From: a phage
Sequence record: NC_042307.1
Length of the DNA: 64,000 nucleotides
Direction: 5' to 3' (one strand)
Part shown: positions 1-64,000 of the stretch, one piece after another
Numbering within the stretch: position 1 is the first letter of the stretch
Layout of the letters: each line of letters begins with the position of its first letter
Translations under genes and position numbers: made by a program
The notes under the pieces: generated by a model
The model's input: the letters and a program-made list of their open reading frames with translations, nothing else
Database searches by the model: none
Told to the model about the DNA's origin: nothing

Positions 1-466
1 GTCGCAAGGTATTTGCTTTTAATACGGCGTTCTCTAAATCTAGATATTCGAATATTCCACCATAAATATTCTTACCCTCACTATTTATTATCTGTACTTG
101 CCACTTTTGTAGCTGCTTATTCCAATGTACTCCTAAGTACCCTGATTTGCTAGAGGCAGTGCAGTTTCTATTATTAATTTGACTAGTAGATTCTCTTAAA
201 TTTTTCCATCTATTATCTGACCGTATACGATTTATATGATCTACTAAGTCAGGAATACTTCCTGTCATATACAGAAATGCCAGTCTATGGGCTAGATAAT
301 CTACCTTATCTATTTTTATAGTTATATAACCATCTTTTCTTAAATAGCCAGCAACTGCTCCGGCTTTACCTCCCCTACCTCTACTTATTTTATTAGTAAA
401 TATTCCAGTATCGGGATCATAATTTAGAAGTTCTTTTAATCTCTCTAGTGTCGGTTGTTTACTCAT
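1..466 (-). CDS. HNH homing endonuclease (MITQ/HNH_3-type), partial: C-terminus lies beyond window start
   Basis: ATG at 466..464; frame checked codon by codon and open to position 2; N-terminus MSKQPTLERLKELLNYDPDTGIF..GYIIIGID..AHRLAFLYM matches the other HNH copies in the window. Confidence 0.7.
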   Translation of the reverse strand, partial: MSKQPTLERLKELLNYDPDTGIFTNKISRGRGGKAGAVAGYLRKDGYITIKIDKVDYLAHRLAFLYMTGSIPDLVDHINRIRSDNRWKNLRESTSQINNRNCTASSKSGYLGVHWNKQLQKWQVQIINSEGKNIYGGIFEYLDLENAVLKANTLR

Positions 467-842
467 CCAACCACCCTAAATCCATACTAAGAAGCGCTTT
501 TAATCCAGTTATTCCACTTCCATAAGTATCATAACGAATAGCTGTTCTACTTTTCACTTCTAGAATATCTTCATGTTCTGTGTTTTCTAGGATTTCGGTA
601 GAAATCCCCAAGTACCCTACTTGGTCCTCCTCATCCCACCCCATATCCTCTAGAAGATTTAGAGATAGTTCTACTCTTTCATCTCCATTACCTACGGAGT
701 AGTATTCCTCTAGTTTTTTAAACTTTAAAACTAGAGAATCTAGAATTAGTAGGATTTGTTCCTTAGTAATAGTTTCTTTATCACCCTGCAAGTAATTGGA
801 GTAATTCAGAAGGGCTTGTTCTAATTCAATTTCTTTACTCAT
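459..842 (-). CDS. hypothetical acidic protein (127 aa)
   Basis: ORF track; ATG at 842 preceded by AAGGA; own promoter upstream. Confidence 0.5.
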   Translation of the reverse strand: MSKEIELEQALLNYSNYLQGDKETITKEQILLILDSLVLKFKKLEEYYSVGNGDERVELSLNLLEDMGWDEEDQVGYLGISTEILENTEHEDILEVKSRTAIRYDTYGSGITGLKALLSMDLGWLDE

Positions 843-871
843 TTTATTATCCTTTTGTACTTATTGAGTAT

Positions 872-901
872 ATTATATTTAAAATTATACCTAATAAGCA
901 A
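872..901 (-). promoter_or_regulatory. sigma70-like promoter on minus strand (TTGCTT -35 at 896-901, 18-nt spacer, TATAAT -10 at 872-877)
   Basis: read from reverse complement of 843-901. Confidence 0.4.
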
Positions 902-917
902 GTACAATTTCAAATAT

Positions 918-939
918 AATAGCCCCCGAAAGGGCTATT
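918..939 (-). terminator. hairpin (8-bp stem AATAGCCC/GGGCTATT) downstream of thyA, followed on minus strand by a modest U-rich run
   Basis: inverted repeat seen in sequence. Confidence 0.35.
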
Positions 940-943
940 TAAG

Positions 944-1783
944 TTAAGAGGACATTTTAGCTTTAAGAGCTGGATGAGGATCGTACCCCTCTAAATGGAA
1001 TGACCAAGCTGCTGTATTATTTTCTAATAAATCGTAAAGATCTATAAACTCTGGCATTACTAGAGTTGGCAGAGGGCGTGGCTTGCGTTTTACCTGTTCT
1101 TCTACCTGTTCCATGTGGTCATTATAGATATGAGTATCACCGCCACTAAAGATAAGGTAACGAGGTTTTAATCCTGTCAGTTTTGCTAATATATGCGTTA
1201 ATAAAGCATAACTAGCAATATTGAAAGGTAAACCGAGGAAACAATCCACAGAGCGTTGTGCCCATTTAAGATCTAGGTATCCATCGTTACTTACATAGCA
1301 CTGGAAGCCGTAGTGACAAGGTGGTAATGCCATTTTATCAAGTTCAGCTACGTTCCACGCAGAAACTAGATGTCTGCGGCCATGAGGATTATTCTTGAGT
1401 CCTTCAATAAGCTCTAGAATCTGATCTCGCCCACCAAAGTTACGCCACTGTTTACCATATACTGGTCCTAGATTACCCTTATCATACCCCATACTTATAG
1501 CTTGGTCTTCATAATTTGGAGTCCAGATGGTCCACTGTCCTTCGTCACGCCCAAATGTGAATACACGTAGATCATGAAGATTTGTGGAACCAGACAAGAA
1601 CCATAATAGTTCTCCTACTACGGATTTCCAAGCTAGACGTTTGGTAGTGACGGCAGGAAACCCATCACGTAGGTCGAACTTAGCATAGGAATCAAAAATT
1701 GAAACTGTGCCTGTTCCTGTACGGTCATTACGGGGTTCACCCAGTAAAATTACATCTGTCAAAATTTTTAAGTATTGTTGCAT
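944..1783 (-). CDS. thyA: thymidylate synthase
   Basis: 279 aa; ThyA motifs LPPCH, DCFLGLPFNIASYALL, GDTHIY. Confidence 0.9.
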   Translation of the reverse strand: MQQYLKILTDVILLGEPRNDRTGTGTVSIFDSYAKFDLRDGFPAVTTKRLAWKSVVGELLWFLSGSTNLHDLRVFTFGRDEGQWTIWTPNYEDQAISMGYDKGNLGPVYGKQWRNFGGRDQILELIEGLKNNPHGRRHLVSAWNVAELDKMALPPCHYGFQCYVSNDGYLDLKWAQRSVDCFLGLPFNIASYALLTHILAKLTGLKPRYLIFSGGDTHIYNDHMEQVEEQVKRKPRPLPTLVMPEFIDLYDLLENNTAAWSFHLEGYDPHPALKAKMSS

Positions 1784-2316
1784 TAATAAGTAACCAATTC
1801 CTGTACAAATCGCAGGCTGTTATCACTGTTTGCGCCAACTGCATAGACTAATCGAGTGGATTCATAGTTATAATCCAGTATCATACTATCTAGGTGTATA
1901 TCTGCCTCTAGCTTCTGTTCACTAAAGATTGTAGATACAAAAGCACTTTCAATATGCCCATGTTGATACATTTCTAGAAGAAGATTAGCTCCACCTAGAA
2001 CTACTGTTTGCTGATCTTTTAGAAAAGTAGGTAATGTATCACCTATCATTGATATGGGAGTGTAAATATCATGTGTAATATCGTCTGGCAGTGGACGATC
2101 AGCACGAATAAATAGGTCAGAAGCTCCAATCATACGTTCCCTAACGGCATATGGAAGAGCTAAATAAGTACCTGCCCCAATAATAATATTATCAGGATTT
2201 AGTACATCTAATTGTGAATAAAAAGCATCTAGTTCTTCTTTAAAAGAACCCCAGGGGAGCTTACCTCGGAGGCCGAACTCCCCATTCGGCCCAACTGCAT
2301 ACATTGCTGTAATCAT
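1783..2316 (-). CDS. dihydrofolate reductase
   Basis: 177 aa; position between thyA and nrdB; start/stop overlaps (ATGA) with both neighbours. Confidence 0.75.
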   Translation of the reverse strand: MITAMYAVGPNGEFGLRGKLPWGSFKEELDAFYSQLDVLNPDNIIIGAGTYLALPYAVRERMIGASDLFIRADRPLPDDITHDIYTPISMIGDTLPTFLKDQQTVVLGGANLLLEMYQHGHIESAFVSTIFSEQKLEADIHLDSMILDYNYESTRLVYAVGANSDNSLRFVQELVTY

Positions 2317-3459
2317 AGGAAGTCTCCAAATTCATTACCCAAATCTTTCAAGGTATCAGTAGAGGTCTCAGTTACCTGACCTACACGGTAGGCTGCACCA
2401 ATCTGGATTTCTTGTGGGGCAGGCTGTAGAGAAGTAGTATCCAACCAGTTCATGATCCACGGAATAGGGTTTTTAGTGATTACTGGTAAGTGACTAGGCC
2501 ATTCTACACCAATGTGCATAAATGCGTTACGCCCCACAAAGTACAAGTATTCTTCTAGAAGTTCTGCATTCAAACCAATCAGACTACGACCTTTGAAGAT
2601 GAAATGACCCCATTCAATTTCAGTTTTAAGAGTTTTCAGGAGTTGTGCTGGTGCTTTAGCCACTGCTTCATCTACCAGATCTTTGTCAAACTGCTGGAAC
2701 ATAATCTGGATGATTGTTTTAGACATCTGAGTATGTAGGGCTTCATCTTTAGCAATCAATTGCAGATTTTTAGCAATACCTTGCAGAATATCGTTCTCTG
2801 CTAACGCAAAGGTACATGCAAAGGATGCGTAGAACTGCATTGCTTCCAGACCGTAGATTGCAAAATAAGCATCTAACAGTTTAGCCTGAGTTTCACGCTT
2901 AACCTCAGGGAACTCAGTTTCTGGATATGTATTGTCACCACGATGATCACGTACTGCGATGAAATACTGACCTAACTGGTACAGTTCATCGAACAGCTCA
3001 ACAGAATCAGCGATACGTGCGAATGCTTCTTGGTTTTTGGTTACAGAATCAATAAATTCTGCCGGATCAGTCAGCACATTACGAATAATATTACTATAAG
3101 CACGACTATGCAGGTCTTCAAAGTAGCTCCACTGCTTGAGCATACCTTCTAGTTCTGGACGACTTACAAGCGGCATAATAGCTGCTTCAGGCGCTCGACT
3201 GATAAAGGAATCAGTTTGGGTCTGCCATGCTAAGTTCAGGAGTGTGATTTCCTGAATTTCACGTGGGAGATTGGGCCATTGTTTCTTATCTGCTTCCAGA
3301 CTGATTTCAGTTTCAGTCCAAAATTGAGAGCGTTGCAGAAGTGCCAGACGTTCTAGTTCTGGATGTGCTACACGTACATAATCTGCGATACCTAGAGAAT
3401 CGCCCCAGGAAAAGATCAGCGTTAGTATGATCCCAATTCAGGTTTAGTAAAGTAGTCAT
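2313..3459 (-). CDS. nrdB: ribonucleotide reductase small subunit NrdB; reading frame interrupted near the 5' end (see findings)
   Basis: frame 0 is open 3437..2313 and aligns with class Ia NrdB (FSWGDSLGIADY.., SQFW.., RAPEAAIMPLVSRPELE.., HSRAYSNIIRN); only plausible ATG (3459..3457) is in another frame. Confidence 0.85.
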
Positions 3460-3594
3460 TGATTTTCCTCTTTCTCACTATTTCAGGAATATTATAGCAA
3501 ATCAGGTAGCGATTAGCAGGTAAAATTATAAACTATCAAGCTCCAATAGTTTCATATCGCGCCACTCTATAGCATCCTCAAGTTCTTGGAATGT

Positions 3595-4017
3595 TTAAGT
3601 ATATTTTACACCTTTACGGGCTATCTGTACCTGGTAAGATCCGCTAGCTTTTGGATGAATATTTTTAATACCTAACTTATTATCTTTATGCGCCCCGACA
3701 TTCTTTCCGTTACTGAATCTATCAGAAGCTACTAGGTTAATAGCTCTATTATCATGTCGTATTCTATTGTCGTGGTCTACTTCAGGTGGCAGATACCCAT
3801 GAATTTTAGCAAAGATTACCCTATGTGCTAAGTAGGGGTATCCTTTAATATTTAATACTATATATCCTGTAGATTTATCTAAGGAGCCTGCTGGTTTTCC
3901 GGCATATTTGGTATTAAATGTTTTATTATCTCTAGGTCTATGAGTTAATATTCCAGTATATGGATCATAATCAAATAATTTAGCTACCTCTAGATGATCT
4001 TCTAATGTTTTTGACAT
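3595..4017 (-). CDS. HNH homing endonuclease inserted between nrdA and nrdB
   Basis: MSKTLEDHLEVAKLFDYDPYTGIL..GYPYLAHRVIFAKIHGYLPPEVDHDNRIRHDNR; start taken as internal ATG 4017. Confidence 0.7.
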   Translation of the reverse strand: MSKTLEDHLEVAKLFDYDPYTGILTHRPRDNKTFNTKYAGKPAGSLDKSTGYIVLNIKGYPYLAHRVIFAKIHGYLPPEVDHDNRIRHDNRAINLVASDRFSNGKNVGAHKDNKLGIKNIHPKASGSYQVQIARKGVKYT

Positions 4018-4082
4018 AATTATAATTTCCAACCAATTAGTATAAAAAATAAGAGGGTTATAATTAACCCTCTTTACTAGTT

Positions 4083-6410
4083 TTATAAGGTACAGCCACC
4101 TGAAGAACATCCTGTAGTTTCTCCAGCTCCTCCACCATTCGCAGTGTTAAAGTTAGCATAATACCAGGTTTTTATACCATACTTAACCGCAGTCATAAAG
4201 TCACGAACTACTACTGGGCCAGGGATGATTTCATTCTCGAATTTAGAGTAATCATAATACATCTGGAAACTTGATGACTGACTCAAGAATTTTTGGTAAA
4301 CGGCGTTCCATTTGATCCACTCAGTGCGATCAATATCATAAGCTAGTTTATAGCTCATTAACGTTTCCCAGTCGGTTGCACCTGGAGCAATTGCAATTAC
4401 TTTATTTACTGCACTACCTTTGATAGATACAATCTTACGAGGTGGTTCGATAGAGTTAGTAACACCTAACAGAACAGAAGAACTTTCTCCCGGCATCTGA
4501 GCAGTCAGAACAGAGTTACGCATACCATATTTCAGAATATCTGCACGCAGAGACTCCCAATCCATTTCTAGACCTACGGATACCAGTTCATCAACAGTTT
4601 TCTTGTACGTGTCGATTACCAGAGTTCCTTTAGATGGTTTAGTACGATCGAACCATTCACATGCACCTTGCTCTTTGGCTAGACGTACAGAGGCTTTATG
4701 CAGGAAGTAGGACAATTTTTCAGCTTCACGATGAATCCAGTTACGAGCCTCAATACCTTCATAAGCCAGACCTTCTGCTGCCATTGCACCTGCTGCGTTC
4801 ATCAGACCAATACCAACGTTACGACGTTTCTTAGCCGTATATTCCATAGTTGGGAACGGGTAATCCTGAATTTCAATGATGGTATCAACAAATTTCAGAA
4901 GAATATAGCAAGTCTTTTCCCACTCAGCCAGAGATTCCATGCGTCCTAATACAACACCACCTAAGTTACACAGAGATACTTCCCCAATATCCTCCGGCTT
5001 CATTTGATCGAGTTGTTCTTTTGTTTTATACAGTTCCGTGATATGATGGAACGGGCGTGTAGGCTGAGTAATTTCAACACAAAGGTTGGTCATACGAATC
5101 GGGTCAAGGAAGTTACCATGACGGTTAGATTCACCAATGTGATGAGCATACATACGCCCTGTTTCCATACGGATACGTAACCAAGTATCTAGGATTTCTT
5201 TTGCAGAGATTCTAGGAGCTGCTGGAATTGTTTTTCCTTCGTGGTCGGTCTTTGTAAGAGATGCCACACGTTTCTCCGCTGCCACGTAGATTTCTTCAAA
5301 CTTAGCCTCATCTTCACCATAAAACGCTTCATGAACTTCTGGTGCGTAGAAGTAGGACATTAGCGTAATATCTTCGTTTTTCAGGTAACGTTTTAACAGA
5401 AGGTTGTTAAAGCTCAGAGAATAATCCATCTTATCGATTTTATTCTCGTCTGTAGCACGTTGCTGCTTAACCTGCATCAACTGAATGATTTCAGGATCGA
5501 AGTATGGATAAGACACAGTAGCAGAACCGCCACGGGTTTGCTGAGTGTTAGCTTTTACTGAACGGTCAATGTGTCGATAATATGGCAGTTTTCCGGAATG
5601 CGGGAATGCCCCATTTCGCACCGGATCAGCAATTGATCGGCTTTCAAGATGATACCCGATTCCCGCTCTGGCTGCGACCATTTTGAAGACGATGTGCTCG
5701 GCTGTGTCGATTGAATCCAACGTGTCAGTGGAATCCACGAGGCAGCAACTAGCAAATCCACGGTCACTAGAACGCAAACCAACCAGTGGCGGCGTAGGAA
5801 CGTTGATTTTGTGGAGCGACATTGCATTGTAGAGATCGATTGCATCTAGAATTGTCCAGTTGGGTTGAGATAACATCGCCATTGCCATGCCCATATAGGC
5901 AAATTGCGGGGTTTCGTAAATTTCACCAGTGGCTATATTACGACGGGAATATTTATCAAAGAACTGTTTCAGTCCACCACTAGTAAAAAGACGGTCACGA
6001 TCGTGGTCTATAACCTGATTCAGAGCTTCAAATTGCTCATCGGTAATCCATGCACTCATGTCTTCCCATGCACCTACACTAACCATATGATCGTGGAAGA
6101 AGCGTAGAGAAGGTGGTTCGAAGGAATCATAAAGGCGTTTACGCATCTGCGCAAGACGTAATTCCTTTGCTGGCACGTCGTATGCTGGATTATCTTTAAT
6201 AAGACTTTCGGCAGCTTTAATTAACGCATCCATCAGAGTATCGGAATCTACAACCCCTTTAGGCAGAGTTTTTTGAGCAGCCATAGTAATGGCAGACCAA
6301 CTTACATCAACTGTTTTGCAACCATACTCTGCCCAACCATTGAGTTTTTCAGGAGCAAAGTCTTCTACAGTACCGTCACGTTTAATTACTTTTTCAATGC
6401 GATGGCTCAT
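4083..6410 (-). CDS. nrdA: ribonucleotide reductase large subunit NrdA
   Basis: ATP-cone start MSHRIEKVIKRDG aligns with E. coli NrdA; AAGGA upstream of ATG 6410; an in-frame upstream ATG at 6515 with AGGAGG is an alternative start. Confidence 0.9.
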   Translation of the reverse strand: MSHRIEKVIKRDGTVEDFAPEKLNGWAEYGCKTVDVSWSAITMAAQKTLPKGVVDSDTLMDALIKAAESLIKDNPAYDVPAKELRLAQMRKRLYDSFEPPSLRFFHDHMVSVGAWEDMSAWITDEQFEALNQVIDHDRDRLFTSGGLKQFFDKYSRRNIATGEIYETPQFAYMGMAMAMLSQPNWTILDAIDLYNAMSLHKINVPTPPLVGLRSSDRGFASCCLVDSTDTLDSIDTAEHIVFKMVAARAGIGYHLESRSIADPVRNGAFPHSGKLPYYRHIDRSVKANTQQTRGGSATVSYPYFDPEIIQLMQVKQQRATDENKIDKMDYSLSFNNLLLKRYLKNEDITLMSYFYAPEVHEAFYGEDEAKFEEIYVAAEKRVASLTKTDHEGKTIPAAPRISAKEILDTWLRIRMETGRMYAHHIGESNRHGNFLDPIRMTNLCVEITQPTRPFHHITELYKTKEQLDQMKPEDIGEVSLCNLGGVVLGRMESLAEWEKTCYILLKFVDTIIEIQDYPFPTMEYTAKKRRNVGIGLMNAAGAMAAEGLAYEGIEARNWIHREAEKLSYFLHKASVRLAKEQGACEWFDRTKPSKGTLVIDTYKKTVDELVSVGLEMDWESLRADILKYGMRNSVLTAQMPGESSSVLLGVTNSIEPPRKIVSIKGSAVNKVIAIAPGATDWETLMSYKLAYDIDRTEWIKWNAVYQKFLSQSSSFQMYYDYSKFENEIIPGPVVVRDFMTAVKYGIKTWYYANFNTANGGGAGETTGCSSGGCTL

Positions 6411-6554
6411 TTGGTTTTCCTTTTTATAGTTATCAGGATTTAGGAAATAGTTTACTTTATTCTCAGTCATTTGGCAAATAAAATTTTCTGATAGAAAAGG
6501 CCCGAGTATTTTCATACCCAGGCCTCCTGTGTTGTCAGTCTAGTTTTTGGCCAC

Positions 6555-6752
6555 TTAAGTTCTCAGCAGAATATCTATTGAGGTACTTAGTTCATTATAA
6601 TTGAAGGGCCGATTTGGATTTGAGGTTACAATTGTCCACGCTAGGGTAGTCTTAGGACTTTCTTCCCCTTCCTTACGTGTAATCATATTAGCAGCACTCA
6701 GTGAAGTACGATGTATTTTAGTTTGTCGGTGTAAATGTACAACGTCTCCCAT
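6555..6752 (-). CDS. hypothetical small protein (65 aa) immediately downstream of phoH
   Basis: ATG 6752 with GGAAGGTG 5 nt upstream; no recognisable motif. Confidence 0.35.
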   Translation of the reverse strand: MGDVVHLHRQTKIHRTSLSAANMITRKEGEESPKTTLAWTIVTSNPNRPFNYNELSTSIDILLRT

Positions 6753-6753
6753 A

Positions 6754-7506
6754 TTACACCTTCCCCATGTCTTTAAAAATATCGTAGAATGCTTTAGACT
6801 CAGCAGAACGAACGTTATCAATCAATTCGATCATTGAGAATGGAGCATTTTCATATTTCTCATAAACTTCCATAAGAAGTGCTAGACCTGAGTCACCTTT
6901 AATGTCTTTCTGAGCTATATCTCCGCAGATAATTAAACGGCAGTCTTGTCCTACACGAGTTAGGAGACAAACCATTGCCTCAACGGAAATATTCTGAGCT
7001 TCATCGACAATTACATAGGAGTTGTTGAAAGTTCTGCCACGAGCATGTTCTATAGCCAAAAATTTAATTTTCTGACGTTCGACATATCCCTTATAGGCAT
7101 GATCACCGATGGCCCATTTCATACCATCAGCTATTGGCTCCAACCAAGGCTCTAGCTTTTCTGCTAGATCACCAGGAAGCATACCAAGAGACTTACCTAG
7201 AGGTTCATTAGGACGTACGAGGATCACTTGCTCAATATCTGAGTGAATGTCTACGAGTTCCTGAGCTGCAAGAACAGACGGGATAAAGGTTTTACCTGTA
7301 CCTGGCTCACCGATACCCACAGTCACTGTGTTGTTCTTGATCATATTAATATATGATTTTTGCTCTCGGTTTTTACCTACTAGGGATTTAGCAACTGGGT
7401 TAGCGTAATCATTAGAAAAATCAGCCTGAATTACGTTATTCTCATATTTGTTGCCACGCTTTCTTGAACCATTGCGGTTCTCTCTTTTTTGACGTGCTTT
7501 TCCCAT
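6754..7506 (-). CDS. phoH: PhoH-like ATPase
   Basis: Walker A GIGEPGTGKTF, Walker B VIVDEAQN; start taken at ATG 7506 with AGGAG upstream (track start 7515 is GTG). Confidence 0.8.
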   Translation of the reverse strand: MGKARQKRENRNGSRKRGNKYENNVIQADFSNDYANPVAKSLVGKNREQKSYINMIKNNTVTVGIGEPGTGKTFIPSVLAAQELVDIHSDIEQVILVRPNEPLGKSLGMLPGDLAEKLEPWLEPIADGMKWAIGDHAYKGYVERQKIKFLAIEHARGRTFNNSYVIVDEAQNISVEAMVCLLTRVGQDCRLIICGDIAQKDIKGDSGLALLMEVYEKYENAPFSMIELIDNVRSAESKAFYDIFKDMGKV

Positions 7507-7748
7507 AAATAACACTCCTATAGTGTACTTCGCTTCTAACAGAGGATCAACAAAGAGATCTTGTTTATCAACTTACAAATATATTATAACAAGGTTTACA
7601 GCAAAAAGCAAGTATAATTTTAAATAAACCTATGATATTGCTTTTAAATAAAAAATTTACTTGCTTATAAAGGTAGAAATATGATACTAGATAATCATTT
7701 ATTTATATGCGAAATATTACAGTATTAGATGGCGAAAGAAAATTTTAA

Positions 7749-7777
7749 TTGACATAGTGGATAATGTTTAGTATAAT
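7749..7777 (+). promoter_or_regulatory. consensus sigma70 promoter TTGACA-17-TATAAT
   Basis: exact consensus hexamers at 7749-7754 and 7772-7777. Confidence 0.7.
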
Positions 7778-7800
7778 AGGTGTAAAAATTCTGTGGAGAA

Positions 7801-8670
7801 GTGGAATGCCCGAAAAAATTAACTCAAGAAGAAGTAGATAAATGCCTAGCCGAGCGTGGTTTTACTATGGTGGATAAGCCATATCAAAATTCTAGGTATA
7901 GGCATACGTATCAGTGTGAATACGGTCACCAATGGACAGCTAAATTTGACGCTATTAGGAATGGAAAGACCAATTGTCCTACTTGCTCTATTAGTAGCCG
8001 TAAACTAGATATTGATAAAATTAATACTATATTACAGGACAGAGGTATTACATTGTTGAACGGCTATAAAAATAGTGCCGATATAAATACTAAATTTAGG
8101 TGTGTTTGTGGTCATGAGTGGGCTACTACACTTAATAGTATAATTAATAGAGGTAGTGGCTGCCCATCTTGTGCTGCTAATAAACAGAAACTTAGTGTTA
8201 ATACTATAAATGATCGTCTTGCTGCCAGAAATATCAGAATAGTGGGTGAGTATAGTAATGCGAATACTAAGACCGCCTTTCTTTGTGGTGCAGGGCATAG
8301 GTGGGAAGCTACTCCAGGGTCTGTATTAAGGGGGAACGGTTGTCCTTACTGTAGTTATAGAGATTTAGAAAGTACTAGGATATATGTTATGTATAGCCCC
8401 TCACATGGGGTTAAAATAGGTAGGTCTAACAATCCAGAGCGTAGACTTCTACATATTAGATCTAGTAGCCACCTTATTGATTTGGAAATAATTAAAGTAT
8501 TTGAAATTGGGGAATATAGTAGTGCAGTTCGAATAGAAAAATTAGCCCATAACTACTTTAAAGAGCAGAATTGCCAGTACAAAGATTTTGACGGCGCTAC
8601 GGAATTCTTCAATATTGAACCAAAAGTAGCTATAAAGTTTATCGAGGAAATAATCAATGACAGAGAATGA
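7801..8670 (+). CDS. putative homing endonuclease: three tandem zinc-ribbon repeats plus C-terminal GIY-YIG-like/T5orf172-like domain
   Basis: repeats ..GEYSNANTKTAFLCGAGHRWEATPGSVLRGNGCPYCS; C-terminal IYVMYSPSHGVKIGRSNNPERRL; GTG start; paralogous to 60056..60730. Confidence 0.5.
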   Translation: MECPKKLTQEEVDKCLAERGFTMVDKPYQNSRYRHTYQCEYGHQWTAKFDAIRNGKTNCPTCSISSRKLDIDKINTILQDRGITLLNGYKNSADINTKFRCVCGHEWATTLNSIINRGSGCPSCAANKQKLSVNTINDRLAARNIRIVGEYSNANTKTAFLCGAGHRWEATPGSVLRGNGCPYCSYRDLESTRIYVMYSPSHGVKIGRSNNPERRLLHIRSSSHLIDLEIIKVFEIGEYSSAVRIEKLAHNYFKEQNCQYKDFDGATEFFNIEPKVAIKFIEEIINDRE

Positions 8671-10483
8671 ATTAATTGAGAATTGCAAAGGTCTGCTCAC
8701 TCTAACTGCGGATAAGGACTTACAGCATAATAATGCTAATAAGCCTAGTGAGATGTTCCATACTCAAAGAGACTTATTGGCCGGAGAAATCAACAAATAT
8801 TTAGTATCGCAGGAATTACCCAAACATCTATTAGACGCCCATAATCTAGGTAAGATACACATTCATGATATGGATTACAGGGCGCAGGGGTACACTAACT
8901 GTTGCTTAGTAGACCTTGGTGGCATGCTGAAGAATGGTACTAAAATTGGTAATGCAAATATTGAAACTCCTAAATCCATAACTACTGCATGTGCAATCAC
9001 TGCTCAGATTATTGCCCAAGTATCTGGTGCTCAGTATGGTGGCACCTCTATTGATCGTATCGACGAGGTTCTAGCCCCGTATGTCAGAAAGTCTTACAAT
9101 AAACATCTGGGTCGTGGGCTACGTTGGCTCAAGGATGAAAGAAAAGCTGCTGTGTATGCTACTGAGCTTACTGAAAAAGAGTGTTATGATGCATTCCAAG
9201 CTCTAGAGTATGAAACTAATTCATTATTTAACTCTAATGGGCAGACCCCTTTTGTTACGCTTGGCTTTGGATTAGGTCAGGAGTGGGAGGAAAGGATGAT
9301 TCAGAAAGCCATCCTCCAAAATCGTATTAAAGGTTTAGGTGCTGCTGAGTCAACCCCTATCTTCCCTAAACTAGTATTCTCAGTTAAAGAAGGGTTAAAT
9401 AAAAATCCAGGCGATCCTAACTACGATATAAAACAGCTAGCACTTGAGTGTTCTGCTACCCGTATGTACCCAGACTATTTAAGCTATGAGAAAGTTGTAG
9501 CTGTTACTGGTGATTTTAAAGCCCCTATGGGTTGTCGTAGCTTTTTATCTGCTATCCCCTCCGGAGAAATTGCAGGGCGCAATAATTTAGGTGTAGTGTC
9601 TATTAATCTACCTATGGTTGCTGCTGAGGCAGATGGGGTTTTTGAAGATTTCTGGGATATTCTGGACAAATATGTGGATGAGGCTTTTGAAGCTCATGAT
9701 TTTTTCTTGGATAGACTTAAGAAAGTGAAGGCTAAACAAGCCCCTATTCTTTATATGCACGGTGGTTTTGGTGTGCGTTTAGATGGGGAAGAGTATGTAT
9801 GGCCTATTTTTGAGGGTAGATCTTCTGTATCTCTTGGATACATTGGGGTCTATGAGATGTGCCAAATAATGTTTAGTCTACCACAAACCCATAGGGATTG
9901 TATTGAATTTACAGAAGAAGTTCTTACTCACCTAAAAAATCGTTGCGAAGTTAAAGCTAATGAGACTAATCTTGGATTTAGCTTATACGCTACCCCTAGT
10001 GAGTCTCTATGTAATCGTTTTAATAAATTACTAGAACGTAGATTCCCAGAGTATTCTTGGTTAACAGACAAAGGCTATCTTACTAATAGTCACCATTTGG
10101 ACGTAAGAGAGAAGGTAGCCCCAGATACTAAATTTGAGTACGAAGCTCATTTTACCAAAATAGCTAATGGTGGTAATATATCGTTTGTGGAATTACCACA
10201 AATGAAAAAATTCCATAAAGCTCTTGAATACGTAGTAGATAAGGGACTAGAGTGTAGCCATTATATCGGTGTTAATATACCGATTGACGAGTGTTTCAAC
10301 TGTGGATATATGGGTGAATCTATTGCCTCTGAGCGTGGGTTTGTATGTCCAAGTTGTGGGTCTGAAGAAATAGAGGTTACACGTAGGGTTTGCGGGTACC
10401 TGGGATCCCCGGGCAGTAGGCCTTTCAATTCTGGGAAACAAAAAGAAGTGCTTGGTAGAGTAAAACACTTAAATCTTAAGTAA
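8657..10483 (+). CDS. nrdD: anaerobic ribonucleoside-triphosphate reductase
   Basis: 608 aa; C-terminal glycyl-radical motif RRVCGYLG and zinc site CPSCGS. Confidence 0.9.
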   Translation: MTENELIENCKGLLTLTADKDLQHNNANKPSEMFHTQRDLLAGEINKYLVSQELPKHLLDAHNLGKIHIHDMDYRAQGYTNCCLVDLGGMLKNGTKIGNANIETPKSITTACAITAQIIAQVSGAQYGGTSIDRIDEVLAPYVRKSYNKHLGRGLRWLKDERKAAVYATELTEKECYDAFQALEYETNSLFNSNGQTPFVTLGFGLGQEWEERMIQKAILQNRIKGLGAAESTPIFPKLVFSVKEGLNKNPGDPNYDIKQLALECSATRMYPDYLSYEKVVAVTGDFKAPMGCRSFLSAIPSGEIAGRNNLGVVSINLPMVAAEADGVFEDFWDILDKYVDEAFEAHDFFLDRLKKVKAKQAPILYMHGGFGVRLDGEEYVWPIFEGRSSVSLGYIGVYEMCQIMFSLPQTHRDCIEFTEEVLTHLKNRCEVKANETNLGFSLYATPSESLCNRFNKLLERRFPEYSWLTDKGYLTNSHHLDVREKVAPDTKFEYEAHFTKIANGGNISFVELPQMKKFHKALEYVVDKGLECSHYIGVNIPIDECFNCGYMGESIASERGFVCPSCGSEEIEVTRRVCGYLGSPGSRPFNSGKQKEVLGRVKHLNLK

Positions 10484-10490
10484 GCTAATC

Positions 10491-10529
10491 AGCCAGGTTG
10501 CTAGTCGACCTGGCTTTTATTTTATTTGC
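10491..10529 (+). terminator. rho-independent terminator after nrdD
   Basis: stem AGCCAGGT/ACCTGGCT then TTTTATTTTATTT. Confidence 0.7.
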
Positions 10530-10554
10530 TTTCAGCTAAAAATTTATGTATAAT
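10526..10554 (+). promoter_or_regulatory. T5-type early promoter TTGCTT-17-TATAAT
   Basis: followed by conserved ATAAATTTGAGAGG leader and ATG at 10583. Confidence 0.65.
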
Positions 10555-10582
10555 AGATTTATAAATTTGAGAGGAAAAGACT

Positions 10583-10960
10583 ATGAAAGTAAAACCCTAT
10601 ATCATTGTTTCAACCTGTGGGAGCTACCAATTAGCGGTAGAAACCATAGAAGAAGCTATTTTTGCTGCTACTGGTGATTATTCTCATCTTGAGGGGGTTG
10701 GTTATCCTACCATTATTGGTAATTGGGTGGAAACTAATTTAGATGTTAATCCATATAATTCTGATTATGAAGATGAAGAAGAGGTACAGGATAACATTGA
10801 ATTTGTATATAAAAGAATCTTAAGTATCTATGAGCATCAGGGCAGCCCTATTGAGTATGTGGATATTACTGAAGTAGCTAAGAAGCGCCTTAAATACGTT
10901 TATGCCAATTTTTCAAATGAAGACCTGGAAACAGTTGCAGTGGAGTTTAATAATGACTAA
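10583..10960 (+). CDS. hypothetical acidic protein (125 aa)
   Basis: ORF track; first gene after promoter. Confidence 0.5.
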   Translation: MKVKPYIIVSTCGSYQLAVETIEEAIFAATGDYSHLEGVGYPTIIGNWVETNLDVNPYNSDYEDEEEVQDNIEFVYKRILSIYEHQGSPIEYVDITEVAKKRLKYVYANFSNEDLETVAVEFNND

Positions 10961-11159
10961 GAATGTAAAACACCTTAAATATCGCTTAATTTACAACGGA
11001 CGTATGGAAACAGAAGACCTAGCTCAATTAGCTATTAATTCTAATGAGGTCACGGTACGTGCGTTAGCTATTGAAAAGTTGCGGGCTTCTTATGAAAGTC
11101 GTATTATGGAACTAGAGGAGAAACTTTATGGCATTCTCGAAGCCGATGCTACCCGATAA
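10953..11159 (+). CDS. hypothetical protein (68 aa)
   Basis: internal ATG of track ORF 10902..11159 chosen so that it overlaps the upstream stop (ATGACTAA). Confidence 0.4.
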   Translation: MTKNVKHLKYRLIYNGRMETEDLAQLAINSNEVTVRALAIEKLRASYESRIMELEEKLYGILEADATR

Positions 11160-11349
11160 TGGCTTAAATGCTGCGCTGGAAAATGCATTGATGCAGCAGT
11201 GGGAGGCTGGATATAAGGATGGGGTTGAATCTTGTGCAAAAATAATGGATATTATGGCTAATTCTGTAGTTGGGAAAGCCCATCCAGAAGTATCTGATAT
11301 ACTCCATAACCTTAGTAAAAACTTCAGAGAGCAGGTGAAAAATGCGTAG
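11128..11349 (+). CDS. hypothetical protein (73 aa)
   Basis: GAGGAG 7 nt upstream of ATG. Confidence 0.5.
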   Translation: MAFSKPMLPDNGLNAALENALMQQWEAGYKDGVESCAKIMDIMANSVVGKAHPEVSDILHNLSKNFREQVKNA

Positions 11350-12166
11350 ATTAATTATTATTAGTGGTGCAGGTTTGAGCGTTGAAAGTGGTGTACGAGC
11401 CTTCCGTACTGATACTGCTAGTGGTAAAGCATTGTGGGATGATTATGACTTAGAAGAGGTATGTAATATTCATGCCTTTCGTGGTAGCTTTTACCACAAA
11501 ACTCACGAGTTCTACAACAAACGTCGTGAAGAGTTAGAAACTGTTGAACCCAATCTTGCACACTTGCGTATTGGTGAGTGGTATAAACAATACCCAGGTC
11601 AAGTAGTAAACTTGACTACCAACGTTGATGACCTTATTGAGCGTGCTGGTGTTCCGCATAGTGACATTCTACATATTCATGGGTATTTAAAAGAGGTTGT
11701 TGTAGCTGACAGCTACAATAGCAGTAATAAACGAGTTATTGATGTTGGGTATAGCTCTATTGACCCGGATGATTATAAATGGGTTAAACCTAATGTAATC
11801 TTCTTTGGGGAGCATGCTCCAGCGTACGCAGAAATGTACAATATTTTTGATGGTATTACTAGTCAAGATATGATAGTTGTAGTTGGTTGCTCTAACCAAG
11901 TAATTAATTTCTACTGGGAATTATTTCCTATTCTTAACCGTACTGCTGCGAAACTTATGGTAGTTAACTACTATGATAGTGCCCTAGCGGCAGAACCAGG
12001 CTATCAAGGTATGACTCGTAGTGATATGTACCAACTGGAAGATCGTGGTATTCCTTACTGGAGTAAAGGTGCGGTAGATGCTTTCAGTGACCCTGGTTTT
12101 ATCGCTCGTGTAGAAGCTCATCTAGAGGGTAGACCTTATATGCCGGGGAAACAGACATGTCCATAG
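11342..12166 (+). CDS. SIR2-family (sirtuin-like) protein
   Basis: sirtuin motifs ISGAGLSVESGV..FR, LTTNVDDLIERAG, HIHGYL, KPNVIFFGE, VVVGCS; no Zn-ribbon cysteines. Confidence 0.6.
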   Translation: MRRLIIISGAGLSVESGVRAFRTDTASGKALWDDYDLEEVCNIHAFRGSFYHKTHEFYNKRREELETVEPNLAHLRIGEWYKQYPGQVVNLTTNVDDLIERAGVPHSDILHIHGYLKEVVVADSYNSSNKRVIDVGYSSIDPDDYKWVKPNVIFFGEHAPAYAEMYNIFDGITSQDMIVVVGCSNQVINFYWELFPILNRTAAKLMVVNYYDSALAAEPGYQGMTRSDMYQLEDRGIPYWSKGAVDAFSDPGFIARVEAHLEGRPYMPGKQTCP

Positions 12167-12339
12167 TTAAATCTGTGTATACACATCCTGATGATATATT
12201 TGTATGGGCGGATGGTAGTTGGTGTTATCGATGTGAGCTATGGGAAATGGACTATAAATCTGATGACTATGGTGTCATATATGTTGATACGGTTGAGTAT
12301 GATACGTTCTTAGCAAGGGACAAAAATGGAAATAAGTAA
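12157..12339 (+). CDS. hypothetical small protein (60 aa)
   Basis: ORF track. Confidence 0.4.
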   Translation: MSIVKSVYTHPDDIFVWADGSWCYRCELWEMDYKSDDYGVIYVDTVEYDTFLARDKNGNK

Positions 12340-12832
12340 TACTCCAATTATTTTTCTAGATATTGATGGGGTGCTCAACTCGAGCATCTCTCATCACCAT
12401 GCACCTAATGATGAAAAGATTTTCTTTGGAAGTGACTGGGTTTTTAAACCGCTTCTCAAGGCTTTTCAGGACTTTATTCGTCCTTCTCCAATAATGATTG
12501 TTGGGGTATCTTCATGGTTCTCTGTCAGGAATGAGATGGAGAACGTTCAGATTATGACCGGATTAGATCTTATCGATCGTTTTCTTGGTACAACGGATTT
12601 TACTGGTGGTGGGCTATCTAGGGGTAATTCTGTTCTTCGCTTCGTTGAAAAGTATAAGCTCAAACATTGGTGTGTGCTGGATGACGCTGGTGCTATGATG
12701 TATCAGTATCCAACGGTTATAGTCAATGGTAGAACTGGAATAAATCTTCAAGATTTAAGAGCTGTTAGCTATATGTTAGAATTTAGTCCAGATCTTGAAA
12801 TGTGTAAAGCCCTACAACAATTTAAGGTGTAA
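12326..12832 (+). CDS. HAD-superfamily phosphatase-like protein (possible nucleotidase)
   Basis: N-terminal HAD motif I IIFLDIDGVLN; AAGGGA upstream. Confidence 0.45.
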   Translation: MEISNTPIIFLDIDGVLNSSISHHHAPNDEKIFFGSDWVFKPLLKAFQDFIRPSPIMIVGVSSWFSVRNEMENVQIMTGLDLIDRFLGTTDFTGGGLSRGNSVLRFVEKYKLKHWCVLDDAGAMMYQYPTVIVNGRTGINLQDLRAVSYMLEFSPDLEMCKALQQFKV

Positions 12833-12834
12833 AT

Positions 12835-13263
12835 ATGTTTAATAATGTATTCTCTAAAGAAGCTAACCCAATATTGGTTAATTTTTGGCGTACTCTTCCA
12901 GACAACCTGTACAATGAGGCTATTAATGCCCTGAAAATATGGTGTGATAATAATGAAATCTCCTTTGCTTTTAGAGGTGAGGTTGAAGAATCTCCCTGTA
13001 TTGGTTTAATTGTGCAGGTAGAGGATGGTTTTGAAGAGATTGTCGGCTGGAAAGAGTTAGATGAAATGGGCTTGGTTTTTGCATTAAACTATAAGCTATT
13101 TATGCCCAATAAACACCGTATTGTTGTTAACTATAAAACCGGTGAATCTCCTGGTTTTCAAGTTAACGAACATTACGGTTGGTCTTACTCACCGGAAGAG
13201 GTAAATGATGGTATCCAGAAACTTCGTCGTTTTGGTTATCAAATTCCGGGTTTAACTGCCTAA
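12835..13263 (+). CDS. hypothetical protein, paralog A of a tandem pair
   Basis: 142 aa; shares a colinear motif series with 13273..13665, both ending ..PGL. Confidence 0.55.
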   Translation: MFNNVFSKEANPILVNFWRTLPDNLYNEAINALKIWCDNNEISFAFRGEVEESPCIGLIVQVEDGFEEIVGWKELDEMGLVFALNYKLFMPNKHRIVVNYKTGESPGFQVNEHYGWSYSPEEVNDGIQKLRRFGYQIPGLTA

Positions 13264-13272
13264 GGAGGCACA

Positions 13273-13665
13273 ATGGAACAAGTATACTGGCGTCAGATAG
13301 ACCCTAGTTTGGTGAAGCGTGCGGAGAAGCTGCTACAACGTTGGTTGGGGGTAAGACAAGCCTCCTTCACTTTTCCGGAGCAGCAAATAGACGATCCCTG
13401 TGTTGGTGTTTTTCTATCAGGCTACGCTGGGGAATGGGAATTGGATTGGAATGAATTGTCTGCTATAGGTCTAATTGTTGCCCTAAATTTCTCTTTGTTC
13501 CATCCACGTGGTTTGGCCATATGTCGTGTGCCTGAGGACGGTTGTTCGCCCCATCTTTTACAGGTGGAAGATGATATTTGGGAGTACACTCCAGATATTC
13601 TCAAAGAAGCCAAAGAACAATTAAACCGTGTTGGGATTTATGTTCCAGGCCTGAATGATGAATGA
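13273..13665 (+). CDS. hypothetical protein, paralog B of a tandem pair
   Basis: 130 aa; AAGGAGG upstream. Confidence 0.55.
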   Translation: MEQVYWRQIDPSLVKRAEKLLQRWLGVRQASFTFPEQQIDDPCVGVFLSGYAGEWELDWNELSAIGLIVALNFSLFHPRGLAICRVPEDGCSPHLLQVEDDIWEYTPDILKEAKEQLNRVGIYVPGLNDE

Positions 13666-13756
13666 TTTTTATTAGCTGAACTTTGTAATCCGGGCTATTA
13701 GTGCTCGGATTATTACATAATCTTTTCAGTCGATTGATAGTCAAAATAAATTGTCG

Positions 13757-13787
13757 TTGACAATTTGGATGGATTATGTAATAATAT
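13757..13787 (+). promoter_or_regulatory. sigma70-like promoter (TTGACA -35; -10 TAATAT-like) for the HNH gene
   Basis: TTGACA at 13757-13762; exact -10 placement ambiguous. Confidence 0.4.
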
Positions 13788-13804
13788 ATGTATTGGAGGT
13801 GAGG

Positions 13805-14257
13805 ATGTCATTCACACAGCAAGAACTTTTAGATAACTTCCGGTATGAAGAGGGTAAGTTATTTAGAACTACAGGAAGAAATGCAGGGAAAGAATGTTGT
13901 GTTTCTACGGGTAACGGATATTATCGTATATCTCTAGGGAATAGGACTATGCTTCGGCATAGAGCAATATTTTTAATGCATCATGGATACTTACCTGATT
14001 TAGTAGACCATGTGAATACTATAAAAGGTGATGATCGTATTGAAAATCTTAGAGAGCAGACAGTATCCGGTAATCTAAGAAATATCAAATATAAGAAAGG
14101 AATGCATGTTTACCCTTCTGGTAGTAAGAACTGGCAAGTGGTATTTACTATTAACCGTAAACGTATAGTTAAAGGAACATATGACAACTATGAGGTTGCA
14201 TGTTCTATGGCCAAGATGTTTAGAGGTCAATTATACGGTAGGGAATCAATCCAGTAA
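13805..14257 (+). CDS. HNH homing endonuclease
   Basis: MSFTQQELLDNFRYEEGKLF..GYYRISLGNRTMLRHRAIFLMHHGYLPDLVDHVN; GGAGGTGAGG upstream of ATG 13805. Confidence 0.7.
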   Translation: MSFTQQELLDNFRYEEGKLFRTTGRNAGKECCVSTGNGYYRISLGNRTMLRHRAIFLMHHGYLPDLVDHVNTIKGDDRIENLREQTVSGNLRNIKYKKGMHVYPSGSKNWQVVFTINRKRIVKGTYDNYEVACSMAKMFRGQLYGRESIQ

Positions 14258-14265
14258 AATTTCAT

Positions 14266-14295
14266 TTGCAAGGGAGTATTATTTTATAGTATAAT
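14266..14295 (+). promoter_or_regulatory. T5-type promoter (TTGCAA-18-TATAAT) with conserved CATAAATGAGAGA leader but no downstream ORF
   Basis: see findings. Confidence 0.45.
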
Positions 14296-14790
14296 ATTCC
14301 CATAAATGAGAGACATTAGTAAAAATTGATTTTGCTAATTTTTCTTGTTTACAATCCGCGATACGGAACAGTTAGGCTGCCCCATTAAGGGTTGTTTTAA
14401 CTATTACTAGTGTTTATATTGCATTAGTTAATCTTCAATTAAGTGATCTGTGTACCCTGAATTCGGAAAGGTAAATCCAAACCGTGCATATTTAGCTCGT
14501 TATATAGGCAGAGTTTTATATGGGGGTGCGAACGAAAAGAGCAGCGAATGGCGGCACGTACAGTAGTCACCTACCAATAGGATAGTGAGGACAAATAGAA
14601 TCGGCTTAGCGGCCAATGACCTAGGTTCTATTCTGTATATGAGCGAAGAGAGCACAGCACTGAGATATGATAACTTATTCATATTGTTTGATGATAATTG
14701 ATGTTTACGTAAATAGTAGTAATAGTTGTTCTATTCTTTCTGAATAGTCCTAAAGAAAAGATTTCGATTAACCAACACAGGAGTATTGTT

Positions 14791-17580
14791 GTGTTTTCTA
14801 TCCTCCAAGGTCACGCCGGATTTTCTCGTGATTTAGCAACAGGTATTTGGCGAGAAATCAAAGCGGAAGATTATACCTTTGCCAAGCGATTCTCGAAAGA
14901 GCATCCAGAAGGTAAACCAGCTTCTATGCCCTTCAAATTTGATGTAATAGAAGAGCACGACCCACAAAGCCTTGCCGAAATGTTACCCCTTATGAGACGT
15001 TTAACGTCTGATCCTCATATCGTTGCGGTACGAGGTCGATGTCTTGCACCAAAAAATAATGTGCGACGTAAGAAAGGTAACTTTAATGTATCTAATCCTA
15101 GTAATATTATTGCTATGGACGTGGATGGTATCCTAGATACCGGTGGGTACGACAAATTTAATCTTGTTGGTATGGCCCGCCACATTATTAAGATGTTGAA
15201 TAGTATTAGTGAGGATATGTTTCCTCTTGATGCAGGCTTTATAGCTCATGCATCGTCTTCGGCTGGGCTAAAACCAGGTATCCGAATGCACTTAATGCTA
15301 GAATCTAACGTCAAGGTAACTCAGGGTCAGCTAAAGTTCTTATTTACATCTATCAACGATAGCAGTAAGCAAAAATTTGGTTTTGATATTGCCGACCTAG
15401 CTTATTATTCATCTGTCCAGCTCCACTATTTTGCCGACCCCTTATTTAGCGATGGTATTGTTGATCCGTTTAAAGCGGAGAGTAAGCCACGTCTGGTGTA
15501 TGTTAAAGGTTCGAAAGTAAATTTGCCCAATAATCTGGTTGACTATGAAACAACTAGAGGGGAGTTTAAGGAAGAGTTTTATTCCTTACTTGATCAAATT
15601 AAAGGCAAAAAGATTGCTTCTGATAAAGTAGAAGAAACCATCAGCGAGTTAGAAGAGGCTGATGATGGAGTGTATTTGCGTATTATCCCCAAACTATATC
15701 ATAGAGCATTAGAGGATGGGGTTGATTTTGCATGGCTAGAACGTGAGATTAAACCAGCTTTATCTGAATATATTGCAACTAAAGATAACAGTCGTAATAT
15801 TCAAGATTACTTTAATAACGGTCGTAAGCAGGCTCTCAAAGCGTTTGTGAATAACTCCAAACGTGAGATTCCATTAAATCTGAAAGGTGTTCCACTTAAG
15901 AAATTAGAAGTGGATTCTCCACCAGAAGTTCCATACCTGAAGATTAACATTGTGCCCCCAAAAGGCCATATAACATTTGTTAAGGCAAGTCTTGGTACTG
16001 GTAAAACTACGGCAGTAACTAAATGGCTGGACGCAGGTGTTCTTCCTGGCAACTTTTTAGCAGTTACAAATACTAGAGCACTAGTGTCTTCAAATGCTAA
16101 GAAATTTAGTGCAGGACAATATGATAAGTCTGTAGATATGCTTAATTTCAAGCGTGGTGCTATTGACCGTATGTCCACAACTATTCACTCTTTGCACAAG
16201 TTTAAGAGTTTTATTGGTCAAATTGATGCAATCTTTATCGATGAATGTGATGCAGTAATGAATGACTTATTATTCGCCCCCGTTGTTAAACAACGTCGTG
16301 AATGTATTCAGGTTCTTCGGGATATTCTTGCAACTGCAAAAATAATTATATTATCTGATGGTGATATTAGTGCAGAAACAATTGAAGCCTATGGTTCTTT
16401 GATTGATTTTGATAAACCAGTAGCATTTTATAATCATCATCGTAAGATGCTGTCAAAAGCTCACGCTTATGAGTTTCCTGATGAATCCAGTATTTGGGTT
16501 GCACTTCAGACTTCTCTAGAAATGGGTGAGAAGTCCATTCTAGTATCTGATTGTGGGCCTGATGAGCTGAATGAGAAGGGTATGGCACTACGTCGTAATA
16601 CTGGTGCGTTAGTTAAGGAAATCCATTCAAACTCTACCTCAGATGTGGATATTCGACGTATTCTGGATTATACAACTAATGAGCTAATTGATCAACAAAT
16701 TGATTGCTTATTATGTAGTCCATCCGTAACGAGTGGCGTTGACTTCAACTATTTCGATAATGTATTTGTTATTACTAGAACCAGTAATCAGGCGCCGAAC
16801 ATGCGTTTCCAAGCAATCAGGCGCGACCGTGGTGCTCAGAACATCTATTATTTTATTGATAAATCCACTAGTGGGTTCTCCGCAGGTTCTGAACAATATA
16901 ATATTGATGAAGGTTGGCTGGAGTTAGCACAGCAATTATACGCACGTCGTAGAGAGCTGGAATCTAGAAACTATACTAGTACCTTACGTTATTATTTGCT
17001 TGATCAGGGCGCAACTATTGATATTTTCAGCGAAAGCTGGGGAACTATTGAAGGTGCTGGTAAAGAATATACAGAAGAGCGAATCAAAGCTATTCTGCAT
17101 TCAACTCCAGATTATTGTGCCCCACGTCATGCAGATGCATATGAAGCTAAACTACTTCTTGTTCGCTATTATCATCTTGAGTCTATTAAAGATGTAACAG
17201 TTGAGCATGTTGAACAATATATCAAAGATAAACCGAATGATCGAGCTGCATTCTTCCATAAGATGCACGAGATGTTCTGGGAAGATATTAAGAAGTGTTC
17301 AAATGTAACCATTAAACCATTCATAGAAGCTCTGAAAGGTAAGAAGAAAGACTTCTTCCTTAAAACAGGTCAGAGTGCTAACCCAAAATATGCTAGAATG
17401 TATCTTGGTATGATGGGTATTGGTAAGGATATGAACACTGAAAATATCGTAGACTGGTACAGAACCTATTGTAAAATCGAGTGTATGCCGATTCCTTTCA
17501 AATTCATGACTGACGAGGAAAAACATATGCATGATGAAGCAATGTCAGAGCTAGGTGCTAGAAATGACAGTGAAGAATAA
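14791..17580 (+). CDS. putative replication initiation / origin-binding protein with P-loop helicase-like domain (929 aa)
   Basis: Walker A SLGTGKTT, Walker B IFIDECD; GTG start with AGGAG upstream; size and position reminiscent of the T5 origin-binding protein gene. Confidence 0.5.
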   Translation: MFSILQGHAGFSRDLATGIWREIKAEDYTFAKRFSKEHPEGKPASMPFKFDVIEEHDPQSLAEMLPLMRRLTSDPHIVAVRGRCLAPKNNVRRKKGNFNVSNPSNIIAMDVDGILDTGGYDKFNLVGMARHIIKMLNSISEDMFPLDAGFIAHASSSAGLKPGIRMHLMLESNVKVTQGQLKFLFTSINDSSKQKFGFDIADLAYYSSVQLHYFADPLFSDGIVDPFKAESKPRLVYVKGSKVNLPNNLVDYETTRGEFKEEFYSLLDQIKGKKIASDKVEETISELEEADDGVYLRIIPKLYHRALEDGVDFAWLEREIKPALSEYIATKDNSRNIQDYFNNGRKQALKAFVNNSKREIPLNLKGVPLKKLEVDSPPEVPYLKINIVPPKGHITFVKASLGTGKTTAVTKWLDAGVLPGNFLAVTNTRALVSSNAKKFSAGQYDKSVDMLNFKRGAIDRMSTTIHSLHKFKSFIGQIDAIFIDECDAVMNDLLFAPVVKQRRECIQVLRDILATAKIIILSDGDISAETIEAYGSLIDFDKPVAFYNHHRKMLSKAHAYEFPDESSIWVALQTSLEMGEKSILVSDCGPDELNEKGMALRRNTGALVKEIHSNSTSDVDIRRILDYTTNELIDQQIDCLLCSPSVTSGVDFNYFDNVFVITRTSNQAPNMRFQAIRRDRGAQNIYYFIDKSTSGFSAGSEQYNIDEGWLELAQQLYARRRELESRNYTSTLRYYLLDQGATIDIFSESWGTIEGAGKEYTEERIKAILHSTPDYCAPRHADAYEAKLLLVRYYHLESIKDVTVEHVEQYIKDKPNDRAAFFHKMHEMFWEDIKKCSNVTIKPFIEALKGKKKDFFLKTGQSANPKYARMYLGMMGIGKDMNTENIVDWYRTYCKIECMPIPFKFMTDEEKHMHDEAMSELGARNDSEE

Positions 17581-17815
17581 AAAATGGGAAACAAGGAAGT
17601 TTCCAGTAAAAGAACGTAAAGTTCCTGTTTATGATACTTCGGAGAAGCTATGTAGGGTGGTTCCTGCTAGACTAGCATCCATAAATGGCATAGGCGCATG
17701 GTTGCTAAAGCAGAGAAAGCAAAGCATATCATTACGTATATCTTTTGAGTTAGACCAAATCTATAGAGAATTGGGAGAATTGATTAAAGAAAATGATAAC
17801 ACAGGAAGAGGTTAG
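17564..17815 (+). CDS. hypothetical small basic protein (83 aa)
   Basis: ATG overlaps the stop of the upstream gene. Confidence 0.35.
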   Translation: MTVKNKKWETRKFPVKERKVPVYDTSEKLCRVVPARLASINGIGAWLLKQRKQSISLRISFELDQIYRELGELIKENDNTGRG

Positions 17816-18251
17816 AGAGGCTTTTGAGTATGATCCTGAAACAGGCCATCTTAAATGGAAGAAAACAAGACAGAAGAGTCTAGTAGGTAAGTTTGCCGGT
17901 GGTAAACATAAAGGGTATATAAGAATAGGGTTTAAGCGTAGGCACTGGGGAGAACATCAGCTGGTATTCTTATATCATAAGGGGTACATACCAGAAGAGA
18001 TAGACCACAAAAACAGGATTAAAGATTGCAACTTTATAGAGAATTTAGAAGACTCCAATAGATCTAAGCAAATGCACAATATTAATGTACGTAAAGACAA
18101 TAAGTTGGGTGAGCCTAATATCTACATGAGGGGCGATAAATATTGTGTGCTAATGCAGAAAGGATCTATTCGTAAGTACCAGCAGTGCAATACTATAGAA
18201 GAGGCTAAAAAAGTTAGGGCTAATTTTAAGTCCGAACTCTATCCAAATTAA
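17793..18251 (+). CDS. HNH homing endonuclease
   Basis: MITQEEVREAFEYDPETGHL..GYIRIGFKRRHWGEHQLVFLYHKGYIPEEIDHKNRIKD. Confidence 0.7.
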   Translation: MITQEEVREAFEYDPETGHLKWKKTRQKSLVGKFAGGKHKGYIRIGFKRRHWGEHQLVFLYHKGYIPEEIDHKNRIKDCNFIENLEDSNRSKQMHNINVRKDNKLGEPNIYMRGDKYCVLMQKGSIRKYQQCNTIEEAKKVRANFKSELYPN

Positions 18252-18259
18252 AAATTTAT

Positions 18260-18288
18260 TTGCTTTCAGGAAAAATTTTCTGTATAAT
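18260..18288 (+). promoter_or_regulatory. T5 PN25-like early promoter (TTGCTT-17-TATAAT)
   Basis: AAAATTTATTTGCTTTCAGGAAAAATTTTCTGTATAATAGATTCATAAATTTGAGAGAGGAGTT matches the PN25 sequence as I recall it. Confidence 0.75.
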
Positions 18289-18319
18289 AGATTCATAAAT
18301 TTGAGAGAGGAGTTTAAAT

Positions 18320-19024
18320 ATGGCTGGTTCTCGCAGAAAGAAACATATCCATGAAATCCCGGATGAAGTCTTTAAAAAAGTTATAGAGCATCTGGAAAAC
18401 GGTGGTACTAAGAAAGCAGCATGCGAAATGCTCGGCGTATCATCCAACCCAACTATGGAAAGGATGATAGAAGAGTGGCAAGACCGTCAGATCCAAGTTG
18501 CCGAGATGAAGAAAAAGAAACGTGGTACACTCATTGAAGGTATTGAGTTGGCCAACGTTATTGAACAGTATCTATCTGGTGATTCTTTTGAAGAGATTGC
18601 CGATCGTAATTACCGCTCCGTAGCAATGGTTAAATCTGTTCTGGAACGCTATGGTGCTCTGCTTCGTTTGAATGATATTGTAGATCCATTGAATCCACCA
18701 ATTATTCCTGATGATGCTGTGGCAGAAGAATTTGAGGTTGGAGAACTAGTTTGGGTTCCTGGATACCAGTGTATCGGTGAAATCAAAAAAGCAATGGATA
18801 ATCCTGTTGGTTGTTACCGTGTCTGGCTTCTATCAGAAGGCAAACAACAGAACGTTCATTATATGAATTACGAGCTGGCTTCTGTTAAACATCTGGAAAA
18901 GTTAGGGGTTGACGTAAAATCCCTGGGGTACAAGTGGACTCGTGAAGAAGTTATTACGTTGATTAACGAAGCTGTTAAGGCTGCCTTGAAACTTGATAAA
19001 GAAAAAGGAAAACGCCGTGAGTAG
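18320..19024 (+). CDS. putative DNA-binding early protein with helix-turn-helix-like segments (234 aa)
   Basis: driven by the PN25-like promoter; HTH-like GGTKKAACEMLGVS. Confidence 0.45.
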   Translation: MAGSRRKKHIHEIPDEVFKKVIEHLENGGTKKAACEMLGVSSNPTMERMIEEWQDRQIQVAEMKKKKRGTLIEGIELANVIEQYLSGDSFEEIADRNYRSVAMVKSVLERYGALLRLNDIVDPLNPPIIPDDAVAEEFEVGELVWVPGYQCIGEIKKAMDNPVGCYRVWLLSEGKQQNVHYMNYELASVKHLEKLGVDVKSLGYKWTREEVITLINEAVKAALKLDKEKGKRRE

Positions 19025-19268
19025 ACTAACTGATTTACTTAAAGATGGGGAAGTAAAAACACTATATCGTAGAAGCTGGGATAACGATAATAACGGCTTA
19101 GTGTTACTAACTTTAGATGCTGACTCGGATGTAGCTACTCAGCATACCTGGGTAGCCGGTAACTATCCATATAGCGAGGTTGTTTCATTAACAGTATGCG
19201 AAGCTATTGCAGATGATTGGGAGGTTGCCAGCATCGAGGATATGCTCGCTGTTGGCCTGGTGGAGTAA
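19017..19268 (+). CDS. hypothetical protein
   Basis: GTG 19017 with AAAGGA upstream overlaps the upstream stop; track start is TTG 18993. Confidence 0.35.
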   Translation: MSRLTDLLKDGEVKTLYRRSWDNDNNGLVLLTLDADSDVATQHTWVAGNYPYSEVVSLTVCEAIADDWEVASIEDMLAVGLVE

Positions 19269-19285
19269 CTACTTAAAAATTTCAG

Positions 19286-19314
19286 TTGCTTAATCCTACA
19301 ATTCTTGATATAAT
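19286..19314 (+). promoter_or_regulatory. T5-type early promoter TTGCTT-17-TATAAT
   Basis: exact hexamers. Confidence 0.65.
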
Positions 19315-19371
19315 ATTCTCATAGTTTGAAAGAACTATTCTGTTTAATTCTTAATTAAGGAAATATAAAAT

Positions 19372-19782
19372 ATGACTACTCCAACTCAGTGGACTGATGA
19401 ACTGTTCGAAAAAATGTCTTCCGAATACGTTGCTCGTATGGAGCAATTCCCAGAGGATGAACGTCCGGGTGTTAGCATGGAAATTGTTAGCGAAATTGCC
19501 CAGGAAAATGGTGTAACTCCGAACGGTTTTCGTATGAAGCTGACTAAAGCAGGTTTGTATATTAAGAAAGCTGCTGGTTCTACTTCTAAATCTAGCGCAT
19601 CTACTGGAGAAAAAGCTTCCGGTGGTTCTCGTACCTCCAAAGCTCAAGCCCATGCCGACCTTCGCGCAGCATTCTCTGACGCTGGCTTAGCACCAGATTT
19701 TATGGATGATGCAATTATCGACAAACTGACTGGTAAAGCGGCCGCTCATCTGGCAGAAGCAATTCGAGCTATCACTAAGTAA
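19372..19782 (+). CDS. hypothetical early protein (136 aa), host-optimal codon usage
   Basis: TAAGGAAA upstream; CTG/CGT/GGT codon preference. Confidence 0.55.
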   Translation: MTTPTQWTDELFEKMSSEYVARMEQFPEDERPGVSMEIVSEIAQENGVTPNGFRMKLTKAGLYIKKAAGSTSKSSASTGEKASGGSRTSKAQAHADLRAAFSDAGLAPDFMDDAIIDKLTGKAAAHLAEAIRAITK

Positions 19783-19818
19783 TTTTAGATAAATCCACCA
19801 ACAAAAGGAACTACAGTT

Positions 19819-20116
19819 ATGACCAAAGCTGAAATTATCGCACAATGTGAAAAATTTGGTGAGTTTTATCTTCATTACGAGAAACTTCGTCAGAAAGGAA
19901 CCACGTACCTTCAGGGTACGATGGAATTTGATCCAGCTCAGGATAAATACCTGGCTGAGCGTATTAAACAGTGAACGTATTCGTAAAGCGAAAGATGATG
20001 AAATCCTTGTCTTCTCTCGTACTAATGATAGCTTCCGTTTTATTCCTGTCGAGAAAGTTCGTCGTGTGACTAGCCTCCAATCAGAGTTAGATCGTGCTTC
20101 TCCAGTAGGCCGATAA
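19819..20116 (+). CDS. hypothetical protein encoded in two frames: ORF-A 19819..19974 ends at TGA, coding signal continues in +1 frame to 20116 (see findings)
   Basis: AAAAGGAA upstream of ATG 19819; CGT-rich coding frame downstream of the TGA. Confidence 0.45.
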
Positions 20117-20126
20117 GAAAACAATT

Positions 20127-20150
20127 AGCCCCTATATGGGGCTTTTTGTG
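20127..20150 (+). terminator. rho-independent terminator
   Basis: AGCCCC-TATAT-GGGGCT then TTTTT. Confidence 0.7.
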
Positions 20151-20166
20151 TATTTGGGATGTGTAA

Positions 20167-20475
20167 ATGAGCGAACAGGTAAATCAAAACTATGAAGGAC
20201 ACGTTGATGACCAGTCCATCATACTTTGGGAGAAGGAGGGGGAACAAGTAAGATTAACAGTATCTGAATTTCGTGGGAATCTATACATGGGTATTCGTTA
20301 CTGGCTTCTTGATATTAATGATGAATGGTTTCCAACGAAATCTGGCTTCTCTTTTCCTTACACCCTAGAAACAACATCACAGCTTTTCTATGCGTTTACA
20401 CAGATTCTTAGCGAATCTGAGGTTTTACATGAAGTACAGAAACGAGCTGAAGAACTAAAAGCCAAGAATGCCTAG
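20167..20475 (+). CDS. hypothetical protein (102 aa)
   Basis: ORF track. Confidence 0.45.
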   Translation: MSEQVNQNYEGHVDDQSIILWEKEGEQVRLTVSEFRGNLYMGIRYWLLDINDEWFPTKSGFSFPYTLETTSQLFYAFTQILSESEVLHEVQKRAEELKAKNA

Positions 20476-20494
20476 TTCTTGGCTTTTTCTTTAT
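20461..20494 (+). terminator. rho-independent terminator overlapping the stop codon of the upstream gene
   Basis: GCCAAGAA-TGCCTAG-TTCTTGGC then TTTTTCTTTAT. Confidence 0.7.
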
Positions 20495-20502
20495 AAATGT
20501 AT

Positions 20503-20531
20503 TTGCTTTCAACTCAGTTTTGTTATATAAT
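20503..20531 (+). promoter_or_regulatory. T5-type early promoter TTGCTT-17-TATAAT
   Basis: exact hexamers; ATAAATTAATGAGAGA leader. Confidence 0.65.
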
Positions 20532-20562
20532 ATTTATATAAATTAATGAGAGATATAAATAA

Positions 20563-21534
20563 ATGACTAATGTAAAAGAATTTATTAAACGCTGTCAAGA
20601 AGCATATTATCAAGGCATGTCTTTAATCTCAGATGAAGAATATGATCGCCTGGTAAAACGCTTCCCGTTAGAGGAAGAGATCGGGCCTAAGGGTGATATT
20701 CCACATCTATATCGTATGTATTCTTTACAGAAAGTTTACTATAACCGCGGTGATAAACCACCATTCAATCCGTTAGGTCAAGTAGAAACTGATAAGTTAG
20801 ATGGTTGTGCAATTTCTCTGCTATATATTAATGGCGAATTTGTTCAAGCACTAACTCGTGGTAATGGTATTCTGGGGAATGATGTCACAAGCAACGTAAG
20901 ATTGCTGAACATTCCTAAAAAGATTTCCCAAAAAGTACCTACTCAAATCACTGGTGAAGTTCTAATTACAAAAGAAGTAGAAAATAAACGTAACTTTGCC
21001 TCTGGTGCTATTAACCTCAAAGATAGCGATGATTTCGTACAACGTATCGGGGAAGGTGGTTTAATCTTCGTTGCATATGGTATCCAGTGTTCTGCTGAAT
21101 CTGTAGGTATTACAGAAGCATATTTAAAAGATATGCTTTGGCTAGAGAATGAGAACTTCTTAACAGTTGTTAATGTGCGTTCCTTCTTTAAATGGATTCC
21201 GACGGACGGTAAAGTTGTTCGTATTAATGACAACAACAAATTCTTCCGCGAAGGCTGGACTAATAAATTTCCTCGTGGAGCATTCGCTGTTAAAGAGGAT
21301 GAAGAAGGCGAGATTACAACTCTTACTAAAGTTGAATGGCAGGTAGGGGCTTCTGGTAAAGTAACTCCAGTTGGTTATTTCGAACCGGTAATTATTGATG
21401 ATGCTACAATTGTTAAGGCGACTCTTAATAACGTTGATTATATTAACTCTCTCGATCTAGAGATCGGTTGCCAGATTCGAGTGATTCGTGCTGGTGGTGT
21501 AATCCCATGCATAGTAGAGCGAGTATACGATTAA
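20563..21534 (+). CDS. NAD-dependent DNA ligase, N-terminal polypeptide (adenylation and OB domains)
   Basis: catalytic lysine motif KLDGCAIS; ends ..GGVIPCIVERVYD where bacterial LigA continues into the zinc finger. Confidence 0.85.
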   Translation: MTNVKEFIKRCQEAYYQGMSLISDEEYDRLVKRFPLEEEIGPKGDIPHLYRMYSLQKVYYNRGDKPPFNPLGQVETDKLDGCAISLLYINGEFVQALTRGNGILGNDVTSNVRLLNIPKKISQKVPTQITGEVLITKEVENKRNFASGAINLKDSDDFVQRIGEGGLIFVAYGIQCSAESVGITEAYLKDMLWLENENFLTVVNVRSFFKWIPTDGKVVRINDNNKFFREGWTNKFPRGAFAVKEDEEGEITTLTKVEWQVGASGKVTPVGYFEPVIIDDATIVKATLNNVDYINSLDLEIGCQIRVIRAGGVIPCIVERVYD

Positions 21535-21584
21535 TACATAACCCTTTGCTACCCATCTACCATATCGGAATTATAAAGTGGTTA

Positions 21585-21613
21585 TTGACATTTTCGCCGC
21601 TTAGGTATATACT
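21585..21613 (+). promoter_or_regulatory. sigma70-like promoter TTGACA-17-TATACT inside the ligase gap
   Basis: hexamers at 21585-21590 and 21608-21613. Confidence 0.5.
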
Positions 21614-21677
21614 ATTATCATTCAGTTGAGGGATAGAAAGTTATGGCGAGGGTAAGCAAAGTTAGTTAAAATTGTAG

Positions 21678-21706
21678 TTGCTAAATGCTTAAATACTTGC
21701 TATAAT
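21678..21706 (+). promoter_or_regulatory. T5-type promoter TTGCTA-17-TATAAT inside the ligase gap
   Basis: hexamers at 21678-21683 and 21701-21706; ATAAATTGATAAGGAAG leader. Confidence 0.6.
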
Positions 21707-21736
21707 ATTTATATAAATTGATAAGGAAGAAATTTG

Positions 21737-22516
21737 ATGAAAATCGAAATTCCAACACAATGTCCCTCTTGTGGTTCTAAGCTAGATCTTGTCAACGGAC
21801 AATTATTCTGTCGTAATAAGTCCAACTGTCCAGCGCAATCAAGTAAGTTAATTGAGAACTTCTGTACAAAAATGAAGTTAAAGGGCTTTGGCCCAAAAAC
21901 TATTGAGAAGCTGGAGCTGACGAAGATTTCAGAACTATTTTACCTAACCGAAGAAGATTTGGTTAGAGCCGTGGGTAGCAAGGTTGCCGCTAAGTTAATT
22001 AGCGAATTAAATACTAAAGTTCGCGGAGACATTGACTTTGGTTCAGTTCTCGGTTCTTTAGGAATCACTCTAATTGGAGAGGTTGCAGCAAAGAAATTAT
22101 CCCAAAATTGCACTAGCTTCCATGATGTGAAGGCTGACGGCAAGGCTGGAGAAAATTACAAAGCCTGGCTAAATTCCCCACAAGGCAAGGATGTTATTGA
22201 ACTACCGTGGAAATTTTCAACTGGTATTAAGGGCACTAAAGCTGACGTCATCATTACAGATGAATTAGTTGCCCAGCCAAATGGAATCGCGGTATGTATT
22301 ACCGGATCTTTGCAAGATTTTGCAAATAGAACGGATGCAACAAACTATTTAGAAAGTCTAGGGTATACGGTTAAGAAATCCGTTACCAAAGACGTCAAAT
22401 ACCTAATCTGTGAGGATGAATCGAAGCGTTCCTCCTCATCTTATAAGAAAGCCGAAACGAATGGGATAGAAATCCTGTCGATTAAAGAACTATTGGAGAA
22501 AAATAATAATGTCTAA
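21737..22516 (+). CDS. NAD-dependent DNA ligase, C-terminal polypeptide (zinc finger, HhH, BRCT)
   Basis: CPSCGSKLDLVNGQLFCRNKSNCPAQ zinc finger; ATG 21737 (track start is TTG 21734). Confidence 0.85.
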   Translation: MKIEIPTQCPSCGSKLDLVNGQLFCRNKSNCPAQSSKLIENFCTKMKLKGFGPKTIEKLELTKISELFYLTEEDLVRAVGSKVAAKLISELNTKVRGDIDFGSVLGSLGITLIGEVAAKKLSQNCTSFHDVKADGKAGENYKAWLNSPQGKDVIELPWKFSTGIKGTKADVIITDELVAQPNGIAVCITGSLQDFANRTDATNYLESLGYTVKKSVTKDVKYLICEDESKRSSSSYKKAETNGIEILSIKELLEKNNNV

Positions 22517-23276
22517 ACTGAACTGGAACGTAGAAGGTGTAACCGAGTCTCTGAAAGCAAAAGCCACTGCTCTGGGTGTTGCTGTAATCTCTCAAGAACA
22601 AGTAGCTGCTATCGCTGCTGAACTGGCTGCTGAAACTGGCAAAGATGTTACTGCTCGCTCTGTTGGCTCTAAGCTGCGTAAAGAAGGTTTTGAAGTACAA
22701 AAAGCTAACGAAGTACAGAAATCCCCGTGGACTCCTGAGCAGGAAGCTGAACTGGTTGATTTCCTGAACGCTCATGCTGGTCAGTATACCTATGCTGAAA
22801 TCGCTGCTGCTGTAGCTGGTGGTCAGTTCGGTGCTAAACAGGTACAGGGTAAGATCCTGAGTCTGGAAATGACCGCTTCTGTTAAACCAACTGAAAAAGC
22901 TGCTGCTGTTCGTTCCTTCACTCCGGATGAAGAAACTGATTTTGTTAATCAGGTTGTTGCTGGAGCTACTATTGAAGCTATCGCTGCTCACTTCGGTCGC
23001 AATATTAAGCAGATCCGTGGTAAAGCTCTGAGCCTGCTTCGTGAAGGTCGTATCGCCGCTATGCCGGTACAGGAAACTTCAAGTGCTAAAACTCGTGAAG
23101 ATCTGTTAGAAGGTCTGGATCTGGCTAACATGACTGTTGCTGAGATCGCTGAGAAAACTGGTAAGTCTGAGCGCGGTGTTAAATCTATGCTGTCTCGTCG
23201 TGGTCTGGTTGCTAAGGACTATGATGGTGCCGCTAAGCGTGCTAAACTGGATGCAAAAGCTGCGGCTGCTGAATAA
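22509..23276 (+). CDS. hypothetical abundant protein with four internal HTH-like repeats, possibly a DNA-binding protein
   Basis: repeats EIAAAVAGGQFGAKQVQGKILSLE / AIAAHFGRNIKQIRGKALSLLREG / EIAEKTGKSERGVKSMLSRRGL; strongly host-optimal codons. Confidence 0.45.
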   Translation: MSKLNWNVEGVTESLKAKATALGVAVISQEQVAAIAAELAAETGKDVTARSVGSKLRKEGFEVQKANEVQKSPWTPEQEAELVDFLNAHAGQYTYAEIAAAVAGGQFGAKQVQGKILSLEMTASVKPTEKAAAVRSFTPDEETDFVNQVVAGATIEAIAAHFGRNIKQIRGKALSLLREGRIAAMPVQETSSAKTREDLLEGLDLANMTVAEIAEKTGKSERGVKSMLSRRGLVAKDYDGAAKRAKLDAKAAAAE

Positions 23277-23293
23277 TCTGGTAAATTAAACCT

Positions 23294-23325
23294 AAGGGGA
23301 GGGGGCTATGCTCCTTCCCCTTTTT
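23294..23325 (+). terminator. rho-independent terminator
   Basis: AAGGGGA..TCCCCTT then TTTTG. Confidence 0.65.
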
Positions 23326-23358
23326 GCATTTAGAAGGCACGAAAGCGTGCAAAGGAGA

Positions 23359-24831
23359 ATGACCTTGTTTAACGTGCAAGCTGTAGTGTTGAAGATGCTT
23401 CTAGCTTCCGAACAGAAGCAAATAGCATTGGAAACATTCTCAAAACTGCATAAAGATCATTTTAATGACGCTTTCTCCTCAATTTACCAAGCCGTCCAGA
23501 ATTATTATAAAAAATATAACACAATGCCGTCCATTGACGCACTGATGCTTGAGGCTAATAGGAACGCCCGCCTTTCTCAAGCTCTAGTCGTTTTAGCTAA
23601 CACTCAAATTCCAGAAGTTAGCATGGAACAGGCACTTGAAGTCCTAGAGGCCGAGTATACGCAGGATTTATTCCTGAAGCTTCTAGAAACAGACGTGCTT
23701 CAAGATTTAACAATGCTGGATCAGGGAGAAATTCTTAACCGAGTTGCCTCCCTTCACTTAAAATTAGAAGAGAAAGTAACGAATACTGGAAAAGTATTCA
23801 ACGCAGATAACATGCGTATTTTCCAGAGAGAAGAAGATACCAAACTGAACTTAATCGCTCTTGGTATTTGTAATGAGTTCGACGCTCAAATTGGTTTAGC
23901 TCGCACAGAAACGTTACTGCTTGGTGGTTGGCGTGGTACTGGTAAATCCATTATCTGTTCAAACATACAGGTTCAGCAATATTTGAATGGAGATATTGCT
24001 CCATACTTCTCAATTGAGATGAAAGAACATGAAGTATTTAGACGTAATCTAGCCATGTTAGCTGGTGTATCAGCACTAGCAATGCGTAATAATACTCTAG
24101 AAGGTGCAGCTCTGTTGAGATTAGCCAGAACTAGAGCTAGAATGTTTAACGGTGGTGAAGAGCTTTTCGATAACTTCGTTAAACAATACACAATGGCTAA
24201 GATGAGTGATTTCTACGATATGGAAAGTAAGCTAATAGAAGGATATGAGCTACATACTCCTATGATTATTGTTTATGATCCTGAGCTGTCTATTACAACA
24301 GTTGACGTAGAATTAAATAAATTAGTTGCTAGATATGGGGATAAAGTTACAGTAGCTTTACTTGACTATATTAACCAAACCCGACTTCCAGATTCTAAAA
24401 CCATTGATATGTATGACTGGAAAGAACAGATGGTTGTTAGCTCGTCTTTCAAATCCCTCTGCCAGAAACATAACGTGGCTGGTGTAGCTCCTTACCAGAT
24501 TGATCAAGATGGTAGAACACGTATGTCAAAAGGGATTCTTGATTCCGCAGACATGGCTGCTAATCTTAATGCTGCAAAAGCTGATAATGGTCAAGGTGCT
24601 ATTATGTTTGACTTCGTTAAGACCCGTTCTTCTGATAGCGTGAAGTTTATGCCTAAAATGAACTGGGAAACCCTGCGGATGGATAACACTACCAACCTAG
24701 CAATGGAAGATATATCTCAAATGGAAGCTGAGTTCGTTATCCCTATTGAGAAGGATAAGCCAGCTCAATCTAAACGTGCTAAGAAAGACAAAGCTGAAAA
24801 TTCAACAGGTGAACAGGCCAGCGATATATGA
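23359..24831 (+). CDS. replicative DNA helicase (DnaB-like)
   Basis: Walker A GGWRGTGKS, DnaB-like LDYINQ motif; AAAGGAGA upstream of ATG 23359. Confidence 0.6.
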   Translation: MTLFNVQAVVLKMLLASEQKQIALETFSKLHKDHFNDAFSSIYQAVQNYYKKYNTMPSIDALMLEANRNARLSQALVVLANTQIPEVSMEQALEVLEAEYTQDLFLKLLETDVLQDLTMLDQGEILNRVASLHLKLEEKVTNTGKVFNADNMRIFQREEDTKLNLIALGICNEFDAQIGLARTETLLLGGWRGTGKSIICSNIQVQQYLNGDIAPYFSIEMKEHEVFRRNLAMLAGVSALAMRNNTLEGAALLRLARTRARMFNGGEELFDNFVKQYTMAKMSDFYDMESKLIEGYELHTPMIIVYDPELSITTVDVELNKLVARYGDKVTVALLDYINQTRLPDSKTIDMYDWKEQMVVSSSFKSLCQKHNVAGVAPYQIDQDGRTRMSKGILDSADMAANLNAAKADNGQGAIMFDFVKTRSSDSVKFMPKMNWETLRMDNTTNLAMEDISQMEAEFVIPIEKDKPAQSKRAKKDKAENSTGEQASDI

Positions 24832-25361
24832 TAACACAGGAACGACTAAAAGAACTGTTTGACTACTCCCCAGAGACTGGGGAGTTTATTAGAAAAGTAT
24901 CTAGAGGCAACCAGAAAGCCGGGAGTATAGTAACTAGAAAGGATTCAAACGGTTATATAATTATCGGTATAGATGGTAGGGATTATAAAGCCCATCGTAT
25001 GGCCTTCCTATTTATGGAAAACACGTTACCTGAAAAAGTAGACCATATAAACCGTATACGAAGTGATAATCGATGGTGTAATCTAAGAGACGCCACAGCC
25101 CAGGAAAATAGTAGAAATAAAACCGCATGTAGTAAGTCTGGATATTTGGGAGTTGCTTGGGATATAGAAAAACAAAGATGGAGAGTTCAAGTAAGAGACT
25201 CTAATAGCACTCTTAAAAATGGTGGCAGATTTAAGTATGAAGAGCTAGAGCTAGCTGTAAATTCAGCAAATATATTAAGGACTAAGTTACATGGAGAACG
25301 TGCTGTTATAGAATTTTTTGATACATCTAATTATCCTTCACTGGAGGAGTTAAATTCATGA
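24828..25361 (+). CDS. HNH homing endonuclease
   Basis: MITQERLKELFDYSPETGEF..GYIIIGIDGRDYKAHRMAFLFMENTLPEKVDHINRIRSDNR; ATGA overlap with helicase stop. Confidence 0.75.
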   Translation: MITQERLKELFDYSPETGEFIRKVSRGNQKAGSIVTRKDSNGYIIIGIDGRDYKAHRMAFLFMENTLPEKVDHINRIRSDNRWCNLRDATAQENSRNKTACSKSGYLGVAWDIEKQRWRVQVRDSNSTLKNGGRFKYEELELAVNSANILRTKLHGERAVIEFFDTSNYPSLEELNS

Positions 25362-26248
25362 GTAGAATAACAGAGTTACTTGATCTAAAAGGAATTGAGT
25401 ACAAGGATACAGGCGGGGATATTCTTATATGCTGCCTGAATCCTGAACACGAGGATAAACACCCAAGTTTGCGTATTGATCCTGAAACCGGGATTATGCA
25501 CTGCTTGAGTTGCGGTTTTGGCAAAGGTATACCTAGTATTTATCATTATTTTAATGAGACTCAATATAGACAATCTCCAAGACTATCCCAAGTACGTAAA
25601 AAAATTTCTGAGATTAGAAATGGATCTACGAATCTTGCAATCCCAGAATCTGCTTTTCTTTTTGAAGGTGATTTCCGAGGTATCAGTTCTAAGACCTTAA
25701 AGAAATATTTTGCTTTCCAACACCAAGAGGACTGGGAAGGCAGAATTGTATTCCCAATCACAGATGCTGTTGGACGCAATATCCTATTTTTGGGTCGTTC
25801 TATAAACAGTTCTGCCCCTCCTAAATACTTAGTAAAACCAAAACAAGTTTCACCGCCAATTTTTCCTGTACGATATAATACTCCAGTTCTTATTCTAGTT
25901 GAAGGCATCTTTGATATGCTGAACCTAGAGGATAATGGTATAGACTATGCTTCTTGCTGCTTTGGTACACATCAGTTTACATCTGATAACATTGCTGATA
26001 AGTTCAGTCCTTACATTATTGCTGGAGTAAGAGTAGTTGTTATCTTGCTAGATAATGATGCCTCTGGTAATAAAGCTGCTCAAGCACTAGCGAAGCTAAT
26101 TCGTACAAAAACACGTTTAACACCTGTAGTTGGTAACTTCCTTCTTCCAGAAGGTAAAGACCCAGGTGATTTAAATAAAGAAGAGATCGATATGTTGGCT
26201 CAACGTATTGAAATTTTAGTTGCCGAATCGCTCAAAGATTTGGTATAA
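25358..26248 (+). CDS. DNA primase (DnaG-like)
   Basis: CHC2 zinc finger CCLNPEHEDKHPSLRIDPETGIMHCLSCGFGKG; TOPRIM motifs LVEGIFDMLNL and LDNDASG. Confidence 0.75.
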   Translation: MSRITELLDLKGIEYKDTGGDILICCLNPEHEDKHPSLRIDPETGIMHCLSCGFGKGIPSIYHYFNETQYRQSPRLSQVRKKISEIRNGSTNLAIPESAFLFEGDFRGISSKTLKKYFAFQHQEDWEGRIVFPITDAVGRNILFLGRSINSSAPPKYLVKPKQVSPPIFPVRYNTPVLILVEGIFDMLNLEDNGIDYASCCFGTHQFTSDNIADKFSPYIIAGVRVVVILLDNDASGNKAAQALAKLIRTKTRLTPVVGNFLLPEGKDPGDLNKEEIDMLAQRIEILVAESLKDLV

Positions 26249-26310
26249 TATATTGGTAAGTTAGAGAAGAAACACTGAAGTTATACTTACTTACCAAAAG
26301 GAGACTAAAT

Positions 26311-28878
26311 TTGAAAATTGCAGTAGTTGATAAAGCTCTAAATAACACTCGTTATGATAAACACTTCCAGCTTTATGGTGAGGAAGTTGATGTATTCCAT
26401 ATGTGTAACGAGAAGTTATCTGGTCGTTTGCTGAAAAAGCATATTACAATCGGAACTCCAGATAACCCGTTCGATCCGAACGATTACGATTTTGTTGTGC
26501 TAGTCGGTGCTGAACCTTTCCTGTATTTCGCAGGTAAGAAAGGTATCGGTGATTATACTGGTAAACGTGTAGAGCATGGTGGCTATGCCAACTGGATTGC
26601 AAGTATTAGTCCAGCTCAGCTACACTTTAAACCTGAAATGAAACCAGTTTTCGATGCTACTGTTGAAAGTATTCACGACATTATTAATGGTCGTGAGAAG
26701 ATTGCAAAAGCTGGTGATTATCGTCCTATTACTGATCCAGACGAAGCTGAAGAATACATCAAGATGGTGTATAACATGGTTATCGGACCTATCGCATTCG
26801 ACTCCGAAACCTCAGCTCTGTATGCTCGTGATGGTTATCTTCTTGGTGTTTCTATGTCTCACCAAGAGTATCAGGGTGTCTATATTGACTCTGACAGCAT
26901 CACCGAAGTAGCTGTACATTATCTCCAGAAAATTCTGGATAGTGAAAACCACACTATTGTTTTTCACAACTTGAAGTTTGATATGCACTTTTATAAGTAC
27001 CATCTGGGACTTTCCTTTGAGAAAGCGCATAAAGAGCGTAGACTTCACGATACCATGTTACAACACTATGTTCTCGATGAACGTCGTGGTACTCACGGCT
27101 TGAAATCTCTAGCAATGAAGTATACCGATATGGGTGACTATGACTTCGAACTAGATAAGTTCAAGGATGATTATTGCAAGGCACATAAGATCAAAAAAGA
27201 GGATTTCAGCTATGATCTGATTCCTTTTGATATTATGTGGCCATATGCTGCAAAAGATACCGATGCTACTCTGCGTCTGCATAACTTCTTCTTACCAAAA
27301 ATTGAGAAGAACGAAAAGCTTTGCAGTCTATACTACGAAGTTCTGATGCCTGGTTGTGTATTCCTGCAACGTGTTGAAGATCGTGGTGTACCGATTTCCG
27401 TTGATCGCTTGAAAGAAGCTCAGTATCAGTTGACTCATAATTTGAATAAAGCCCGGGAGAAACTGTACACTTATCCAGAAGTCGTTCAGCTGGAGAAGGA
27501 TCAGAACGAAGCGTTTAACCCGAACTCTGTTAAGCAACTCCGTGTTCTTCTGTTTGATTATGTTGGTTTGACTCCAACTGGTAAACTGACGGATACAGGT
27601 GCAGATTCTACAAATGCAGAAGCTCTGAATGAACTGGCTACTCAGCACCCGATTGCTAAAACTCTGCTAGAGATTCGTAAGCTGACTAAGCTGATTTCTA
27701 CTTATGTTGAGAAGATTCTTCTGAGCATCGATGCAGATGGTTGCATTCGTACAGGTTTCCACGAACACATGACTACTTCTGGTCGTCTGAGTTCTTCTGG
27801 TAAGCTGAACCTGCAACAGTTACCACGTGATGAATCTATTATCAAGGGTTGTGTAGTAGCTCCTCCTGGATATCGTGTAATCGCATGGGACTTAACAACT
27901 GCGGAAGTTTACTATGCTGCTGTTCTATCTGGTGACAGAAATATGCAACAAGTATTTATCAACATGAAGAATGAGCCTGATAAATACCCTGACTTCCACT
28001 CAAACATCGCACACATGGTATTTAAACTGACTTGTGAACCACGTGATGTTAAGAAGCTGTTCCCAGCTCTGCGTCAGGCTGCTAAGGCAATTACCTTCGG
28101 TATTCTGTATGGTTCTGGCCCAGCGAAAGTAGCTCATTCTGTTAACGAAGCTCTTCTGGAACAGGCTGCTAAGACAGGCGAACCGTTTGTTGAATGTACC
28201 GTTGCAGATGCGAAGGACTATATCGAAACTTACTTCGGTCAGTTCCCTCAGCTTAAGCGTTGGATTGATAAGTGCCACGATCAGATCAAGAATCATGGAT
28301 TTATCTATAGTCACTTTGGTCGTAAACGTCGTCTGCATAATATCCATTCCGAAGACCGTGGCGTTCAGGGTGAAGAAATTCGTTCTGGATTTAATGCAAT
28401 CATTCAGTCTGCTTCTTCTGATAGTCTCCTTTTAGGTGCTGTAGATGCAGATAATGAGATCATTTCTCTTGGCTTAGAACAAGAGATGAAGATTGTTATG
28501 TTGGTTCATGACTCCGTAGTTGCTATTGTTCGTGAAGACTTGATTGATCAATACAATGAAATTCTGATTCGTAATATTCAGAAAGACCGTGGTATCAGTA
28601 TTCCTGGCTGTCCGATTGGTATTGATTCAGATTCTGAAGCTGGAGGTTCTCGTGACTATTCTTGTGGTAAGATGAAGAAACAGCACCCATCAATCGCTTG
28701 TATTGATGATGATGAATATACTCGTTACGTTAAAGAAATGTTACTTGACGCAGATTTCGAGTATAAGAAATTAGCTGCAATGGATAAAGAGCATCCAGAC
28801 CACAGCAAGTACAAGGATGATAAGTTTATTGCTGTATGTAAAGATTTGGATAATGTAAGAAGGATTCTCGGTGCTTAA
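26311..28878 (+). CDS. DNA polymerase, family A
   Basis: 855 aa; TTG start with AAAGGAGA upstream; 3'-5' exo and Pol A motifs (RRxhKxxxFGxxYG-like KAITFGILYGSG, MLVHDS). Confidence 0.9.
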   Translation: MKIAVVDKALNNTRYDKHFQLYGEEVDVFHMCNEKLSGRLLKKHITIGTPDNPFDPNDYDFVVLVGAEPFLYFAGKKGIGDYTGKRVEHGGYANWIASISPAQLHFKPEMKPVFDATVESIHDIINGREKIAKAGDYRPITDPDEAEEYIKMVYNMVIGPIAFDSETSALYARDGYLLGVSMSHQEYQGVYIDSDSITEVAVHYLQKILDSENHTIVFHNLKFDMHFYKYHLGLSFEKAHKERRLHDTMLQHYVLDERRGTHGLKSLAMKYTDMGDYDFELDKFKDDYCKAHKIKKEDFSYDLIPFDIMWPYAAKDTDATLRLHNFFLPKIEKNEKLCSLYYEVLMPGCVFLQRVEDRGVPISVDRLKEAQYQLTHNLNKAREKLYTYPEVVQLEKDQNEAFNPNSVKQLRVLLFDYVGLTPTGKLTDTGADSTNAEALNELATQHPIAKTLLEIRKLTKLISTYVEKILLSIDADGCIRTGFHEHMTTSGRLSSSGKLNLQQLPRDESIIKGCVVAPPGYRVIAWDLTTAEVYYAAVLSGDRNMQQVFINMKNEPDKYPDFHSNIAHMVFKLTCEPRDVKKLFPALRQAAKAITFGILYGSGPAKVAHSVNEALLEQAAKTGEPFVECTVADAKDYIETYFGQFPQLKRWIDKCHDQIKNHGFIYSHFGRKRRLHNIHSEDRGVQGEEIRSGFNAIIQSASSDSLLLGAVDADNEIISLGLEQEMKIVMLVHDSVVAIVREDLIDQYNEILIRNIQKDRGISIPGCPIGIDSDSEAGGSRDYSCGKMKKQHPSIACIDDDEYTRYVKEMLLDADFEYKKLAAMDKEHPDHSKYKDDKFIAVCKDLDNVRRILGA

Positions 28879-29368
28879 TTTCAAATTGCCCGTCTATGCG
28901 TTACGGGCGTTTGTATCAATTGAGCAGGAAGGTGATTATTCCATAATTACAACAAGATATAATAAATATGTGTTAGATAACAGGGAGTTGCCTGGCACAT
29001 TCTCTCAACGTAGGTTAGCCTTATTTGAGAAGCGGAAAGAATTACCGTACAAGCTCTATCCTATTAGAGGTAGAATATCAATGTTGTCTCAATTAGTTGG
29101 GTCAAAGCGTAGCCAATTTATAGATTCTGATGGAAATCTTATTAACTGGAAGAAAACTACGTTCTATGATGTTGTCACCGCTAAAGTTTTGCATTCAGCT
29201 AGAATTTATAACGGAAAATACCAATGCTATGTAGCTAAAGTTCCATATCCATTTGTATTATCCTATGTTCCAGCTTATATAAGCTATATTCTGGTAAATA
29301 ATAGCCCTGTTATTTATCAAGTCCATCAAGAGGAGCCTGAAATTCCTAGACTTAGAATAAAATTATGA
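28871..29368 (+). CDS. hypothetical protein (165 aa)
   Basis: GTG start overlapping polymerase stop. Confidence 0.45.
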   Translation: MLNFKLPVYALRAFVSIEQEGDYSIITTRYNKYVLDNRELPGTFSQRRLALFEKRKELPYKLYPIRGRISMLSQLVGSKRSQFIDSDGNLINWKKTTFYDVVTAKVLHSARIYNGKYQCYVAKVPYPFVLSYVPAYISYILVNNSPVIYQVHQEEPEIPRLRIKL

Positions 29369-30711
29369 AGGTTGTTATATCTAATAAAGCCTATTTCAAG
29401 CCCGATGATGAACTTTGGGATTATTGTAGTAAGCAAACCACTTATCACATAGAGACAATGACTAGTAAATACCCTATTATGTATAAGAATAGTGGTGTTG
29501 TTGCCAAAGAGATTAAGTGGATTCCTATTACGCGTCTGGACTTATTAGATGCTAAAGGAATAAAATACGAATTAGTCGATAAACGCACATTAGCTCCGGT
29601 AGATATACCAGAACCGTCGTTTAAACTGCGTGAAGAAGATCAGCTTCCAATATACGAAGAATGCGATGATACCTGTATTATTAATGGTAAGCCTGGGTTT
29701 GGTAAAACTATCCTAGCACTTGCACTTGCGTATAAATTTGGCCAGAAAACTTTGGTAATCTGTACGAATACATCCATTCGTGAAATGTGGGCGGCAGAAG
29801 TTCGTAAATGGTTTGGGTTTGAACCAGGCATCATAGGTTCTGGAAAGTACAATATTGATCCACCCATTGTGGTCAGTAATATTCAAACAGTGAATAAACA
29901 TGCGAATAATCTTTCTAAAGTATTCGGTACTGTTATAGTTGATGAAGTTCACCATTGTGTGGCTACAACTTTCACTAACTTCCTAGAAATATCATGTGCT
30001 CGCTATAAAATTGGACTATCCGGTACACTAAAACGAAAAGATGGTCTACAAGTTATGTTCAAAGATTTCTTTGGATATAAGATATTTAGCCCACCGGTTA
30101 ATAATACTGTTGCACCTACAATCCATAGGTACTCCGTGCCTGTTGAGCTATCAGGAAACCAAAACGTACCGTGGGCATTACGTGCTAACGATGTGTATAA
30201 CCATCCTGAATACCGAGAGACTATTATAAACCTAGCACATCTATATGTGAATATGGGGCATAAAGTACTCATTCTAAGTGATAGAACAGAGTTAATCCAA
30301 ACAGTACTAGAAGCTCTTGCACAGCGTGGTGTTACAACCTATGAGATTATAGGTGCAACCCACTTAGATGACAGATTAAAAATTCAGGAAGATATAGCAA
30401 AAGGTGGGCCGTGTGTGCTTGCAGCAGCTCAAAGCATCTTCTCCGAAGGTATTTCACTTAACGAGCTGTCTTGTTTAATAATGGGGAGCCTCATTAATAA
30501 TGAATCTCTCATTGAACAGCTTGCAGGCCGTGTTCAACGTATTGTCGAGGGTAAACTCGACCCAATCGTTGTAGATCTAATTATGAAAGGTGGCACTGGG
30601 TTAAGGCAGGCTTCTGGACGTATGGCCGTGTATCGCAATAACGCGTGGAAAGTAATCACAATGACCCCTGAGAAAGCTGTGAGATTAGCACAAGAAATAT
30701 TTAAAACTTGA
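29365..30711 (+). CDS. SF2 DNA helicase (DEXH-box)
   Basis: Walker A GKPGFGKT, motif II DEVHH. Confidence 0.7.
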   Translation: MKVVISNKAYFKPDDELWDYCSKQTTYHIETMTSKYPIMYKNSGVVAKEIKWIPITRLDLLDAKGIKYELVDKRTLAPVDIPEPSFKLREEDQLPIYEECDDTCIINGKPGFGKTILALALAYKFGQKTLVICTNTSIREMWAAEVRKWFGFEPGIIGSGKYNIDPPIVVSNIQTVNKHANNLSKVFGTVIVDEVHHCVATTFTNFLEISCARYKIGLSGTLKRKDGLQVMFKDFFGYKIFSPPVNNTVAPTIHRYSVPVELSGNQNVPWALRANDVYNHPEYRETIINLAHLYVNMGHKVLILSDRTELIQTVLEALAQRGVTTYEIIGATHLDDRLKIQEDIAKGGPCVLAAAQSIFSEGISLNELSCLIMGSLINNESLIEQLAGRVQRIVEGKLDPIVVDLIMKGGTGLRQASGRMAVYRNNAWKVITMTPEKAVRLAQEIFKT

Positions 30712-30712
30712 C

Positions 30713-31246
30713 ATGATAACTCAACAAAGATTAAAAGAATTACTAATATATGATCCAGATTCTGGCCACTTTATTAACAAGGTGTCCAGGGGCAGAGGAG
30801 GTAAAATTGGGGCTATTGCTGGAAGTCCTGATAAAGATGGATATATAATCATAGGTATAGATAGGAAATCTTATAAAGCCCATCGCTTAGCCTTCTTGTA
30901 CATGGAAGGCTATATGCCTACTGAAGTAGACCACGATAATAGAATACCTTATGATAATAAATGGAGTAACTTAAAAGATTCTTCTCATTCGGAAAATATG
31001 AAAAACCGTAACCCTTATAGTAAATCTGGTTATAAAGGAGTTACGTGGAATAAGGTTAAGAAGAAATGGCAAGTACAAGTGTGTAGGTCAGATGGTTCTA
31101 CAGTTTATGGTGGGTTATTCCCTTATGAAGAATTAGAGTTAGCTATAAATAAAGCTAATGAACTTAGAGTACAGCATCTAGGTATGGATTCCAGGCAAGA
31201 ACTATTTAAAGGATATATTTGCCGACGTGAGGACTTAGATAAGTAA
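30713..31246 (+). CDS. HNH homing endonuclease
   Basis: MITQQRLKELLIYDPDSGHF..GYIIIGIDRKSYKAHRLAFLYMEGYMPTEVDHDNRIPYDNK. Confidence 0.75.
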   Translation: MITQQRLKELLIYDPDSGHFINKVSRGRGGKIGAIAGSPDKDGYIIIGIDRKSYKAHRLAFLYMEGYMPTEVDHDNRIPYDNKWSNLKDSSHSENMKNRNPYSKSGYKGVTWNKVKKKWQVQVCRSDGSTVYGGLFPYEELELAINKANELRVQHLGMDSRQELFKGYICRREDLDK

Positions 31247-31254
31247 AATTGCAT

Positions 31255-31283
31255 TTGGCAACTGCTCATAATTATTGTATAAT
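31255..31283 (+). promoter_or_regulatory. T5-type promoter TTGGCA-17-TATAAT (first of a tandem pair)
   Basis: followed by ACATAAATTTGAGAGAGAA leader without an ORF. Confidence 0.55.
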
Positions 31284-31354
31284 ATACACATAAATTTGAG
31301 AGAGAAAGTTTCGGATTGATAAGAAAGTCCGAAGCAGAAAAATAAAAATTGTAC

Positions 31355-31384
31355 TTGTCAAATCCTCCCGATTTAATGTATAAT
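31355..31384 (+). promoter_or_regulatory. T5-type promoter TTGTCA-18-TATAAT (second of a tandem pair)
   Basis: followed by ACATAAATTGATGAGAGA leader and ATG 31412. Confidence 0.55.
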
Positions 31385-31411
31385 ATATACATAAATTGAT
31401 GAGAGACAAAA

Positions 31412-31774
31412 ATGAAATTCTTTGATTACGAGAGAATTTACCTCTTAGCTAGAGGAAACTCCGACCTGATTGTCAAGCTATTTAATAGAATGCTTGCAGA
31501 GCCTGATGCTCACCAACTACTGGTCGGTTATTCATTCATCTTGAATGAATCAACTATTGTTGATAACCCTTACAAATTGTCTAATAGACAACTGGCAGAA
31601 TATCTAGGAATTCTAAGTCTACGAAATTATGCCGAATATAAGTTTACAAACGATCCGAGTTTGGACATGCAATATGTTCCCATATGGATACCACGTTCTG
31701 TAATCGACACTAACCCACTAATTGCAATCAATAAATCGAAGATAATCTTTAAAGAGGAAATAAAATATGGCTAA
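31412..31774 (+). CDS. hypothetical protein (120 aa)
   Basis: ORF track. Confidence 0.5.
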   Translation: MKFFDYERIYLLARGNSDLIVKLFNRMLAEPDAHQLLVGYSFILNESTIVDNPYKLSNRQLAEYLGILSLRNYAEYKFTNDPSLDMQYVPIWIPRSVIDTNPLIAINKSKIIFKEEIKYG

Positions 31775-32540
31775 GTCTTGGGGCGAAACTACTGGCGGTT
31801 CTAACGATAAAATCGACTTCCTGAAATTCAACAACGGTGTAACTCGCGTTCGTATCGTTTCTGGTGTTCTTCCACGTTATGTCTACTGGCTGACTAACAA
31901 AGATGGTAATGCAGCTCCATTTGAGTGCCTGCGTTTCAACCGTACTAAAGAGAGCTTCGTTCGCGGTAAAGCTGACCCGATTCACGAAATGGGCTTCTTC
32001 GAAAAAGAGCTGGACAAAGATGGTAATCGTGTTCCGCTGAAACCGAAGAAAAACTACATTGCTTTCGTTATCGACCGTTCCGATAACAAACTGAAAGTTA
32101 TGGAAGTTAAAGCTACTATCCTGAAAGGCATCCAGTCTATCATGAAGCAGCTTGAACTGGCAGATCCATTCGATATCGATATTTCTATCGAGAAGAAAGG
32201 TAAAGGCTTCGATACTGAGTACGATGTACAGCAGATCGCAGCAATGCAGTTCCAGATGAAACTAAAAGATCCTACCAGTGCTGAGTCTAAACTGCACGCC
32301 GCTGATGTTGATATCCTCGGTGAAGCTATGTGTGATGATACTGGTGAGTTCATCAAGTTCGAAAAGGTTCCTTCTCTGGAAGAAACCTACCCGGTTCCGT
32401 CCTACGAAGAGCAGAAAGAAGCTATTCTCGCCTTCATGGAAGGTCGTGAGAAGCAAGACGGCGGTGACGCTAAGTCTGGTGGAGATGCTGGTTCTCAGAA
32501 AGGCATCGACGCTGAAGCTGCTAGCGATCTGGACGACTAA
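31767..32540 (+). CDS. putative single-stranded DNA-binding protein with acidic C-terminal tail
   Basis: acidic tail ..DAEAASDLDD; host-optimal codons; AGAGGAAA upstream; position within replication block. Confidence 0.4.
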   Translation: MAKSWGETTGGSNDKIDFLKFNNGVTRVRIVSGVLPRYVYWLTNKDGNAAPFECLRFNRTKESFVRGKADPIHEMGFFEKELDKDGNRVPLKPKKNYIAFVIDRSDNKLKVMEVKATILKGIQSIMKQLELADPFDIDISIEKKGKGFDTEYDVQQIAAMQFQMKLKDPTSAESKLHAADVDILGEAMCDDTGEFIKFEKVPSLEETYPVPSYEEQKEAILAFMEGREKQDGGDAKSGGDAGSQKGIDAEAASDLDD

Positions 32541-32546
32541 TAAACC

Positions 32547-32574
32547 AAGGGGAGCTACGGCTCCCTTTCTTTTT
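32547..32574 (+). terminator. rho-independent terminator
   Basis: GGGAGC-TACG-GCTCCC then TTTCTTTTT. Confidence 0.7.
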
Positions 32575-32579
32575 AACTT

Positions 32580-33110
32580 ATGAGAAATAAGCTATATTCC
32601 TTATTTTTGGAAGACCCTAAAAAATTCATTTTATTAGTAAATAAATTCAGAGAAAGATTTTCCTATGATCCTGAGTCCGGGCTACTCTCTAGGAAAATAG
32701 GAACGGGTGGTCAGTTACCAGGATCTATAGTAGGCACGGATAATGGAAAAGGATATTTAAGAACCTCATTTAATAAGGAGCAGTATCTTGTACATTTAAT
32801 TATTTATGCCATGCAGACTAATGAAATGGCAGAAGTAGTAGATCACAAAGACTTAGATAAGAAGAATAATAGATGGAGTAATCTAAGACCAACTAATAAA
32901 TCAGGTAATGAAAGAAACACAAGCGTAAGATCTAATAGTACCACAGGTGTTAAAAATGTATATTGGATACCTGGGAGACATAAGTATAGGGTTCAGTTTA
33001 AAATCCACGGAGAAACAAAATACTTTGGATATTATGATACTATTCAAGAAGCAGAAGTAGTAGCTGATAGGGAACGTAGGCGACTACACGGAGAATTTGC
33101 CAGATCATGA
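32580..33110 (+). CDS. HNH homing endonuclease
   Basis: ..FRERFSYDPESGLLSRK..GYLRTSFNKEQYLVHLIIYAM..VDHKDLDKKNNRWSNLR. Confidence 0.7.
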   Translation: MRNKLYSLFLEDPKKFILLVNKFRERFSYDPESGLLSRKIGTGGQLPGSIVGTDNGKGYLRTSFNKEQYLVHLIIYAMQTNEMAEVVDHKDLDKKNNRWSNLRPTNKSGNERNTSVRSNSTTGVKNVYWIPGRHKYRVQFKIHGETKYFGYYDTIQEAEVVADRERRRLHGEFARS

Positions 33111-34084
33111 AAATACTATTTAGTGCTGATCACCATATAAAACTTGGGCAAGATAAAATTCCCAAAGAATGGCAGAAGAAAAGATTCTTAATGCTGGGAG
33201 ACCGTCTAAATGATATATTCCATAATCATAACTGTGATTTGCATATTATTGGTGGTGATTTATTTGATCATTCCGACCCGTCGTCGGAAGAAGTAGAACT
33301 TCTAGAAAAATTTATGTCTAGGCTAGATCATATAGGAATGGTATTTACAGGTAATCATGAATTAATAACTAAAACCATTTCATGTCTATACCATTATGCG
33401 GGAGTTATTAATAAAGTAACTAGTGGGAAGTGGGAAGTAATTACCAAACCATATCGTTCCCCTGAATTTGATATTGTTCCGTATGATGAGATTCATAAAC
33501 CCAAGTGGAAACCTGCTGAATCAAAACTATGTTTCACGCATGTTCGTGGTGAAATCCCTCCACATGTAAAACCAGAAATTGATCTAACTAAGTACAACTG
33601 TTATGATACTGTAATTGCTGGCGATTTACATTCTTATACTAATAGCCAGACTATCGGATCTACTAGACTCCTCTATCCAGGGTCTCCATTAACTACATCG
33701 TTCCATAGAGAACGCACAAAAGGTACAAATGGTTGCTTTATCATTGATACCGACACATTAAAAGTAGAATGGATTGAACTAGGTGATTTACCACAACTGA
33801 TTCGTAAAACAATCGGAGCAGGTGAAGAGATGGAACCTAGTGATTATGATCGTGTAGTCTACGAAGTTACTGGTGACGTTGTTCAATTAAAGTCTATCAA
33901 AGACTCTGATTTATTAGATAAGAAGATTAACCATCGAGTTACTAAAGACGCTAAGTTAAATCTTGTTGATCTTGATATGTTAGGTGAACTTGAACTTTAC
34001 TTCCGTGAAGTCGAGAAGTTATCTCAAGGCGACATTGATAGAATCTTGGCTAGAGCTGCGAAATATGTCAAAGATTACAATTAA
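33107..34084 (+). CDS. SbcD/Mre11-like nuclease
   Basis: phosphoesterase motifs ILFSADHH, HIIGGDLFD, FTGNHE. Confidence 0.75.
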   Translation: MKILFSADHHIKLGQDKIPKEWQKKRFLMLGDRLNDIFHNHNCDLHIIGGDLFDHSDPSSEEVELLEKFMSRLDHIGMVFTGNHELITKTISCLYHYAGVINKVTSGKWEVITKPYRSPEFDIVPYDEIHKPKWKPAESKLCFTHVRGEIPPHVKPEIDLTKYNCYDTVIAGDLHSYTNSQTIGSTRLLYPGSPLTTSFHRERTKGTNGCFIIDTDTLKVEWIELGDLPQLIRKTIGAGEEMEPSDYDRVVYEVTGDVVQLKSIKDSDLLDKKINHRVTKDAKLNLVDLDMLGELELYFREVEKLSQGDIDRILARAAKYVKDYN

Positions 34085-35903
34085 GACACTAAAATTTAGT
34101 AACGTTATGTCTTACGGTAAGGACATCGTAATTCATTTCGATAAGAATCCAGTTACTCAACTAATTGGGGGCAATGGGCTAGGGAAGTCCACTATTGCTA
34201 CGGTTATCGAGGAGTTGTTTTATAACAAGAACTCTCGAGGTATCAAGAAGGATGCATTGTTCTCTTGGAATGCCCCTAAGAAAGAATACGATATGCACGC
34301 TTACTTCTCAAAAGATGAAGATGAGTATGAACTGCATAAAGTAGTTAAATCAACTGCTAAAGTTACACTCATTAAGAATGGAGAAGATATTAGTGGGCAT
34401 ACGGCAACCCAAACATATAAGATGATTGAAGAGATTATGGGTGGTGACTTTCAAACATTCACCAAACTAATTTATCAATCAGTGGGTTCCAACCTAGATT
34501 TTCTAAAAGCAACGGATGCAACACGTAAGGCTTTTCTTGTTAACTTGTTCAATCAAGAGCAATACAAAGAAATGTCGGAAACTATTAAGGCTGACCGTAA
34601 AGAAATAGCAAATACCCTAAATAATTTGCAGGGTCAGATGGCTGTAATTACGAAAATCCTTAATGGGAAAAATAATCTAGGAACTTTGCAGGAACCTGTA
34701 GAAGTACCGGAGTTTGATGAAGAGCCATTAGCACAAGAACTTACTGAATCGAAAATTAAGGCGGCATTAGCCAAGTCACAAGAGGCTAATATTACTAAAC
34801 TCCGTAATTTGGACAAAGCTGTACAAGTTGCCGAACAATCTTTCGAGCCTTTCAAAAATTTCCCTGCGCCCACTGACCAATCTGAAGAGATCTCAAGTGT
34901 TACGCGTGACTTAACGATTGTTACCTCACGTGCGGGAGAAGTCAAGAAACGTTATCAGAAGTTTAAGCAAGAGGCTTCAAATACTGAATGTCCTACTTGT
35001 GGTACGCATCTTGATACAACTGCTGCTCAAAAAGCAATGGATATGGCTAGAACAGAATATGATCCTCTGTTTAAAGAGAAACAATCTCTCGAAGCTACAT
35101 TGGAGCAGTTAAAGAAAGAACAACTCGAGTACGCTGCGTATACTAGAGCTAAGGATGCTTTAGATAAGGCAGTAGCAGCTAGAGACGAGTTCAAAAATTC
35201 AATGAGTGATGCTTCTTTTGAAGAACTCAATGTGCAAATCCTACAGGTGCAAATACGACAATTAGAACAGGAAATCGCTGATGGACGTTCTAAAGTTGCA
35301 ATTGCCAAAGAGCATAATGCAAATGTCGAATTAGCCAATGCAAAATATAAAGCAAAGCTAGAACAGATTGAGAAAGCAGAAGCAGAAATGACTGAGATTA
35401 CTTCCAAACTTGATGGAGTAGCCGAAGCTGTAGCTGATCTTGATATTCTGATCGCTGCATTGAAAAATCTGGTAGGATATAAACTAGAGCATAGTGTGAA
35501 AGTATTTGAGGAATTGATTAATAAATATCTTTCTATTATGACTGGTGGTAAGTTCGCACTTGGATTTGAACTTGATGAAACTAAATTACAAGTAGTAATC
35601 TTCAATGATGGAAACCGTACCAGTATGGAGAACTGCTCTACTGGTCAGCAAAGTAGAATTAACCTAGCAACTCTGTTAGCAATTCGAATGCTGTTAACAT
35701 CTATTAGTAAAGTTAATATTAATCTTCTGTTCCTTGACGAAGTTATTAGCTTTATTGATACGAAAGGACTTGATACTCTCGTTGAATTATTAAATGAGGA
35801 AGATAGTCTGAATTCTATCATTGTTTCTCATGGGCACTCCCATCCGCTGGCACATAAGATTACTGTCAAAAAAGATGCAGAAGGATTTTCCTATTTAGAA
35901 TAA
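34065..35903 (+). CDS. SbcC/Rad50-like ATPase
   Basis: Walker A GGNGLGKST, CxxC zinc hook CPTCG, long coiled-coil region, C-terminal LLFLDEV; start taken at ATG 34065. Confidence 0.75.
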   Translation: MSKITIKTLKFSNVMSYGKDIVIHFDKNPVTQLIGGNGLGKSTIATVIEELFYNKNSRGIKKDALFSWNAPKKEYDMHAYFSKDEDEYELHKVVKSTAKVTLIKNGEDISGHTATQTYKMIEEIMGGDFQTFTKLIYQSVGSNLDFLKATDATRKAFLVNLFNQEQYKEMSETIKADRKEIANTLNNLQGQMAVITKILNGKNNLGTLQEPVEVPEFDEEPLAQELTESKIKAALAKSQEANITKLRNLDKAVQVAEQSFEPFKNFPAPTDQSEEISSVTRDLTIVTSRAGEVKKRYQKFKQEASNTECPTCGTHLDTTAAQKAMDMARTEYDPLFKEKQSLEATLEQLKKEQLEYAAYTRAKDALDKAVAARDEFKNSMSDASFEELNVQILQVQIRQLEQEIADGRSKVAIAKEHNANVELANAKYKAKLEQIEKAEAEMTEITSKLDGVAEAVADLDILIAALKNLVGYKLEHSVKVFEELINKYLSIMTGGKFALGFELDETKLQVVIFNDGNRTSMENCSTGQQSRINLATLLAIRMLLTSISKVNINLLFLDEVISFIDTKGLDTLVELLNEEDSLNSIIVSHGHSHPLAHKITVKKDAEGFSYLE

Positions 35904-35906
35904 AAC

Positions 35907-36389
35907 ATGGCCGTAGATAGTAGAGAGAAAGGTAAACGTGGTGAATATCAGGTAAGAGATATACTACGTGAACGTACAGGTCTTGAGTGGGAACGTGTTC
36001 CAGGTTCTGGTGCTTTTGGCCAGAGCCATGGACTGAAGGGTGACATCTACCTTCCACCACAAAGCGGACACATTAGTAAATACTGCTTCGAAGTTAAGTG
36101 GTATAAAGATGATAACATATCAAGTAATTTATTTAACGTTGGTGAATCCACTCTAGAGAAGTGGTGGCAGCAGTGTTCCCGTGAAGGTGAACAGATGAAC
36201 TCCAAACCAGCCTTAATATTCAAGAAAGACAGAGGACAGTGGTTAATTGCTTTGGATAGCTCAGACCCTATGGTCGACAACTTAATGAGTCGTACCCATA
36301 TGGTGTTAAATAAGAAAGACATGGAAATCGTAATCGGGTTATTCGAACCGTGGTTACATCACGCATCTGTTGAGGACTTAATTAAATAA
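35907..36389 (+). CDS. putative PD-(D/E)xK nuclease (possible junction-resolving enzyme)
   Basis: D..EVK arrangement GDIYLPP...CFEVKWYK. Confidence 0.4.
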   Translation: MAVDSREKGKRGEYQVRDILRERTGLEWERVPGSGAFGQSHGLKGDIYLPPQSGHISKYCFEVKWYKDDNISSNLFNVGESTLEKWWQQCSREGEQMNSKPALIFKKDRGQWLIALDSSDPMVDNLMSRTHMVLNKKDMEIVIGLFEPWLHHASVEDLIK

Positions 36390-37264
36390 TGAGTAAATCC
36401 TGGGGAAAATTTATTGAAGAGGAAGAAGCTGAGCTGGCTTCTCGTCGCAACCTAATGATTGTTGATGGAACTAACTTAGGCTTCCGCTTCAAACATAATA
36501 ATAGTAAGAAACCCTTCGCTTCAAGTTATGTTTCTACAATTCAATCTCTCGCAAAATCCTACTCAGCTAGAACTACAATCGTTCTTGGTGATAAAGGAAA
36601 GTCTGTATTCCGTTTAGAGCACCTTCCTGATTATAAGGGCAACCGTGATGAAAAGTATGCTCAACGTACAGAAGAAGAGAAAGCACTAGATGAACAGTTC
36701 TTTGAGTATCTTCGTGATGCTTTCGAGTTGTGTGAAACCACATTCCCAACTTTCACTATTCGTGGTGTAGAAGCAGACGATATGGCAGCTTATATTGTTA
36801 AGCTCATAGGGCATTTATATGATCATGTTTGGTTGATTTCTACCGATGGTGACTGGGATACTCTATTAACTGATCGAGTTTCTCGCTTCTCCTTCACCAC
36901 ACGTCGTGAGTACCATCTTCGTGATATGTATGAACATCATAACGTTGACGATGTAGATCAGTTTATCTCTCTGAAAGCAATTATGGGAGATCTTGGTGAT
37001 AACATCCGTGGTGTTGAAGGCATCGGTGCAAAACGTGGTTATAATATTATCCGTGAATTTGGTAATGTTCTGGATATTATTGATCAGCTCCCTCTGCCTG
37101 GGAAACAGAAATATATGCAGAATCTAAATGCATCGGAGGAGTTGCTTTTCCGAAATCTGATTCTGGTTGATTTACCGACCTATTGTGTAGATGCTATTGC
37201 TGCTGTGGGTCAAGACGTATTAAATAAGTTTACGAAAGATATTTTGGAGATCGCGGGACAATGA
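36389..37264 (+). CDS. 5'-3' exonuclease / flap endonuclease
   Basis: 291 aa; FEN-like acidic clusters MIVDGTNLGFR, GVEADDMAAY, ISTDGDWDTL. Confidence 0.85.
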   Translation: MSKSWGKFIEEEEAELASRRNLMIVDGTNLGFRFKHNNSKKPFASSYVSTIQSLAKSYSARTTIVLGDKGKSVFRLEHLPDYKGNRDEKYAQRTEEEKALDEQFFEYLRDAFELCETTFPTFTIRGVEADDMAAYIVKLIGHLYDHVWLISTDGDWDTLLTDRVSRFSFTTRREYHLRDMYEHHNVDDVDQFISLKAIMGDLGDNIRGVEGIGAKRGYNIIREFGNVLDIIDQLPLPGKQKYMQNLNASEELLFRNLILVDLPTYCVDAIAAVGQDVLNKFTKDILEIAGQ

Positions 37265-37707
37265 TTAAAATTAAACTAACTCATCCAGATTGCATGCCAA
37301 AGATTGGTTCTAATGATGCCGCAGGTATGGATCTGCGTGCATTCTTTGGTACTAACCTTGCAGCAGATTTACGTGCTATTGCACCAGGCAAATCCCTTAT
37401 GATTGACACCGGTGTCGCGGTGGAAATTCCGCGAGGTTGGTTTGGTTTGGTAGTTCCTCGCAGCTCTTTAGGTAAGCGTAAACTGATGATCGCAAATACC
37501 GCAGGAGTGATCGACTCAGACTACCGTGGTACTATTAAGATGAACCTGTTTAACTACGGTTCTGAAATGCAAACTCTGGAGAATTTCGAGAGACTTTGTC
37601 AGCTAGTGATACTACCATACTACTCAACACATCATTTTGAAATCGTTGACGAACTAGAGGAGACTGATCGTGGAGAAGGCGGCTTTGGAAGCTCAGGAAG
37701 TAAGTAA
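37261..37707 (+). CDS. dut: dUTPase
   Basis: 148 aa; dUTPase motifs AAGMDLRA, RSSLGKRKL, GVIDSDYRG, RGEGGFGSSG. Confidence 0.85.
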   Translation: MIKIKLTHPDCMPKIGSNDAAGMDLRAFFGTNLAADLRAIAPGKSLMIDTGVAVEIPRGWFGLVVPRSSLGKRKLMIANTAGVIDSDYRGTIKMNLFNYGSEMQTLENFERLCQLVILPYYSTHHFEIVDELEETDRGEGGFGSSGSK

Positions 37708-37957
37708 TTTTGTTGATCCTAATCAAATAGAGATTGATGCTAATCAACACCCTAATTTCTATGGTGTGATTGTAGCACCCCCCTACCCTTGATAAGGTAG
37801 TACTAAAAGTGGATATGTTTGGCAATATGGAGCAATGGAAAGAAGAAGGGTTTATTAAACTGTGTTCTTAGTCTCAAGATCCTACCCTTAGGGCTATGCT
37901 TGCCGTGTATAACTTAGGTATTATCGCAGGTAGTAAAGAGTAATAAAACCCCCCCCC

Positions 37958-37993
37958 CTCCAGTGGACAATCCACTGGGGTTTTCTCTTATTT
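37958..37993. terminator. terminator hairpin between the convergent early (plus) and late (minus) regions
   Basis: CCAGTGGA-CAA-TCCACTGG then TTTTCTCTTATTT on plus; preceded by a C10 tract at 37949-37958. Confidence 0.65.
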
Positions 37994-38155
37994 AGTAAGG
38001 AGTTGTTTTACTAATTCCTTTAGTTTAGTAATCTTTTGTACTGAGAGGGTGCAAAACGAACCTCTTGCATTTTGTGTTTTCATATGTACATAAGAACAGC
38101 CTAAGAATCAGCGAACTGTTAATACAGTAGAACATGCATTGCGTTGCTAGGATAA

Positions 38156-38665
38156 TCAAAATTCAGGCTTGTTTCGCAGCAATATTTTTTCAGTGGCAAG
38201 TTGCTCCTGGAATGCTGTACGCTGTTGATCAAACGACTGAGCAGAGATCGCGCCAGCGATGGTACTAGTGCTAGAGGTGATCGCAGTGTTCAGCTCTGCA
38301 AAACCCTGGACAGACGCCAATAGGTTTTGAGTATTCTATTGGGTAATAGCGTTCAGGTTCATTGCGCCTGTGTTAGCGATTGCCAGATTGGTTGCACCCT
38401 GACCCTGTACAACAGTTAGGCCCAGATTGTTCAGTCCGCTCTGAATGGATTCGATATCGCTTACCAGTGAAGTAGTCAGCATGTTTGCAGCAGTACCAGC
38501 AACGGAAACCGCGCCATCCACACCACCAACGCCAACACCACGACCACCCACACCATTACCTAACCAGGAATCAATCAGCGCACCACTAAAAGCAGCGATA
38601 CCAGGCATAGCACCGTCACCACCGAGACCGCCCATGTTGGTCGGTAAAAGAGTCCTGTCAGACAT
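38156..38665 (-). CDS. glycine/alanine-rich small protein; 109-codon ORF ends at in-frame TAG 38336-38338, frame stays open for 59 more codons to TGA 38156-38158
   Basis: ATG 38665 with AGGAG 8 nt upstream; downstream frame verified codon by codon. Confidence 0.5.
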
Positions 38666-38788
38666 AGTAAACACTCCTGAGAGTTGATTGTTAAACACAT
38701 GTAACACGCACATTACGAGTTAAGCATAGTGCATAACAAAAAGTTTACCTGGCATCTGATGTAAAGTTTTGTAAAGTTAAAAGTGATA

Positions 38789-38816
38789 AAAATACGCAGC
38801 CGAAGCCGCGTATTTT
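38789..38816 (-). terminator. hairpin terminator downstream of the tail-fibre gene
   Basis: 9-bp stem AAAATACGC/GCGTATTTT with GC-rich inner stem; U-rich 3' arm on minus strand. Confidence 0.5.
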
Positions 38817-38820
38817 AGGA

Positions 38821-41088
38821 TTAAGGAAGGTCTTGATTTGGAGCGGGGTCTTCAGGTAGAGTGGTTGGTTTATCTTCTAACAAAGACTCTAACTTACTGA
38901 CACGGGCGCTTAGCACCTGGATAGCAGCAAGCGCATCCAGTAACAGCACGTTAGTATCAAGCGAAAGAATTGTATTTCCCTCCTTGTCCTCGCTTGAGTG
39001 TGTGTATTCAGGGTCTATGGTTGCCGCTTGCTGTGCAATGATTCCACGACGTACCCGACGCTTTATATCATCTTTGAAGATAAACGTCACGAGCTCTAAC
39101 TGATTGATGTTGTTTAACGCACTCTTACCGTCCCATGGCTCAACCTGTTCTTTATAATCAATGTCGCTTGTAGGATCCAGCGTTACTCGCCCAATACGAG
39201 TACTATCAATCCATACATCGACTCCCGGATTTTCCCACGAGAAAGAATAGCTATTTGCTTGGAAATTACCACCAATACCTCTACGGCAAATGACACCTGC
39301 CGAGGGTAAGAGAGTTGTTAAGCGAGTAGCATCGTAGGTATCTAAAACAGATCGTGCAGTTCCATCGTAAAAATCTACACGAGCGGCGTACTGTGTCACC
39401 TGCCCCGCCCCATAACTCAACTCCATGTTACCGGACGCCTCTCCTGGCGCACCTGTGTTACGACTAATAATCAGGCTTCTAATATTAGACATTTCGCCAA
39501 AGTCGCTAAAAAGATACTCCCAGCTTTCACCGGACACTCGAGTAGGCTTAATGCAGGCATATGTGACGCTTCCTACTGTGTGGTTTACGTAAAAATCAGC
39601 AGTCGCCGTTCCGATACCATAGCCTTCTACAATTGATCGCCACGACCAACCCAAAATTTGACCTGTTGAGCCAGCAGGATAATAATGTTTAGTAGCAATC
39701 ATGGCGGTCGCAGTGTCACCACCTTTGGACAGCGCCCCGATGTTGTTGCGAGCACCCTCTGCGTCCCAAGCTCCAGTGCCGCCCTGTCCTACTCCTAAAG
39801 GTTTAAATACATTACTAGTATCGTCATAGACACCCCAAGACCCTGTATCCATTACAACTAAGTTGTAGCGGTTTGTCGGGTCATAAATGCGGGAACTATC
39901 AGCGCTCTGTTTAAGACGATCCACACTTAGGTTTATACGAGCCTGTACCTTGTCACTTAAGTCTGCAAGGTTCTGATCCTTTAACAAAGATATGCTCAAA
40001 GTTTGTTCAGCTTTGTTTGCTGCGGTCTCAGCTCGAGTTGCGGAACTGGATGCTGCTACGGCTTGTTCTCCTGCGGTTGTAGCGCTTCCAGCCGCGGCTG
40101 TAGCCTGTTCTGTAGCCGTTACTGCCTTTTGTCCAGCTAAGGTGGCAGCGTCTTCCGCAGCTTGTTTTAACGGGGTGATTTCAGCAATTGCGTTTGCCTT
40201 AGCTGTGTCAATTGCTCCTACTGCGTCCGTCTTAGCTGCTCCAATCTCTGTCGCCGCACCTTCTTTAATGGTCTGAGTGTCCGCTTTAAGCTGTTCAACA
40301 TCGGACTTAAGACCCTGTATTGTGGTCATAGCTTGCGTAGCTATGTTCGCGCTATCTGATGCACCTTGCTGAGCTAGCTTAGCAGCGTCTTCACTAGCTT
40401 TTGAGTTAATTTCGCTAGTCTTTGTATTAGTTTCTGAGTTTTTTGCTGCTAATGCTGATGTGGAGGCTTGTGCAGCGAATGCTTCTGCTTCATCCCTGAA
40501 TCCTTTGGAGTCAGAAGCAGAGGCAGCGGAATCAGCAGCATTAGTCTCGCTAGTTTTTGCTGCTGCTGCATATGCTGCTGCATTAGTCTCGCTAGTTTTT
40601 GCGTTAGTCTCACTAGTTTTTGCATTAGTCTCACTAGTTTTTGCTGCAGCTGATGATTCTAGAGCGTTAGTTTCACTAGTTTTTGCTGCAGCTGATGATT
40701 CTGCAGCTTTAGTAGCGGACGCAGCAGATTGAGAAGCAGAAATAGCAGAGGCATCGGCACTATCTTTAGATAAACCAGCTTGTCTCTCCGCTTCAGTAGC
40801 AGAAGTAGCAGATTGAGTTGCAGAAGCTTCTGAAGAGTTAGCATAATTTGCAGATAGGTTCTCAGAGTCCTTAGCATTTATTTCAGATTCTTTTGCTGCA
40901 ATTTCAGAATCTTTTGCAGCCGCAGCAGACTTAGCTGCTGCCTCAATAGAAGATACTAACTCACTTGCAGTAATAGAGCTAATAGAATTACCTAGAGTTA
41001 CTGTATATCTAGGAAACTTACTAGCAGTAGCTTTAGTATCGTCAATATTTAATATCTGTTGTACAATAATTTTAGTAGTTACTGACAT
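38821..41088 (-). CDS. ltf: L-shaped/side tail fibre protein with C-terminal intramolecular chaperone (S74-like) domain
   Basis: 755 aa; AKTSETN heptad repeats; C-terminal ..SDIDYKEQVEPWDGKSALNNINQLELV.. resembles autoproteolytic chaperone domains. Confidence 0.65.
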   Translation of the reverse strand: MSVTTKIIVQQILNIDDTKATASKFPRYTVTLGNSISSITASELVSSIEAAAKSAAAAKDSEIAAKESEINAKDSENLSANYANSSEASATQSATSATEAERQAGLSKDSADASAISASQSAASATKAAESSAAAKTSETNALESSAAAKTSETNAKTSETNAKTSETNAAAYAAAAKTSETNAADSAASASDSKGFRDEAEAFAAQASTSALAAKNSETNTKTSEINSKASEDAAKLAQQGASDSANIATQAMTTIQGLKSDVEQLKADTQTIKEGAATEIGAAKTDAVGAIDTAKANAIAEITPLKQAAEDAATLAGQKAVTATEQATAAAGSATTAGEQAVAASSSATRAETAANKAEQTLSISLLKDQNLADLSDKVQARINLSVDRLKQSADSSRIYDPTNRYNLVVMDTGSWGVYDDTSNVFKPLGVGQGGTGAWDAEGARNNIGALSKGGDTATAMIATKHYYPAGSTGQILGWSWRSIVEGYGIGTATADFYVNHTVGSVTYACIKPTRVSGESWEYLFSDFGEMSNIRSLIISRNTGAPGEASGNMELSYGAGQVTQYAARVDFYDGTARSVLDTYDATRLTTLLPSAGVICRRGIGGNFQANSYSFSWENPGVDVWIDSTRIGRVTLDPTSDIDYKEQVEPWDGKSALNNINQLELVTFIFKDDIKRRVRRGIIAQQAATIDPEYTHSSEDKEGNTILSLDTNVLLLDALAAIQVLSARVSKLESLLEDKPTTLPEDPAPNQDLP
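40538..40702. repeat. tandem 21-bp repeats (~5 copies, unit TTAGTCTC[G/A]CTAGTTTTTGC) plus a duplicated 40-bp unit inside the tail-fibre gene
   Basis: repeats read directly; encode AKTSETN repeats. Confidence 0.8.
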
Positions 41089-41510
41089 TATTTAGTTACC
41101 CCATCACTGATAAATACTTTACCCTCCATTATACGAAAAGAGCTAATTGCAGATCCTATAACATCTCGTGTCATAATTATATCATAGTATCCTGCAAAAC
41201 GTTGGCGAGGATTATATTTATCTCTTTCTTTGGTGGCTTTTTCACCAATATTCTCTACCGCCTCTACGGGTAAACTTATAGCTATAGCACCTTGAGCAGC
41301 ATCAATAATTTTAGTAGTAAAAGATGCCAAAGTTTCCGCATTCTCGTCAAGCCCGGCCTTTATAGTACCCCTTAGGGAATACCCTGTTAAGTTAACAGGG
41401 GTATTTGTAGGTGGATAAGTACTATCATCAACATCTAAGAATTGCATCATTAGACCATAAGGTACTTTCTCAGCTATTACTAAGTCTATAACTCTATTTT
41501 CAGTACTCAT
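41088..41510 (-). CDS. putative tail collar protein (140 aa)
   Basis: size and position between tail fibre and baseplate genes, as in T5. Confidence 0.4.
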
Positions 41511-41516
41511 TATTTA

Positions 41517-43589
41517 TTACCTTATATGGATATACCCACTATTTAGGTCTATCTTCATCTTGTAGTATGCCTCAGGGTTTCCTGATAATGCAGCATTCCT
41601 ATCATAAATGATGTTAACACCGATCTGAGATAAGAAAGCATTTCCTGCTACAATTTTATCTGCCGTCACCGTTCCATTAACAATCATGTTTCCGTGGAGA
41701 ACCATTGCTGGACTAACCCAACCGGAACCATTCCACTGACGAGTAAATGCGGATTGCGGAGCATTACTATTAAACTCAGTCAATACATCATATCTAACAG
41801 GAGGACTACCAAAGTTATTCTGGAAGAAGGCGTTAGCTTGTCCATCATCCCAGCCTCCAAGACCAGGAATACCTAAGGAGTACATTCCAGGACCACGTTG
41901 TCCATCATGTCCTATAGTACCTTCAGTACCACTCCACTGAACTACATCTGACCAGCTAGTACCCTCTAATAATCTATTAGTAACTGGATCAAGTGTACCA
42001 GTAGTCGCATAGATATTTTGAGTCATATCTGTACGATTAGGTGGAGTTTTTGACCAACCAGGAGGTGGATAATCTTGTTCTAGTGGTTTAGCTGGTAGAG
42101 ATGTTGCTAACTTATAAACAAATACTGTCTGTTTACCTTGTAATCCAGTTCCAATATCTACGTCACCATTTGGTGTTCCAATGACTACACCACTAGAGAT
42201 ACGCAAAGTAGTACCATCATAACGTATCCATTGTGTAGCATTACCAATGTCTAATTTAGCTTTGGCAGAGGTATTATCCATACCCATCCAAATACCAGAG
42301 TTATTATCCCCCCAAGATTTACCTTGAGTGTAGATTGCTGGATTATCCTTACCAGATAAATTAGTCATGATAAAATTCGCAGCATTAATATCTCTAGTAA
42401 TTACTTTACCATCAACGTTAACAACACGGTTTATAGGGTCAAAAGAAATAGGTGCTTTTCCTTCTTCATCTAGCAGACCAATGTTAATAGCACCAGTAGC
42501 TGCGTCGATTAAGAATGTCTGTCTCCAGATTTCTCCATCTTTCATGCTGCCCTTAATAAAGGCATAATTAACATCAATACCCGTCTCATTGACAAAGCTG
42601 TTGTCTAGAGGAGTATCTTCATTCAATATAAATGTTACAGGAGCTGATTCTGTTATATCTTGCTTATTTGGTCCCCAGGCAATTGATGATACCTTAAAAG
42701 TATGCTCAACTTTCCATGGGAATGATATAATCGTTGCAGCTCTAGCAGCACCAACGTTTATCTTTTGAGCTTTAGCCCAGCCAGTCTTAGCGTATTCTTC
42801 AGAGTTTATATAAGTAACCAGAAATTCACGGACATTAGCACCAGCACCACGTTCCCAGTCCCACTCTATTCTAACATCATATCGTTCCTTACCATCTGCG
42901 ATTCGTGCAGCTTTAAAGGCAATGTTAGTAGGTGCAGTAGGTGGTACGAAATTATAAGCTACAGTGAAAACGCTAGGATATTCATAATAGCCAGATGAGT
43001 CAACTGTAACACCATCTGGCATCGTAACTTGACCAGATATTCTGATCTTATAGTCGCCAACAGGAACACCACCAAATTTGATAGTAGGTCCCAGCGCGCC
43101 TATATAATACTTAACCCATTCACTATCTTCTGATGCAGTACTTTTTAATTCAATAGTGCAGTAACTAGCTTCACCAGTAGTATCTACAACAACTATTGGA
43201 GCACCAACACCTACGTCGACGGGCTCTGATTCAGATCTTGCTGCAACAATTGTTGGCTTTTCTTTTGTCTTAAAGTTAGTTTCATTAGAGAGGTTGATAC
43301 CAATTTTTGCATTTAAAAGCTCTGAGTCAATAATTGAGTCATAGAAAGCCCCCTGAATCTCATAGGAAGTAGAGGGGGTTAGATTATTAATCATTACGAA
43401 GAAAGTATCTATACCGGTGTAATCACGTCTATCTATACTTTCTCCTATTTTTAACCAAAAAGATCTACCAATAACATCATAATCAGTATAAATGGAGTGC
43501 TGGACATAAGCCAAAGTATATCCAGTCATTATACTATTTAAGACCATTTTGGCTGGTGCATTATTTGAAATCATTAAATGGATGCCCAC
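41517..43589 (-). CDS. baseplate/tail tip protein (pb4-like)
   Basis: 690 aa; position and size as in T5 late module. Confidence 0.5.
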   Translation of the reverse strand: MGIHLMISNNAPAKMVLNSIMTGYTLAYVQHSIYTDYDVIGRSFWLKIGESIDRRDYTGIDTFFVMINNLTPSTSYEIQGAFYDSIIDSELLNAKIGINLSNETNFKTKEKPTIVAARSESEPVDVGVGAPIVVVDTTGEASYCTIELKSTASEDSEWVKYYIGALGPTIKFGGVPVGDYKIRISGQVTMPDGVTVDSSGYYEYPSVFTVAYNFVPPTAPTNIAFKAARIADGKERYDVRIEWDWERGAGANVREFLVTYINSEEYAKTGWAKAQKINVGAARAATIISFPWKVEHTFKVSSIAWGPNKQDITESAPVTFILNEDTPLDNSFVNETGIDVNYAFIKGSMKDGEIWRQTFLIDAATGAINIGLLDEEGKAPISFDPINRVVNVDGKVITRDINAANFIMTNLSGKDNPAIYTQGKSWGDNNSGIWMGMDNTSAKAKLDIGNATQWIRYDGTTLRISSGVVIGTPNGDVDIGTGLQGKQTVFVYKLATSLPAKPLEQDYPPPGWSKTPPNRTDMTQNIYATTGTLDPVTNRLLEGTSWSDVVQWSGTEGTIGHDGQRGPGMYSLGIPGLGGWDDGQANAFFQNNFGSPPVRYDVLTEFNSNAPQSAFTRQWNGSGWVSPAMVLHGNMIVNGTVTADKIVAGNAFLSQIGVNIIYDRNAALSGNPEAYYKMKIDLNSGYIHIR

Positions 43590-46423
43590 TCCACAGACTG
43601 TTCTCCATCATCCCCTTCAGCTCTAATACGAAAATACAATTTTCTATTTATACCTAGAGCACCGCTGTTCTGGAGAGCAAAATCTGCCTTATTATATGTT
43701 AATAAATAGTCATAAGTATACTGATTTTCAATACGTACACTTCTTAACATCCTATTTTGCGAATCGTGTATTTCAAGGGTATAAAATATACTCTCTATTA
43801 TATCTTCTTCAGGTATTCTATCCCAGGCTAGTTTCACATCTGGGCCAACAAACTCAGTTACATCTCCAGAGGCAGTATTAGTTACTCTAAAATTAGATAC
43901 TACGCTTAGGTTTTTAGCAGAGTTAAGTTCTATAGATAATGTTACTGGAGAACTTCTTCTACCATTAATATCTACTGCCCTTATTTCAAATATTGCTAAA
44001 CCTGCAGGCTCTCCAATTATCTCTTGGATCATGCGTTCATTGGGATTTGTTTCTAGTTGCTGCACAATATAAGGTTCAGCATGACCGGAATGCACGATAG
44101 AGTAATAAACTACGTTATTAGTTAAGCTTGGAAGCCAAGATAACTCACCATTTTTTCCTATAGAACCTACTAAACCGCCAGGAGTAGGGGTATACTTAAA
44201 GTCTCTAGGAGGAAGGACATTGTTACTAATATCAGGAATATCATTACCGCTATTATCAACCTGCTCAGAGTTGATGAACACATCCTCTCCATACTCTTGT
44301 AGGGTAACATTTATCTTTCCTTCCCTAGAGTTTTCCACTTCGTCTACTAGGAAGTACTTCTTATCCCATCCGTAACGGTCGTATGTAAATGCAATAGCAT
44401 CATTAGGCTCAATACCGATGAATTGATATGGCAATGAGAAAGAAAGTGTTCTTGAGTATCTAGATTTCTTAAGTTCCCTATCAGCAAAACTTCTTGCAGT
44501 ATAATAATTAGTAATATTAGCAAAAGATAGTTGTAGTTTTTTATCCAGGTTCTTGTCTTGTTCCTTATACTTGGAGTTATAGAATGTAATGGCATTAGTT
44601 TTCCAACTAAGGGCAGGATCCACAATAGATGCTTGAACTGAGTTGAATTTATTTCTACCAGTAGTATCAGATAGCTCCAAATCACCGTAAGTATCTAGAA
44701 AATTAATCTCTAATGGAGTATTAGAGTATTTTTCTACAGTAACCCTATACTGGCCAGATAAATTGTTAATAGCCCCACCATAGGACTCTAACAAACCTTG
44801 CACATTTTTAAATACTGATTCAGATGTATCCAGAATAGTATTCATTTGTACTATTTGTCTATTTTCTGCTAGTGGATCAGTCCACCCAACGTATCTCCAA
44901 TATGGCTGCCAAGATACCTGATAGGATTCATCTATAATATCTAAAATAGCTGCTTCCTGTATTAGTTGCTGAAGGGGGAACTGATCAATGGTAATATTAG
45001 CGCCGTATCTATCAGAGGTTAAGTAATCAAGTGTTTGCCAAATACCATTTAAACTAGTACTATTAGCAGTTACTCTACCATCAGAATGATAGACTTTTAC
45101 TTTTTTACCTTGAATTTCAGCACTAACTTCAGGAATCTCAGTCCTATTTTCATTAATAGTGAAGCGCACCACTGCGTATGCAGTATCTAGTAGTTTATAC
45201 CTAGCATCCCAGTACTCCGGTCCATTGCCATTCATATTCTGGAGGTAGAACCCACGTTCTTTAGCTATATCTACTAGTACTTCAGAAGCCGTTTGATCAG
45301 ATTTTCCATGATACGTCCAAATTCTTATGTCCCCGTTACCATCATTATACTTATATTCCTGACCGTGCATGGAAGGGCTACTAGAGGGTGTCCCTGATGC
45401 TATTCTTTGCATGGTGTCCCCAGCCACTTTTTTAACACCAAAGCAGGTTCTGGAAGAACTATCATTATCATTCATACAAATCATAGGGTTATCGCCAAAG
45501 GAAAAATCAAGAAAACCGTCTATCTCCCCTTCAGCAAAAGCATATACTACATAAACTATATTAGGATTATGTAGTTCTGTATCCGCAAAAATAGGTATTC
45601 CTGGTATTTTCTGCACGCCATAAACTACTGGTATATATTTAGCAGCAAGATTAAAATCTATATCTACTTCCTTAGTAACAGTTTCATAGTACTTTTTAAG
45701 GCTGTAGCTTCTAGATAAGCCAAATAGTTTTTTCTTTGATTTTAGCTTATACCTTTCTTCCTGTACTTGGTACTTTGCTAGTATAGATATACTTTTATTA
45801 GCATGAAAGAACCCATAATCTTCTTGGTACTCAGGTCTTTTAGCCCCATTAGATGGAACTAATTGTCCTGCTACAACTTCAAGTCCCCTATGGGAAGCGT
45901 CATCAGTATATCTACCATTAACTCTATCAAAGTCATAGAATTGGTTAGAACAATTCCAGGTAATTGTAGAGGTTCCTACTCCAGAGGTACTAATGTTATC
46001 TTTAATACCACCACCAGTAATCCTCCCCCTAAAATATAGTAAAGGACCATTTGTATCTGGGTCTACTGGTAGAATAGAACCATCTTCAGTAATAATAGCT
46101 TGATGGATTGATACTGTCCTGTCTAAAAAGGATACACCATTTTGTACTAGTTTTAGTACTTCATCCTGTGCTGTACCAGTAATAGTAAAAGATAGACTAC
46201 CAATAGATAAATCTCTATTTTGTTTGTGTGAGCTAATAGACTTAACTTTACCTGCCTGGTATAGGATGCCATTATATAGTACATCCCTAAAATAATCAGT
46301 TAAATAAATAAAAGCAGTACTAGTACCAGTAGAGCCAGGTAACTCTAGGGAAATTAGACTAGCAGTTTTTATTCTGCTATTATTTTTTAAGTAGTTTCTA
46401 GCACTATCTAGTATTTTTTTCAT
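43574..46423 (-). CDS. baseplate hub protein (pb3-like)
   Basis: 949 aa; position and size. Confidence 0.5.
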   Translation of the reverse strand: MKKILDSARNYLKNNSRIKTASLISLELPGSTGTSTAFIYLTDYFRDVLYNGILYQAGKVKSISSHKQNRDLSIGSLSFTITGTAQDEVLKLVQNGVSFLDRTVSIHQAIITEDGSILPVDPDTNGPLLYFRGRITGGGIKDNISTSGVGTSTITWNCSNQFYDFDRVNGRYTDDASHRGLEVVAGQLVPSNGAKRPEYQEDYGFFHANKSISILAKYQVQEERYKLKSKKKLFGLSRSYSLKKYYETVTKEVDIDFNLAAKYIPVVYGVQKIPGIPIFADTELHNPNIVYVVYAFAEGEIDGFLDFSFGDNPMICMNDNDSSSRTCFGVKKVAGDTMQRIASGTPSSSPSMHGQEYKYNDGNGDIRIWTYHGKSDQTASEVLVDIAKERGFYLQNMNGNGPEYWDARYKLLDTAYAVVRFTINENRTEIPEVSAEIQGKKVKVYHSDGRVTANSTSLNGIWQTLDYLTSDRYGANITIDQFPLQQLIQEAAILDIIDESYQVSWQPYWRYVGWTDPLAENRQIVQMNTILDTSESVFKNVQGLLESYGGAINNLSGQYRVTVEKYSNTPLEINFLDTYGDLELSDTTGRNKFNSVQASIVDPALSWKTNAITFYNSKYKEQDKNLDKKLQLSFANITNYYTARSFADRELKKSRYSRTLSFSLPYQFIGIEPNDAIAFTYDRYGWDKKYFLVDEVENSREGKINVTLQEYGEDVFINSEQVDNSGNDIPDISNNVLPPRDFKYTPTPGGLVGSIGKNGELSWLPSLTNNVVYYSIVHSGHAEPYIVQQLETNPNERMIQEIIGEPAGLAIFEIRAVDINGRRSSPVTLSIELNSAKNLSVVSNFRVTNTASGDVTEFVGPDVKLAWDRIPEEDIIESIFYTLEIHDSQNRMLRSVRIENQYTYDYLLTYNKADFALQNSGALGINRKLYFRIRAEGDDGEQSVEWASI

Positions 46424-47034
46424 AAACTTTCCCGTAAATTTAATGAGATGCCGGAATATGTTCCGTTATTATTTAATGTAGATCCGAAAGCATCACCATT
46501 CATGAGTTTTGTTCTAAATAGTATCCCATTAAATACTGGTTTTTCAGCTCCAGTAGTAGTTACAAATAAATCAGGGTATAAATTTATAGACCATATATTG
46601 CCTGATTTGTTAAATGATGTTATTTTATATACTTTTGGGTGGTTAGACAGCTTAAATAGATCCCCCGGTTTTGGAGTACCCGTTAGGAGCCCTTTTGTAT
46701 CCATAGTAATATTGGAACCTTTTTGTCCTGCTGGTATATTTACTGAGTTAGTATTACCCCTAACCCTAAAAGCCTCATACTGAGGTAATATAACATCAAT
46801 GTAGCCTCCTGTCCTCTTATACTCTAGAATAAAGGAATCTAGAACACTATATTCATCTGGAAACAATTCTGGGTAAGAAATGTTTATACCCCAGTACTGA
46901 GCAGATACCTTAACTTCGTTAACTTTACCATTAGGTAACTCATCACGAATTACTGGGTCATTATCAATCAGGTTAACACTTTCGAATCCTAATCCTGAAA
47001 GTTCTGGATTCGTGTATGGGTCTGGTAATCTCAT
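46420..47034 (-). CDS. distal tail protein (Dit, pb9-like)
   Basis: 204 aa; immediately downstream of tape measure gene; GAGGAG upstream. Confidence 0.5.
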   Translation of the reverse strand: MRLPDPYTNPELSGLGFESVNLIDNDPVIRDELPNGKVNEVKVSAQYWGINISYPELFPDEYSVLDSFILEYKRTGGYIDVILPQYEAFRVRGNTNSVNIPAGQKGSNITMDTKGLLTGTPKPGDLFKLSNHPKVYKITSFNKSGNIWSINLYPDLFVTTTGAEKPVFNGILFRTKLMNGDAFGSTLNNNGTYSGISLNLRESL

Positions 47035-47061
47035 AGTTAATTTCTCCTCTTAGATACAATT

Positions 47062-47090
47062 ATTATAATAGTATTAGAAAATTTTATCAA
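47062..47090 (-). promoter_or_regulatory. sigma70-like promoter on minus strand (TTGATA -35 at 47085-47090, 17-nt spacer, TATAAT -10 at 47062-47067) upstream of dit
   Basis: read from reverse complement. Confidence 0.45.
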
Positions 47091-47116
47091 GAAATTTTTA
47101 TTTTTCCATAAAGAAA

Positions 47117-47137
47117 AGGAGGACTCAAAGTCCTCCT
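47117..47137 (-). terminator. terminator hairpin just downstream of the tape measure gene
   Basis: AGGAGGAC-TCAAA-GTCCTCCT; U-rich tract follows on minus strand. Confidence 0.6.
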
Positions 47138-47143
47138 CCAGTT

Positions 47144-50100
47144 TTAAGAATTTCCTAGTGTTTTTAGGCTAGCACCATTCTCATTCAGAGCTAATTCTAC
47201 TGCATCCCTCAGAGCACCGCTATTACTAGAGGCGAACTCTCTAAAACTAGCGGCATCCATAGCACTAATATTCAGGATGATAGGTCTTCCTGAGGTTGAA
47301 TTAGAGGAATTTTTTAACTCATCATTAGGCGTAGCTTTCATAGGAATCATAGGTGTAATTACTTCTGTACCATGTTCTCCCATCTGGTAGCTAACCCCTG
47401 GGTACATATTACCACCTTCGGCACGCGGCACAAATGAATTAGCATTACCAATACCTTGATCACCACGTACATAAGATAGTTCTCCAGCATTAGCAGACAT
47501 AGATACATCAATGTTCTTCTGACGCTCTCCAAGAGTTAAATAACTAGTAGTATCCGCTCCAGAATCTGCAATACTTGACATACTAGAGGCAGAGGATGCC
47601 TGCGCTAATGCCAGAGCACCTGCTAATCCTGCCGCTACCATCAGAGGGATAGAGAACGGGTATGGTACAGCTGTTGCTGCCTGCATAACTGCTACTGCAG
47701 TTTGGATGATAATCTGCTTCTTAGCTGCATCTTGTTGAATCTTCAGCTTTTCAGCTTCTAGCTTCTTCAATTTAGCTTTAGATGCTTCTGATTTACCATC
47801 ACGTTTCTGCTCCGCTGCGATAGCTGCATCAATAGCACTAACCTGTTGACTAGTACTATACTGAATCATAGAAGATACAGTTTGCATGCCAGAAGCAATC
47901 AAGGAGGTAGTATCTAGGGATCCCTGAGAGAACTGAATCATAGCGTTAGTTAAGTTACCCATACTTTGAGCCACAGCGGTTGCTTCAGAATTTAATTCAG
48001 ATAGCTTAGAGATTGCCTGATCATAAGAAGCCATTCTATTTTGCATATCTGCAAAATCTTTGTCTTCCCCAGATAGTCCAGTTGTAGGAGTGTACACAGC
48101 ACCCACAGAAGATCCTACCTGTTGCTGCATTTGGCCTTCTCTTTGCTTTCTAAGTTGCTCTAGAGCAGCAGCAGTTTTATAGATCTCATTACGATACTTG
48201 ATCTCTTCTTCGGTATTGCCCTTAGATAGTTCTAGCTGTTCTTGCAAAACAGATAATCTTTCCGTAAGAATCTGAGCTTGGCCAGTAACATTTCTTTGTG
48301 TTTGGCTGACTTCTAGTGCATCCATGAGAGCTGATACATGTGAGGCAGTTGCCTGCTTCTCCGCCTCCCATAACTCCCGGCTTATTTGTGCTTGCGCACG
48401 TCTAGACTGTTCCGCCTCTTTCTGTTTGTCCGCTTGTTTTGTATACCATTCGTACTTCTCTTTCTCTACAGTTAGTTCTAGTTTTAGCTGAGCTAATCTA
48501 TATTGAGTAGTAGTCATAGTACGGTCATTCAGAAGAGCTATCTCACGATCTACACCAAGAATTTTATCTGTGTAATCCTTGACCTTCTTCTGGGCTTCCA
48601 TACCCTGATTGGTAAGTTTAAGTTTCTCCAGCTGAATTTTTTCAATTTCTTTCTCAACAGCTTTATTTCCCTGGTTTGTTTGAAGAACACGGCGTAAAGC
48701 AGCTTCTTGCTCTTCTAACTGTTGCAACTCTAAACGTCTACCAGCTTCCTGAGCCTTTTCCTTATCCTTAGTTTGATTATACACATCTGCTATCTTCTGA
48801 TGAACAGCCAACTGATTCTTAGTCTCATTACCAGTTAGCTTAACGTATTCAGACAAGGCTTGAGAAGCAGTTTTCATCTCAGATAGTGTGTTATAACCTA
48901 GGTTAAGGTTTTTAACATACTCATCTGCGCTTTTACCGGTACCTTGAGATAGAGATTCTATGTTTTTTATAGCATCTGCTAAAGTAGCACTAGTTTTAGC
49001 TGCAGTATCTGTATTCTGAGCAACGTTTTGTATATCATTAGCTAAGTCACTAGCAGTTTTCTTAGTTTGATTATATGCTTTCTGTTGTTCAGTTAGTCCT
49101 TTTAATACTGTGGAGTTAAAGTCATATACAGCACCAGGATCAGTAGTATCCCTCTGTAGATTAATCTGTTTTTGGAATTCTGGATTAGCTTTTGCAGCAG
49201 CAGCACCCGCAGCTTGATAGGCTGACTTCCAAGCATTAAGGTTTTCAGTAGAATCTTCTACCTCCTTACCTAGTCTGGTTACTTGTAGACCCATAGCCGC
49301 AGTTTCTTCTACGAATTTTTTATTAGCTTCGGAAGCACCGGCAGCAGCAAGACCAACAGGAATACCTTCACCAACTTGACGTATGGCTAATCTTGTATAG
49401 AAATCCGCTTGCTCCATTCGTTTATCGAATTCGGATTTTAGCTTATTACGCTTATCAAGAGATTCCTTATACATATCTAGAGCTTTATTATAGCCTTCTT
49501 CAGAAGCGGCCAAACTTAAAGCAACAGCACCAACGTTGGTAGGATCTATCTGTCTATTAGTTTTTTCTTGAGCTCTAGCTGCTTCAGCAGATACAGAAGC
49601 CTGAGAAGTATAAAATACTGTGTTGATAGCATCAATTACTGGCCCTAAGTACTTAGCAGCAGCCTGCTGAATCTTTCTCAGTGCGGCATCAGCATTAGCG
49701 GCAAACTGCTCCCACGGGGTAGCACGTAAAACTTCATCTAAGTAACCAAAACGTTTAGTAGACTCTGCTATAACAGCATTAGCATACGCTTGCTGTTTCT
49801 GGAAGGTAGTAAGGCTATTAATATTATATGTTATACCTGTGTTTGCAGCATTTAACTGTTTAACGTAATCAGCATAAGCATCGTTAAGACGAATAGTAAC
49901 ACCAAGCTCATCCAGAAGTTCGATTTCCTGTTTAGATACACCCTTAATTACACGGTTAAGTGCATCAGTCATATCAACGCCAAGAACAGCAGCAGCACGA
50001 CGAGCTACTAGACCAAATTTATTAAGTTGTTCAGCATCAAAACCGTATGCAGAAGCAGAGGATGCTTGTCTCATAGCTTCTTCAAAGGAAATAGCGTACC

Positions 50101-50824
50101 CGGCTGCTTCTTGTAGGGATCTAGCAAGGGACTGAACAGGAGTACCTGTCTGAGTACCCACTATAACACCAAATTTTTCTAGACGATTTAGCTGATCACC
50201 TAGTTTAAGTTGTTCGAATGCAGATTGCAAAACGAAGATGTTGGAAGCAAGAGCTGCATACATAATAGGTAAACTACCACCGATCTTAGCCATTGCTGCA
50301 AAGTCACGGGTAGCCCCACGTGCCGAACCAGAAGTATTACCAATAGCTCTAGAAGCTCTACCAGCAGCACCAGTAGTATCATTAAAGCCTTTAGCCGTAC
50401 CTCCTAAAGCCCTATTAGTGTCGTATAACCTATCTTGAACTTTCTCTGTTGCAGCTGCAACATCATTGCCCATTGTTTTAACAGATCTAGAAACTCCATC
50501 GAATCCAACTTCTAGCTTATCAGCTACCTCGATCATTGTAATAGCAAGGTCGTCCAGCTTAGCTCCTATATCATTAATAGATTTAGTAACACTAAGCATA
50601 CCCCTACTAGCCTGCATTTTAGTAAGACTTTTTGCTGCTCTATCTGCTGCCCTCTCAATGGAGTATAGAGTTTTGGGCATTTTACCTAACTGTTCATTCG
50701 TTAGCTCAGAAGCCGCAGCAGCATTCTCTAATGCATCAGATACGTTTTCAATAGACTTTGCAGTACGAGTTGCCCCCTTCTGTTTAACGTCTATTAGTAA
50801 TTCTCGTATTAGCTTATCAGTCAT
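47144..50824 (-). CDS. tail tape measure protein (pb2-like)
   Basis: 1226 aa; long alpha-helical/coiled-coil character; position. Confidence 0.75.
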   Translation of the reverse strand: MTDKLIRELLIDVKQKGATRTAKSIENVSDALENAAAASELTNEQLGKMPKTLYSIERAADRAAKSLTKMQASRGMLSVTKSINDIGAKLDDLAITMIEVADKLEVGFDGVSRSVKTMGNDVAAATEKVQDRLYDTNRALGGTAKGFNDTTGAAGRASRAIGNTSGSARGATRDFAAMAKIGGSLPIMYAALASNIFVLQSAFEQLKLGDQLNRLEKFGVIVGTQTGTPVQSLARSLQEAAGYAISFEEAMRQASSASAYGFDAEQLNKFGLVARRAAAVLGVDMTDALNRVIKGVSKQEIELLDELGVTIRLNDAYADYVKQLNAANTGITYNINSLTTFQKQQAYANAVIAESTKRFGYLDEVLRATPWEQFAANADAALRKIQQAAAKYLGPVIDAINTVFYTSQASVSAEAARAQEKTNRQIDPTNVGAVALSLAASEEGYNKALDMYKESLDKRNKLKSEFDKRMEQADFYTRLAIRQVGEGIPVGLAAAGASEANKKFVEETAAMGLQVTRLGKEVEDSTENLNAWKSAYQAAGAAAAKANPEFQKQINLQRDTTDPGAVYDFNSTVLKGLTEQQKAYNQTKKTASDLANDIQNVAQNTDTAAKTSATLADAIKNIESLSQGTGKSADEYVKNLNLGYNTLSEMKTASQALSEYVKLTGNETKNQLAVHQKIADVYNQTKDKEKAQEAGRRLELQQLEEQEAALRRVLQTNQGNKAVEKEIEKIQLEKLKLTNQGMEAQKKVKDYTDKILGVDREIALLNDRTMTTTQYRLAQLKLELTVEKEKYEWYTKQADKQKEAEQSRRAQAQISRELWEAEKQATASHVSALMDALEVSQTQRNVTGQAQILTERLSVLQEQLELSKGNTEEEIKYRNEIYKTAAALEQLRKQREGQMQQQVGSSVGAVYTPTTGLSGEDKDFADMQNRMASYDQAISKLSELNSEATAVAQSMGNLTNAMIQFSQGSLDTTSLIASGMQTVSSMIQYSTSQQVSAIDAAIAAEQKRDGKSEASKAKLKKLEAEKLKIQQDAAKKQIIIQTAVAVMQAATAVPYPFSIPLMVAAGLAGALALAQASSASSMSSIADSGADTTSYLTLGERQKNIDVSMSANAGELSYVRGDQGIGNANSFVPRAEGGNMYPGVSYQMGEHGTEVITPMIPMKATPNDELKNSSNSTSGRPIILNISAMDAASFREFASSNSGALRDAVELALNENGASLKTLGNS

Positions 50825-50846
50825 ATTTTATTTTTCCCAATAAAAA

Positions 50847-50871
50847 GGCTCTGGGCATATCACCCAGAGCC
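50847..50871 (-). terminator. hairpin upstream of tape measure start, followed on minus strand by UUUUUAUUGGGAAAAAUAAAAU-AUG
   Basis: 9-bp stem GGCTCTGGG/CCCAGAGCC. Confidence 0.55.
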
Positions 50872-50907
50872 AAGCCTCATCGTGGAACGCCCCATTGGAG
50901 GAAACTT

Positions 50908-51363
50908 TTACCGTGCACGAGATCTAGCATGTGGCTTAACGTTAGGTATTCTACCGTTTTGCGGCTTATGCTTCTCAGCACGTTTACGTGCAGCGTCTAC
51001 AGCTTTAGCATCAAATATATTGATGATGTGTAGAACAAATTCTTTTTCTATAGGATCGGTAATCCCATAAATATCGAATAAAACACCTAGGGCAGCCTTG
51101 TCTTTACCTATAAAGATAGGGAAGTCACCAGGTATGAAACAGTCAACTAGACTATTATAAATATTCATACTAATAGCTACAATAGGTGGAAAATCTTCAA
51201 GTTCAACAGGCATAGCCTTAGGATCAGGTTCTATACCCATTGACTCACAAAGTATTAAATATTGTTGTTTAGTCATTTTAGATGCTGAGCTTTTAATACA
51301 CTTATCTGCAAAATCAGCAACAGCATCTAGTAGTTCTTTACGCTTTTGAGCTACGAAAAGTGT
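50908..51363 (-). CDS. tail assembly chaperone, T-frame ORF; frame open upstream of its ATG (51276) back to 51363 and no SD, probably a frameshift extension of 51338..51757
   Basis: frame verified codon by codon; overlaps upstream gene by 24 nt. Confidence 0.45.
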   Translation of the reverse strand, partial: TLFVAQKRKELLDAVADFADKCIKSSASKMTKQQYLILCESMGIEPDPKAMPVELEDFPPIVAISMNIYNSLVDCFIPGDFPIFIGKDKAALGVLFDIYGITDPIEKEFVLHIINIFDAKAVDAARKRAEKHKPQNGRIPNVKPHARSRAR

Positions 51364-51757
51364 CTAAGTGGAACACTGTCTGGTTGATCCAAGAATCAAA
51401 CGCAGCAGAGTTCTGCATAAGCATTACAGCATTATCACGACTAAATGAAACTTCAGTAGCAGGATCAGCATCTGTTTCAATCAGCATCAGTTTTTCAACA
51501 TCGCCTACAGTCAAACCAGTCCAACCTTTAATCGCAGCATCAACGAAAGCCTCAATAAACTTATCGTCATCCTGTACTTGAATTAGAGTACCATTAACCC
51601 ATTCATCGCGTTTGGCAGAAGAGACAACACGCTTAGAAGTAGCACGAGACATGTAGTTAAGCTCTAGCTTAAAGTTTGGCATACCTGGGTATGAAAGAGT
51701 AATAGTACGGGTATCAAGAGTAATATCTTTTAAGTTAATCATTTTTAATTTCTCCAA
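51338..51757 (-). CDS. tail assembly chaperone (G-like)
   Basis: 139 aa; position upstream of tape measure. Confidence 0.45.
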   Translation of the reverse strand: MEKLKMINLKDITLDTRTITLSYPGMPNFKLELNYMSRATSKRVVSSAKRDEWVNGTLIQVQDDDKFIEAFVDAAIKGWTGLTVGDVEKLMLIETDADPATEVSFSRDNAVMLMQNSAAFDSWINQTVFHLDTFRSSKA

Positions 51758-52637
51758 AGAAATCTATTCTCACAGGGTCTGAAGAAGCAGTAGGTATAAT
51801 ATCCCACTCAACTTTATACACATCTGAGAAATTTAGGCGTTTTGTAATACGTGCTAAAGGAAAATCTATAGAAATATTATTATTTCTTATATTTAAAGGT
51901 ACATCGGTTTCTGGTTCAATATTGTAAACCATATCTCCAGCAAAACGTTTTAAGTAATATAGAGAAATGGTTGCTGAAGCATTCATTTCATTTACATAGG
52001 CTCTTTTATTATTATAGACTTTATTTATATCAAAAACACTCTTATCTTCTCTCCAAGAGCATTGCTGTTGAAAAGATAAAGAAGCGGAAATAAGACCAGG
52101 TAAGATGCTACCGTTAGTAGAAACTATTACCGGGCTATAAGACATTGCTTCACCCTGTATAATAGAAGCTGCTTCTCTATATGTAGATACTTCGGAGAAT
52201 TTCCCTGATTCGATACCAACGTTAAGAATTGGTATATTCTTATCCAAAGAAAAATCTACAGTAGATACATAGCAGTTCTCAAAATATACACAGTTATTAT
52301 CTTTATTTACTATATAGATATTAAACATAATAGGTTCAATATTGTTACTATATAGTGGTAGTAAGAAAGTATTACCTTTTCTATCAAAACCTAGCCATTC
52401 AAAAAAGTTAGCTTCAGTAAGTGTATTACTAAAATTTATTGCTAATGATATGGAAGAAGGAGTTTGAGCATTTATAATAGAGTCTGCATAGTTAGTTCTA
52501 CGATGAATAGTCCTACGAAGAGTCTTAAATTCTTCGTAGGAGGTTTGTACATCATAGTTTGTTAGGGCATCAAAATGAAATGCCCTACCATCATACTCAA
52601 CTAAAACTTTTGACTCTCGCATTAGAGAGTAGTACAT
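51735..52637 (-). CDS. putative tail protein (300 aa)
   Basis: ORF track; position in tail module. Confidence 0.4.
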   Translation of the reverse strand: MYYSLMRESKVLVEYDGRAFHFDALTNYDVQTSYEEFKTLRRTIHRRTNYADSIINAQTPSSISLAINFSNTLTEANFFEWLGFDRKGNTFLLPLYSNNIEPIMFNIYIVNKDNNCVYFENCYVSTVDFSLDKNIPILNVGIESGKFSEVSTYREAASIIQGEAMSYSPVIVSTNGSILPGLISASLSFQQQCSWREDKSVFDINKVYNNKRAYVNEMNASATISLYYLKRFAGDMVYNIEPETDVPLNIRNNNISIDFPLARITKRLNFSDVYKVEWDIIPTASSDPVRIDFFGEIKND

Positions 52638-52641
52638 TTAT

Positions 52642-54048
52642 TTAACCACCAGCACTAACTGTGATAGTTTTAGTACCTTCTACACCAGAACCGTCTTTAG
52701 CTACAGCCTTCACAGTAACTTCACCAGTTCTAGAAGCATCGGCTGTTAATAGTCCAGATTCGGCATCAATCGTAGCGGCGTCACCACTAGAGATAGACCA
52801 AGTCACAGCCTTATTAGTAGCTTCTGGAGGTGTTACCTCAACAGACATCTGTAAAGTATTACTATTTGTTACAGAAGTAGCATCAGCAGCAGATTTAACT
52901 GTGATTGATTCGACTAGTTTTGGTGGAGTTTTAGCACCATCCCCCGTAGCAATCAGATTAGCCACAGTAGTTTTTGTATACTTGTTAGAAAATCCAAGAT
53001 AACCTTCGTCACCAGTATCCAAATCTGTAGGAATAGCCTTAAACTCTACTGAAGTACCAAGTACATCATCAGTCTCAATAGTAGGAATGTTAACGTGTGC
53101 CTGTTTAGCAACTAACACAGCTGCCGGACGTTCATCATCATATTCACCACCGAGGATAAGTGCGATTTCAAAACGGTTAACTACCTTAAGGGTTTTAATT
53201 AGATCTTTATATAATTCCATAGATCCTAGAGCTTTATCGTTAAGGTATGCCGTTAGAGAACCCGTTAACTCAAATGCACCTGTAAATGAGCCAATTGAAA
53301 TATTTACACGTGACATAATATCCGGGGTTAGGTACGTGATGTTGTTATTAATGGTAAAAGTACCACCAGTAATAGGAATATCATATGCCTTATCAGAATC
53401 CATATCCTTAATTTTCAGGATAGTTAACTTGTTCTTAATGTAAGAACTCTGAATAGTCATATAGGTTTCATCATCAATACCTAATGCATCCGGATCAAAT
53501 GGTTGCGCATCCAGAGGAATAAGCTGATTACCATTACCAGACCAAGTTACACGACCAATATCCTCAATATCAACGTTAACTTCTGCCTGATTAATCTGAC
53601 AGGAATCGATATAACTCCATGCTTTATCAGTCAGAATATAAATATGTAACATTGCTAACTCATGATAAGAGTTATCTTTAAAGTTAACCATGAAGTTAGC
53701 TTCATTATTATGCGCACCTGTGTCTCCCTCAAGGTTTAATGCTTTACCACTAGAAAGAGCGTGCCATAACATATAGTCAGGAACAATCTGTTTGTTAGTA
53801 GTTTTATCTTTATATGGCAGGATATAAGTAGAGAAACTCCACTCAGCCGCGTTTAAAGAGTCATTAAAACGTTTAGAACCACGAGTTGGACGCGGACCAG
53901 CTTCATTAACAGTAATATCTGTTGAGTTACTGTCCTGACCCCAAGAAATATCATCCTGAACTAGAATCTCTTGCGTGTTGGTCTTATCATGACCAGTCTT
54001 AACCGTAGACACGAAGATTCGAGTATTACGTAATAGTTGTAAAGACAT
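52642..54048 (-). CDS. tail tube protein (pb6-like) with C-terminal Ig-like domain
   Basis: 468 aa; C-terminal ..VTWSISSGDAATID..GEVTVKAVAKDGSGVEGTKTITVSAGG is Ig-like. Confidence 0.6.
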   Translation of the reverse strand: MSLQLLRNTRIFVSTVKTGHDKTNTQEILVQDDISWGQDSNSTDITVNEAGPRPTRGSKRFNDSLNAAEWSFSTYILPYKDKTTNKQIVPDYMLWHALSSGKALNLEGDTGAHNNEANFMVNFKDNSYHELAMLHIYILTDKAWSYIDSCQINQAEVNVDIEDIGRVTWSGNGNQLIPLDAQPFDPDALGIDDETYMTIQSSYIKNKLTILKIKDMDSDKAYDIPITGGTFTINNNITYLTPDIMSRVNISIGSFTGAFELTGSLTAYLNDKALGSMELYKDLIKTLKVVNRFEIALILGGEYDDERPAAVLVAKQAHVNIPTIETDDVLGTSVEFKAIPTDLDTGDEGYLGFSNKYTKTTVANLIATGDGAKTPPKLVESITVKSAADATSVTNSNTLQMSVEVTPPEATNKAVTWSISSGDAATIDAESGLLTADASRTGEVTVKAVAKDGSGVEGTKTITVSAGG

Positions 54049-54074
54049 TTAATTATTTTCTCCTAATCTGTAAC

Positions 54075-54560
54075 TTATCTGCGAAGTGACCTACGTGGAG
54101 GCTGATACCTCACTGTTACATTTATTTCTGCTAAACCATATGGGGCCAGTAGACCCTCATCTGTACTAACTGATGTAATGCTCATATCAGTCGCCTCACA
54201 TGGGAAGGTCGATCCATTAGGTTTACTAACAGTATATTCTAAATTTCCACCTGTGTCAATAACGGTTTTTATATCCGCTACGAGTTTTTCAAGTTGCTCT
54301 TGAATGTCTGTTTTCTCTTTATCGTACACCAGGATTGGAAGTTCTAAAAACATCCACTGTTGACCTGAAGGAAGATACTGCCCAGTTTCAGTTCCGATAT
54401 GAACTGCAACATAAGGAAACTCTCGTATCTCCTCAAACTTATAAGTTTGACGTGAGACGTTTCCATACAAGTTATTAAAATATTCATCTGGTCGGGAGCC
54501 ATCCATTTGTTTGGCTATTCGATCAACCAGAGCTTGTGCTATACTTGTTCTGTGATCCAT
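54075..54560 (-). CDS. putative tail completion / head-tail joining protein
   Basis: 161 aa; position. Confidence 0.35.
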   Translation of the reverse strand: MDHRTSIAQALVDRIAKQMDGSRPDEYFNNLYGNVSRQTYKFEEIREFPYVAVHIGTETGQYLPSGQQWMFLELPILVYDKEKTDIQEQLEKLVADIKTVIDTGGNLEYTVSKPNGSTFPCEATDMSITSVSTDEGLLAPYGLAEINVTVRYQPPRRSLRR

Positions 54561-54563
54561 TTA

Positions 54564-55331
54564 TTAGGTTCCTTGATTAACCTTAATTTTGTATCTGGAG
54601 TGAATTAAGTCTCTTGCAGCTTTAGCTATAGCCTCTCCAATTAGTCTTTGAGGGTTTCTAGCACCTGGGTAGGGTCGTAATGACAATCTTCGATATGTAG
54701 ATACTGCAGGATTAAATACTGAATATGGACGTACCATATAATTATATGTAACATTTAATTCAGGAGCACCTTTGCTAGTTCCAGCATCTCTAAGCATAAC
54801 ATCTTTAACTTTTAGAGAATTTGCAAAACGACCTGTTCTAAATTTAAGTGGAGCTCCTGCTTTTTTCATATCCTTTATTAAGTATTCTTTAGCAACCAAC
54901 TCCAGAATAACCTTCATATTACTGTTTGATACAAAACGACCAGAAGCACCTGTTACTGCGCCGGAATACCCACCCTCAACATCACTAGGATCACCAAAGT
55001 TTACCTGTACCCTACCAGTAGAACGTTTTTTACCTACAGAGGATTTTTTACCAGCGGTTGCTTGAATAAGGCTTTCTAAAGCCCCTAAGTCTCCTGTTAG
55101 ATCTAAGCTAGAAGATACAGCTTTTAGAATAGAAGCGGTCCTAACATTAAGGAGATCTTGGGATACAGGTTTTGAGAACTTAAAAGATACCTGAGCAACA
55201 GTACCATCCCTAGTAGGATCTTTTAGTCCTGTTTCAATAGAATATACAACAGTATTCTTATTGTTCTCGGAACGCCCAACATTATCTAGCTGCTCCTTAA
55301 TAATTTGTGTAGCTAAGTCAGAAAGAGACAT
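54564..55331 (-). CDS. putative head-tail joining protein
   Basis: 255 aa; position. Confidence 0.35.
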   Translation of the reverse strand: MSLSDLATQIIKEQLDNVGRSENNKNTVVYSIETGLKDPTRDGTVAQVSFKFSKPVSQDLLNVRTASILKAVSSSLDLTGDLGALESLIQATAGKKSSVGKKRSTGRVQVNFGDPSDVEGGYSGAVTGASGRFVSNSNMKVILELVAKEYLIKDMKKAGAPLKFRTGRFANSLKVKDVMLRDAGTSKGAPELNVTYNYMVRPYSVFNPAVSTYRRLSLRPYPGARNPQRLIGEAIAKAARDLIHSRYKIKVNQGT

Positions 55332-55843
55332 TATACTCTCCTGTAAACTTCAATAATAGTACGAATATGCTCTGGAATACCAGACTTAGTATTATTAAAA
55401 GTAACTGTTTCTCCGCCAATTGTTTTAGCTTGACGGTAATCCTGTTTATGCCAATGATCTACTAGCATACATGCTGCAAGTTTGAGATCCTCAGGTATTG
55501 GATTAAATCCACCTTGTGTGTATTCTACATCCATATAACCTTCCGGAGGATTAAATTTAAGAAGTATAACCCCATCAGAGTACAACTTATACTGTTCGGG
55601 ATCTATCTCCTTATCATTAATAGTCATTTTGGTTACTGAAGTAGCTGAGGGAGAACTTAAAAAGTATTTTTTACGAGTAGGTTTTGTATTGATTAACTGG
55701 TCTACCGCATCAGCATCATCCATACCTAAAAGGCTAGTAATCAGCGCATTGGCAGCAGTAATCATCATCTCTATTCCAGATTCTAGTTCAGGTCGTTTTA
55801 AACCACCGTATAATCTATAGTCTTCAGCTGTGATTATTTGCAT
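55331..55843 (-). CDS. putative head completion protein
   Basis: 170 aa; first gene after capsid-gene terminator. Confidence 0.35.
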   Translation of the reverse strand: MQIITAEDYRLYGGLKRPELESGIEMMITAANALITSLLGMDDADAVDQLINTKPTRKKYFLSSPSATSVTKMTINDKEIDPEQYKLYSDGVILLKFNPPEGYMDVEYTQGGFNPIPEDLKLAACMLVDHWHKQDYRQAKTIGGETVTFNNTKSGIPEHIRTIIEVYRRV

Positions 55844-55861
55844 TTATTTTTCCCAATAAAA

Positions 55862-55883
55862 AAGGAGAGCCGAAGCTCTCCTT
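55862..55883 (-). terminator. strong terminator after the major capsid gene
   Basis: 9-bp stem AAGGAGAGC/GCTCTCCTT with UUCG tetraloop on mRNA, then UUUUUAUUGGG. Confidence 0.7.
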
Positions 55884-55902
55884 ATCGGCTGAAAAGCCTG
55901 TA

Positions 55903-57279
55903 TTAAGCGGTAGCGTAAGCACCGGATACAACACCATTACTAAAGTAACGTTGCAGGTTAACACGCTGAGTAACGTAGTATGCATCACGCTGTTTACCAG
56001 CTTGGCGCTCACGTTCAACAGTAACAGCACGCTGACGTGGCATTACGAAGTTATCTTTATAAACAATAACTGCGAACTCTTTCTCAGCTGCTTTAGCTGG
56101 GAAGTACTCAGAAACCACAACCGGCAGACCATAAATACGACCAACCTGACCTTGCAGTTTAACAGCATCGTTACCAACCTGTGCAACATCCTGCCATTCT
56201 TCATCTTCCAGAAGATCATAGTAAGCATCCATAGATACGATAAGTACCAGTTTGCTCAGTTTCAGACCATGACGGCCCAGTTTACGACGCAGTTTAGAGA
56301 TAGTTTTAGCAGTTACCAGAACAGAACCATCAGCTTTAGCTTCAGTAGTAACTTTAGCACCATCATCTTCAGCCAGTTTCAACAGACCTTTCGGCTTACC
56401 AGTACCATCACCAGTCATAAAAGCTTCTTCGATAGAAACAGCGTGTGCTTCAATCAGACGCTTACGCAGCAGCGGCAGCAGGGAGAAGATTGCATCTTCT
56501 TCAGTTTCATCAGTAATGAAGGACTTAGCAGCCAGTTTGTAAGTACTGAAGTGAATTTCTTTAAGAGCACCTTTAACTTCATCACCGGTAGTAGTATCAG
56601 TACCATAAGTAGAAGCAGCAACCCAAGTAGCTTTACCAGCATCCGGTTCAACCAGCATAGTAAGAATCTTACTGGACATCGGCAGTTCTTCAAACAGTGC
56701 GCCAACTACCAGCTCTTTCTGCAGGTCACGGATAATACGCTGAGAGAAAATAGTTTCATAGCTTTCACTAGAAACTTCTACAGAAGAAGACTGATTCACT
56801 GCTTTCAGGTGTTTTTGACCGTGTTCGGTTTCGAATACACCTTTTTCCATTACGTAAGACAACAGAACCAGTTTTTCTACTTCGTCTTCAAAGTTTTCCT
56901 GAGTACCATACAGTGCTTTAGCAACACTATCACCAACGAAGGAACGACCTTCACGAGCTGTTAGCAGAGATTTAATTTCGTCCTGAAGACCAACAATAGT
57001 TTCCTGTTGTTTTTCTACAGTTTGTGCAAACAGTTCTGCGCTCTTCTTAGATTTCTCATCCAGAGACTTAACCAAATCCAGAGCCTCTTCCAGACGCTTA
57101 CGGTCTTCACCAACAGCTTTAGAAACTAGGTCATTCATACGAGCCAGTTCTTTTTCTTCCTGCTCTTTACGCATACGTTCAGCTTCCTGAGCTTTCTGAG
57201 CAGCGGTCAGACCTTCCAGAGATTTAGCCAGATCACCCAGACCAAGTTCTTCTTTCAGCTTATTAATATCAATAGTCAT
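55903..57279 (-). CDS. major capsid protein precursor with N-terminal scaffold-like domain (pb8-like)
   Basis: 458 aa; charged coiled-coil N-terminal third then HK97-like fold region; strong terminator downstream. Confidence 0.7.
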   Translation of the reverse strand: MTIDINKLKEELGLGDLAKSLEGLTAAQKAQEAERMRKEQEEKELARMNDLVSKAVGEDRKRLEEALDLVKSLDEKSKKSAELFAQTVEKQQETIVGLQDEIKSLLTAREGRSFVGDSVAKALYGTQENFEDEVEKLVLLSYVMEKGVFETEHGQKHLKAVNQSSSVEVSSESYETIFSQRIIRDLQKELVVGALFEELPMSSKILTMLVEPDAGKATWVAASTYGTDTTTGDEVKGALKEIHFSTYKLAAKSFITDETEEDAIFSLLPLLRKRLIEAHAVSIEEAFMTGDGTGKPKGLLKLAEDDGAKVTTEAKADGSVLVTAKTISKLRRKLGRHGLKLSKLVLIVSMDAYYDLLEDEEWQDVAQVGNDAVKLQGQVGRIYGLPVVVSEYFPAKAAEKEFAVIVYKDNFVMPRQRAVTVERERQAGKQRDAYYVTQRVNLQRYFSNGVVSGAYATA

Positions 57280-57296
57280 TTTTAAATAATTCTCCG

Positions 57297-57929
57297 TTAT
57301 TCTTTAACGTAGCCTAAAGCTATCGCAAGTTTTTCTAGTTCAGAAAGATTACGTTCTTGAGCTGGGACAGCTTTAGAACTTATTGCAGTAAAAGATTTAC
57401 GCCATTCAGTATAATCATGACCATTCATGCTCTTAGCGAGATTGAATGTTGAGTCCTGATTACAAGGTACAGAAACTACCGAGACTTCGTATAGTTCTAA
57501 ATCTTTAATAATAAATATATCAGTAGCTTCATCCCACTCTGCATCTAGGCAGCGGAATCCGATACTAAAAGTTTTCAGTACACCGTTTTTAATTAGTGAA
57601 AAGATAGCCGGATCAGAACTTTCATAGATCTCGCATTCGATTTCGAGACCCATTTCAGTAGGGTTAAGATCAATACACTTACCGATTGGACGACGATGAT
57701 CGTGTCCGAAAAGAATAATCGGGTTTTTCATGTAGTTAGTAAGTGCATTAGACGTTTTCCACGCAGAAGCAGGAATTACATCACCAGCGCGATCTTTACT
57801 AATTGTATTAGCGAATCCACGGATTTTTACAACACCTTCTTTGGATTCGCTATCAATAGATTTAATATAAGCATCTAAATGAACGGGTGCTGATTTTAAC
57901 TTGTTATAGTCAATAGCAGCTTGTGTCAT
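57297..57929 (-). CDS. prohead protease
   Basis: 210 aa; position between capsid and decoration/portal genes. Confidence 0.55.
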   Translation of the reverse strand: MTQAAIDYNKLKSAPVHLDAYIKSIDSESKEGVVKIRGFANTISKDRAGDVIPASAWKTSNALTNYMKNPIILFGHDHRRPIGKCIDLNPTEMGLEIECEIYESSDPAIFSLIKNGVLKTFSIGFRCLDAEWDEATDIFIIKDLELYEVSVVSVPCNQDSTFNLAKSMNGHDYTEWRKSFTAISSKAVPAQERNLSELEKLAIALGYVKE

Positions 57930-57932
57930 TTA

Positions 57933-58415
57933 TTAGCCTCCAACACCAAGGTTAACTGTCACAGTACACGCAGTAGAATCCTTACTTACTCGCTTACTAT
58001 CTGTTACAGTTACTTTATAAGAGCCTGCATCCTCAGCTGCTGCTGTAGGCTTAGTATAGGTAGCTCCTGAAGCACCAGGAATAGGAGAACCATTTTTAGT
58101 CCATGCATAGGTATATGGACCAGTACCACCAGTTGCAGTAACAGAAAGTGTTAAAGCTGCTCCAGTATCAACGGACATGCTAGCAGTTAAATCTTTAGAA
58201 AGAGTTAATGGTGGAGCTGGAGGAATTGCTTTACCATAAGCCTCTACAAATTTCTTCCATACTTTACGGTTAGTATGCGCAGATGAAAGTCCTAGTTCTC
58301 TACGCAGAAAAGCATAGCTAGGAACATATTTATGCGCAGCAACCGTAGCAAAGAAGATATGAGATTCTGGTAGTTTTTCACCAAAAATGGTCCTTAGACC
58401 ACTATAATCAATCAT
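57933..58415 (-). CDS. capsid decoration protein with Ig-like domain
   Basis: 160 aa; C-terminal ..TATGGTGPYTYAWTKNGSPIPGASGATYT.. is Ig-like. Confidence 0.5.
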   Translation of the reverse strand: MIDYSGLRTIFGEKLPESHIFFATVAAHKYVPSYAFLRRELGLSSAHTNRKVWKKFVEAYGKAIPPAPPLTLSKDLTASMSVDTGAALTLSVTATGGTGPYTYAWTKNGSPIPGASGATYTKPTAAAEDAGSYKVTVTDSKRVSKDSTACTVTVNLGVGG

Positions 58416-58417
58416 TC

Positions 58418-59629
58418 TTAATCTCCCTCGGTGGAACCTTTAGGTCTACCACCTTCTTGACCAGATACACCTGTTGCAGAACCAGCGACGTTAGCAGGAA
58501 TACGGATCTTATTCATCTGCTCATCATCTAAAGGCTCAAGGTTCAGCTCTGAACGAGCTTCGTTACCGGTTATAATACCATTATTAACCAATGAGGTTAA
58601 ATGTTTAGCCTCTGCTTCTTTATCTGGTGTTAATGCTGCGACTTCCTTAGTATTAGGAGTGATCTTATAACCAAAAAAGAAAGTAAGAGAACTAGTCAGT
58701 TTGTTCAGCATAGGAATGATAGTCATATAATAGAACAATTCGATGTTTGGTCGAATGTTCGCATTATTACCACCATCAAGCAGTACTTGCGGAACTCCAA
58801 AGGCTAGACAAATAGATTTATTAAATCCTTCGATGTCTTCCTTAAAGTCTAGATCTTTAAAAGAGGATATTTGGGAGTACGGTTTAGCTTTCATACCACC
58901 ATCTAGAATCAGGACAGAAGACTGACCCGTACTAGGATTATAATCGAGTTGTAATTCTTCTTGTTTACGCTCACGCAATTTCTTGTTCAGGATTTCATCC
59001 GTCTCAAGAATAAGACCAATCACGGTTCCGTTATCGAGGAATTTCTCTTTAAAGTTAAGCATCTTAGAACGCTTCTCAAGAGAATCAATAACAGTAGCAA
59101 CACGAGATTGTCCAGAAATTTGAGAGTTTGTGCCACACACGTAACTGTTATCCTTTATAAAGATAATCTCATCTACGCGATAGTCTATCTGATTATTAAA
59201 TGTAAATTTTTTGATAAACTTATTGGCATCTGCCTCGACCTGCATAAGAGCAGCCGGGACGTGGTAAAGCGATGTGCCATCCCAATAGATGTATGCACAA
59301 CCTTCAAAAAGTAGGTCAGTGACTACAAGTCTACGGAATGTGCTTATATCCATGAATGGATTAGGTCGTACATTTAAGAGAGTGTCTAGAGTCTTTGTTT
59401 TGACGCCATTAGCGTACGTAACAATATTATATTTATCTCCGACAGTATAAGAACACTCCGCCGCACTATCTATAACCATATTAGCAGTTCGATTGAGAAT
59501 CTCAATCTTGCTATAGGCTTGTCCAGTGGTAAAAGGCTTACGGTTAGTGCGATGACTAACTGGTTCCATGTCTCTTATAATACGTTGACCCGGATTTAGC
59601 TTTTCAGTAATCCAGCTTTTAAAACCCAT
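58418..59629 (-). CDS. portal protein
   Basis: 403 aa; position next to terminase. Confidence 0.65.
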   Translation of the reverse strand: MGFKSWITEKLNPGQRIIRDMEPVSHRTNRKPFTTGQAYSKIEILNRTANMVIDSAAECSYTVGDKYNIVTYANGVKTKTLDTLLNVRPNPFMDISTFRRLVVTDLLFEGCAYIYWDGTSLYHVPAALMQVEADANKFIKKFTFNNQIDYRVDEIIFIKDNSYVCGTNSQISGQSRVATVIDSLEKRSKMLNFKEKFLDNGTVIGLILETDEILNKKLRERKQEELQLDYNPSTGQSSVLILDGGMKAKPYSQISSFKDLDFKEDIEGFNKSICLAFGVPQVLLDGGNNANIRPNIELFYYMTIIPMLNKLTSSLTFFFGYKITPNTKEVAALTPDKEAEAKHLTSLVNNGIITGNEARSELNLEPLDDEQMNKIRIPANVAGSATGVSGQEGGRPKGSTEGD

Positions 59630-60066
59630 TATAAGAACCTTGCGAATCCTGATTTTGTTTCAGTCTTGACTTGTGTCTTTTCTTGAGGATTCTGTATTTT
59701 GTCTTTCTGCTTTTGAACCCACACTTTTTGCTTATTAGCAGAAAATAAAGGAGGTTCTTTTGTGTAAACCTTATGTAATAGTTGGTGATGGTGCTGGCAC
59801 AATGTTACCACGTCCCTAACTAACTCATGCTCATATTTCTTGTAGAATGCTTCCCTATTTGAAAGGACGATATTCTCATCAGTGAAATCCAGCTGGAGTT
59901 CTTTAGCAAATTTTTTTATTAGCTGAGATATAGTATGATAGTGATGAAGTTCTAGGTCTTCACTACTACCACATATAGCACAGCAACCATCCTTACTATA
60001 CCTAGATTTTATACCATCCCTCATTATGGAAATGGCATCACGTTTGTACTTAGTATTAGTGGCCAT
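59629..60066 (-). CDS. HNH endonuclease (classical HNH with Zn-binding cysteines), terminase-associated
   Basis: CCAICGSSEDLELHHYHTIS...LCQHHHQLLH; ATG 60066 with GGAGGA upstream. Confidence 0.7.
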   Translation of the reverse strand: MATNTKYKRDAISIMRDGIKSRYSKDGCCAICGSSEDLELHHYHTISQLIKKFAKELQLDFTDENIVLSNREAFYKKYEHELVRDVVTLCQHHHQLLHKVYTKEPPLFSANKQKVWVQKQKDKIQNPQEKTQVKTETKSGFARFL

Positions 60067-60730
60067 ACTCCTCCAATCCAAAGCTATTTAGAAAGATTAC
60101 TATATCCTCAGGAGCAACATTAAAAAATTCCGTGCTTCCTGTAAAATTAGAAAACCCACAGTTTTTATTATAATATTCTCTGTGAACTTCCTTTTCTAAA
60201 TCTAAAGCAGTCTCTCTATCTGGCAGATGATACATGGTGAACAAGTACAGGTCAGAAAATCCAGATTCTCTTTTAACTTCATTCAACCGTTTCTCGGGAT
60301 ATAAGCTTATGCCTACTTTAGTACCGCTAGAGAAGGACATGATATAGAGGAATCCACCATTCTCCCACTTAAGAGAACAATAAGGACATCTCTTACCTTG
60401 AGTCAATCCATCTAAGGTAATGAAACAGTCATGCCCATTATTGCAGCGTAGATGTAGTTTTGTTTTAGCATTAGTATAGCTGCTTAACAGAGTATACCCT
60501 ATATTAGATATTCTGTTACTAACTTCATCTAACGATATTGTATTATTGGAGCAGTGTGGACAACCTCTCCTCATATGGAGTATAGAATGTGGTGTTGCTT
60601 CCCAAACGTGTGCTCTCTGGCATTTAAATACTGTTTTTGTACGTTGGTTTACATATTCACCGACAATTTGGATTCCACGATCAGCTAATCTAATATTTAT
60701 ATCTTTTATTGTTAGCTTTTGTCGACCCAT
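60056..60730 (-). CDS. putative homing endonuclease: zinc-ribbon repeats plus GIY-YIG-like/T5orf172-like domain; paralog of 7801..8670
   Basis: ..GEYVNQRTKTVFKCQRAHVWEATPHSILHMRRGCPHCS.., FLYIMSFSSGTKVGIS; ATG 60730 with AGGAGA upstream. Confidence 0.5.
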   Translation of the reverse strand: MGRQKLTIKDINIRLADRGIQIVGEYVNQRTKTVFKCQRAHVWEATPHSILHMRRGCPHCSNNTISLDEVSNRISNIGYTLLSSYTNAKTKLHLRCNNGHDCFITLDGLTQGKRCPYCSLKWENGGFLYIMSFSSGTKVGISLYPEKRLNEVKRESGFSDLYLFTMYHLPDRETALDLEKEVHREYYNKNCGFSNFTGSTEFFNVAPEDIVIFLNSFGLEEYGH

Positions 60731-60900
60731 AGAATCTCCTACACCCATGTAGAGCATTAATTTTTCTTGTTTACGTTCTATTATGGGAGAAGTTCTCCCG
60801 ATCAATGAATATAGTATACATAATCGTATCGAATTTGTAAAGGGGATTTTAAAATACAGGAATGGGATACCAACTGAGTAGTATCCCATCCTATACTTAT

Positions 60901-62217
60901 TTATTTACCACGGGAAATAGAGTAAATTCCATAGCGGAGCGCGTCACAAAGGTGAGAGTTTGCATCATGACGTGGTTTTTCACGTGATAATTTCTCTTCG
61001 CCTTCCTGGAAGTCCCACTTATAGTTCTGCAATGCATGAATTAAGGAGGAACATGAGGCATCCACAATAATTTTCCCTTGCTGGAATAACGCTTGCAAAC
61101 ATGCTAGGCCATCTAGAACAGATTTTTTAGCTGGAGCTGATGCAATTTCGTGCTCGTAAGCTAAGTCCTGGCGGAATTGGGCTGCTGCGGAGTCCACAAA
61201 GATACGATCAACGTTGTAACGATCTATACAGTGCTGAATATATGCTGCATGTTGAGCCGTGGTCTTCTCAGCTTGCTGGTATTCCTCCAATACATAGTAG
61301 ATATCGGTATCGTAATGATATTTAATAGTAAGAACTGCGGTAGGATCTCGATAACCAACGTCAATACCAAGTAAGGTTTCGAATGCTTCATCATCTTTAA
61401 AGAAGTGACGCATACCTTTAAGGTCTTTAACATGCTCAATGGCGTTGAAGGTATCAAAGATCTGTCCTTCGAACACAGAGAAGTCAGCCTCATATTCTTG
61501 TCGGAAGTAGTTTTTACTAACAGTACGACGAGCTTCCTCGATATCGTTAAGGTCAGCACGTGGGTTGTCACGATACGTCCCATGGATAGATACCCAGTTA
61601 GGTAGTGTCTCGTTAAATCCTTTCTCATAAAACTCTTTGAACCAGTTACCACCACGAGGGGTAGAAATGAAAAGAGCCTTAGAGTTTGGTTTATCTAGGG
61701 TTGGACGAAGCTGAATATCGAATGCAGCACCACCAACGTCAGAGATTGCGGCTTCATCAAAGATGATGAAATCATAGGAACGACCAACTGCGGAGTCAGC
61801 CTGAGCAGCAGAAGCTAATTTGAACAGAGAACCGTTGGCCAGCTCAATTTCTTTATCTTTGGCATTCTCACGCTCAGTCTGCAATCCATATTTTTTAATT
61901 AGACCACGAATCTGTGACCAACCGATGTTTGCTAGTGAGTAGTTAGGTGCAACTACCAGCACTTTTACATTAGGTTCTAGCAGTTTTAGGAACCCAAGTG
62001 TATATGCGATAAATGACTTACCTACACGACGTGATACACAAGCAGTTACGAAACGATGTCTAGGATCTTCCAGTGCGTTAATAATAGCTACCTGAGGGGC
62101 ATTAGGCGTAATCCCCTCTTGAGCTAGAATACTGGAAACTGGTAAACGAAAGAAACGTTTATCAATCCCAAAGTCTATGACGTCTGTTGTGTTAATATAG
62201 GGTCTTGAGACCTCCAT
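60901..62217 (-). CDS. terminase large subunit
   Basis: Walker A SRRVGKSF, Walker B DFIIFDEAA, C-terminal nuclease acidic residues. Confidence 0.85.
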   Translation of the reverse strand: MEVSRPYINTTDVIDFGIDKRFFRLPVSSILAQEGITPNAPQVAIINALEDPRHRFVTACVSRRVGKSFIAYTLGFLKLLEPNVKVLVVAPNYSLANIGWSQIRGLIKKYGLQTERENAKDKEIELANGSLFKLASAAQADSAVGRSYDFIIFDEAAISDVGGAAFDIQLRPTLDKPNSKALFISTPRGGNWFKEFYEKGFNETLPNWVSIHGTYRDNPRADLNDIEEARRTVSKNYFRQEYEADFSVFEGQIFDTFNAIEHVKDLKGMRHFFKDDEAFETLLGIDVGYRDPTAVLTIKYHYDTDIYYVLEEYQQAEKTTAQHAAYIQHCIDRYNVDRIFVDSAAAQFRQDLAYEHEIASAPAKKSVLDGLACLQALFQQGKIIVDASCSSLIHALQNYKWDFQEGEEKLSREKPRHDANSHLCDALRYGIYSISRGK

Positions 62218-62699
62218 TACCTTTTACCTCCCGTTGCTAGCGAGGTAATTAAGTCCATGTAGTTCTGATCACCGGAGCCAGCAATAATATTGTTCTGAAT
62301 ATTAGTCTGATTAGTAGGAGCACGAGTGGCAGCTCTTGCCTTCTCCAGCTCTACCATCATCTTCATTTCTTCCATCTTCATTTTATGGGCTTTCCACAGA
62401 ATATCCATGATATCCTGGTCAGATCCCATACCCGTTTCTTCAAGTTCTTCCAGCTTACGCTTGATAACCTCATCAAGAACTCCAAACAACTTGTCACGGT
62501 TGCGGAACCCACTTTCCATAAAGATATCATTGAGGTAGTTCTTAACTTCCCCACGATTCATAATATCCCTGAATGCAATTTCCGACATACCAAGACTACG
62601 GGCAGCCATGCGTACATCGCTACCGCACTGTAAATAAGCCTCGATTACATCCATGCCTTCAGGGGACATAAGATCCGGTACTAAAACATCATTTGCCAT
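62217..62699 (-). CDS. putative terminase small subunit
   Basis: 160 aa; ATGA overlap with terminase large subunit. Confidence 0.45.
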
Positions 62700-63994
62700 T
62701 ATGTTAACCTCTGAATATTAAGTCTTAGTTTGTGGTATTGAACCCACGGAGTATATGAAACAGGCAGACCGCTCATTGGCAATGCCCTAGAAGTTACCCA
62801 GAATTCTAGGATATTGGAGGCGTTCTTTCTGATATAGTATTGGAATTTGTTTCGAGGAGCACCAGCAGCACCTCCAGCATACGAGATAGTATTAGTAGTT
62901 AGAATAGGTACAAAAGTATTTGTATGTAATACTACAATTTGGTGAGAAACACCATCACCAGCGTCATAGTCATACTTAGTCAAACGTCTGGCAGCCCCCA
63001 CATATGGACCACTACCTGCACCGCTACCAGCATTGTTACCAATACGCTGCATGTTTACGTCACCATCAGTATCACATAGAGAGTTACCCATCCATTCAAT
63101 ACTTAGGAGAATCGTGGAAGGTTCTGGACTACCACCTAAACCAACATCAACTGTGTTTATTAATCTGGTTTCACCATATGCCATAGGATACAGCCTACCA
63201 TTATCTCCAAGAATAATATTGTTGGCTTTATTCTGCGTAAATAAATGTAGAGGTCTTACATTGGGACTCCAGATATCCACACCGTTAATAGCTATCTTAT
63301 TCTGTGGGGAGTTAATCTCGATATTACTATTTTGTGGAAGTCTGTACAATCCGATATTCCATGGTGTTGAGTTACCCACTGTACTACCTGTGTTACTTCC
63401 AGTAAATCCTTTCAAACCGCCCCAGGCATTAGCACCAAAGAATCTGAAAGCACCACCATCATCCATCTCTGTAGAGGACCAAGCAAACACGTTACTAGAG
63501 AAGTAAGTATTACTAATGCTAGGAGTACCGGTACTCACAGCTGCTAACATTTCGTAGTTGGTATTTCTTAGATCAACTCCTTTAATTATGAAGGAATCTT
63601 TTGCAATCTTAATGTCATTACCAGTAAACAGGTTTTCAGCTGAGTAACCCCAGTAGTTATCAAACGTAACGTTTAACCATAGGTACTCCATACGAACTGG
63701 GGTGAATGGGTAGTAAACCTCACTGAATCCAGACATACGCGCATTAGCCACATGACGTTCAGCACCAGCAGTTAGATAAGCGGAACTAGAGTTAGCCATT
63801 GGAATCTGATAGGGGAAATCCAGGTTACGAACCTTAGTATAAGCTGTATTACCATAGGCATTAGGATCACCCATACCAGTAGCACATCTAGCACCACCTG
63901 CTCTAACATACACAGCATCGTAAACACTGCTAGAAGGTCCAAGTGGATGCATGTAATCAGGATTTACCAGGTTCTGACTGTCTTCATAGTTCAT
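62699..63994 (-). CDS. putative tail/receptor-binding structural protein; N-terminus may extend beyond the window
   Basis: Gly/Asn/Ser/Thr/Tyr-rich beta-type composition; frame still open at the window edge upstream of ATG 63994. Confidence 0.35.
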
Positions 63995-64000
63995 GATAGG

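Follow-up and report, generated by a model that had tools for sequence, protein, structure and literature searches.

In T5-like phages the gene for the D2 helicase is preceded by several hundred base pairs in which no gene is evident, and the question is what this stretch specifies. An initial annotation of 64,000 nt of phage DNA (NC_042307.1; hereafter the window, with positions counted from its first letter) had described positions 14258–14790 as an orphan promoter followed by a non-coding region that could be a non-coding RNA gene, a long regulated leader, or a replication origin next to its initiator. T5 has long served as a model phage, and its relatives are now sequenced by the hundred with therapy and biocontrol in view; in T5-like genome records this stretch is blank or filled with doubtful small ORFs. 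A full-text literature search found no description of the RNA reported below and no T5 transcript map.

Here, we compare this locus across phage genomes and conclude, with a probability of roughly 90%, that it holds a functional structured RNA element. The proposals of a non-coding RNA gene or a long leader thus hold up as a class: the stretch is conserved, non-coding and folded, and compensatory changes keep its helices.

The locus upstream of the D2 helicase gene

Over positions 14200–14850 the window is 99.4% identical to Escherichia phage AKFV33, placing it among the T5-like phages, and the same region is common to 439 phage records. In the T5 genome the locus lies at 48.6–49% of the length. 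The following features frame it:

13751–14257, + strand: HNH homing-endonuclease gene (Pfam HNH_3, E 2.9e-11; orf111 in AKFV33)
14266–14295, + strand: early sigma-70 promoter TTGCAA-18-TATAAT, with 10 of 12 consensus matches
14779–14783 and 14791–14793, + strand: Shine-Dalgarno sequence AGGAG and GTG start codon, invariant in the alignment of relatives
14791–17580, + strand: D2 helicase gene, 929 aa, GTG start, annotated as 'replication origin binding protein'

The T5-type promoter with its conserved leader is present as first described, with CATAAATGAGAGA directly after the promoter. AKFV33 carries a promoter annotation at this site, and the T5 record (AY587007) lists it as 'putative early promoter T5P32'. 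The pattern TATAAT-N6-16-TGAGAG occurs six times in the window, always on the + strand, against 0.34 expected by chance, and we therefore regard the promoter at 14266–14295 as a genuine member of an early-promoter family whose six promoter-leader units have the leader CATAAAT(T)TGAGAG in common. By analogy with T5 promoter leaders, transcription probably starts near 14302. The term orphan does not apply, since this is the evident promoter of the helicase gene starting at 14791.

The HNH gene is an optional insertion that is missing from T5, chee24, bux and Gostya9, and alignment of relatives shows that it carried in its own copy of the promoter and of the start of the leader. In phages without the HNH gene, a rho-independent terminator closes the upstream operon and is followed by the ancestral promoter; in the alignment, Shivani retains both promoter copies.

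Region 14258–14790 is indeed non-coding, with zero ORFs of at least 80 aa on either strand and neither a tRNA nor a tmRNA predicted. The statement that its only ATG gives seven codons was half right: the ATG at 14307 does so, but other ATGs exist, and short ORFs of 38–60 aa lie on both strands. The 14307 ATG is itself missing in phages with the ancestral promoter, whose leader reads AUUGAGAGA. Across lineages we found no ORF conserved in strand or frame. The longest stop-free stretch switches strand and frame from one lineage to the next, translated similarity is equal across several frames and both strands, as for nucleotide-level conservation, and 1-nt indels occur within both of the alleles described below. 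Neither a frame-conserved ORF nor codon-preserving substitution, the marks of a protein-coding gene, is present; substitutions in the region instead preserve helices.

Predicted fold and covariation

The RNA-fold scan proposed by the initial annotation gave -126.8 kcal/mol (z -2.98) for the + strand and -97.7 (z -1.98) for the - strand; the better folding of the + strand points to selection on the transcribed strand. Our best reading is a large structured RNA of about 450–455 nt, encoded from 14302 to about 14756. Promoter, fold and selected strand agree on a functional RNA, and in T5-like phages it must form the first ~490 nt of the D2 transcript. The structures are thermodynamic and comparative predictions, and single-sequence folds and duplex predictions return one architecture across lineages, in the order P1, motif, P3, P4, a core with P5 and the P-L1 loop GCUUAGCGGC, P-L2, 3' hairpin, linker and ribosome-binding site (RBS). 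In the window the predicted parts are:

14308–14324 / 14330–14346, + strand: P1, a 5'-terminal hairpin, found here in every lineage
14360–14383, + strand: motif GAUACGGAACAGUUAGGCUGCCCC with the small hairpin CAG-UUAGG-CUG, invariant in the alignment of relatives
14398–14438, + strand: 5' strand of P3, an AU-rich helix of ~35 bp, pairing with 14688–14728
14442–14458, + strand: 5' strand of P4, GUG-AU-CUGUG, pairing with 14647–14661
14459–14646, + strand: multibranch core, holding P5 and P-L1 and closed by the long AU-rich helix
14558–14563 / 14633–14638, + strand: P5, within the multibranch core
14594–14602 / 14624–14632, + strand: P-L1 hairpin, loop with GGCUUAGCGGCC at 14603–14614
14647–14661, + strand: 3' strand of P4, covarying with the 5' strand
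14664–14685, + strand: P-L2 hairpin, at the junction of P3 and P4
14688–14728, + strand: 3' strand of P3, the AATAG-rich run of the initial annotation
14731–14747, + strand: 3' hairpin CUAUUC-UUUCU-GAAUAG, in both allele alignments
14757–14776, + strand: single-stranded linker, AU-rich and variable, leading from the folded element to the start of helicase translation; the least conserved stretch

A terminator scan does not flag P1 as a terminator or attenuator at the leader start; the hairpin is AU-rich and its U-rich 3' flank is itself paired. G-runs occur within the core, such as GGGGG at 14521–14525.

The element exists as two alleles, A (the window, T5 and Epseptimavirus) and B (JLBYU40, chee24, DT57C and Gostya9). 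For allele A, RNAalifold on 17 sequences predicted 153 pairs in which 99.9% of cells are paired and two cells are broken. Six pairs are changed on both sides, compared with 0–1 in slid controls with the 3' partners shifted by 1–3 columns, and 12 of 12 one-sided changes stay paired through G.U on the + strand. The covariation score of 0.047 exceeds that of shuffled alignments (0.031) and was reached by none of 500 shuffles. The same analysis of allele B (14 sequences) gave 157 pairs, 99.7% paired, and 6 further compensatory pairs against 0–1 in slid controls; within both alleles the compensatory counts reflect largely one or two deep splits, and they count sequences, not independent events.

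The helices differ in sequence between alleles while pairing is retained. P3 reads AACUGUUAC/GUAACAGUU in allele B and AACUAUUAC/GUAAUAGUU in allele A, and covariation keeps the helix in both, as 31+7 pairs in B and as 19+16 pairs around a small internal loop in A. In all lineages examined P3 is predicted to contain at least 30 bp of double-stranded RNA with few interruptions, and long closing helices are predicted in the Providencia and Proteus versions too. P4 is richer in G+C, with the general form NNN-AU-CUNNN / NNNAG-NNN, and its inner part covaries in every lineage (CUGUG/CACAG, CUGCG/CGCAG, CUACA/UGUAG, CUGUA/UACAG, CUAGAA/UUCUAG). Compensatory pairs in the core fall at columns 259:335, 266:290, 294:330 and 295:329. 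P-L2 has a compensatory change in each allele, from A-U to G-C in A (columns 364:383) and from U-A to G-C in B (columns 367:383); its stems differ in other lineages, where the loop consensus is GUUGCCA.

The repeats that had suggested an origin can be read within this fold. Both the 7-bp inverted repeat (14594–14600 / 14626–14632) and the 9-bp direct repeat TTCTATTCT (at 14626 and 14729) are present as listed. By themselves they are at chance level, and it is covariation that makes them significant. The inverted repeat forms the stem of the conserved hairpin P-L1. In Epseptimavirus-type relatives, which are ~93% identical overall, AUAGAA/UUCUAU becomes UCAGAA/UUCUGA through two compensatory double changes, and the same change turns the first TTCTATTCT copy into TTCTGATCT and abolishes the direct repeat. 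Each copy is thus a strand of a different helix, and the pair does not form an iteron. The supposed iteron-like run at 14700–14750 likewise turns out to be the 3' strand of the 35-bp P3, covarying with 14398–14438.

In further phage groups D2 is likewise preceded by a long gap free of ORFs and by a promoter of this type, namely in Klebsiella phages of the Sugarland type (73% D2 identity), the Pectobacterium phages DU_PP_V and My1 (68% and 65%), the metagenomic lineage L092 (68%), the Proteus phages Stubb and PM135 (62%) and Providencia phages (55%). The element is missing altogether in one lineage with 43% D2 identity. The cross-lineage motif AUAC(G/A)GAACAGU(U/C)NGGCUG lies between P1 and P3, and the P-L1 loop GCUUAGCGGC and the junction motif ACGGAACAGUUAGGCUG are near-invariant. 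The motif GAUACGGAACAGUUAGGCUGCCCC is present also in the Klebsiella, Pectobacterium and L092 lineages; in L092 its small hairpin reads CGG-UUAGG-CCG, a compensatory change relative to CAG-UUAGG-CUG. The P-L1 loop motif GCUUAGCGG persists across phages ranging from T5 to those of Providencia and Aeromonas, with the variants CCUUAGCGG in Proteus phages and ACUUAGCGG in My1, and the 3' hairpin becomes CUAUC-CUU-GAUAG in the Klebsiella lineage.

Inner domains are poorly conserved between lineages. Because the central domains defy reliable alignment, we used an alignment-free arm-swap test, which compares the duplex energy of helix arms from one lineage with that of arms drawn from different lineages. 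Matched arms paired more stably for P1 (-17.8 vs -8.2 kcal/mol swapped; permutation p about 5e-5), P-L1 (-12.05 vs -7.21 kcal/mol; p<5e-5), P3 and P4 together (-42.3 vs -28.1 kcal/mol; the true pairing was the best of 5040 permutations) and P5 (-14.3 vs -9.9 kcal/mol; 9 of 5040 permutations as good). In the left core, where allele B, the two Pectobacterium phages and L092 could be aligned, 13 of 23 pairs carry a compensatory change. Together these comparisons show that compensatory changes on the transcribed strand maintain the predicted helices P1, P3, P4, P5, P-L1 and P-L2.

A covariance model built on the left core recovered only the allele-B, Pectobacterium and L092 versions; even with filters off, neither allele A nor any version from Klebsiella, Providencia, Proteus, Aeromonas or Vibrio phages was significant. 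An nhmmer profile found a single copy in the window and did not reach the Proteus, Aeromonas or Vibrio versions, so the probable homology of these most distant forms is drawn from shared motifs, position and architecture.

The core of the window shares 91% identity with that of Epseptimavirus-type phages, compared with 86% for the first 900 nt of D2 and 74% for the upstream gene. On these values the RNA is more constrained than its coding neighbours, and the comparison shows purifying selection that is stronger on the region than on the neighbouring genes. Alleles A and B have 100% identity over the first 96 nt and 86% over the last 65 nt, but only 45% in the 330-nt core; the values for D2 and the upstream gene are 85% and 92%. 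A 45% core between 86–100% flanks indicates that the core was exchanged as a cassette on a fixed scaffold. An extra 95-nt module sits directly after P1 in 51 T5-like records (~12%). It is always single-copy and always at this locus, and it behaves like an expansion segment, unlike a mobile repeat.

Competing explanations of the element

If the conserved fold is accepted, the RNA could still serve the DNA beneath it. In a transcription-primed origin, a reading that we consider improbable, the folded RNA would form a persistent RNA-DNA hybrid, priming synthesis or opening the DNA for the adjacent D2 initiator helicase. In its favour, some 490 nt of conserved folded RNA come after a strong promoter and adjoin the gene for a helicase required for T5 DNA replication, the locus lies mid-genome in T5 and the core contains the G-runs noted above. 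D2 amber mutants show zero DNA synthesis (Wong et al. 2013, PMC3632103), and T5 replicates from internal origins whose sequences were never established (Bourguignon 1976, as cited in PMC3632103). The arrangement also resembles that of ColE1 RNA II and the transcription-primed origins of T4 (oriF/oriG) and T7 (the primary origin), in which a promoter is followed by ~500 nt of folded RNA near replication functions. Unlike those systems, the T5 element has no antisense regulator promoter (no minus-strand promoter-like site of the RNA I type occurs in 14300–14790), no conserved DNA repeats, no unwinding element and no skew signal; what is conserved is RNA pairing, including G.U on one strand. The GC skew does not switch at 14.5 kb and changes sign at ~8 kb and ~38 kb, where gene orientation changes. 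We also tried and rejected an iteron-type origin, defined by at least three conserved direct repeats and an AT-rich unwinding element, and found only the two-copy 9-mer, which is not conserved. The characterised T5 D2 protein is a bipolar helicase of the SF2 class, unusual in kind (Wong et al. 2013, PMC3632103), its Pfam Herpes_ori_bp match is restricted to residues 389–533 in the motor domain, and its 'origin-binding' name derives solely from weak motor-domain similarity to herpesvirus UL9. The origin proposed by the initial annotation thus loses its grounds, the cited repeats being helix strands, the skew making no switch here and the gene name uninformative about this DNA; with it goes the sequence basis for an iteron-type origin at this site, and nothing in the sequence calls for a ColE1-like primer. 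The central 330 nt can moreover be swapped for a 45%-identical cassette between identical flanks, which a modular RNA accommodates more easily than an origin matched to its initiator, and one D2 lineage does without the element. Least credible, to the point of being negligible, is that the stretch is functionless mosaic DNA or a set of short unannotated protein genes. Some GenBank records do annotate one to three small hypothetical proteins here, and homing-endonuclease traffic and optional insertions mark the locus as recombinationally active, but the missing strand- or frame-conserved ORF, the 1-nt indels within alleles, the substitutions that keep helices and not codons, and a core better conserved than the neighbouring genes all argue against this reading.

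A more serious contender, although one we still think rather unlikely, is a purely cis-acting leader, a folded 5' UTR that governs how much D2 is made, or when, and does nothing apart from its own mRNA. It might shield the 5' end of the message, offer an RNase III site whose cutting activates or limits translation, or bind a protein or small ligand and so alter how accessible the RBS is. Wherever it occurs, the element sits immediately before D2 in one orientation, a constancy that this explanation accounts for equally well, and in T5-like phages 14266–14295 is the only evident D2 promoter, with no terminator or strong internal promoter in between. Established phage precedents include the N leader of lambda and the early RNase III sites of T7. 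At the start site itself, a hairpin CACAG/UUGUG (14777–14781 / 14789–14793) covers part of the RBS and the start codon and its pairs are kept by one-sided changes, and in the consensus fold of allele B nt 49–63 pair with the start region. The latter pairing is not conserved, however: it fails the arm-swap test across lineages (matched -6.2 vs swapped -7.3 kcal/mol, with 4694 of 5040 permutations as good), and we rejected conserved start-codon sequestration by the segment after P1. A length of ~450 nt with near-invariant loops also far exceeds the needs of known translational operators, and no Rfam riboswitch or leader family matches. In other lineages, signals that would separate the element from the gene lie between the two. 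In Proteus phages the element is followed by a consensus promoter, TTGACA-17-TATAAT, 66 nt ahead of D2, and in Aeromonas phage TS3 a 1.6-kb syntenic non-coding region ends before D2 in a strong terminator hairpin followed by U6 (-32.8 kcal/mol, z -5.07). Given the Proteus promoter, the TS3 terminator and the D2 lineage that lacks the element, the RNA is probably more than a translational operator, and we put slightly better than even odds on an RNA that is processed and does more than control D2 in cis.

A candidate processed RNA and its relation to known systems

In the processed-RNA model, the strong early promoter would transcribe the RNA as the 5' part of the D2 helicase transcript. Host RNase III would then cut P3, the 35-bp AU-rich helix that clamps the core, as its length and composition suggest, and the composition of the AU-rich linker before the RBS would suit an RNase E-type site. 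Such processing would free a stable core RNA of 290–450 nt, leave the D2 mRNA with a short leader beginning at the small hairpin, and couple synthesis of the RNA to D2 expression. Once excised, the product would work at the RNA level, its invariant loops most plausibly binding a partner of phage or host origin.

Enterobacterial RNase III substrates include long double-stranded stems such as P3, and a long stem bracketing a folded domain is the geometry that the enzyme recognises. Predicted P3 provides the near-continuous double-stranded RNA of at least about 20 bp that characterises such substrates. The lambda N leader, the R sites of T7 early mRNA and the stems of rRNA precursors resemble the T5 locus in having a long, near-perfect stem before a gene. 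The RNase III-processed leaders and spacers of phages are simple hairpins of 20–30 bp, whereas the T5 stem encloses a multibranch core of ~290 nt with invariant loops.

We tentatively go one step further, to a proposal that we judge to fall short of even odds, namely that the element represents a new class of large, ornate, trans-acting non-coding RNA, cut from the D2 transcript at an RNase III-type stem and partnering through GCUUAGCGGC and ACGGAACAGUUAGGCUG. Such an RNA would, for example, form part of a replication or packaging ribonucleoprotein, serve as a decoy for a host defence or RNA-binding protein, or act as a catalyst. The swapping of a 330-nt cassette between near-identical phages would suggest a role in an arms race or in specificity. 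A conserved, folded early RNA of ~450 nt tied to the essential replication helicase would join the very few large structured RNAs that virulent coliphages are known to have.

Searches for relatives returned no known family. The covariance-model scan that had been proposed for this region found no Rfam 15 match in the window or in nine related loci: all 4227 models gave zero matches at the gathering threshold over the whole window, a scan of the region at E<=10 gave only chance-level matches, and in the nine lineages at E<=5 the sole matches fell on the upstream terminator. Searching 5,426 E. coli genomes with blastn yielded only 36-nt chance matches. The pattern GAACAGTNNGGCTGC, a gap of 200–230 nt and GCTTAGCGG occurs in IMG/VR in T5-like genomes only (96–123 kb), and the GAACAGTNNGGCTGC-GCTTAGCGG pattern had a single match, by chance, in 185,579 prokaryotic species represented by one genome each; looser two-part DNA patterns over IMG/VR gave mostly chance matches. 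The element thus appears to be a new family that matches no known RNA family and is specific to T5-like phages (Demerecviridae).

Resemblances to individual known RNAs were also pursued. The segment ACAGAAC..CCGGCU in the Klebsiella-phage version presumably recalls the J2/4-P4 strand of RNase P RNA, and we take AGUCC near the 3' end to recall its CR-I with a bulged U. A bacterial RNase P RNA was rejected, as the strand order is reversed relative to CR-I/CR-V and no RNase P model matches in any lineage even at E<=10. An RNase P-like long-range P4 helix was negative in the arm-swap test, in which 5 of 24 permutations did as well as the true pairing. We also discarded mimicry of 5S rRNA or of the 3' end of 16S rRNA, because the short motifs are not collinear and no model scores.

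The closest likeness is to the large bacterial RNAs OLE, GOLLD, ROOL and raiA, which are several hundred nucleotides long and multibranched and combine covariation with a few highly conserved loops and junctions; GOLLD and ROOL occur in phages as well. These RNAs and the T5 element alike were recognised through covariation. The T5 element differs from all four in showing no sequence or structure match to them, in being confined to Demerecviridae, and in its fixed place as the 5' part of a replication-helicase transcript.

Core alleles and an optional module

The 330-nt core of the structured RNA element upstream of the D2 helicase gene exists as two alleles, one in the window, T5 and Epseptimavirus (allele A) and the other in JLBYU40, chee24, DT57C and Gostya9 (allele B), which share just 45% identity (window 14398-14728 versus positions 703-1035 of the related phage locus L003). 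Because the flanks of this core are 86-100% identical between alleles, and the neighbouring genes of the phages that carry them 85-92% identical, sequence comparison indicates that the core has been exchanged as a cassette. The core versions from Pectobacterium and from the metagenomic lineage L092 are nearer to allele B than to allele A.

Among T5-like records, 51 (DT57C, NR01 and phiR2-01 are examples) carry an optional module with hairpin potential directly 3' of the 5'-terminal hairpin P1. The module is single-copy in every case, occurs at no other locus, and accompanies allele A as well as allele B; KKP_3822 (L007) carries a T/C-rich expansion at the same site.

Gostya9 (L005) ~643-740, corresponding to window ~14346: 95-nt module

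Promoters and other features of the window

Six promoters in the window, against 0.34 expected by chance, combine a -10 box with a (C/T)ATAAAT...TGAGAG leader, and they look like an early promoter family with a conserved initial transcribed sequence.

Window 10549, 14290, 18283, 20526, 31278 and 31379, + strand: promoters with the common leader

An HNH homing-endonuclease gene (window 13751-14301 region) is an insertion, placed after the upstream terminator and before the ancestral promoter, that brings its own promoter copy together with the first ~40 nt of the leader. Both copies are present in tandem in Shivani (L002 1559-1700); in the window, recombination between the two seems to have removed all but the HNH-borne copy.

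The GCTTAGCGGC motif has a second exact copy, which is probably due to chance; allowing at most one mismatch, the window holds five matches versus 2.0 expected. Besides the element, three further stretches contain no ORF of at least 80 aa, and the last of these coincides with a switch of GC skew and gene orientation.

Window 23229-23238, - strand: second exact GCTTAGCGGC copy, within a coding region
Window 3177-3594, 7516-7800 and 37826-38335: stretches without such an ORF

The region upstream of D2 in more distant phages

The structured element is absent in a lineage of metagenomic relatives (L095 and L079; 43% D2 identity), where just a short AT-rich intergenic region separates the D2 homologue from a divergent gene upstream of it. 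Vibrio Demerecviridae carry a G+C-richer non-coding region of ~650 nt, 3' of a consensus promoter and upstream of D2, with compensatory changes in Brizo versus Ceto and an optional ~95-nt insertion in Ceto. It is a candidate counterpart of the T5 element.

L041 690-1417 and L082: non-coding region upstream of D2, Vibrio phages Brizo and Ceto
L043 1-1309 and L096 57-1646: non-coding region, Aeromonas phage TS3 (OP820700)

In TS3, ~1.6 kb without annotated genes separates a divergent nrdD gene from D2. A promoter and leader of the T5 type occur in this region, as do a perfect hairpin (CCCGAAAA-GCUUAGCGG-UUUUCGGG) and, ahead of D2, a strong terminator; the region may hold two RNA modules. The motif GACGGAAC...UUAGGCU lies ~240 nt downstream of the hairpin, an order reversed relative to that in T5.

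Follow-up and report, generated by a model that had tools for sequence, protein, structure and literature searches.

A single extra adenine in the deposited sequence of phage H8 appears to split a conserved T5-family early gene

An in-frame UGA followed by continuation of the coding sequence in the +1 frame is the hallmark of prfB, the gene for release factor 2, in which the stop codon stands in the sequence CUU-UGA-C and is preceded by a Shine-Dalgarno (SD) sequence. Much the same appearance is found in older phage deposits that contain either an error in the sequence or a pseudogene specific to the strain. In these, one private indel lies in an otherwise perfectly conserved open reading frame (ORF), the two resulting pieces are annotated as 'hypothetical proteins', and other private one-base indels are present as well. 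Here we analyze a pair of coding pieces joined by a UGA codon in a 64,000-nt stretch of NC_042307.1 (the window), which covers the region of early replication genes in a Tequintavirus (T5-like) phage. An earlier note on this DNA, made from the letters alone, had left three readings side by side: a programmed +1 frameshift, a true frameshift mutation, or a base-call error.

The closest described gene is T5.114 of Escherichia phage T5 (YP_006942.1), which has orthologs in Tequintavirus and Epseptimavirus and belongs to phrog_3696, annotated in PHROGs as a family of unknown function. T5.114 occupies the same place as the window locus, between D3 (T5.113) and the homologs of T5.115 and ligA, and its orthologs share the SD, the start, the stop, and the terminator with the window locus. 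In the part of the literature that was accessible, T5.114 is named once, within a description of an unrelated phage. Unlike the other members of the family, none of which is split, the ORF in the window stops after 51 codons as the result of an extra A.

The first piece starts at ATG 19819 and is read for 51 codons to a premature TGA at 19972-19974 (19819..19974, + strand; annotated as gp093 of phage H8), giving the product MTKAEIIAQCEKFGEFYLHYEKLRQKGTTYLQGTMEFDPAQDKYLAERIKQ (MTKAEII...AERIKQ). An AAGGA SD at 19806..19810 (+ strand), 8 nt 5' of the ATG and with a predicted anti-SD duplex of -5.6 kcal/mol, is kept in all aligned relatives in the DNA alignment. The second piece lies in the +1 frame; starting at 19973, it comprises 47 codons (ERIRKAKDDEILVFSRTNDSFRFIPVEKVRRVTSLQSELDRASPVGR) and ends with TAA 20114-20116 (19973..20116, + strand). 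An intrinsic terminator follows at 20127..20152 (+ strand), comprising the hairpin AGCCCC-TATAT-GGGGCT (20127-20143) and then the T-run within TTTTTGTGT; the equivalent element 3' of the gene is annotated as a terminator in both T5 and AKFV33. Thus, the good SD, the 51-codon reading, and the terminator are all present as the earlier note had described them.

Synteny is fixed by the two neighbours, a D3 (T5.113) homolog upstream (19372..19782, + strand) and a homolog of T5.115, annotated as an ssDNA-binding transcriptional regulator, downstream (20167..20475, + strand). In the wider region, homologs of D2, T5.112, and D3 lie upstream of the locus, and those of T5.115, ligA, and ligB lie downstream. 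The closest record in the annotated phage collection was Shigella phage SHSML-45, at 96.8%. In the RefSeq entry for SHSML-45, no CDS is listed at 22378-22823, where both T5 and the window (20167-20475) carry the T5.115 homolog; this is probably an annotation gap.

To place the break, we used a DNA alignment of the locus with its relatives. The window reads AAAC-A-GTGAACG, versus AAACGTGAACG in all other aligned loci, and the extra A at position 19970 (+ strand), which turns CGT-GAA into CAG-TGA, is the sole difference that affects the reading frame. The one-base gap at 19970 was seen against each of the reference loci that cover the site (23/23). At the matching position, T5, ESCO40, T5_ev212, NBEco002, AKFV33, and SHSML-45 have one uninterrupted CDS of 297 nt (T5.114 and its orthologs), and every complete ortholog from the fetched loci (21/21) is a single ORF of 98 aa. 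When A19970 is deleted from the window sequence, a 98-aa ORF is obtained that is 100% identical to the commonest T5.114 allele, the form held by 17 of 22 loci and found, as the exact protein, on 642 public contigs. Residues 1-50 of the N-terminal piece are identical in the intact 98-aa orthologs, and the C-terminal piece has 100% identity with residues 52-98.

These results bear on several points that the earlier note had raised. Coding does continue in the +1 frame to 20116, and the two pieces are no chance pair, since a conserved 98-aa protein aligns with both of them in the same order. On the other hand, the note had joined the pieces by skipping the U of the UGA, and the alignment locates the lesion elsewhere: it is the inserted A19970, the ancestral codon is CGT (Arg), and the native junction is ...AERIKRERIRK.... 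The succession of ERIK and ERIR, taken in the note for a local duplication, is a repeat native to the protein of close relatives and no by-product of a shift. The comparison with T5-like orthologs had been set beforehand as the refutation of a shift, and what these relatives carry is an uninterrupted ORF differing by one base.

We then asked how widely the split form is distributed. The only exact match to the 51-aa product was YP_009966059.1 (FGG59_gp093), found on 1 contig, which is that of Escherichia phage H8; the window is accordingly H8 sequence. A protein-level search, covering 5.8 billion sequences, returned 23 clusters, 22 of which contain proteins of 96-111 aa that cover 93-100% of the query, with identities ranging down to 44% (Yersinia phiR2-01, Serratia Slocum, and others); the only cluster outside this size range is the 62-aa gp094 of H8 itself. 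At the DNA level, a junction-centred query of 58 nt matched 411 T5-like phage records, the best at 96.6% and none at 100%, and its span was 57 nt in all 30 matches listed. Megablast with a 34-nt query in which every seed word crosses the insertion gave no match, and the junction 28-mer occurs in no record searched. By exact-pattern scan, the insertion allele was found 0 times in IMG/VR, 0 times in metagenome contigs, and 0 times in GTDB genomes, versus 17 IMG/VR loci for the intact allele, and the exact-product contig index did not contain it beyond the H8 record. A literature search for a paper joining phage H8, frameshift, and T5-like found none; the H8 genome paper, as cited in PMC8594841, is Rabsch et al. 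(2007, J Bacteriol 189:5658).

Judged by these sequence comparisons, H8 is the only known genome in which the T5.114 gene appears split. The deposited window sequence lacks the single ORF of ~96-111 codons that defines the family, and the locus reads as a disrupted or mis-sequenced member of T5.114/phrog_3696: a conserved 98-codon early gene of the T5 family, apparently broken by one extra A that is private to the H8 record.

The family itself behaves as one gene encoding one domain. The phrog_3696 profile aligns to the restored protein over its whole length (positions 1-94 of 94, E = 3e-49). Invariant residues flank the junction, with E15, Y20, T29, L31-Q32-G33-T34, D42, and Y44 upstream and L63, F65-S66-R67, F72-R73, P76, and L86 downstream, so that the C-terminal piece in the window carries the family's invariant LxFSR...FR..P motif. 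Among 17 distinct DNA alleles, the first half has 13 variable codons that are purely synonymous and the second has 10, versus 1 amino-acid-changing variable codon in each half. From the predominance of synonymous codons (13 + 10 vs 1 + 1), we conclude that purifying selection acts on the two halves as a single continuous frame. The AlphaFold2 model derived from the family alignment is confident (mean pLDDT 88, pTM 0.76) and has one small alpha/beta domain, with strands at 15-21 and 28-34 in the first piece and at 61-66, 71-76, and 80-85 in the second. Since the predicted domain draws strands from both pieces, the 51-aa product would represent half a fold.

Searches with the restored protein gave limited indications of function. 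Pfam yielded no family above the cut-off; PDDEXK_5 was at E = 0.063, with 13.7 bits against a cut-off of 26.1. Foldseek against the PDB gave no match at E <= 0.001. The best match was the WYL domain of BrxR (TM 0.53), within a weak likeness to the WYL-type beta-barrel domains of BrxR, PafBC, DriD, and CapW (TM ~0.5, E ~0.02). From the modelled fold it is possible, as a lead only, that the T5.114 protein is an early protein consisting of a small nucleic-acid- or ligand-binding domain. Such a domain would fit with the DNA-binding annotation of the neighbours D3 and T5.115.

The extra A is one of three private +1 insertions in the 64 kb, two of which lie in short C-runs. In nrdB, which encodes the small subunit of the aerobic ribonucleotide reductase, the frame is broken by one extra base at 3402-3406 (window 3394-3459, - strand; CTGGGGCGAT vs CTGGGTGAT in relatives), where a CCCC run stands in place of CCC. 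The 381-aa ORF is thereby cut after 19 codons, past MTTLLNLNWDHTNADLFLG, which leaves an ORF of 287 aa (2313-3176) as the longest; deletion of one base at 3402-3406 restores the 381-aa nrdB. The best of 400 relatives match 70/71 bases over a 70-nt span at this site, and none matches at 100%. The third insertion, an extra C at 7811 (+ strand; ATGCC-C-GAAAAAA vs ATGCCGAAAAAA in relatives), affects the start of an endonuclease ORF (7801-8670) that is GIY-YIG or homing-endonuclease-like according to the annotations of relatives. The conserved ATG (SD -6.4 kcal/mol) is put out of frame with the ORF, the only in-frame start left is GTG 7801 with a poor SD, and the ORF is otherwise 100% identical to that of SHSML-45 over 286 aa. 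Again, 70/71 bases is the best match among relatives, with no match at 100%, and only the H8 record has the insertion. In all three cases, the gene is under strong purifying selection, there is no decay downstream, and the sequence is locally identical to that of relatives.

In a tblastn scan of the window for which every long T5 or SHSML-45 ORF served as a query, frame breaks were detected only at 19970 and 7811, a count to be read with the knowledge that the scan missed nrdB, whose N-terminal piece is 19 aa, and that further breaks near gene ends could escape likewise. Two other differences were observed. At window position 6487, a TTTT run is found versus TTT in SHSML-45, the one relative compared, making this a fourth single-base insertion with respect to the closest relative. 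By the SHSML-45 annotation the run lies upstream of the nrdA start, and the longest nrdA ORF in the window (4083-6515) extends past it. At 23973-23987, the homolog of D6 (DnaB-like helicase) has a 15-nt in-frame insertion relative to T5, which looks like ordinary strain variation.

Could the UGA be bypassed by the ribosome, as in prfB? A programmed +1 shift at CAG-UGA would yield the full-length protein and perhaps the 51-aa product as a second isoform. Such a shift is extremely unlikely, even though the in-frame UGA falls exactly where the +1 frame takes over and the downstream half is perfectly kept, because none of the ~411 relatives or the 22 family clusters has the split, and the ancestral site is an ordinary Arg-Glu (CGT-GAA). 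Nor does the site carry the signals that such a mechanism uses. A P-site tRNA-Gln cannot re-pair from CAG to AGU, where either anticodon gives a mismatch, a G-U pair, and a mismatch (0 Watson-Crick pairs), whereas in the prfB control, CUU to UUU, pairing is maintained at all three positions (G-U, Watson-Crick, G-U). Within the 25 nt that precede the stop, the strongest anti-SD pairing is -3.2 kcal/mol, which equals the background median (a fraction of 0.49 of 2000 25-mers were equal or better), versus -10.7 kcal/mol for a prfB-type control sequence. The base after the UGA is A rather than the C of prfB; in the ranking of termination contexts, it is UGA followed by C that is weak. No stimulatory RNA structure was predicted for 19940-20060 (MFE -19.2 kcal/mol, shuffles averaging -21.4, z = +0.70). 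Transcriptional slippage needs a long run of A or T, and there is no homopolymer of at least 4 bases in 19940-20000. Thus, unlike prfB, the locus has no slippery P-site codon, SD-like stimulator, UGA-C, conservation in orthologs, or autoregulatory logic. Of the three readings in the earlier note, the programmed frameshift therefore falls for lack of signals and conservation, and a mutation or a base-call error stands. Structure-stimulated +1 or -1 frameshifting, of the antizyme type or as in phage structural genes, was rejected on the same z value for downstream structure, and UGA read-through was rejected since the 0 frame closes again after 3 added residues. It is likewise exceedingly improbable that the extra A is real and is accompanied by low-level, unstimulated +1 shifting at CAG-UGA-A, or that the 51-aa fragment has a role of its own; if this were true, a newly arisen recoding site would have been caught at birth. 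The H8 RefSeq annotation implies something else, namely that gp093 (51 aa) and gp094 (62 aa) are two real genes, each translated separately. Automated annotation calls both ORFs, and gp094 (19928..20116, + strand) has a TTG start at 19928, placed mechanically, with a weak SD-like match of -4.0 kcal/mol. The earlier note had seen no plausible start for the second piece. A mechanical start does exist and is used in RefSeq, but in all relatives this TTG lies, together with the bases around it, in the ordinary coding interior of the intact gene. In gp094, residues 1-15 are read out of frame, the fold as predicted requires the strands of both pieces, and the split is absent from every other genome, which together make two genes very unlikely. 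GTG 19847 was also considered as a start for the second half and was discarded, having no SD (+0.4 kcal/mol) and being internal coding sequence in relatives.

There remain an error in the deposited sequence and a real mutation. We infer that the extra A19970 is probably an error in the deposited consensus, because it is private to one record, there is no downstream decay, and two further private insertions are present. Residual consensus errors are expected in older shotgun assemblies, and three insertions in 64 kb fit better with this kind of error than with three fixed knock-outs. The locus resembles the older phage deposits described above, whichever of their two causes applies, in every feature, with nothing that differs. 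If the deposit is in error, the real H8 phage would read AAA-CGT-GAA (AAACGTGAA, with the extra A absent) and would make the normal 98-aa protein, the nrdB site would be CCC, the endonuclease start site would be ATGCCGAAA, and no recoding would be involved. Against an error, A19970 lies in the context C-A-G with no homopolymer and hence is not of the commonest base-call error kind. This less typical context, together with the plain fact that the deposited sequence shows the extra A, leaves it possible, though not probable, that a genuine and very recent frameshift occurred in the sequenced H8 stock and created a new pseudogene, dispensable in laboratory growth. Only the 51-aa N-terminal fragment, half a fold and presumably without function, would then be made. 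T5.114 is one of a group of adjoining small early genes and may be non-essential. Laboratory stocks that are propagated for long periods gather lesions in accessory genes, and since the phage may well be able to do without T5.114 and its nrdB in laboratory culture, real knock-outs could persist. Nevertheless, the allele is private to a single record, whereas the intact, identical protein is on 642 contigs, and the family is under strong purifying selection. A mutation would have to be extremely recent, since there is no amino-acid change 3' of the shift, and two further private frameshifts, one of them in nrdB, would need to have occurred as well within 64 kb.

The locus, then, is not a new biological feature, and the value of the finding lies in quality control. 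With a consensus error as the preferred reading, gp093 and gp094 of H8 would be spurious, and one conserved 98-aa gene belongs in their place; the H8 record apparently has similar one-base problems in nrdB and at the start of the homing-endonuclease-like gene. Sites of this kind will continue to turn up in screens for programmed frameshifting, where aligning the locus with its close relatives is a single step that resolves them. If instead the lesions are real, H8 would be a natural knock-out, and T5.114 and the phage nrdB would be dispensable for plaque growth, a small result but one on which T5 genetics could draw.

Follow-up and report, generated by a model that had tools for sequence, protein, structure and literature searches.

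Two adjoining genes very probably encode the NAD+-dependent DNA ligase of a T5-like phage, with a conserved promoter block at the break

In the usual LigA family of NAD+-dependent DNA ligases all domains lie on one polypeptide, and a locus at which such a ligase stops (ligA stop at 21532-21534) and restarts beyond a stretch of intervening DNA raises the question of whether the enzyme is still whole, and why it should be kept in two parts. The locus lies at positions 20563-22516 of a 64,000-nucleotide stretch of phage DNA (sequence record NC_042307.1, hereafter the window), and we are highly confident that a T5-like phage (Tequintavirus) here encodes its NAD+-dependent DNA ligase as two subunits. 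T5 is 97.8% identical to the window at the nucleotide level over 20400-22700, with strain-level substitutions only, and the window has the T5 gene order PC4/p15 - ligA - ligB - D5 - dnaB both upstream (PC4/p15) and downstream (D5 and dnaB) of the ligase; among proteins, the top match, at 99.3%, is to Escherichia phage vB_EcoS_MM-1. At essentially the same locus, T5 LigA and LigB (T5p114/T5p115; dnlj1/dnlj2) are annotated as 'NAD-dependent DNA ligase subunits A and B' and are separated, as here, by a 202-nt gap with the promoters P-K 28b/28a (T5P36/T5P37); GenBank records of T5 already carry ligA (20563-21534), ligB (21737-22516) and both gap promoters. Split ligase annotations are present in hundreds of T5-like genomes, and a 2006 paper credits the discovery of the split ligase to Wang et al. 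2005 (T5 genome). The sequence-only reading of this DNA had guessed at a lineage trait rather than a novelty, and rightly so: the split ligase of T5-like phages is real, functional and already known, and in itself adds nothing new.

Table 1 Features of the ligase locus and its flanks in the window
Feature	Position	Strand	Description
Intrinsic terminator	20457..20487	+	13-bp stem then T-run (scan); closes upstream unit
ligA promoter	20503..20531	+	TTGCTT-17-TATAAT; equivalent to T5P35 / 'putative promoter' in T5 annotations
ligA	20563..21534	+	Putative domain Ia remnant, NTase/adenylation domain with KLDG (K78), OB fold; 323 aa
Non-coding gap	21535..21736	+	202 nt; stops in all three forward frames
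Promoter P-K 28b	21585..21613	+	TTGACA-17-TATACT, 11/12; expected transcription start near 21620
Promoter P-K 28a	21678..21706	+	TTGCTA-17-TATAAT, 10/12, extended -10 TG; expected start near 21713
ligB Shine-Dalgarno	21723..21729	+	AAGGAAG, 7 nt before ATG; read from sequence
ligB	21737..22516	+	Cys4 zinc finger (C9, C12, C25, C31), HhH, flexible linker, BRCT; 259 aa
D5-like transcriptional regulator / DNA-binding protein	22509..23276	+	phrog_323 'transcriptional regulator, D5-like', E 2e-71
Strong intrinsic terminator	23294..23322	+	13-bp stem, 8 G-C pairs, T-run; closes ligB-D5 unit

Both halves are recognizable by their domains (Table 1). LigA contains the stretch ETDKLDGCAIS and matches the Pfam NAD-ligase adenylation domain (PF01653, E 2e-23) and OB domain (PF03120, E 4e-22, residues 252-321), and its K78 aligns with K115, the adenylation lysine of E. 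coli LigA (2owo). Residues 1-46 (the region of the putative domain Ia, whose NMN-binding motif confers NAD+ specificity) fall outside the Pfam match and their resemblance to 1v9p ('ISDEEYDRL' vs 'ISDAEYDRL') is aligned within a sub-threshold stretch only; the phrog_3869 match spans LigA residues 1-321, and the LigA homologue of Providencia phage PR1 is deposited as 'DNA ligase (NAD(+))'. The second ORF (21734/21737-22516, + strand, 260 or 259 aa depending on the start) carries a BRCT domain (Pfam E 6e-8), an HhH region with a weak Pfam match, and four zinc-finger cysteines that are aligned with those of E. coli and invariant in 68 homologues; its AlphaFold model reaches a mean pLDDT of 91.4 and superposes on the C-terminal half of 2owo, with PDB chain 9hu3_B as the best structural match. 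Judging from homologues, the conserved start of ligB is ATG 21737 and not TTG 21734, because the TTG is absent there in other genera and chain 9hu3_B begins MKIQ; a GGA/GAGG motif is likewise kept at the Shine-Dalgarno position in other genera. The description from which we started, of an adenylation/OB part with KLDGCAIS ending at 21534 and a zinc finger/HhH/BRCT part restarting at 21737, thus holds on both sides of the gap.

The interruption falls within the OB-zinc finger linker and costs the enzyme no domain. When concatenated, A and B stay collinear with E. coli LigA (2owo) as the alignment passes through the junction, where LigA ends in '...IPCIV-ERVYD' and LigB begins with 'M-KIEIPTQCPSCGS' vs '...IPQVVnvvlsERPEDTrEVVFPTHCPVCGS' in E. 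coli, and the two halves tile the full-length profiles TIGR00575 (A reaches position 378, B starts at 388) and phrog_3869 (A 9-381, B 388-654), leaving only about 6-9 linker positions of E. coli LigA or these profiles uncovered. This bears out the earlier statement that the adenylation/OB part stops just at the point at which bacterial LigA runs on into its zinc finger. The phage ligase shares with E. coli LigA the order NTase, OB, zinc finger, HhH, BRCT (preceded in the phage by a putative Ia), the KxDG catalytic lysine and the Cys4 zinc finger, but the bacterial enzyme is a single chain of 671 aa whereas the phage version is compact (323 + 259 = 582 aa), and the identity between A+B and bacterial LigA is only about 25-30%. 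We consider that an ancestral compact LigA-type gene was probably divided in this short linker: LigA (putative domain Ia, adenylation domain, OB fold) holds the catalytic lysine and would perform the NAD+-dependent chemistry, the zinc finger, HhH and BRCT of LigB would form the DNA-clamping half, and the separately translated halves would assemble non-covalently around a nick to do the job of a single-chain LigA.

An interrupted canonical architecture could also be the mark of a decayed, non-functional ligase, i.e., a pseudogene pair in a phage that relies on host LigA, and an arginine at the position matching E. coli K290 of motif IV would fit such a decay. We regard this as highly improbable, as dN/dS values of about 0.1 in both halves (0.09-0.11 for ligA vs Epseptimavirus homologues; 0.08-0.10 for ligB) indicate that purifying selection is acting on each of them, the catalytic lysine, the OB fold and all four zinc-finger cysteines are conserved, the split is retained throughout the genera sampled and in metagenomes (see below), and the PR1 homologue was crystallized on nicked DNA under the name 'DNA ligase'.

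This homologue also speaks to the preferred reading of two cooperating chains. PDB entry 9hu3 (released 2026) is entitled 'PR1 phage heterodimeric DNA ligase in complex with 21-mer nicked DNA', both 9hu3 and 9i5i contain chains A and B, and chain B is 100% identical to the LigB of Providencia phage PR1. The PR1 enzyme is a two-chain, T5-like phage ligase broken at the same linker position as that of the window, and each of its chains matches the corresponding window protein over the whole length (E 1e-103 and 8.5e-80; 56% amino-acid identity). How the halves act together, which had puzzled the sequence-only reading, has thus been addressed structurally for the PR1 homologue; a heterodimer on nicked DNA is known for PR1 only, from the title of 9hu3, and would apply to the window enzyme by likeness. 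A literature search found no publication for the 9hu3 structure or for the P-K 28 promoters.

All Demerecviridae genera sampled have the split in the same place, and an alignment of the junction in six split and ten fused forms places the break between same-strand cistrons at the homologous linker position of the family. The gaps between ligA and ligB range from 192 to 1374 nt, those of Proteus and Vibrio phages including one to three unrelated genes (a NADAR-domain protein, a DprA-like protein and small unknowns). As whole genes stand between the halves in these T5-like phages, a contiguous or spliced product is therefore ruled out and, together with the two-chain PR1 homologue, this upholds the claim that the two polypeptides are made separately. 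Metagenomes add about 100 further free-standing LigB clusters, a number that is an upper estimate because one of the three divergent LigB matches examined (P0129) is a contig-edge fragment. The Serratia phage 2050HW, which has several 'ligase' features, was set aside, as its N-terminus is fragmented and the break is not the OB/zinc-finger split.

The gap itself holds stop codons in all forward frames, as had been noted, and a promoter scan of it returns exactly two sites (21585-21613 and 21678-21706), the same that had been proposed from the letters alone. Such a scan is not evidence in this AT-rich DNA, where promoter-like sites are not above chance (5 found vs 7.0 +/- 2.7 expected), and we take the two promoters as real because they are conserved across genera and labelled in AY692264, whose 'promoter P-K 28b' and 'promoter P-K 28a' map to window positions 21565-21639 and 21658-21732. 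In seven phages of different genera, aligned at a distance at which synonymous sites are saturated, P-K 28b keeps the first five positions of its -35 (TTGAC) and five of the six of its -10 without any change, as P-K 28a keeps its TTGnTATAAT, and the tandem block stands directly upstream of ligB in all seven. The suggestion that the second half may also be transcribed on its own gains from these named and conserved promoters, on grounds of sequence and conservation. The P-K 28 promoters are reportedly ones that Gentz and Bujard selected by function in 1985. A mini-ORF between the promoters (21643-21669, MARVSKVS*) is confined to close relatives, being absent from Klebsiella, Proteus and Vibrio phages, and is probably not a gene.

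Phage 'genes in pieces' made by homing endonucleases are an established phenomenon, and several phage enzyme splits have been attributed to homing-endonuclease or other mobile insertions. A mobile element (a homing-endonuclease gene, group I intron or intein) might accordingly have split the ligase gene and left the gap as its remnant, with RNA or protein splicing possibly restoring a contiguous product; besides this background, an HNH-motif gene of T5 about 3 kb downstream of the ligase and the use of the gap as a variable insertion slot in other genera would agree with such an origin. Against an intron stand an Rfam search of the gap (E<=1), which gave no hits, and an RNA fold no better than that of shuffled sequences (z-score -0.21), so that an intron or ribozyme was rejected; an intein is excluded by the stops in all frames. 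No homing-endonuclease domain was found in any ORF in the gaps of the window or the relatives, the genes occupying the gaps of other genera being those listed above; the promoter hexamers are the most conserved gap positions, and the PR1 enzyme was solved as two chains. A mobile-element origin is already largely refuted, and we give it next to no probability. The T5-type ligase resembles the T4 topoisomerase gp39/gp60 and the split nrdA and split DNA polymerase of Aeromonas phage Aeh1, which likewise come in pieces, in that a multidomain enzyme comes from adjacent cistrons and is reassembled non-covalently, but it differs from the several splits of this kind put down to mobile insertions: what is conserved in the DNA inserted here is a promoter block, and the search for an endonuclease gave none.

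We consider instead that the gap is probably regulatory DNA and not debris, carrying two strong sigma-70 early promoters and a ribosome-binding site. Upstream, the PC4/p15-like gene (20167-20475) precedes a terminator, and AY587007 has a 'putative rho-independent terminator' at the same place; the ligA and ligB promoters have one -10 and downstream block in common, TATAATATTTATATAAATT (repeat D1), and the 19-mer occurs in 6 copies in the window (<=3 mismatches) vs 0.15 expected. Downstream, the first 8 nt of D5 lie within the end of ligB, an overlap that suggests that the two genes may be translationally coupled. Of the seven relatives checked, six have D5 beside the ligase gene (0-6 nt; 32 nt in Vibrio 70E35.2), and in PR1 a terminator is annotated where the one following D5 stands here. 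By their arrangement, ligB and D5 seem to form a pair of genes with promoters of its own and an end at the strong terminator. Given the gap promoters and this terminator, ligB-D5 would be transcribed separately and probably more strongly, while ligA would be driven by its own single promoter, and, as the scan detects no terminator in the gap, ligA transcripts probably continue into ligB. Such read-through would apply to the window and not family-wide, as PR1 has, within a gap of 192 nt, an annotated terminator right after ligA. Promoter use, the relative amounts of LigA and LigB and their stoichiometry are what we infer from these signals, and we likewise infer that the split may be kept because it uncouples the expression of ligB-D5 from that of ligA.

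The uninterrupted ligases with which a comparison had been proposed do exist. Metagenomes yielded about 10 compact fused ligases (555-578 aa; P0032, P0106, P0053 and others), and no fused form was found among cultured phages. These ligases of uncultured T5-like phages have the same clade-specific motifs in both halves as the window, but each is encoded by one uninterrupted ORF, in which a linker of variable length (~8-22 residues) takes the place of the stop codon, the 202 nt and the start codon of T5, and they are without the intergenic promoter block. T5-like neighbouring genes occur in two of the three fused-ligase contigs examined, and the downstream gene follows the ligase within 14 nt: in L013 its homology to D5 was confirmed (41% identity, E 4e-17), and in L014 (PC4 - ligase - 237-aa protein - DnaB - primase) it encodes a 237-aa protein with no Pfam hit. 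An internal promoter at the linker of the fused genes was considered, but the matches vary in position and allow no interpretation: one of 11/12 lies among the zinc-finger codons in L014, the other in the HhH region in L013. In a crude neighbour-joining tree of the LigB region (low resolution, without bootstrap), fused ligases are interspersed with split ones, and owing to this topology fission and fusion may have occurred more than once. T5-like contigs in which the ligase is fused do without an internal intergenic promoter, which counts against uncoupled expression as the rationale for the split.

A further explanation is that the split persists mainly through a second job of LigB, performed without LigA, the protein being produced in surplus from the strong tandem promoters before its gene, e.g., to bind or mark the site-specific nicks of T5-type genomes or to act with the co-transcribed D5 protein. 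In favour of it are the tandem promoters kept before ligB in the seven phages aligned, the promoter that precedes ligB in every split form examined (near-consensus and immediately before the gene even in two very divergent metagenomic ones), the adjacency of ligB and D5 in nearly all relatives checked, with their overlap in the window and the terminator closing the pair, and the DNA of 9hu3, described as 'containing phage nick sequence', which hints at a link with genome nicks. Excess LigB and LigA-independent activity are, however, conjectural, the gap promoters may exist simply for strong D5 expression, and the fused relatives keep the ligase-D5 adjacency without a separate LigB; we therefore hold a second job to be rather unlikely. 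The related proposal that fission was adaptive rather than a neutral accident, a strong tandem promoter block having been placed in the only permissive linker and creating a highly expressed LigB-D5 module, uncoupled from LigA, in which LigB may have an extra role independent of LigA (e.g., nick recognition or protection), we likewise put forward as a speculative and not very likely one.

The value left in this locus is that of a clean natural case of a multidomain DNA enzyme acting as two chains. It also poses the question of why the promoter block is conserved at the break family-wide when the gene is undivided in uncultured relatives whose gene order is T5-like, and the natural fused and split forms could tell control of LigB-D5 expression from a separate role of LigB.

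The ligase of this phage, a Tequintavirus, is encoded on the plus strand by two separate ORFs, as the sequence-only reading had proposed (see table), the first (ligA) carrying the NAD-ligase adenylation and OB domains and the second (ligB) a BRCT domain and a weak HhH match (Pfam). The 202 nt between them hold stops in all three forward frames, again as read, and have a G+C content of 31% vs 38-39% in the flanking genes. When concatenated, the two products are collinear with E. coli LigA (2owo) across the junction, i.e., the C-terminal ERVYD of the phage LigA lies opposite ERPED, and LigB M-KIEIPTQCPSCGS opposite T-rEVVFPTHCPVCGS. Both full-length profiles are tiled by the halves, TIGR00575 (652 positions) by LigA to 378 and LigB from 388, and phrog_3869 (656 positions) by LigA at 9-381 and LigB at 388-654. 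Based on this alignment and tiling, which agree with the earlier claim that the first half stops where LigA enters its zinc finger, the cut is placed within the short linker between OB domain and zinc finger, with every domain predicted to be retained. K78 of the KLDG motif matches the E. coli adenylation lysine. The zinc finger has all four cysteines at the E. coli positions, and these are invariant across 68 homologues. AlphaFold predicts LigB with high confidence (mean pLDDT 91.4) except for linker residues 167-178 preceding the BRCT domain. In the motif IV region, LigA has an arginine (R220, about 21220-21222; DGKVVRIN opposite E. coli DGVVIKVN) in place of the functionally important lysine K290 of E. 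coli; the LigA of the T5-like Providencia phage PR1 likewise has Arg here.

Features of the split ligase locus and of related loci
Feature	Sequence	Coordinates	Strand	Basis or context
ligA, 323 aa	window	20563-21534	+	ORF call
promoter P-K 28b, TTGACA-17-TATACT	window	21585-21613		promoter scan
promoter P-K 28a, TTGCTA-17-TATAAT, extended TG	window	21678-21706		promoter scan
ligB, 259 aa	window	21737-22516	+	ORF call; mechanical ORF start is TTG at 21734
strong intrinsic terminator, 13-bp stem, 8 G-C pairs	window	23294-23322		directly 3' of D5-like gene
NADAR-domain protein in gap	L011 (Proteus phage Stubb)	1192-1809		Pfam, E 1.6e-31
DprA-like protein (phrog_768) in gap	L004 (Vibrio phage Rocket24)	2427-2987		profile match
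fused ligase	L013 (metagenomic contig)	2151-3857		after Phage_T5_A2-family gene; followed by D5 homologue (41% identity, E 4e-17)
fused ligase	L014 (metagenomic contig)	8001-9674		T5-like order PC4 - ligase - 237-aa protein - DnaB - primase
fused ligase	L015 (metagenomic contig)	4875-6563		no diagnostic Pfam matches in contig

A tblastn search with both halves as query returned a ligase in two pieces in every Demerecviridae match listed (Tequintavirus, Epseptimavirus, Sugarlandvirus, and Vibrio T5-like phages), and the separately fetched Priunavirus and Novosibvirus loci are split as well; the remaining phage ligases among the matches listed, all below 30% identity and most of them jumbo-phage enzymes, are in one piece. 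The linker is broken at an identical position in all split forms (junction alignment). The gap measures 192-202 nt in the enterobacterial genera; in Proteus and Vibrio phages it widens to 443-1374 nt and houses one to three accessory genes, e.g., a NADAR-domain protein or, in Vibrio phages, a DprA-like protein and small unknown ORFs, behaving as a cargo slot. That a mobile element split the gene is essentially excluded, as no homing endonuclease is found among these Proteus and Vibrio gap genes and the 202-nt gap has neither an Rfam match nor a significant RNA fold. The NAD+ ligase annotation of the jumbo Serratia phage 2050HW comprises three successive ORFs of 65, 59, and 535 aa (L012, 1106-3090); unlike the OB/zinc-finger split, this looks like a fragmented N-terminus, perhaps due to a sequencing error or to an interruption of another kind.

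Both halves are under strong purifying selection: in comparison with Epseptimavirus homologues, for which dS is unsaturated, dN/dS is 0.09-0.11. Two PDB entries (9hu3 and 9i5i) contain a 339-aa chain A, 'DNA ligase (NAD(+))', matching LigA (E 1e-103), and a 248-aa chain B, 'DNA ligase subunit B', matching LigB (E 8.5e-80) and 100% identical to LigB of phage PR1. The title of 9hu3 (release date 2026-01-14) is 'PR1 phage heterodimeric DNA ligase in complex with 21-mer nicked DNA containing phage nick sequence'. A two-chain homologue sharing 56% identity with the window proteins has therefore been solved on its nicked substrate, which bears out the view that the halves are separate polypeptides. 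Such a structure, coupled with the low dN/dS in both halves, essentially excludes a pair of pseudogenes.

The promoter scan recovered the two gap elements of the sequence-only reading at the same coordinates. Given that promoter-like matches in this AT-rich region are not above chance (5 found vs 7.0 expected), the scan by itself is no proof of promoters. P-K 28a and P-K 28b reportedly belong to a set of T5 early promoters that the Bujard laboratory obtained by selecting for function (Gentz and Bujard 1985). We aligned ca. 200 nt 5' of ligB from seven phages, one per host group or genus (the window and loci L004, L006, L007, L008, L010, and L011). TTGAC of the -35 and T-ATA-T of the -10 of P-K 28b, and TTGnTATAAT of P-K 28a, are invariant in 7/7 phages, while mean column identity is only 65% and synonymous sites are saturated between these genera (pS 0.72-0.82). 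The tandem promoters, ca. 93 nt apart and directly 5' of ligB, keep their hexamers even in Vibrio phages (ca. 50% protein identity), and the block stays adjoining ligB whatever separates it from ligA, the extra genes of other genera sitting between the ligA stop and the promoters. A near-consensus promoter is also present in two very divergent metagenomic split forms (LigB 31-35% identical), with 7-9 nt between the end of its -10 and the ligB ATG (L016, 35-90; L018, 100-139). With so short a spacing and no Shine-Dalgarno sequence, both appear to have a ligB mRNA that is leaderless or nearly so; the ligA stop of L016 lies only ca. 50 nt upstream. An eight-codon mini-ORF, MARVSKVS* (21643-21669; SD-like GAGGGA at 21628-21633), lies between the promoters of the window, is retained with two synonymous changes in Yersinia phage phiR2-01, and is replaced by a different 9-codon ORF in PR1; it is unconserved in Klebsiella, Proteus, and Vibrio phages and probably not a gene.

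A separate promoter precedes ligA, and its 19-nt block of -10 and initial transcribed region (TATAATATTTATATAAATT, 20526-20544) is identical to that of P-K 28a (21701-21719). Further copies lie at 10549, 31278, 31379, and 51863(-), i.e., six in the window (≤3 mismatches) vs 0.15 expected; the block is a dispersed early-promoter cassette, labelled 'repeat b' in the T5 record AY587007. Downstream, ligB overlaps at its stop with the beginning of the gene for the D5-like regulator (phrog_323), and the terminator following the latter overlaps the mechanical ORF start of a DnaB-like helicase gene at 23308. The conserved promoter block suggests that the gap is regulatory, and, with the gene overlap and the terminator after D5, the promoters appear to define a two-gene ligB-D5 unit. 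No intrinsic terminator was found by the scan in the 202-nt gap, and transcripts from the ligA promoter probably contribute to ligB-D5 expression.

LigB served as query in an exhaustive HMMER search of 1.84 billion cluster representatives. Among the best 150 matches, about 100 clusters (roughly 235-267 aa) are free-standing and LigB-like, an upper estimate since one of three divergent ones inspected (P0129) is a contig-edge fragment, and ten are ligases in a compact, fused form (555-578 aa) with T5-clade motifs in both halves; classical LigA (610-720 aa) scores below these. The fused form is metagenomic only, none being found in cultured phages. The best phage-database matches of the fused ligase P0032 are split Demerecviridae ligases (38-39% identity). 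Three fused-ligase contigs were inspected (see table); the 237-aa protein of L014 has no Pfam match. This contig also encodes NAMPT/NAPRTase-like and PRPP-synthetase-like proteins (59-2429, minus strand), which would put a phage NAD+ salvage pair close to a ligase that consumes NAD+. A crude NJ tree of the LigB region places the fused forms in scattered positions between split ones, some fused forms being basal; its resolution is too low to decide between one fission and several.

The ligase region of the window matches 516 phage records and is 97.8% identical in T5. The T5 record AY692264 annotates both ligase genes and places 'promoter P-K 28b' at window 21565-21639 and 'promoter P-K 28a' at 21658-21732, each containing the corresponding scanned site; in AY587007 the genes are named dnlj1 and dnlj2 and the gap promoters T5P36 and T5P37. 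The split is credited by a 2006 paper (PMC1684257) to the T5 genome paper (Wang et al. 2005, Virology 332:45), and two ligase subunits are also listed in a 2013 T5 paper (PMC3632103). Thus, the split ligase is real and already known, and the sequence-only reading was correct, also in citing T5 ligase as annotated in two subunits and the split as probably a lineage trait. It is rather unlikely that the split is kept because LigB or LigB-D5 needs independent or higher expression, or because either has a role without LigA, perhaps tied to the site-specific nicks in genomes of the T5 type. The locus is very probably best explained as the known two-subunit NAD+ ligase, in which LigA would perform the adenylation chemistry and LigB supply the DNA-encircling half, the two associating non-covalently on the nick, with ligB-D5 promoted separately.

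Follow-up and report, generated by a model that had tools for sequence, protein, structure and literature searches.

The non-ATG start codons in a stretch of T5-like phage DNA are most probably ordinary bacterial-type non-AUG initiation sites of the early (replication) module, accompanied by one artefact. We analysed 64,000 nucleotides of the phage record NC_042307.1 (the window), which is T5-like (Demerecviridae) and shares 95.9% nucleotide identity with Salmonella phage Shivani. A first-pass annotation had listed four such starts, a TTG on the DNA polymerase gene (pol) at 26311 and GTG codons at 14791, 7801 and 28871, and had proposed that weak start codons on replication genes are a deliberate way of limiting translation. 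Three of the four (26311, 14791 and 28871) are genuine. The pol TTG and the GTG of the origin-binding helicase are known, as both are already in the T5 reference annotation (RefSeq NC_005859). The main value of the analysis lies in annotation: for pol the TTG should be trusted, neither the codon-31 ATG of one T5 record nor the out-of-frame ATG of a 1989 entry.

Start of the DNA polymerase gene

26220..26249, + strand: pol promoter, extended -10 sigma-70, TTGCCG-18-(TG)TATAAT, for the pol transcript
26297..26304, + strand: pol Shine-Dalgarno sequence (SD) AAAGGAGA, 6-nt spacer to TTG, duplex with the 16S 3' end of -8.7 kcal/mol
26311..26313, + strand: pol TTG initiation codon, first start after the in-frame stop; T5.122 of the T5 RefSeq record starts at the same codon
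26311..28878, + strand: DNA polymerase CDS, 855 aa, family A polymerase with 3'-5' exonuclease, orthologue of T5.122
26401..26403, + strand: in-frame ATG at pol codon 31, the start used in GenBank AY587007, rejected here

The gene product is a family A DNA polymerase of the T5 type, with both expected domains (Pfam DNA_pol_A, 7.7e-66; DNA_pol_A_exo1, 1.2e-38) and a lineage-specific N-terminal extension that is conserved in Demerecviridae. A PDB sequence search for a T5 pol structure returned none, the nearest entry being Klenow, which aligns to pol only from residue ~159. The CDS has the same length as those of Shivani and T5. T5.122 (D7-D9) shares with it the 855 aa, the TTG, the SD and the position of the upstream promoter, at about 97% amino acid identity, and the SD/spacer haplotype reads AAGGAGACTAAAT in the window and GAGGAGATTAAAT in T5. 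The promoter annotated in the T5 RefSeq record corresponds to window positions 26201-26275.

The TTG, with AAAGGAGA 6 nt upstream, is exactly as first described. It is present in 29/29 T5-like sequences, and the 51 nt of open frame upstream of it hold no ATG, GTG or TTG. The SD is unpaired in the predicted fold of the leader. Within the T5-like sequences the variable sites of codons 2-30 are distributed over the three codon positions as 2/0/13. Other genera retain the N-terminal peptide MKIAVVDK and have ATG precisely at codon 1, and in seven other lineages the alignment of pol N-termini starts at residue 1. The lack of an alternative start, an SD at 5-9 nt and constraint that begins at the codon itself indicate that the TTG is a genuine non-AUG initiation site. 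We propose that pol is translated from UUG 26311 on the transcript of its own promoter, via a strong, unpaired SD at optimal spacing. A literature search returned no experimentally determined N-terminus of T5 pol and no statement on its TTG start.

Start of the origin-binding helicase gene

14779..14783, + strand: helicase SD AGGAG, 7-nt spacer to GTG, -6.9 kcal/mol
14791..14793, + strand: helicase GTG initiation codon, GTG in 28/28 T5-like sequences; T5.108 of the T5 RefSeq record starts there
14791..17580, + strand: origin-binding-type helicase CDS, 929 aa, Pfam Herpes_ori_bp 2.9e-07, orthologue of T5.108

This gene is annotated as replication origin binding protein in Shivani, Stubb, Slocum and T5. 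The T5 orthologue (T5.108, putative replication origin binding protein) has the same GTG and SD and about 99% amino acid identity, with 928 aa compared to 929 aa here. The GTG reported at 14791 is present and genuine, preceded by AGGAG. Among the 28 T5-like sequences the SD is invariant and the spacer variable at one site, as against 36/60 variable upstream sites, and the 78 nt of open frame upstream contain no ATG, GTG or TTG. Variable sites in codons 2-45 fall as 12/13/33 on the three codon positions. The N-terminal peptide (M)FSILxGH is conserved across genera, and N-termini align from residue 1 in six other lineages. Taken together, the lack of an alternative start, the SD and the constraint from the codon onwards indicate that GTG 14791 is a genuine non-AUG initiation site, from which the origin-binding helicase would be translated.

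We also considered that the TTG and GTG are unused and that both proteins start at the first downstream in-frame ATG, codon 31 of pol (26401) and codon 46 of the helicase (14926). Both ATG codons are present in all T5-like sequences, and one T5 genome record (GenBank AY587007) indeed starts pol at codon 31. However, variation in pol codons 2-30 and helicase codons 2-45 is strongly biased to third positions, the N-terminal peptides of both proteins are kept across genera with ATG exactly at codon 1 elsewhere, and the SDs before 26401 (-3.9 kcal/mol) and 14926 (-4.7) are weak. Moreover, several lineages have Leu in place of Met31 and Met46 (for Met31, the Vibrio and marine lineages), and the T5 pol N-terminus has been described as a UDG-like domain (PMC3201878). 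Internal initiation is therefore extremely improbable; the in-frame ATG that might have been overlooked at pol codon 31 was checked and is not the start. A literature search on the pol and helicase starts found no N-terminal protein sequence or ribosome-profiling data.

Starts within gene overlaps

28871..28873, + strand: GTG initiation codon of the T5.123 orthologue, inside pol codons Gly854-Ala855; 8-nt overlap GTGCTTAA including the pol stop
28871..29368, + strand: T5.123 orthologue, conserved 165-aa protein between pol and the D10 helicase, no Pfam family
19017..19019, + strand: GTG start of an 83-aa ORF, inside the 3' end of a D2-like gene; genuine, annotated as GTG in Shivani

The gene at 28871 was found in all Demerecviridae lineages examined. 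The GTG described for it is present and genuine, with an AAGGA SD (28860-28864, 6-nt spacer) inside the end of pol. A G to A change at this start would turn pol Gly854 from GGT into GAT (Asp). As judged from the sequence, the GTG is dictated by the overlap with pol, since an ATG at this site would alter the polymerase. The pol/T5.123 pair has the arrangement expected of translationally coupled genes, in that the start overlaps the upstream stop and the SD lies inside the upstream gene, and GUG 28871 would probably act by translational coupling. GUG 19017 inside the end of the D2-like gene may likewise be overlap-set and is probably coupled in the same way. What both would share with known coupling via overlapping stop and start codons is the position of the start, on the pol stop (GTGCTTAA, with AAGGA within the pol end) and on the D2-like end, respectively. 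In other genera, by contrast, the 28871-type junction uses ATG in different overlaps, for example TAATG in Slocum.

GTG 19017 is conserved in all T5-like loci. The TTG upstream of it at 18993 was rejected as a further non-ATG start, being TAG or TCG in some relatives. Three other candidates were likewise rejected in favour of a conserved ATG: GTG 17555 (ATG at 17564), TTG 21734 (ATG at 21737) and TTG 13751 (ATG at 13805). The over-extended GTG start at 17555 is carried by a curated relative and should be flagged.

The apparent GTG start at 7801

7801..7803, + strand: GTG, apparent start of ORF 7801-8670; GGAG at 7795-7798 ends 2 nt before it, and relatives start at an ATG 5 nt downstream
7806..7811, + strand: ancestral ATG (7806-7808) followed by CCC (7809-7811), which has one extra C compared to all relatives

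The GTG reported at 7801 is physically there, but it is only the first start of a mechanically called ORF and a frameshift artefact. Relatives that carry the gene read ATGCCGAAAAAA where the window reads ATGCCCGAAAAAA. Because of the extra C, the ATG at 7806 is out of frame in the window, and its frame stops after 11 codons. This base is the only difference from Shivani across about 1 kb and is absent from all 26 full-length database matches. GTG 7801 has neither an SD at functional spacing nor orthologues that start at the same codon. The gene is a sporadic T5orf172/GIY-YIG-type (T5orf172/MUG113 zinc-finger) endonuclease-type gene and does not belong to the replication genes. The first-pass annotation had listed the ORFs at 7801 and 28871 under a heading on replication genes; the former is endonuclease-type and the latter encodes a conserved protein with no assigned function.

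We suggest that a single inserted base lies behind the apparent GUG 7801. It would be a sequencing error or else a frameshift private to this phage, and the gene affected is a mobile one of endonuclease type with ATG-initiated orthologues. Alternatively, the extra C might be real and the gene expressed from GTG 7801, or from ATG 7806 by +1 slippage on CCC-G. GTG 7801 is in frame with the remaining ORF, a perfect TTGACA-17-TATAAT promoter precedes it, and by inspection of the sequence a +1 shift on CCC G would give the exact peptide of the relatives, M-P-K-K-L-T. Against this, GGAG is only 2 nt from the GTG and 0/26 full-length homologous database records have the extra base. In addition, the surrounding 5 kb (99.3% identical) contains just one further 1-nt difference, another homopolymer insertion (TTT to TTTT at 6487), as would be expected from sequencing error. 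We therefore regard expression across a real extra base as improbable, and favour the insertion artefact; positions 7809-7811 deserve a flag for a probable one-base error or frameshift.

Start codons in relatives

Comparison of orthologous start codons, run as a check on the idea of deliberately weak starts, gave ATG at the same codons in other genera, contrary to that idea. At the pol codon, ATG is found in Eos, Klebsiella IME260, Pectobacterium DU_PP_V, Serratia Slocum, Proteus Stubb, Vibrio VPG01 and marine contigs. The origin-binding gene starts with ATG in four lineages (Klebsiella, Pectobacterium, Proteus and Vibrio phages) and with GTG in three. Providencia phages have a second, independent pol TTG at a different codon, three codons upstream. 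No exact ATG variant of the pol or helicase start haplotype was found among about 440 database records.

In a neighbour-joining tree of pol, the ancestral pol start appears to be ATG, and several switches are required on the origin-binding gene; as deep nodes are poorly supported by bootstrap, the switch count is a minimum and does not rest on topology alone. In the curated genomes of Stubb, Slocum and VPG01, which belong to other genera, non-ATG starts fall on different genes of the module, which looks like turnover. Since AUG stands at these codons in sister genera, the choice of start codon would best be regarded as a modest tuning parameter that is evolutionarily labile, rather than as a conserved regulatory device. 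A conserved regulatory weak start would be retained beyond the immediate clade, which was found for neither pol nor the helicase.

Within the Tequintavirus/Epseptimavirus clade the pol TTG and the helicase GTG are fixed throughout. However, 16/29 synonymous sites (about 55%) are also invariant within the T5-like clade, so that the invariance of a single nucleotide has no statistical power, and we rejected it as a sign of selection.

Frequency of non-ATG starts and the limitation of translation

Non-ATG starts show no over-representation in the window, where about 4 of ~66 plausible genes (6%) have them. In E. coli the share is about 17%, with GUG on about 14% and UUG on about 3% of genes, and the efficiency of GUG and UUG initiation is 10-100% of that of AUG (Hecht et al., bioRxiv 10.1101/063800). 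Non-ATG starts occur on 2/13 replication genes compared to 2-3 of about 53 others, and this enrichment is not significant (Fisher p = 0.06-0.25 across alternative gene classifications). Both free-standing non-ATG starts of the window belong to large replication enzymes (post hoc chance about 0.04), which, together with the second pol TTG of the Providencia phages, leaves some scope for selection in favour of weak starts.

The proposal that weak starts limit translation holds in part. Extrapolating from the E. coli measurements, initiation at UUG and GUG is most likely several-fold below that at AUG. A deliberate design specific to replication finds no support, because relatives in other genera use ATG at the same codons, non-ATG starts sit on different genes in other genera, the enrichment is not significant, of the four cases one is an artefact of a frameshift and another is fixed by an overlap, and the pol initiation region is otherwise strong (SD of -8.7 kcal/mol, 6-nt spacer, unpaired). 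The start codons of these replication genes switch from genus to genus, which speaks against a conserved device for limiting expression.

A related explanation is that the pol TTG and helicase GTG are kept by selection for low protein copy number, for example if excess polymerase is harmful. It would account for the invariance of both codons across the whole T5-like clade and for the GTG of the origin-binding gene in three lineages, and it accords with the reduced initiation at GUG and UUG in E. coli. The pol TTG was gained twice, and the second gain, in the Providencia phages, lends mild support to some selection. Yet invariance of one base within the clade is uninformative, ATG stands at the same pol codon in seven other lineages and on the origin-binding gene in four, and enterobacterial-host lineages with an ATG pol also share the pol leader and a similar SD. 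Moreover, the initiation context of pol (SD, spacing, lack of pairing) is close to optimal, the module genes that carry non-ATG starts change from one genus to the next, and the replication-gene enrichment reaches only p = 0.06-0.25. For these reasons we consider selection for low copy number rather unlikely and retain the reading as ordinary, labile initiation sites.

Comparison with known non-AUG starts

With generic bacterial GUG/UUG initiation these sites share the leading SD, the initiator tRNA and the alternation of AUG, GUG and UUG between orthologues, which has also been noted for pcnB (Hecht et al., bioRxiv 10.1101/063800). Nothing mechanistically distinctive separates them from it, and their frequency in the window, about 6%, is below that of the host. 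Expression-limiting or autoregulatory rare start codons, such as the AUU of infC, the UUG of cya and the GUG of lacI in E. coli, likewise place a weak start on a protein needed in small amounts. In infC, however, the mechanism depends on the unusual codon (IF3 discrimination) and the codon is conserved, whereas here sister-genus orthologues use AUG and there is no known regulator.

A conserved stem-loop in the pol mRNA leader

26253..26297, + strand: conserved 5'-leader stem-loop of the pol mRNA, outer stem TTGGTAAGT / ACTTACCAA, between the pol promoter and the SD

The leader of pol carries a stem-loop that is unique within the window and lies directly 5' of the SD. The case for it is comparative, and its folding energy, which is not significant by itself (z = -0.58), was set aside. 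In the alignment 94.8% of cells are paired and three pairs show compensatory change; the stem is kept through compensatory and wobble changes in Eos and in Klebsiella, Serratia and Proteus phages. Only 5/60 leader sites are variable compared to 13/29 synonymous sites (p = 1e-4). An Rfam scan of the whole window matched no family.

In phages T4 and RB69 the DNA polymerase (gene 43) is a translational repressor of its own mRNA, acting through a hairpin beside the SD. The pol leader resembles the gene 43 operator in one respect, a conserved RNA hairpin directly 5' of, and adjoining, the SD of a phage DNA polymerase mRNA. The two differ in that the sequences are unrelated, the polymerases belong to family A and family B, respectively, and the stem of the pol leader is longer, interrupted and placed at the very 5' terminus of the transcript.

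We wondered whether the pol UUG could be part of a gene-specific translational switch, with the stem-loop as a putative operator for a phage protein, possibly the polymerase itself, and the weak start sharpening repression. The strong conservation of the leader relative to synonymous sites, the preserved stem and its unique position would all fit such a switch. The same stem-loop, however, occurs in lineages with ATG and is not tied to TTG, it leaves the SD free, its energy is unexceptional and no Rfam family matches it; the conservation would be accounted for just as well by a hairpin that stabilises the 5' end or by a DNA element close to the promoter. A switch involving the UUG is therefore quite unlikely, and ordinary initiation from the TTG remains our preferred reading. 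There is a similarly small chance that the stem-loop is a previously undescribed candidate cis-regulatory RNA of Demerecviridae polymerase genes, an autogenous or early-protein translational operator whose sensitivity would be heightened by the UUG acquired twice, in T5-like and Providencia phages. The conserved leader stem-loop is the only element here that possibly deserves experimental attention.

The phage and its replication genes

A 3.6-kb query around the start of the DNA polymerase gene (pol) hit 452 phage records, and in 441 of these the match covered 80% or more of the query; Salmonella phage Shivani (Tequintavirus, Demerecviridae) was the closest with 95.9% nucleotide identity. Gene order and gene lengths of the early replication module are those of T5. 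The features are listed below with their Pfam domains; the ORF following pol (28871-29368) had no family in Pfam. L numbers denote loci or records of related phages.

Features of the window
7801-8670: ORF 7801; treble-clef zinc-finger repeats, CapR domain, T5orf172/MUG113 domain
14791-17580: origin-binding ORF; Herpes_ori_bp-type helicase match
14791: GTG start of the origin-binding gene; AGGAG, 7-nt spacer
26220-26249: extended -10 promoter of pol; T5 has an annotated promoter at this position
26253-26297: pol leader stem-loop; begins at the predicted mRNA 5' end, ahead of a free Shine-Dalgarno sequence (SD)
26311-26313: TTG start of pol; SD AAAGGAGA at 26297-26304, 6-nt spacer
26311-28878: pol ORF; family A polymerase and 3'-5' exonuclease domain
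28871: GTG start of the gene after pol; AAGGA, 6-nt spacer

The polymerase starts at TTG throughout the T5-like clade

No other possible pol start lies in the 51 nt of open frame before TTG 26311. An in-frame ATG is present at codon 31 (26401). Judged by conservation, the TTG is the real start, because variable sites in codons 2-30 fall 2/0/13 on the three codon positions, the N-terminal peptide MKIAVVDK is kept in every lineage with ATG exactly on codon 1 elsewhere, the Vibrio and marine lineages have Leu in place of Met31 and the SD ahead of 26401 is weak. The codon bias, the Met31 replacement and the weak SD speak against the codon-31 ATG as the start. A description of the pol N-terminus as a UDG-like domain is given in PMC3201878.

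TTG was present in 29/29 T5-like sequences (27 IMG/VR loci, Shivani and the window), 17 of which are distinct. Synthetic queries of the two main haplotypes with TTG changed to ATG found zero exact matches in ~440 records, with 216 and 221 records, respectively, at one to two mismatches.

Public T5 records disagree on this start: M24354 (1989, L093) begins pol at a +79 ATG that does not share the pol frame of current sequences, AY587007 (GenBank, L094) at the codon-31 ATG, and T5.122 of RefSeq NC_005859 at the TTG. Annotation transferred automatically from the older records would yield a truncated protein.

Start codons of the origin-binding gene and of other genera

The origin-binding gene starts with GTG in 28/28 T5-like sequences, among which its SD is invariant, the 7-nt spacer varies at one site and 36/60 upstream sites are variable. 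Variable sites in codons 2-45 are distributed 12/13/33 over the codon positions, Met46 is Leu in two genera, and RefSeq T5.108 begins at the equivalent GTG. Both the pol TTG and this GTG are thus already known from the T5 reference annotation.

Eos, Klebsiella IME260, Pectobacterium DU_PP_V, Serratia Slocum, Proteus Stubb, Vibrio VPG01 and marine metagenomic contigs all carry ATG at the aligned pol codon; for Providencia PR1 and PSTCR5, a TTG lying three codons further upstream is the sole possible start. On the origin-binding gene, the T5-like, Slocum and Providencia lineages use GTG, and those of Klebsiella, Pectobacterium, Stubb and VPG01 use ATG. Relatives therefore use ATG on these genes at the level of other genera, not within the T5-like clade. 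On a neighbor-joining tree of pol rooted with the Vibrio/marine clade, whose deep nodes are poorly supported, ATG is ancestral on pol and TTG was gained independently twice; for the origin-binding gene the same tree implies about three switches.

The GTG of the gene after pol overlaps pol

GTG 28871 consists of GT from the pol codon GGT (Gly854) and G from GCT (Ala855), and the pol stop is contained in the overlap GTGCTTAA. ATG at this position (G to A) would convert Gly854 to Asp. GTG is retained wherever pol ends ...GA* (T5-like and Klebsiella lineages) and also in L037; where pol ends differently, the lineages have ATG. The start is constrained by the overlap, and the gene is probably coupled to pol translation.

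GTG 7801 is an artefact

GTG 7801 is present, with a GGAG ending just 2 nt upstream. Shivani and the five IMG/VR loci with this gene carry GGAATGCCGAAAAAATTA (slightly altered in L063 immediately before the ATG) and begin it with ATG (M-P-K-K-L-T-Q), 7 nt downstream of GGAG. The window reads GGAATGCCCGAAAAAATTA: its ATG frame stops after 11 codons, and GTG 7801, 5 nt upstream of that ATG, shares by chance the frame of the remaining ORF. An extra C (7809-7811), absent from 26/26 full-length database matches, is the sole difference from Shivani in ~1 kb. We therefore rejected this start, given the private C, the ATG in relatives and the GGAG 2 nt away.

The surrounding 5 kb (99.3% identical) hold one other small indel, a single-base homopolymer insertion at 6487 (TTTT versus TTT in Shivani). 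The ribonucleotide reductase large-subunit ORF has a candidate start on either side of it, at 6515 and 6410, and the insertion alters which of these is in frame. The two insertions suggest homopolymer sequencing errors. By its distribution the 7801 gene is of a sporadic mobile type, because only ~30 of ~450 T5-like records contain it, annotated there as endonuclease or GIY-YIG nuclease.

Do weak start codons limit replication genes?

The first-pass annotation had proposed that non-ATG codons, reported at 26311, 14791, 28871 and 7801, may deliberately limit translation of replication genes. The first three starts are genuine and the fourth is not. ATG in relatives, which that annotation had named as a refutation of its idea, holds for other genera and not inside the T5-like clade. 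Together with 19017 the three genuine starts make up the real non-ATG starts of the window (4 of ~66 plausible genes, ~6%); the figure for E. coli is ~17% (Hecht et al., bioRxiv 10.1101/063800). Enrichment on replication genes gave p = 0.06-0.25. Curated genomes from other genera have their non-ATG starts on different genes of the module: Slocum on ligA, D12, D13 and the co-activator, VPG01 on D10 and the T5.123 homologue, and Stubb on the co-activator only. Output of pol and helicase would probably be somewhat below the AUG level, because initiator tRNA reads UUG and GUG with 10-100% of the efficiency seen for AUG (Hecht et al., bioRxiv 10.1101/063800). Apart from its start codon, the pol initiation region is strong, and it is unpaired. 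The adaptive reading is weakly supported at best.

GTG 17555, annotated in Shivani (L001 11486), was discarded: relatives have GGG, GAG or CGG there and nearly all keep ATG 17564, so the curated start of this small gene probably lies 9 nt too far upstream. The 83-aa ORF at 19017-19268 has a conserved GTG within the 3' end of a D2-like gene and a sub-threshold Pfam match to Tad2-like (Thoeris anti-defence 2; E = 0.009, 16.9 bits versus a cut-off of 25).

A conserved stem-loop in the pol leader

The pol leader is variable at 5/60 sites versus 13/29 synonymous sites in pol (p = 1e-4). Its stem is preserved in Eos by G-C to U-A and U-A to C-G changes; Klebsiella, Slocum and L015 keep it with U-G wobbles, and Stubb with another stem sequence. 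Pairing holds in 94.8% of cells versus 28-53% with slid partners, and the loop sequence is conserved too. The structure also precedes pol in L025, L036, L090, L091 and L097, occurs once in the window and matched no Rfam family. It accompanies ATG as well as TTG starts and is therefore not tied to TTG. It could serve as a 5' stabiliser or as a gene-specific operator.

Pol is interrupted in several relatives: matches in L035, L036, L039 and L045 are ~1 kb longer than 2.6 kb, the Providencia PR1 ORF ends at 605 aa with a match spanning 3.6 kb, and Salmonella phage SB10 (database matches H15/H16) has two annotated polymerase CDS. Insertion of introns, inteins or homing endonucleases may account for this. 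In Vibrio phage VPG01 (L092, ~15917-15990), the leader past TATAAT carries a different, much stronger hairpin, GAGGUAAUUC...GGAUUACCUC, and next to it a downstream U-run, which together look like a terminator or attenuator between promoter and pol.
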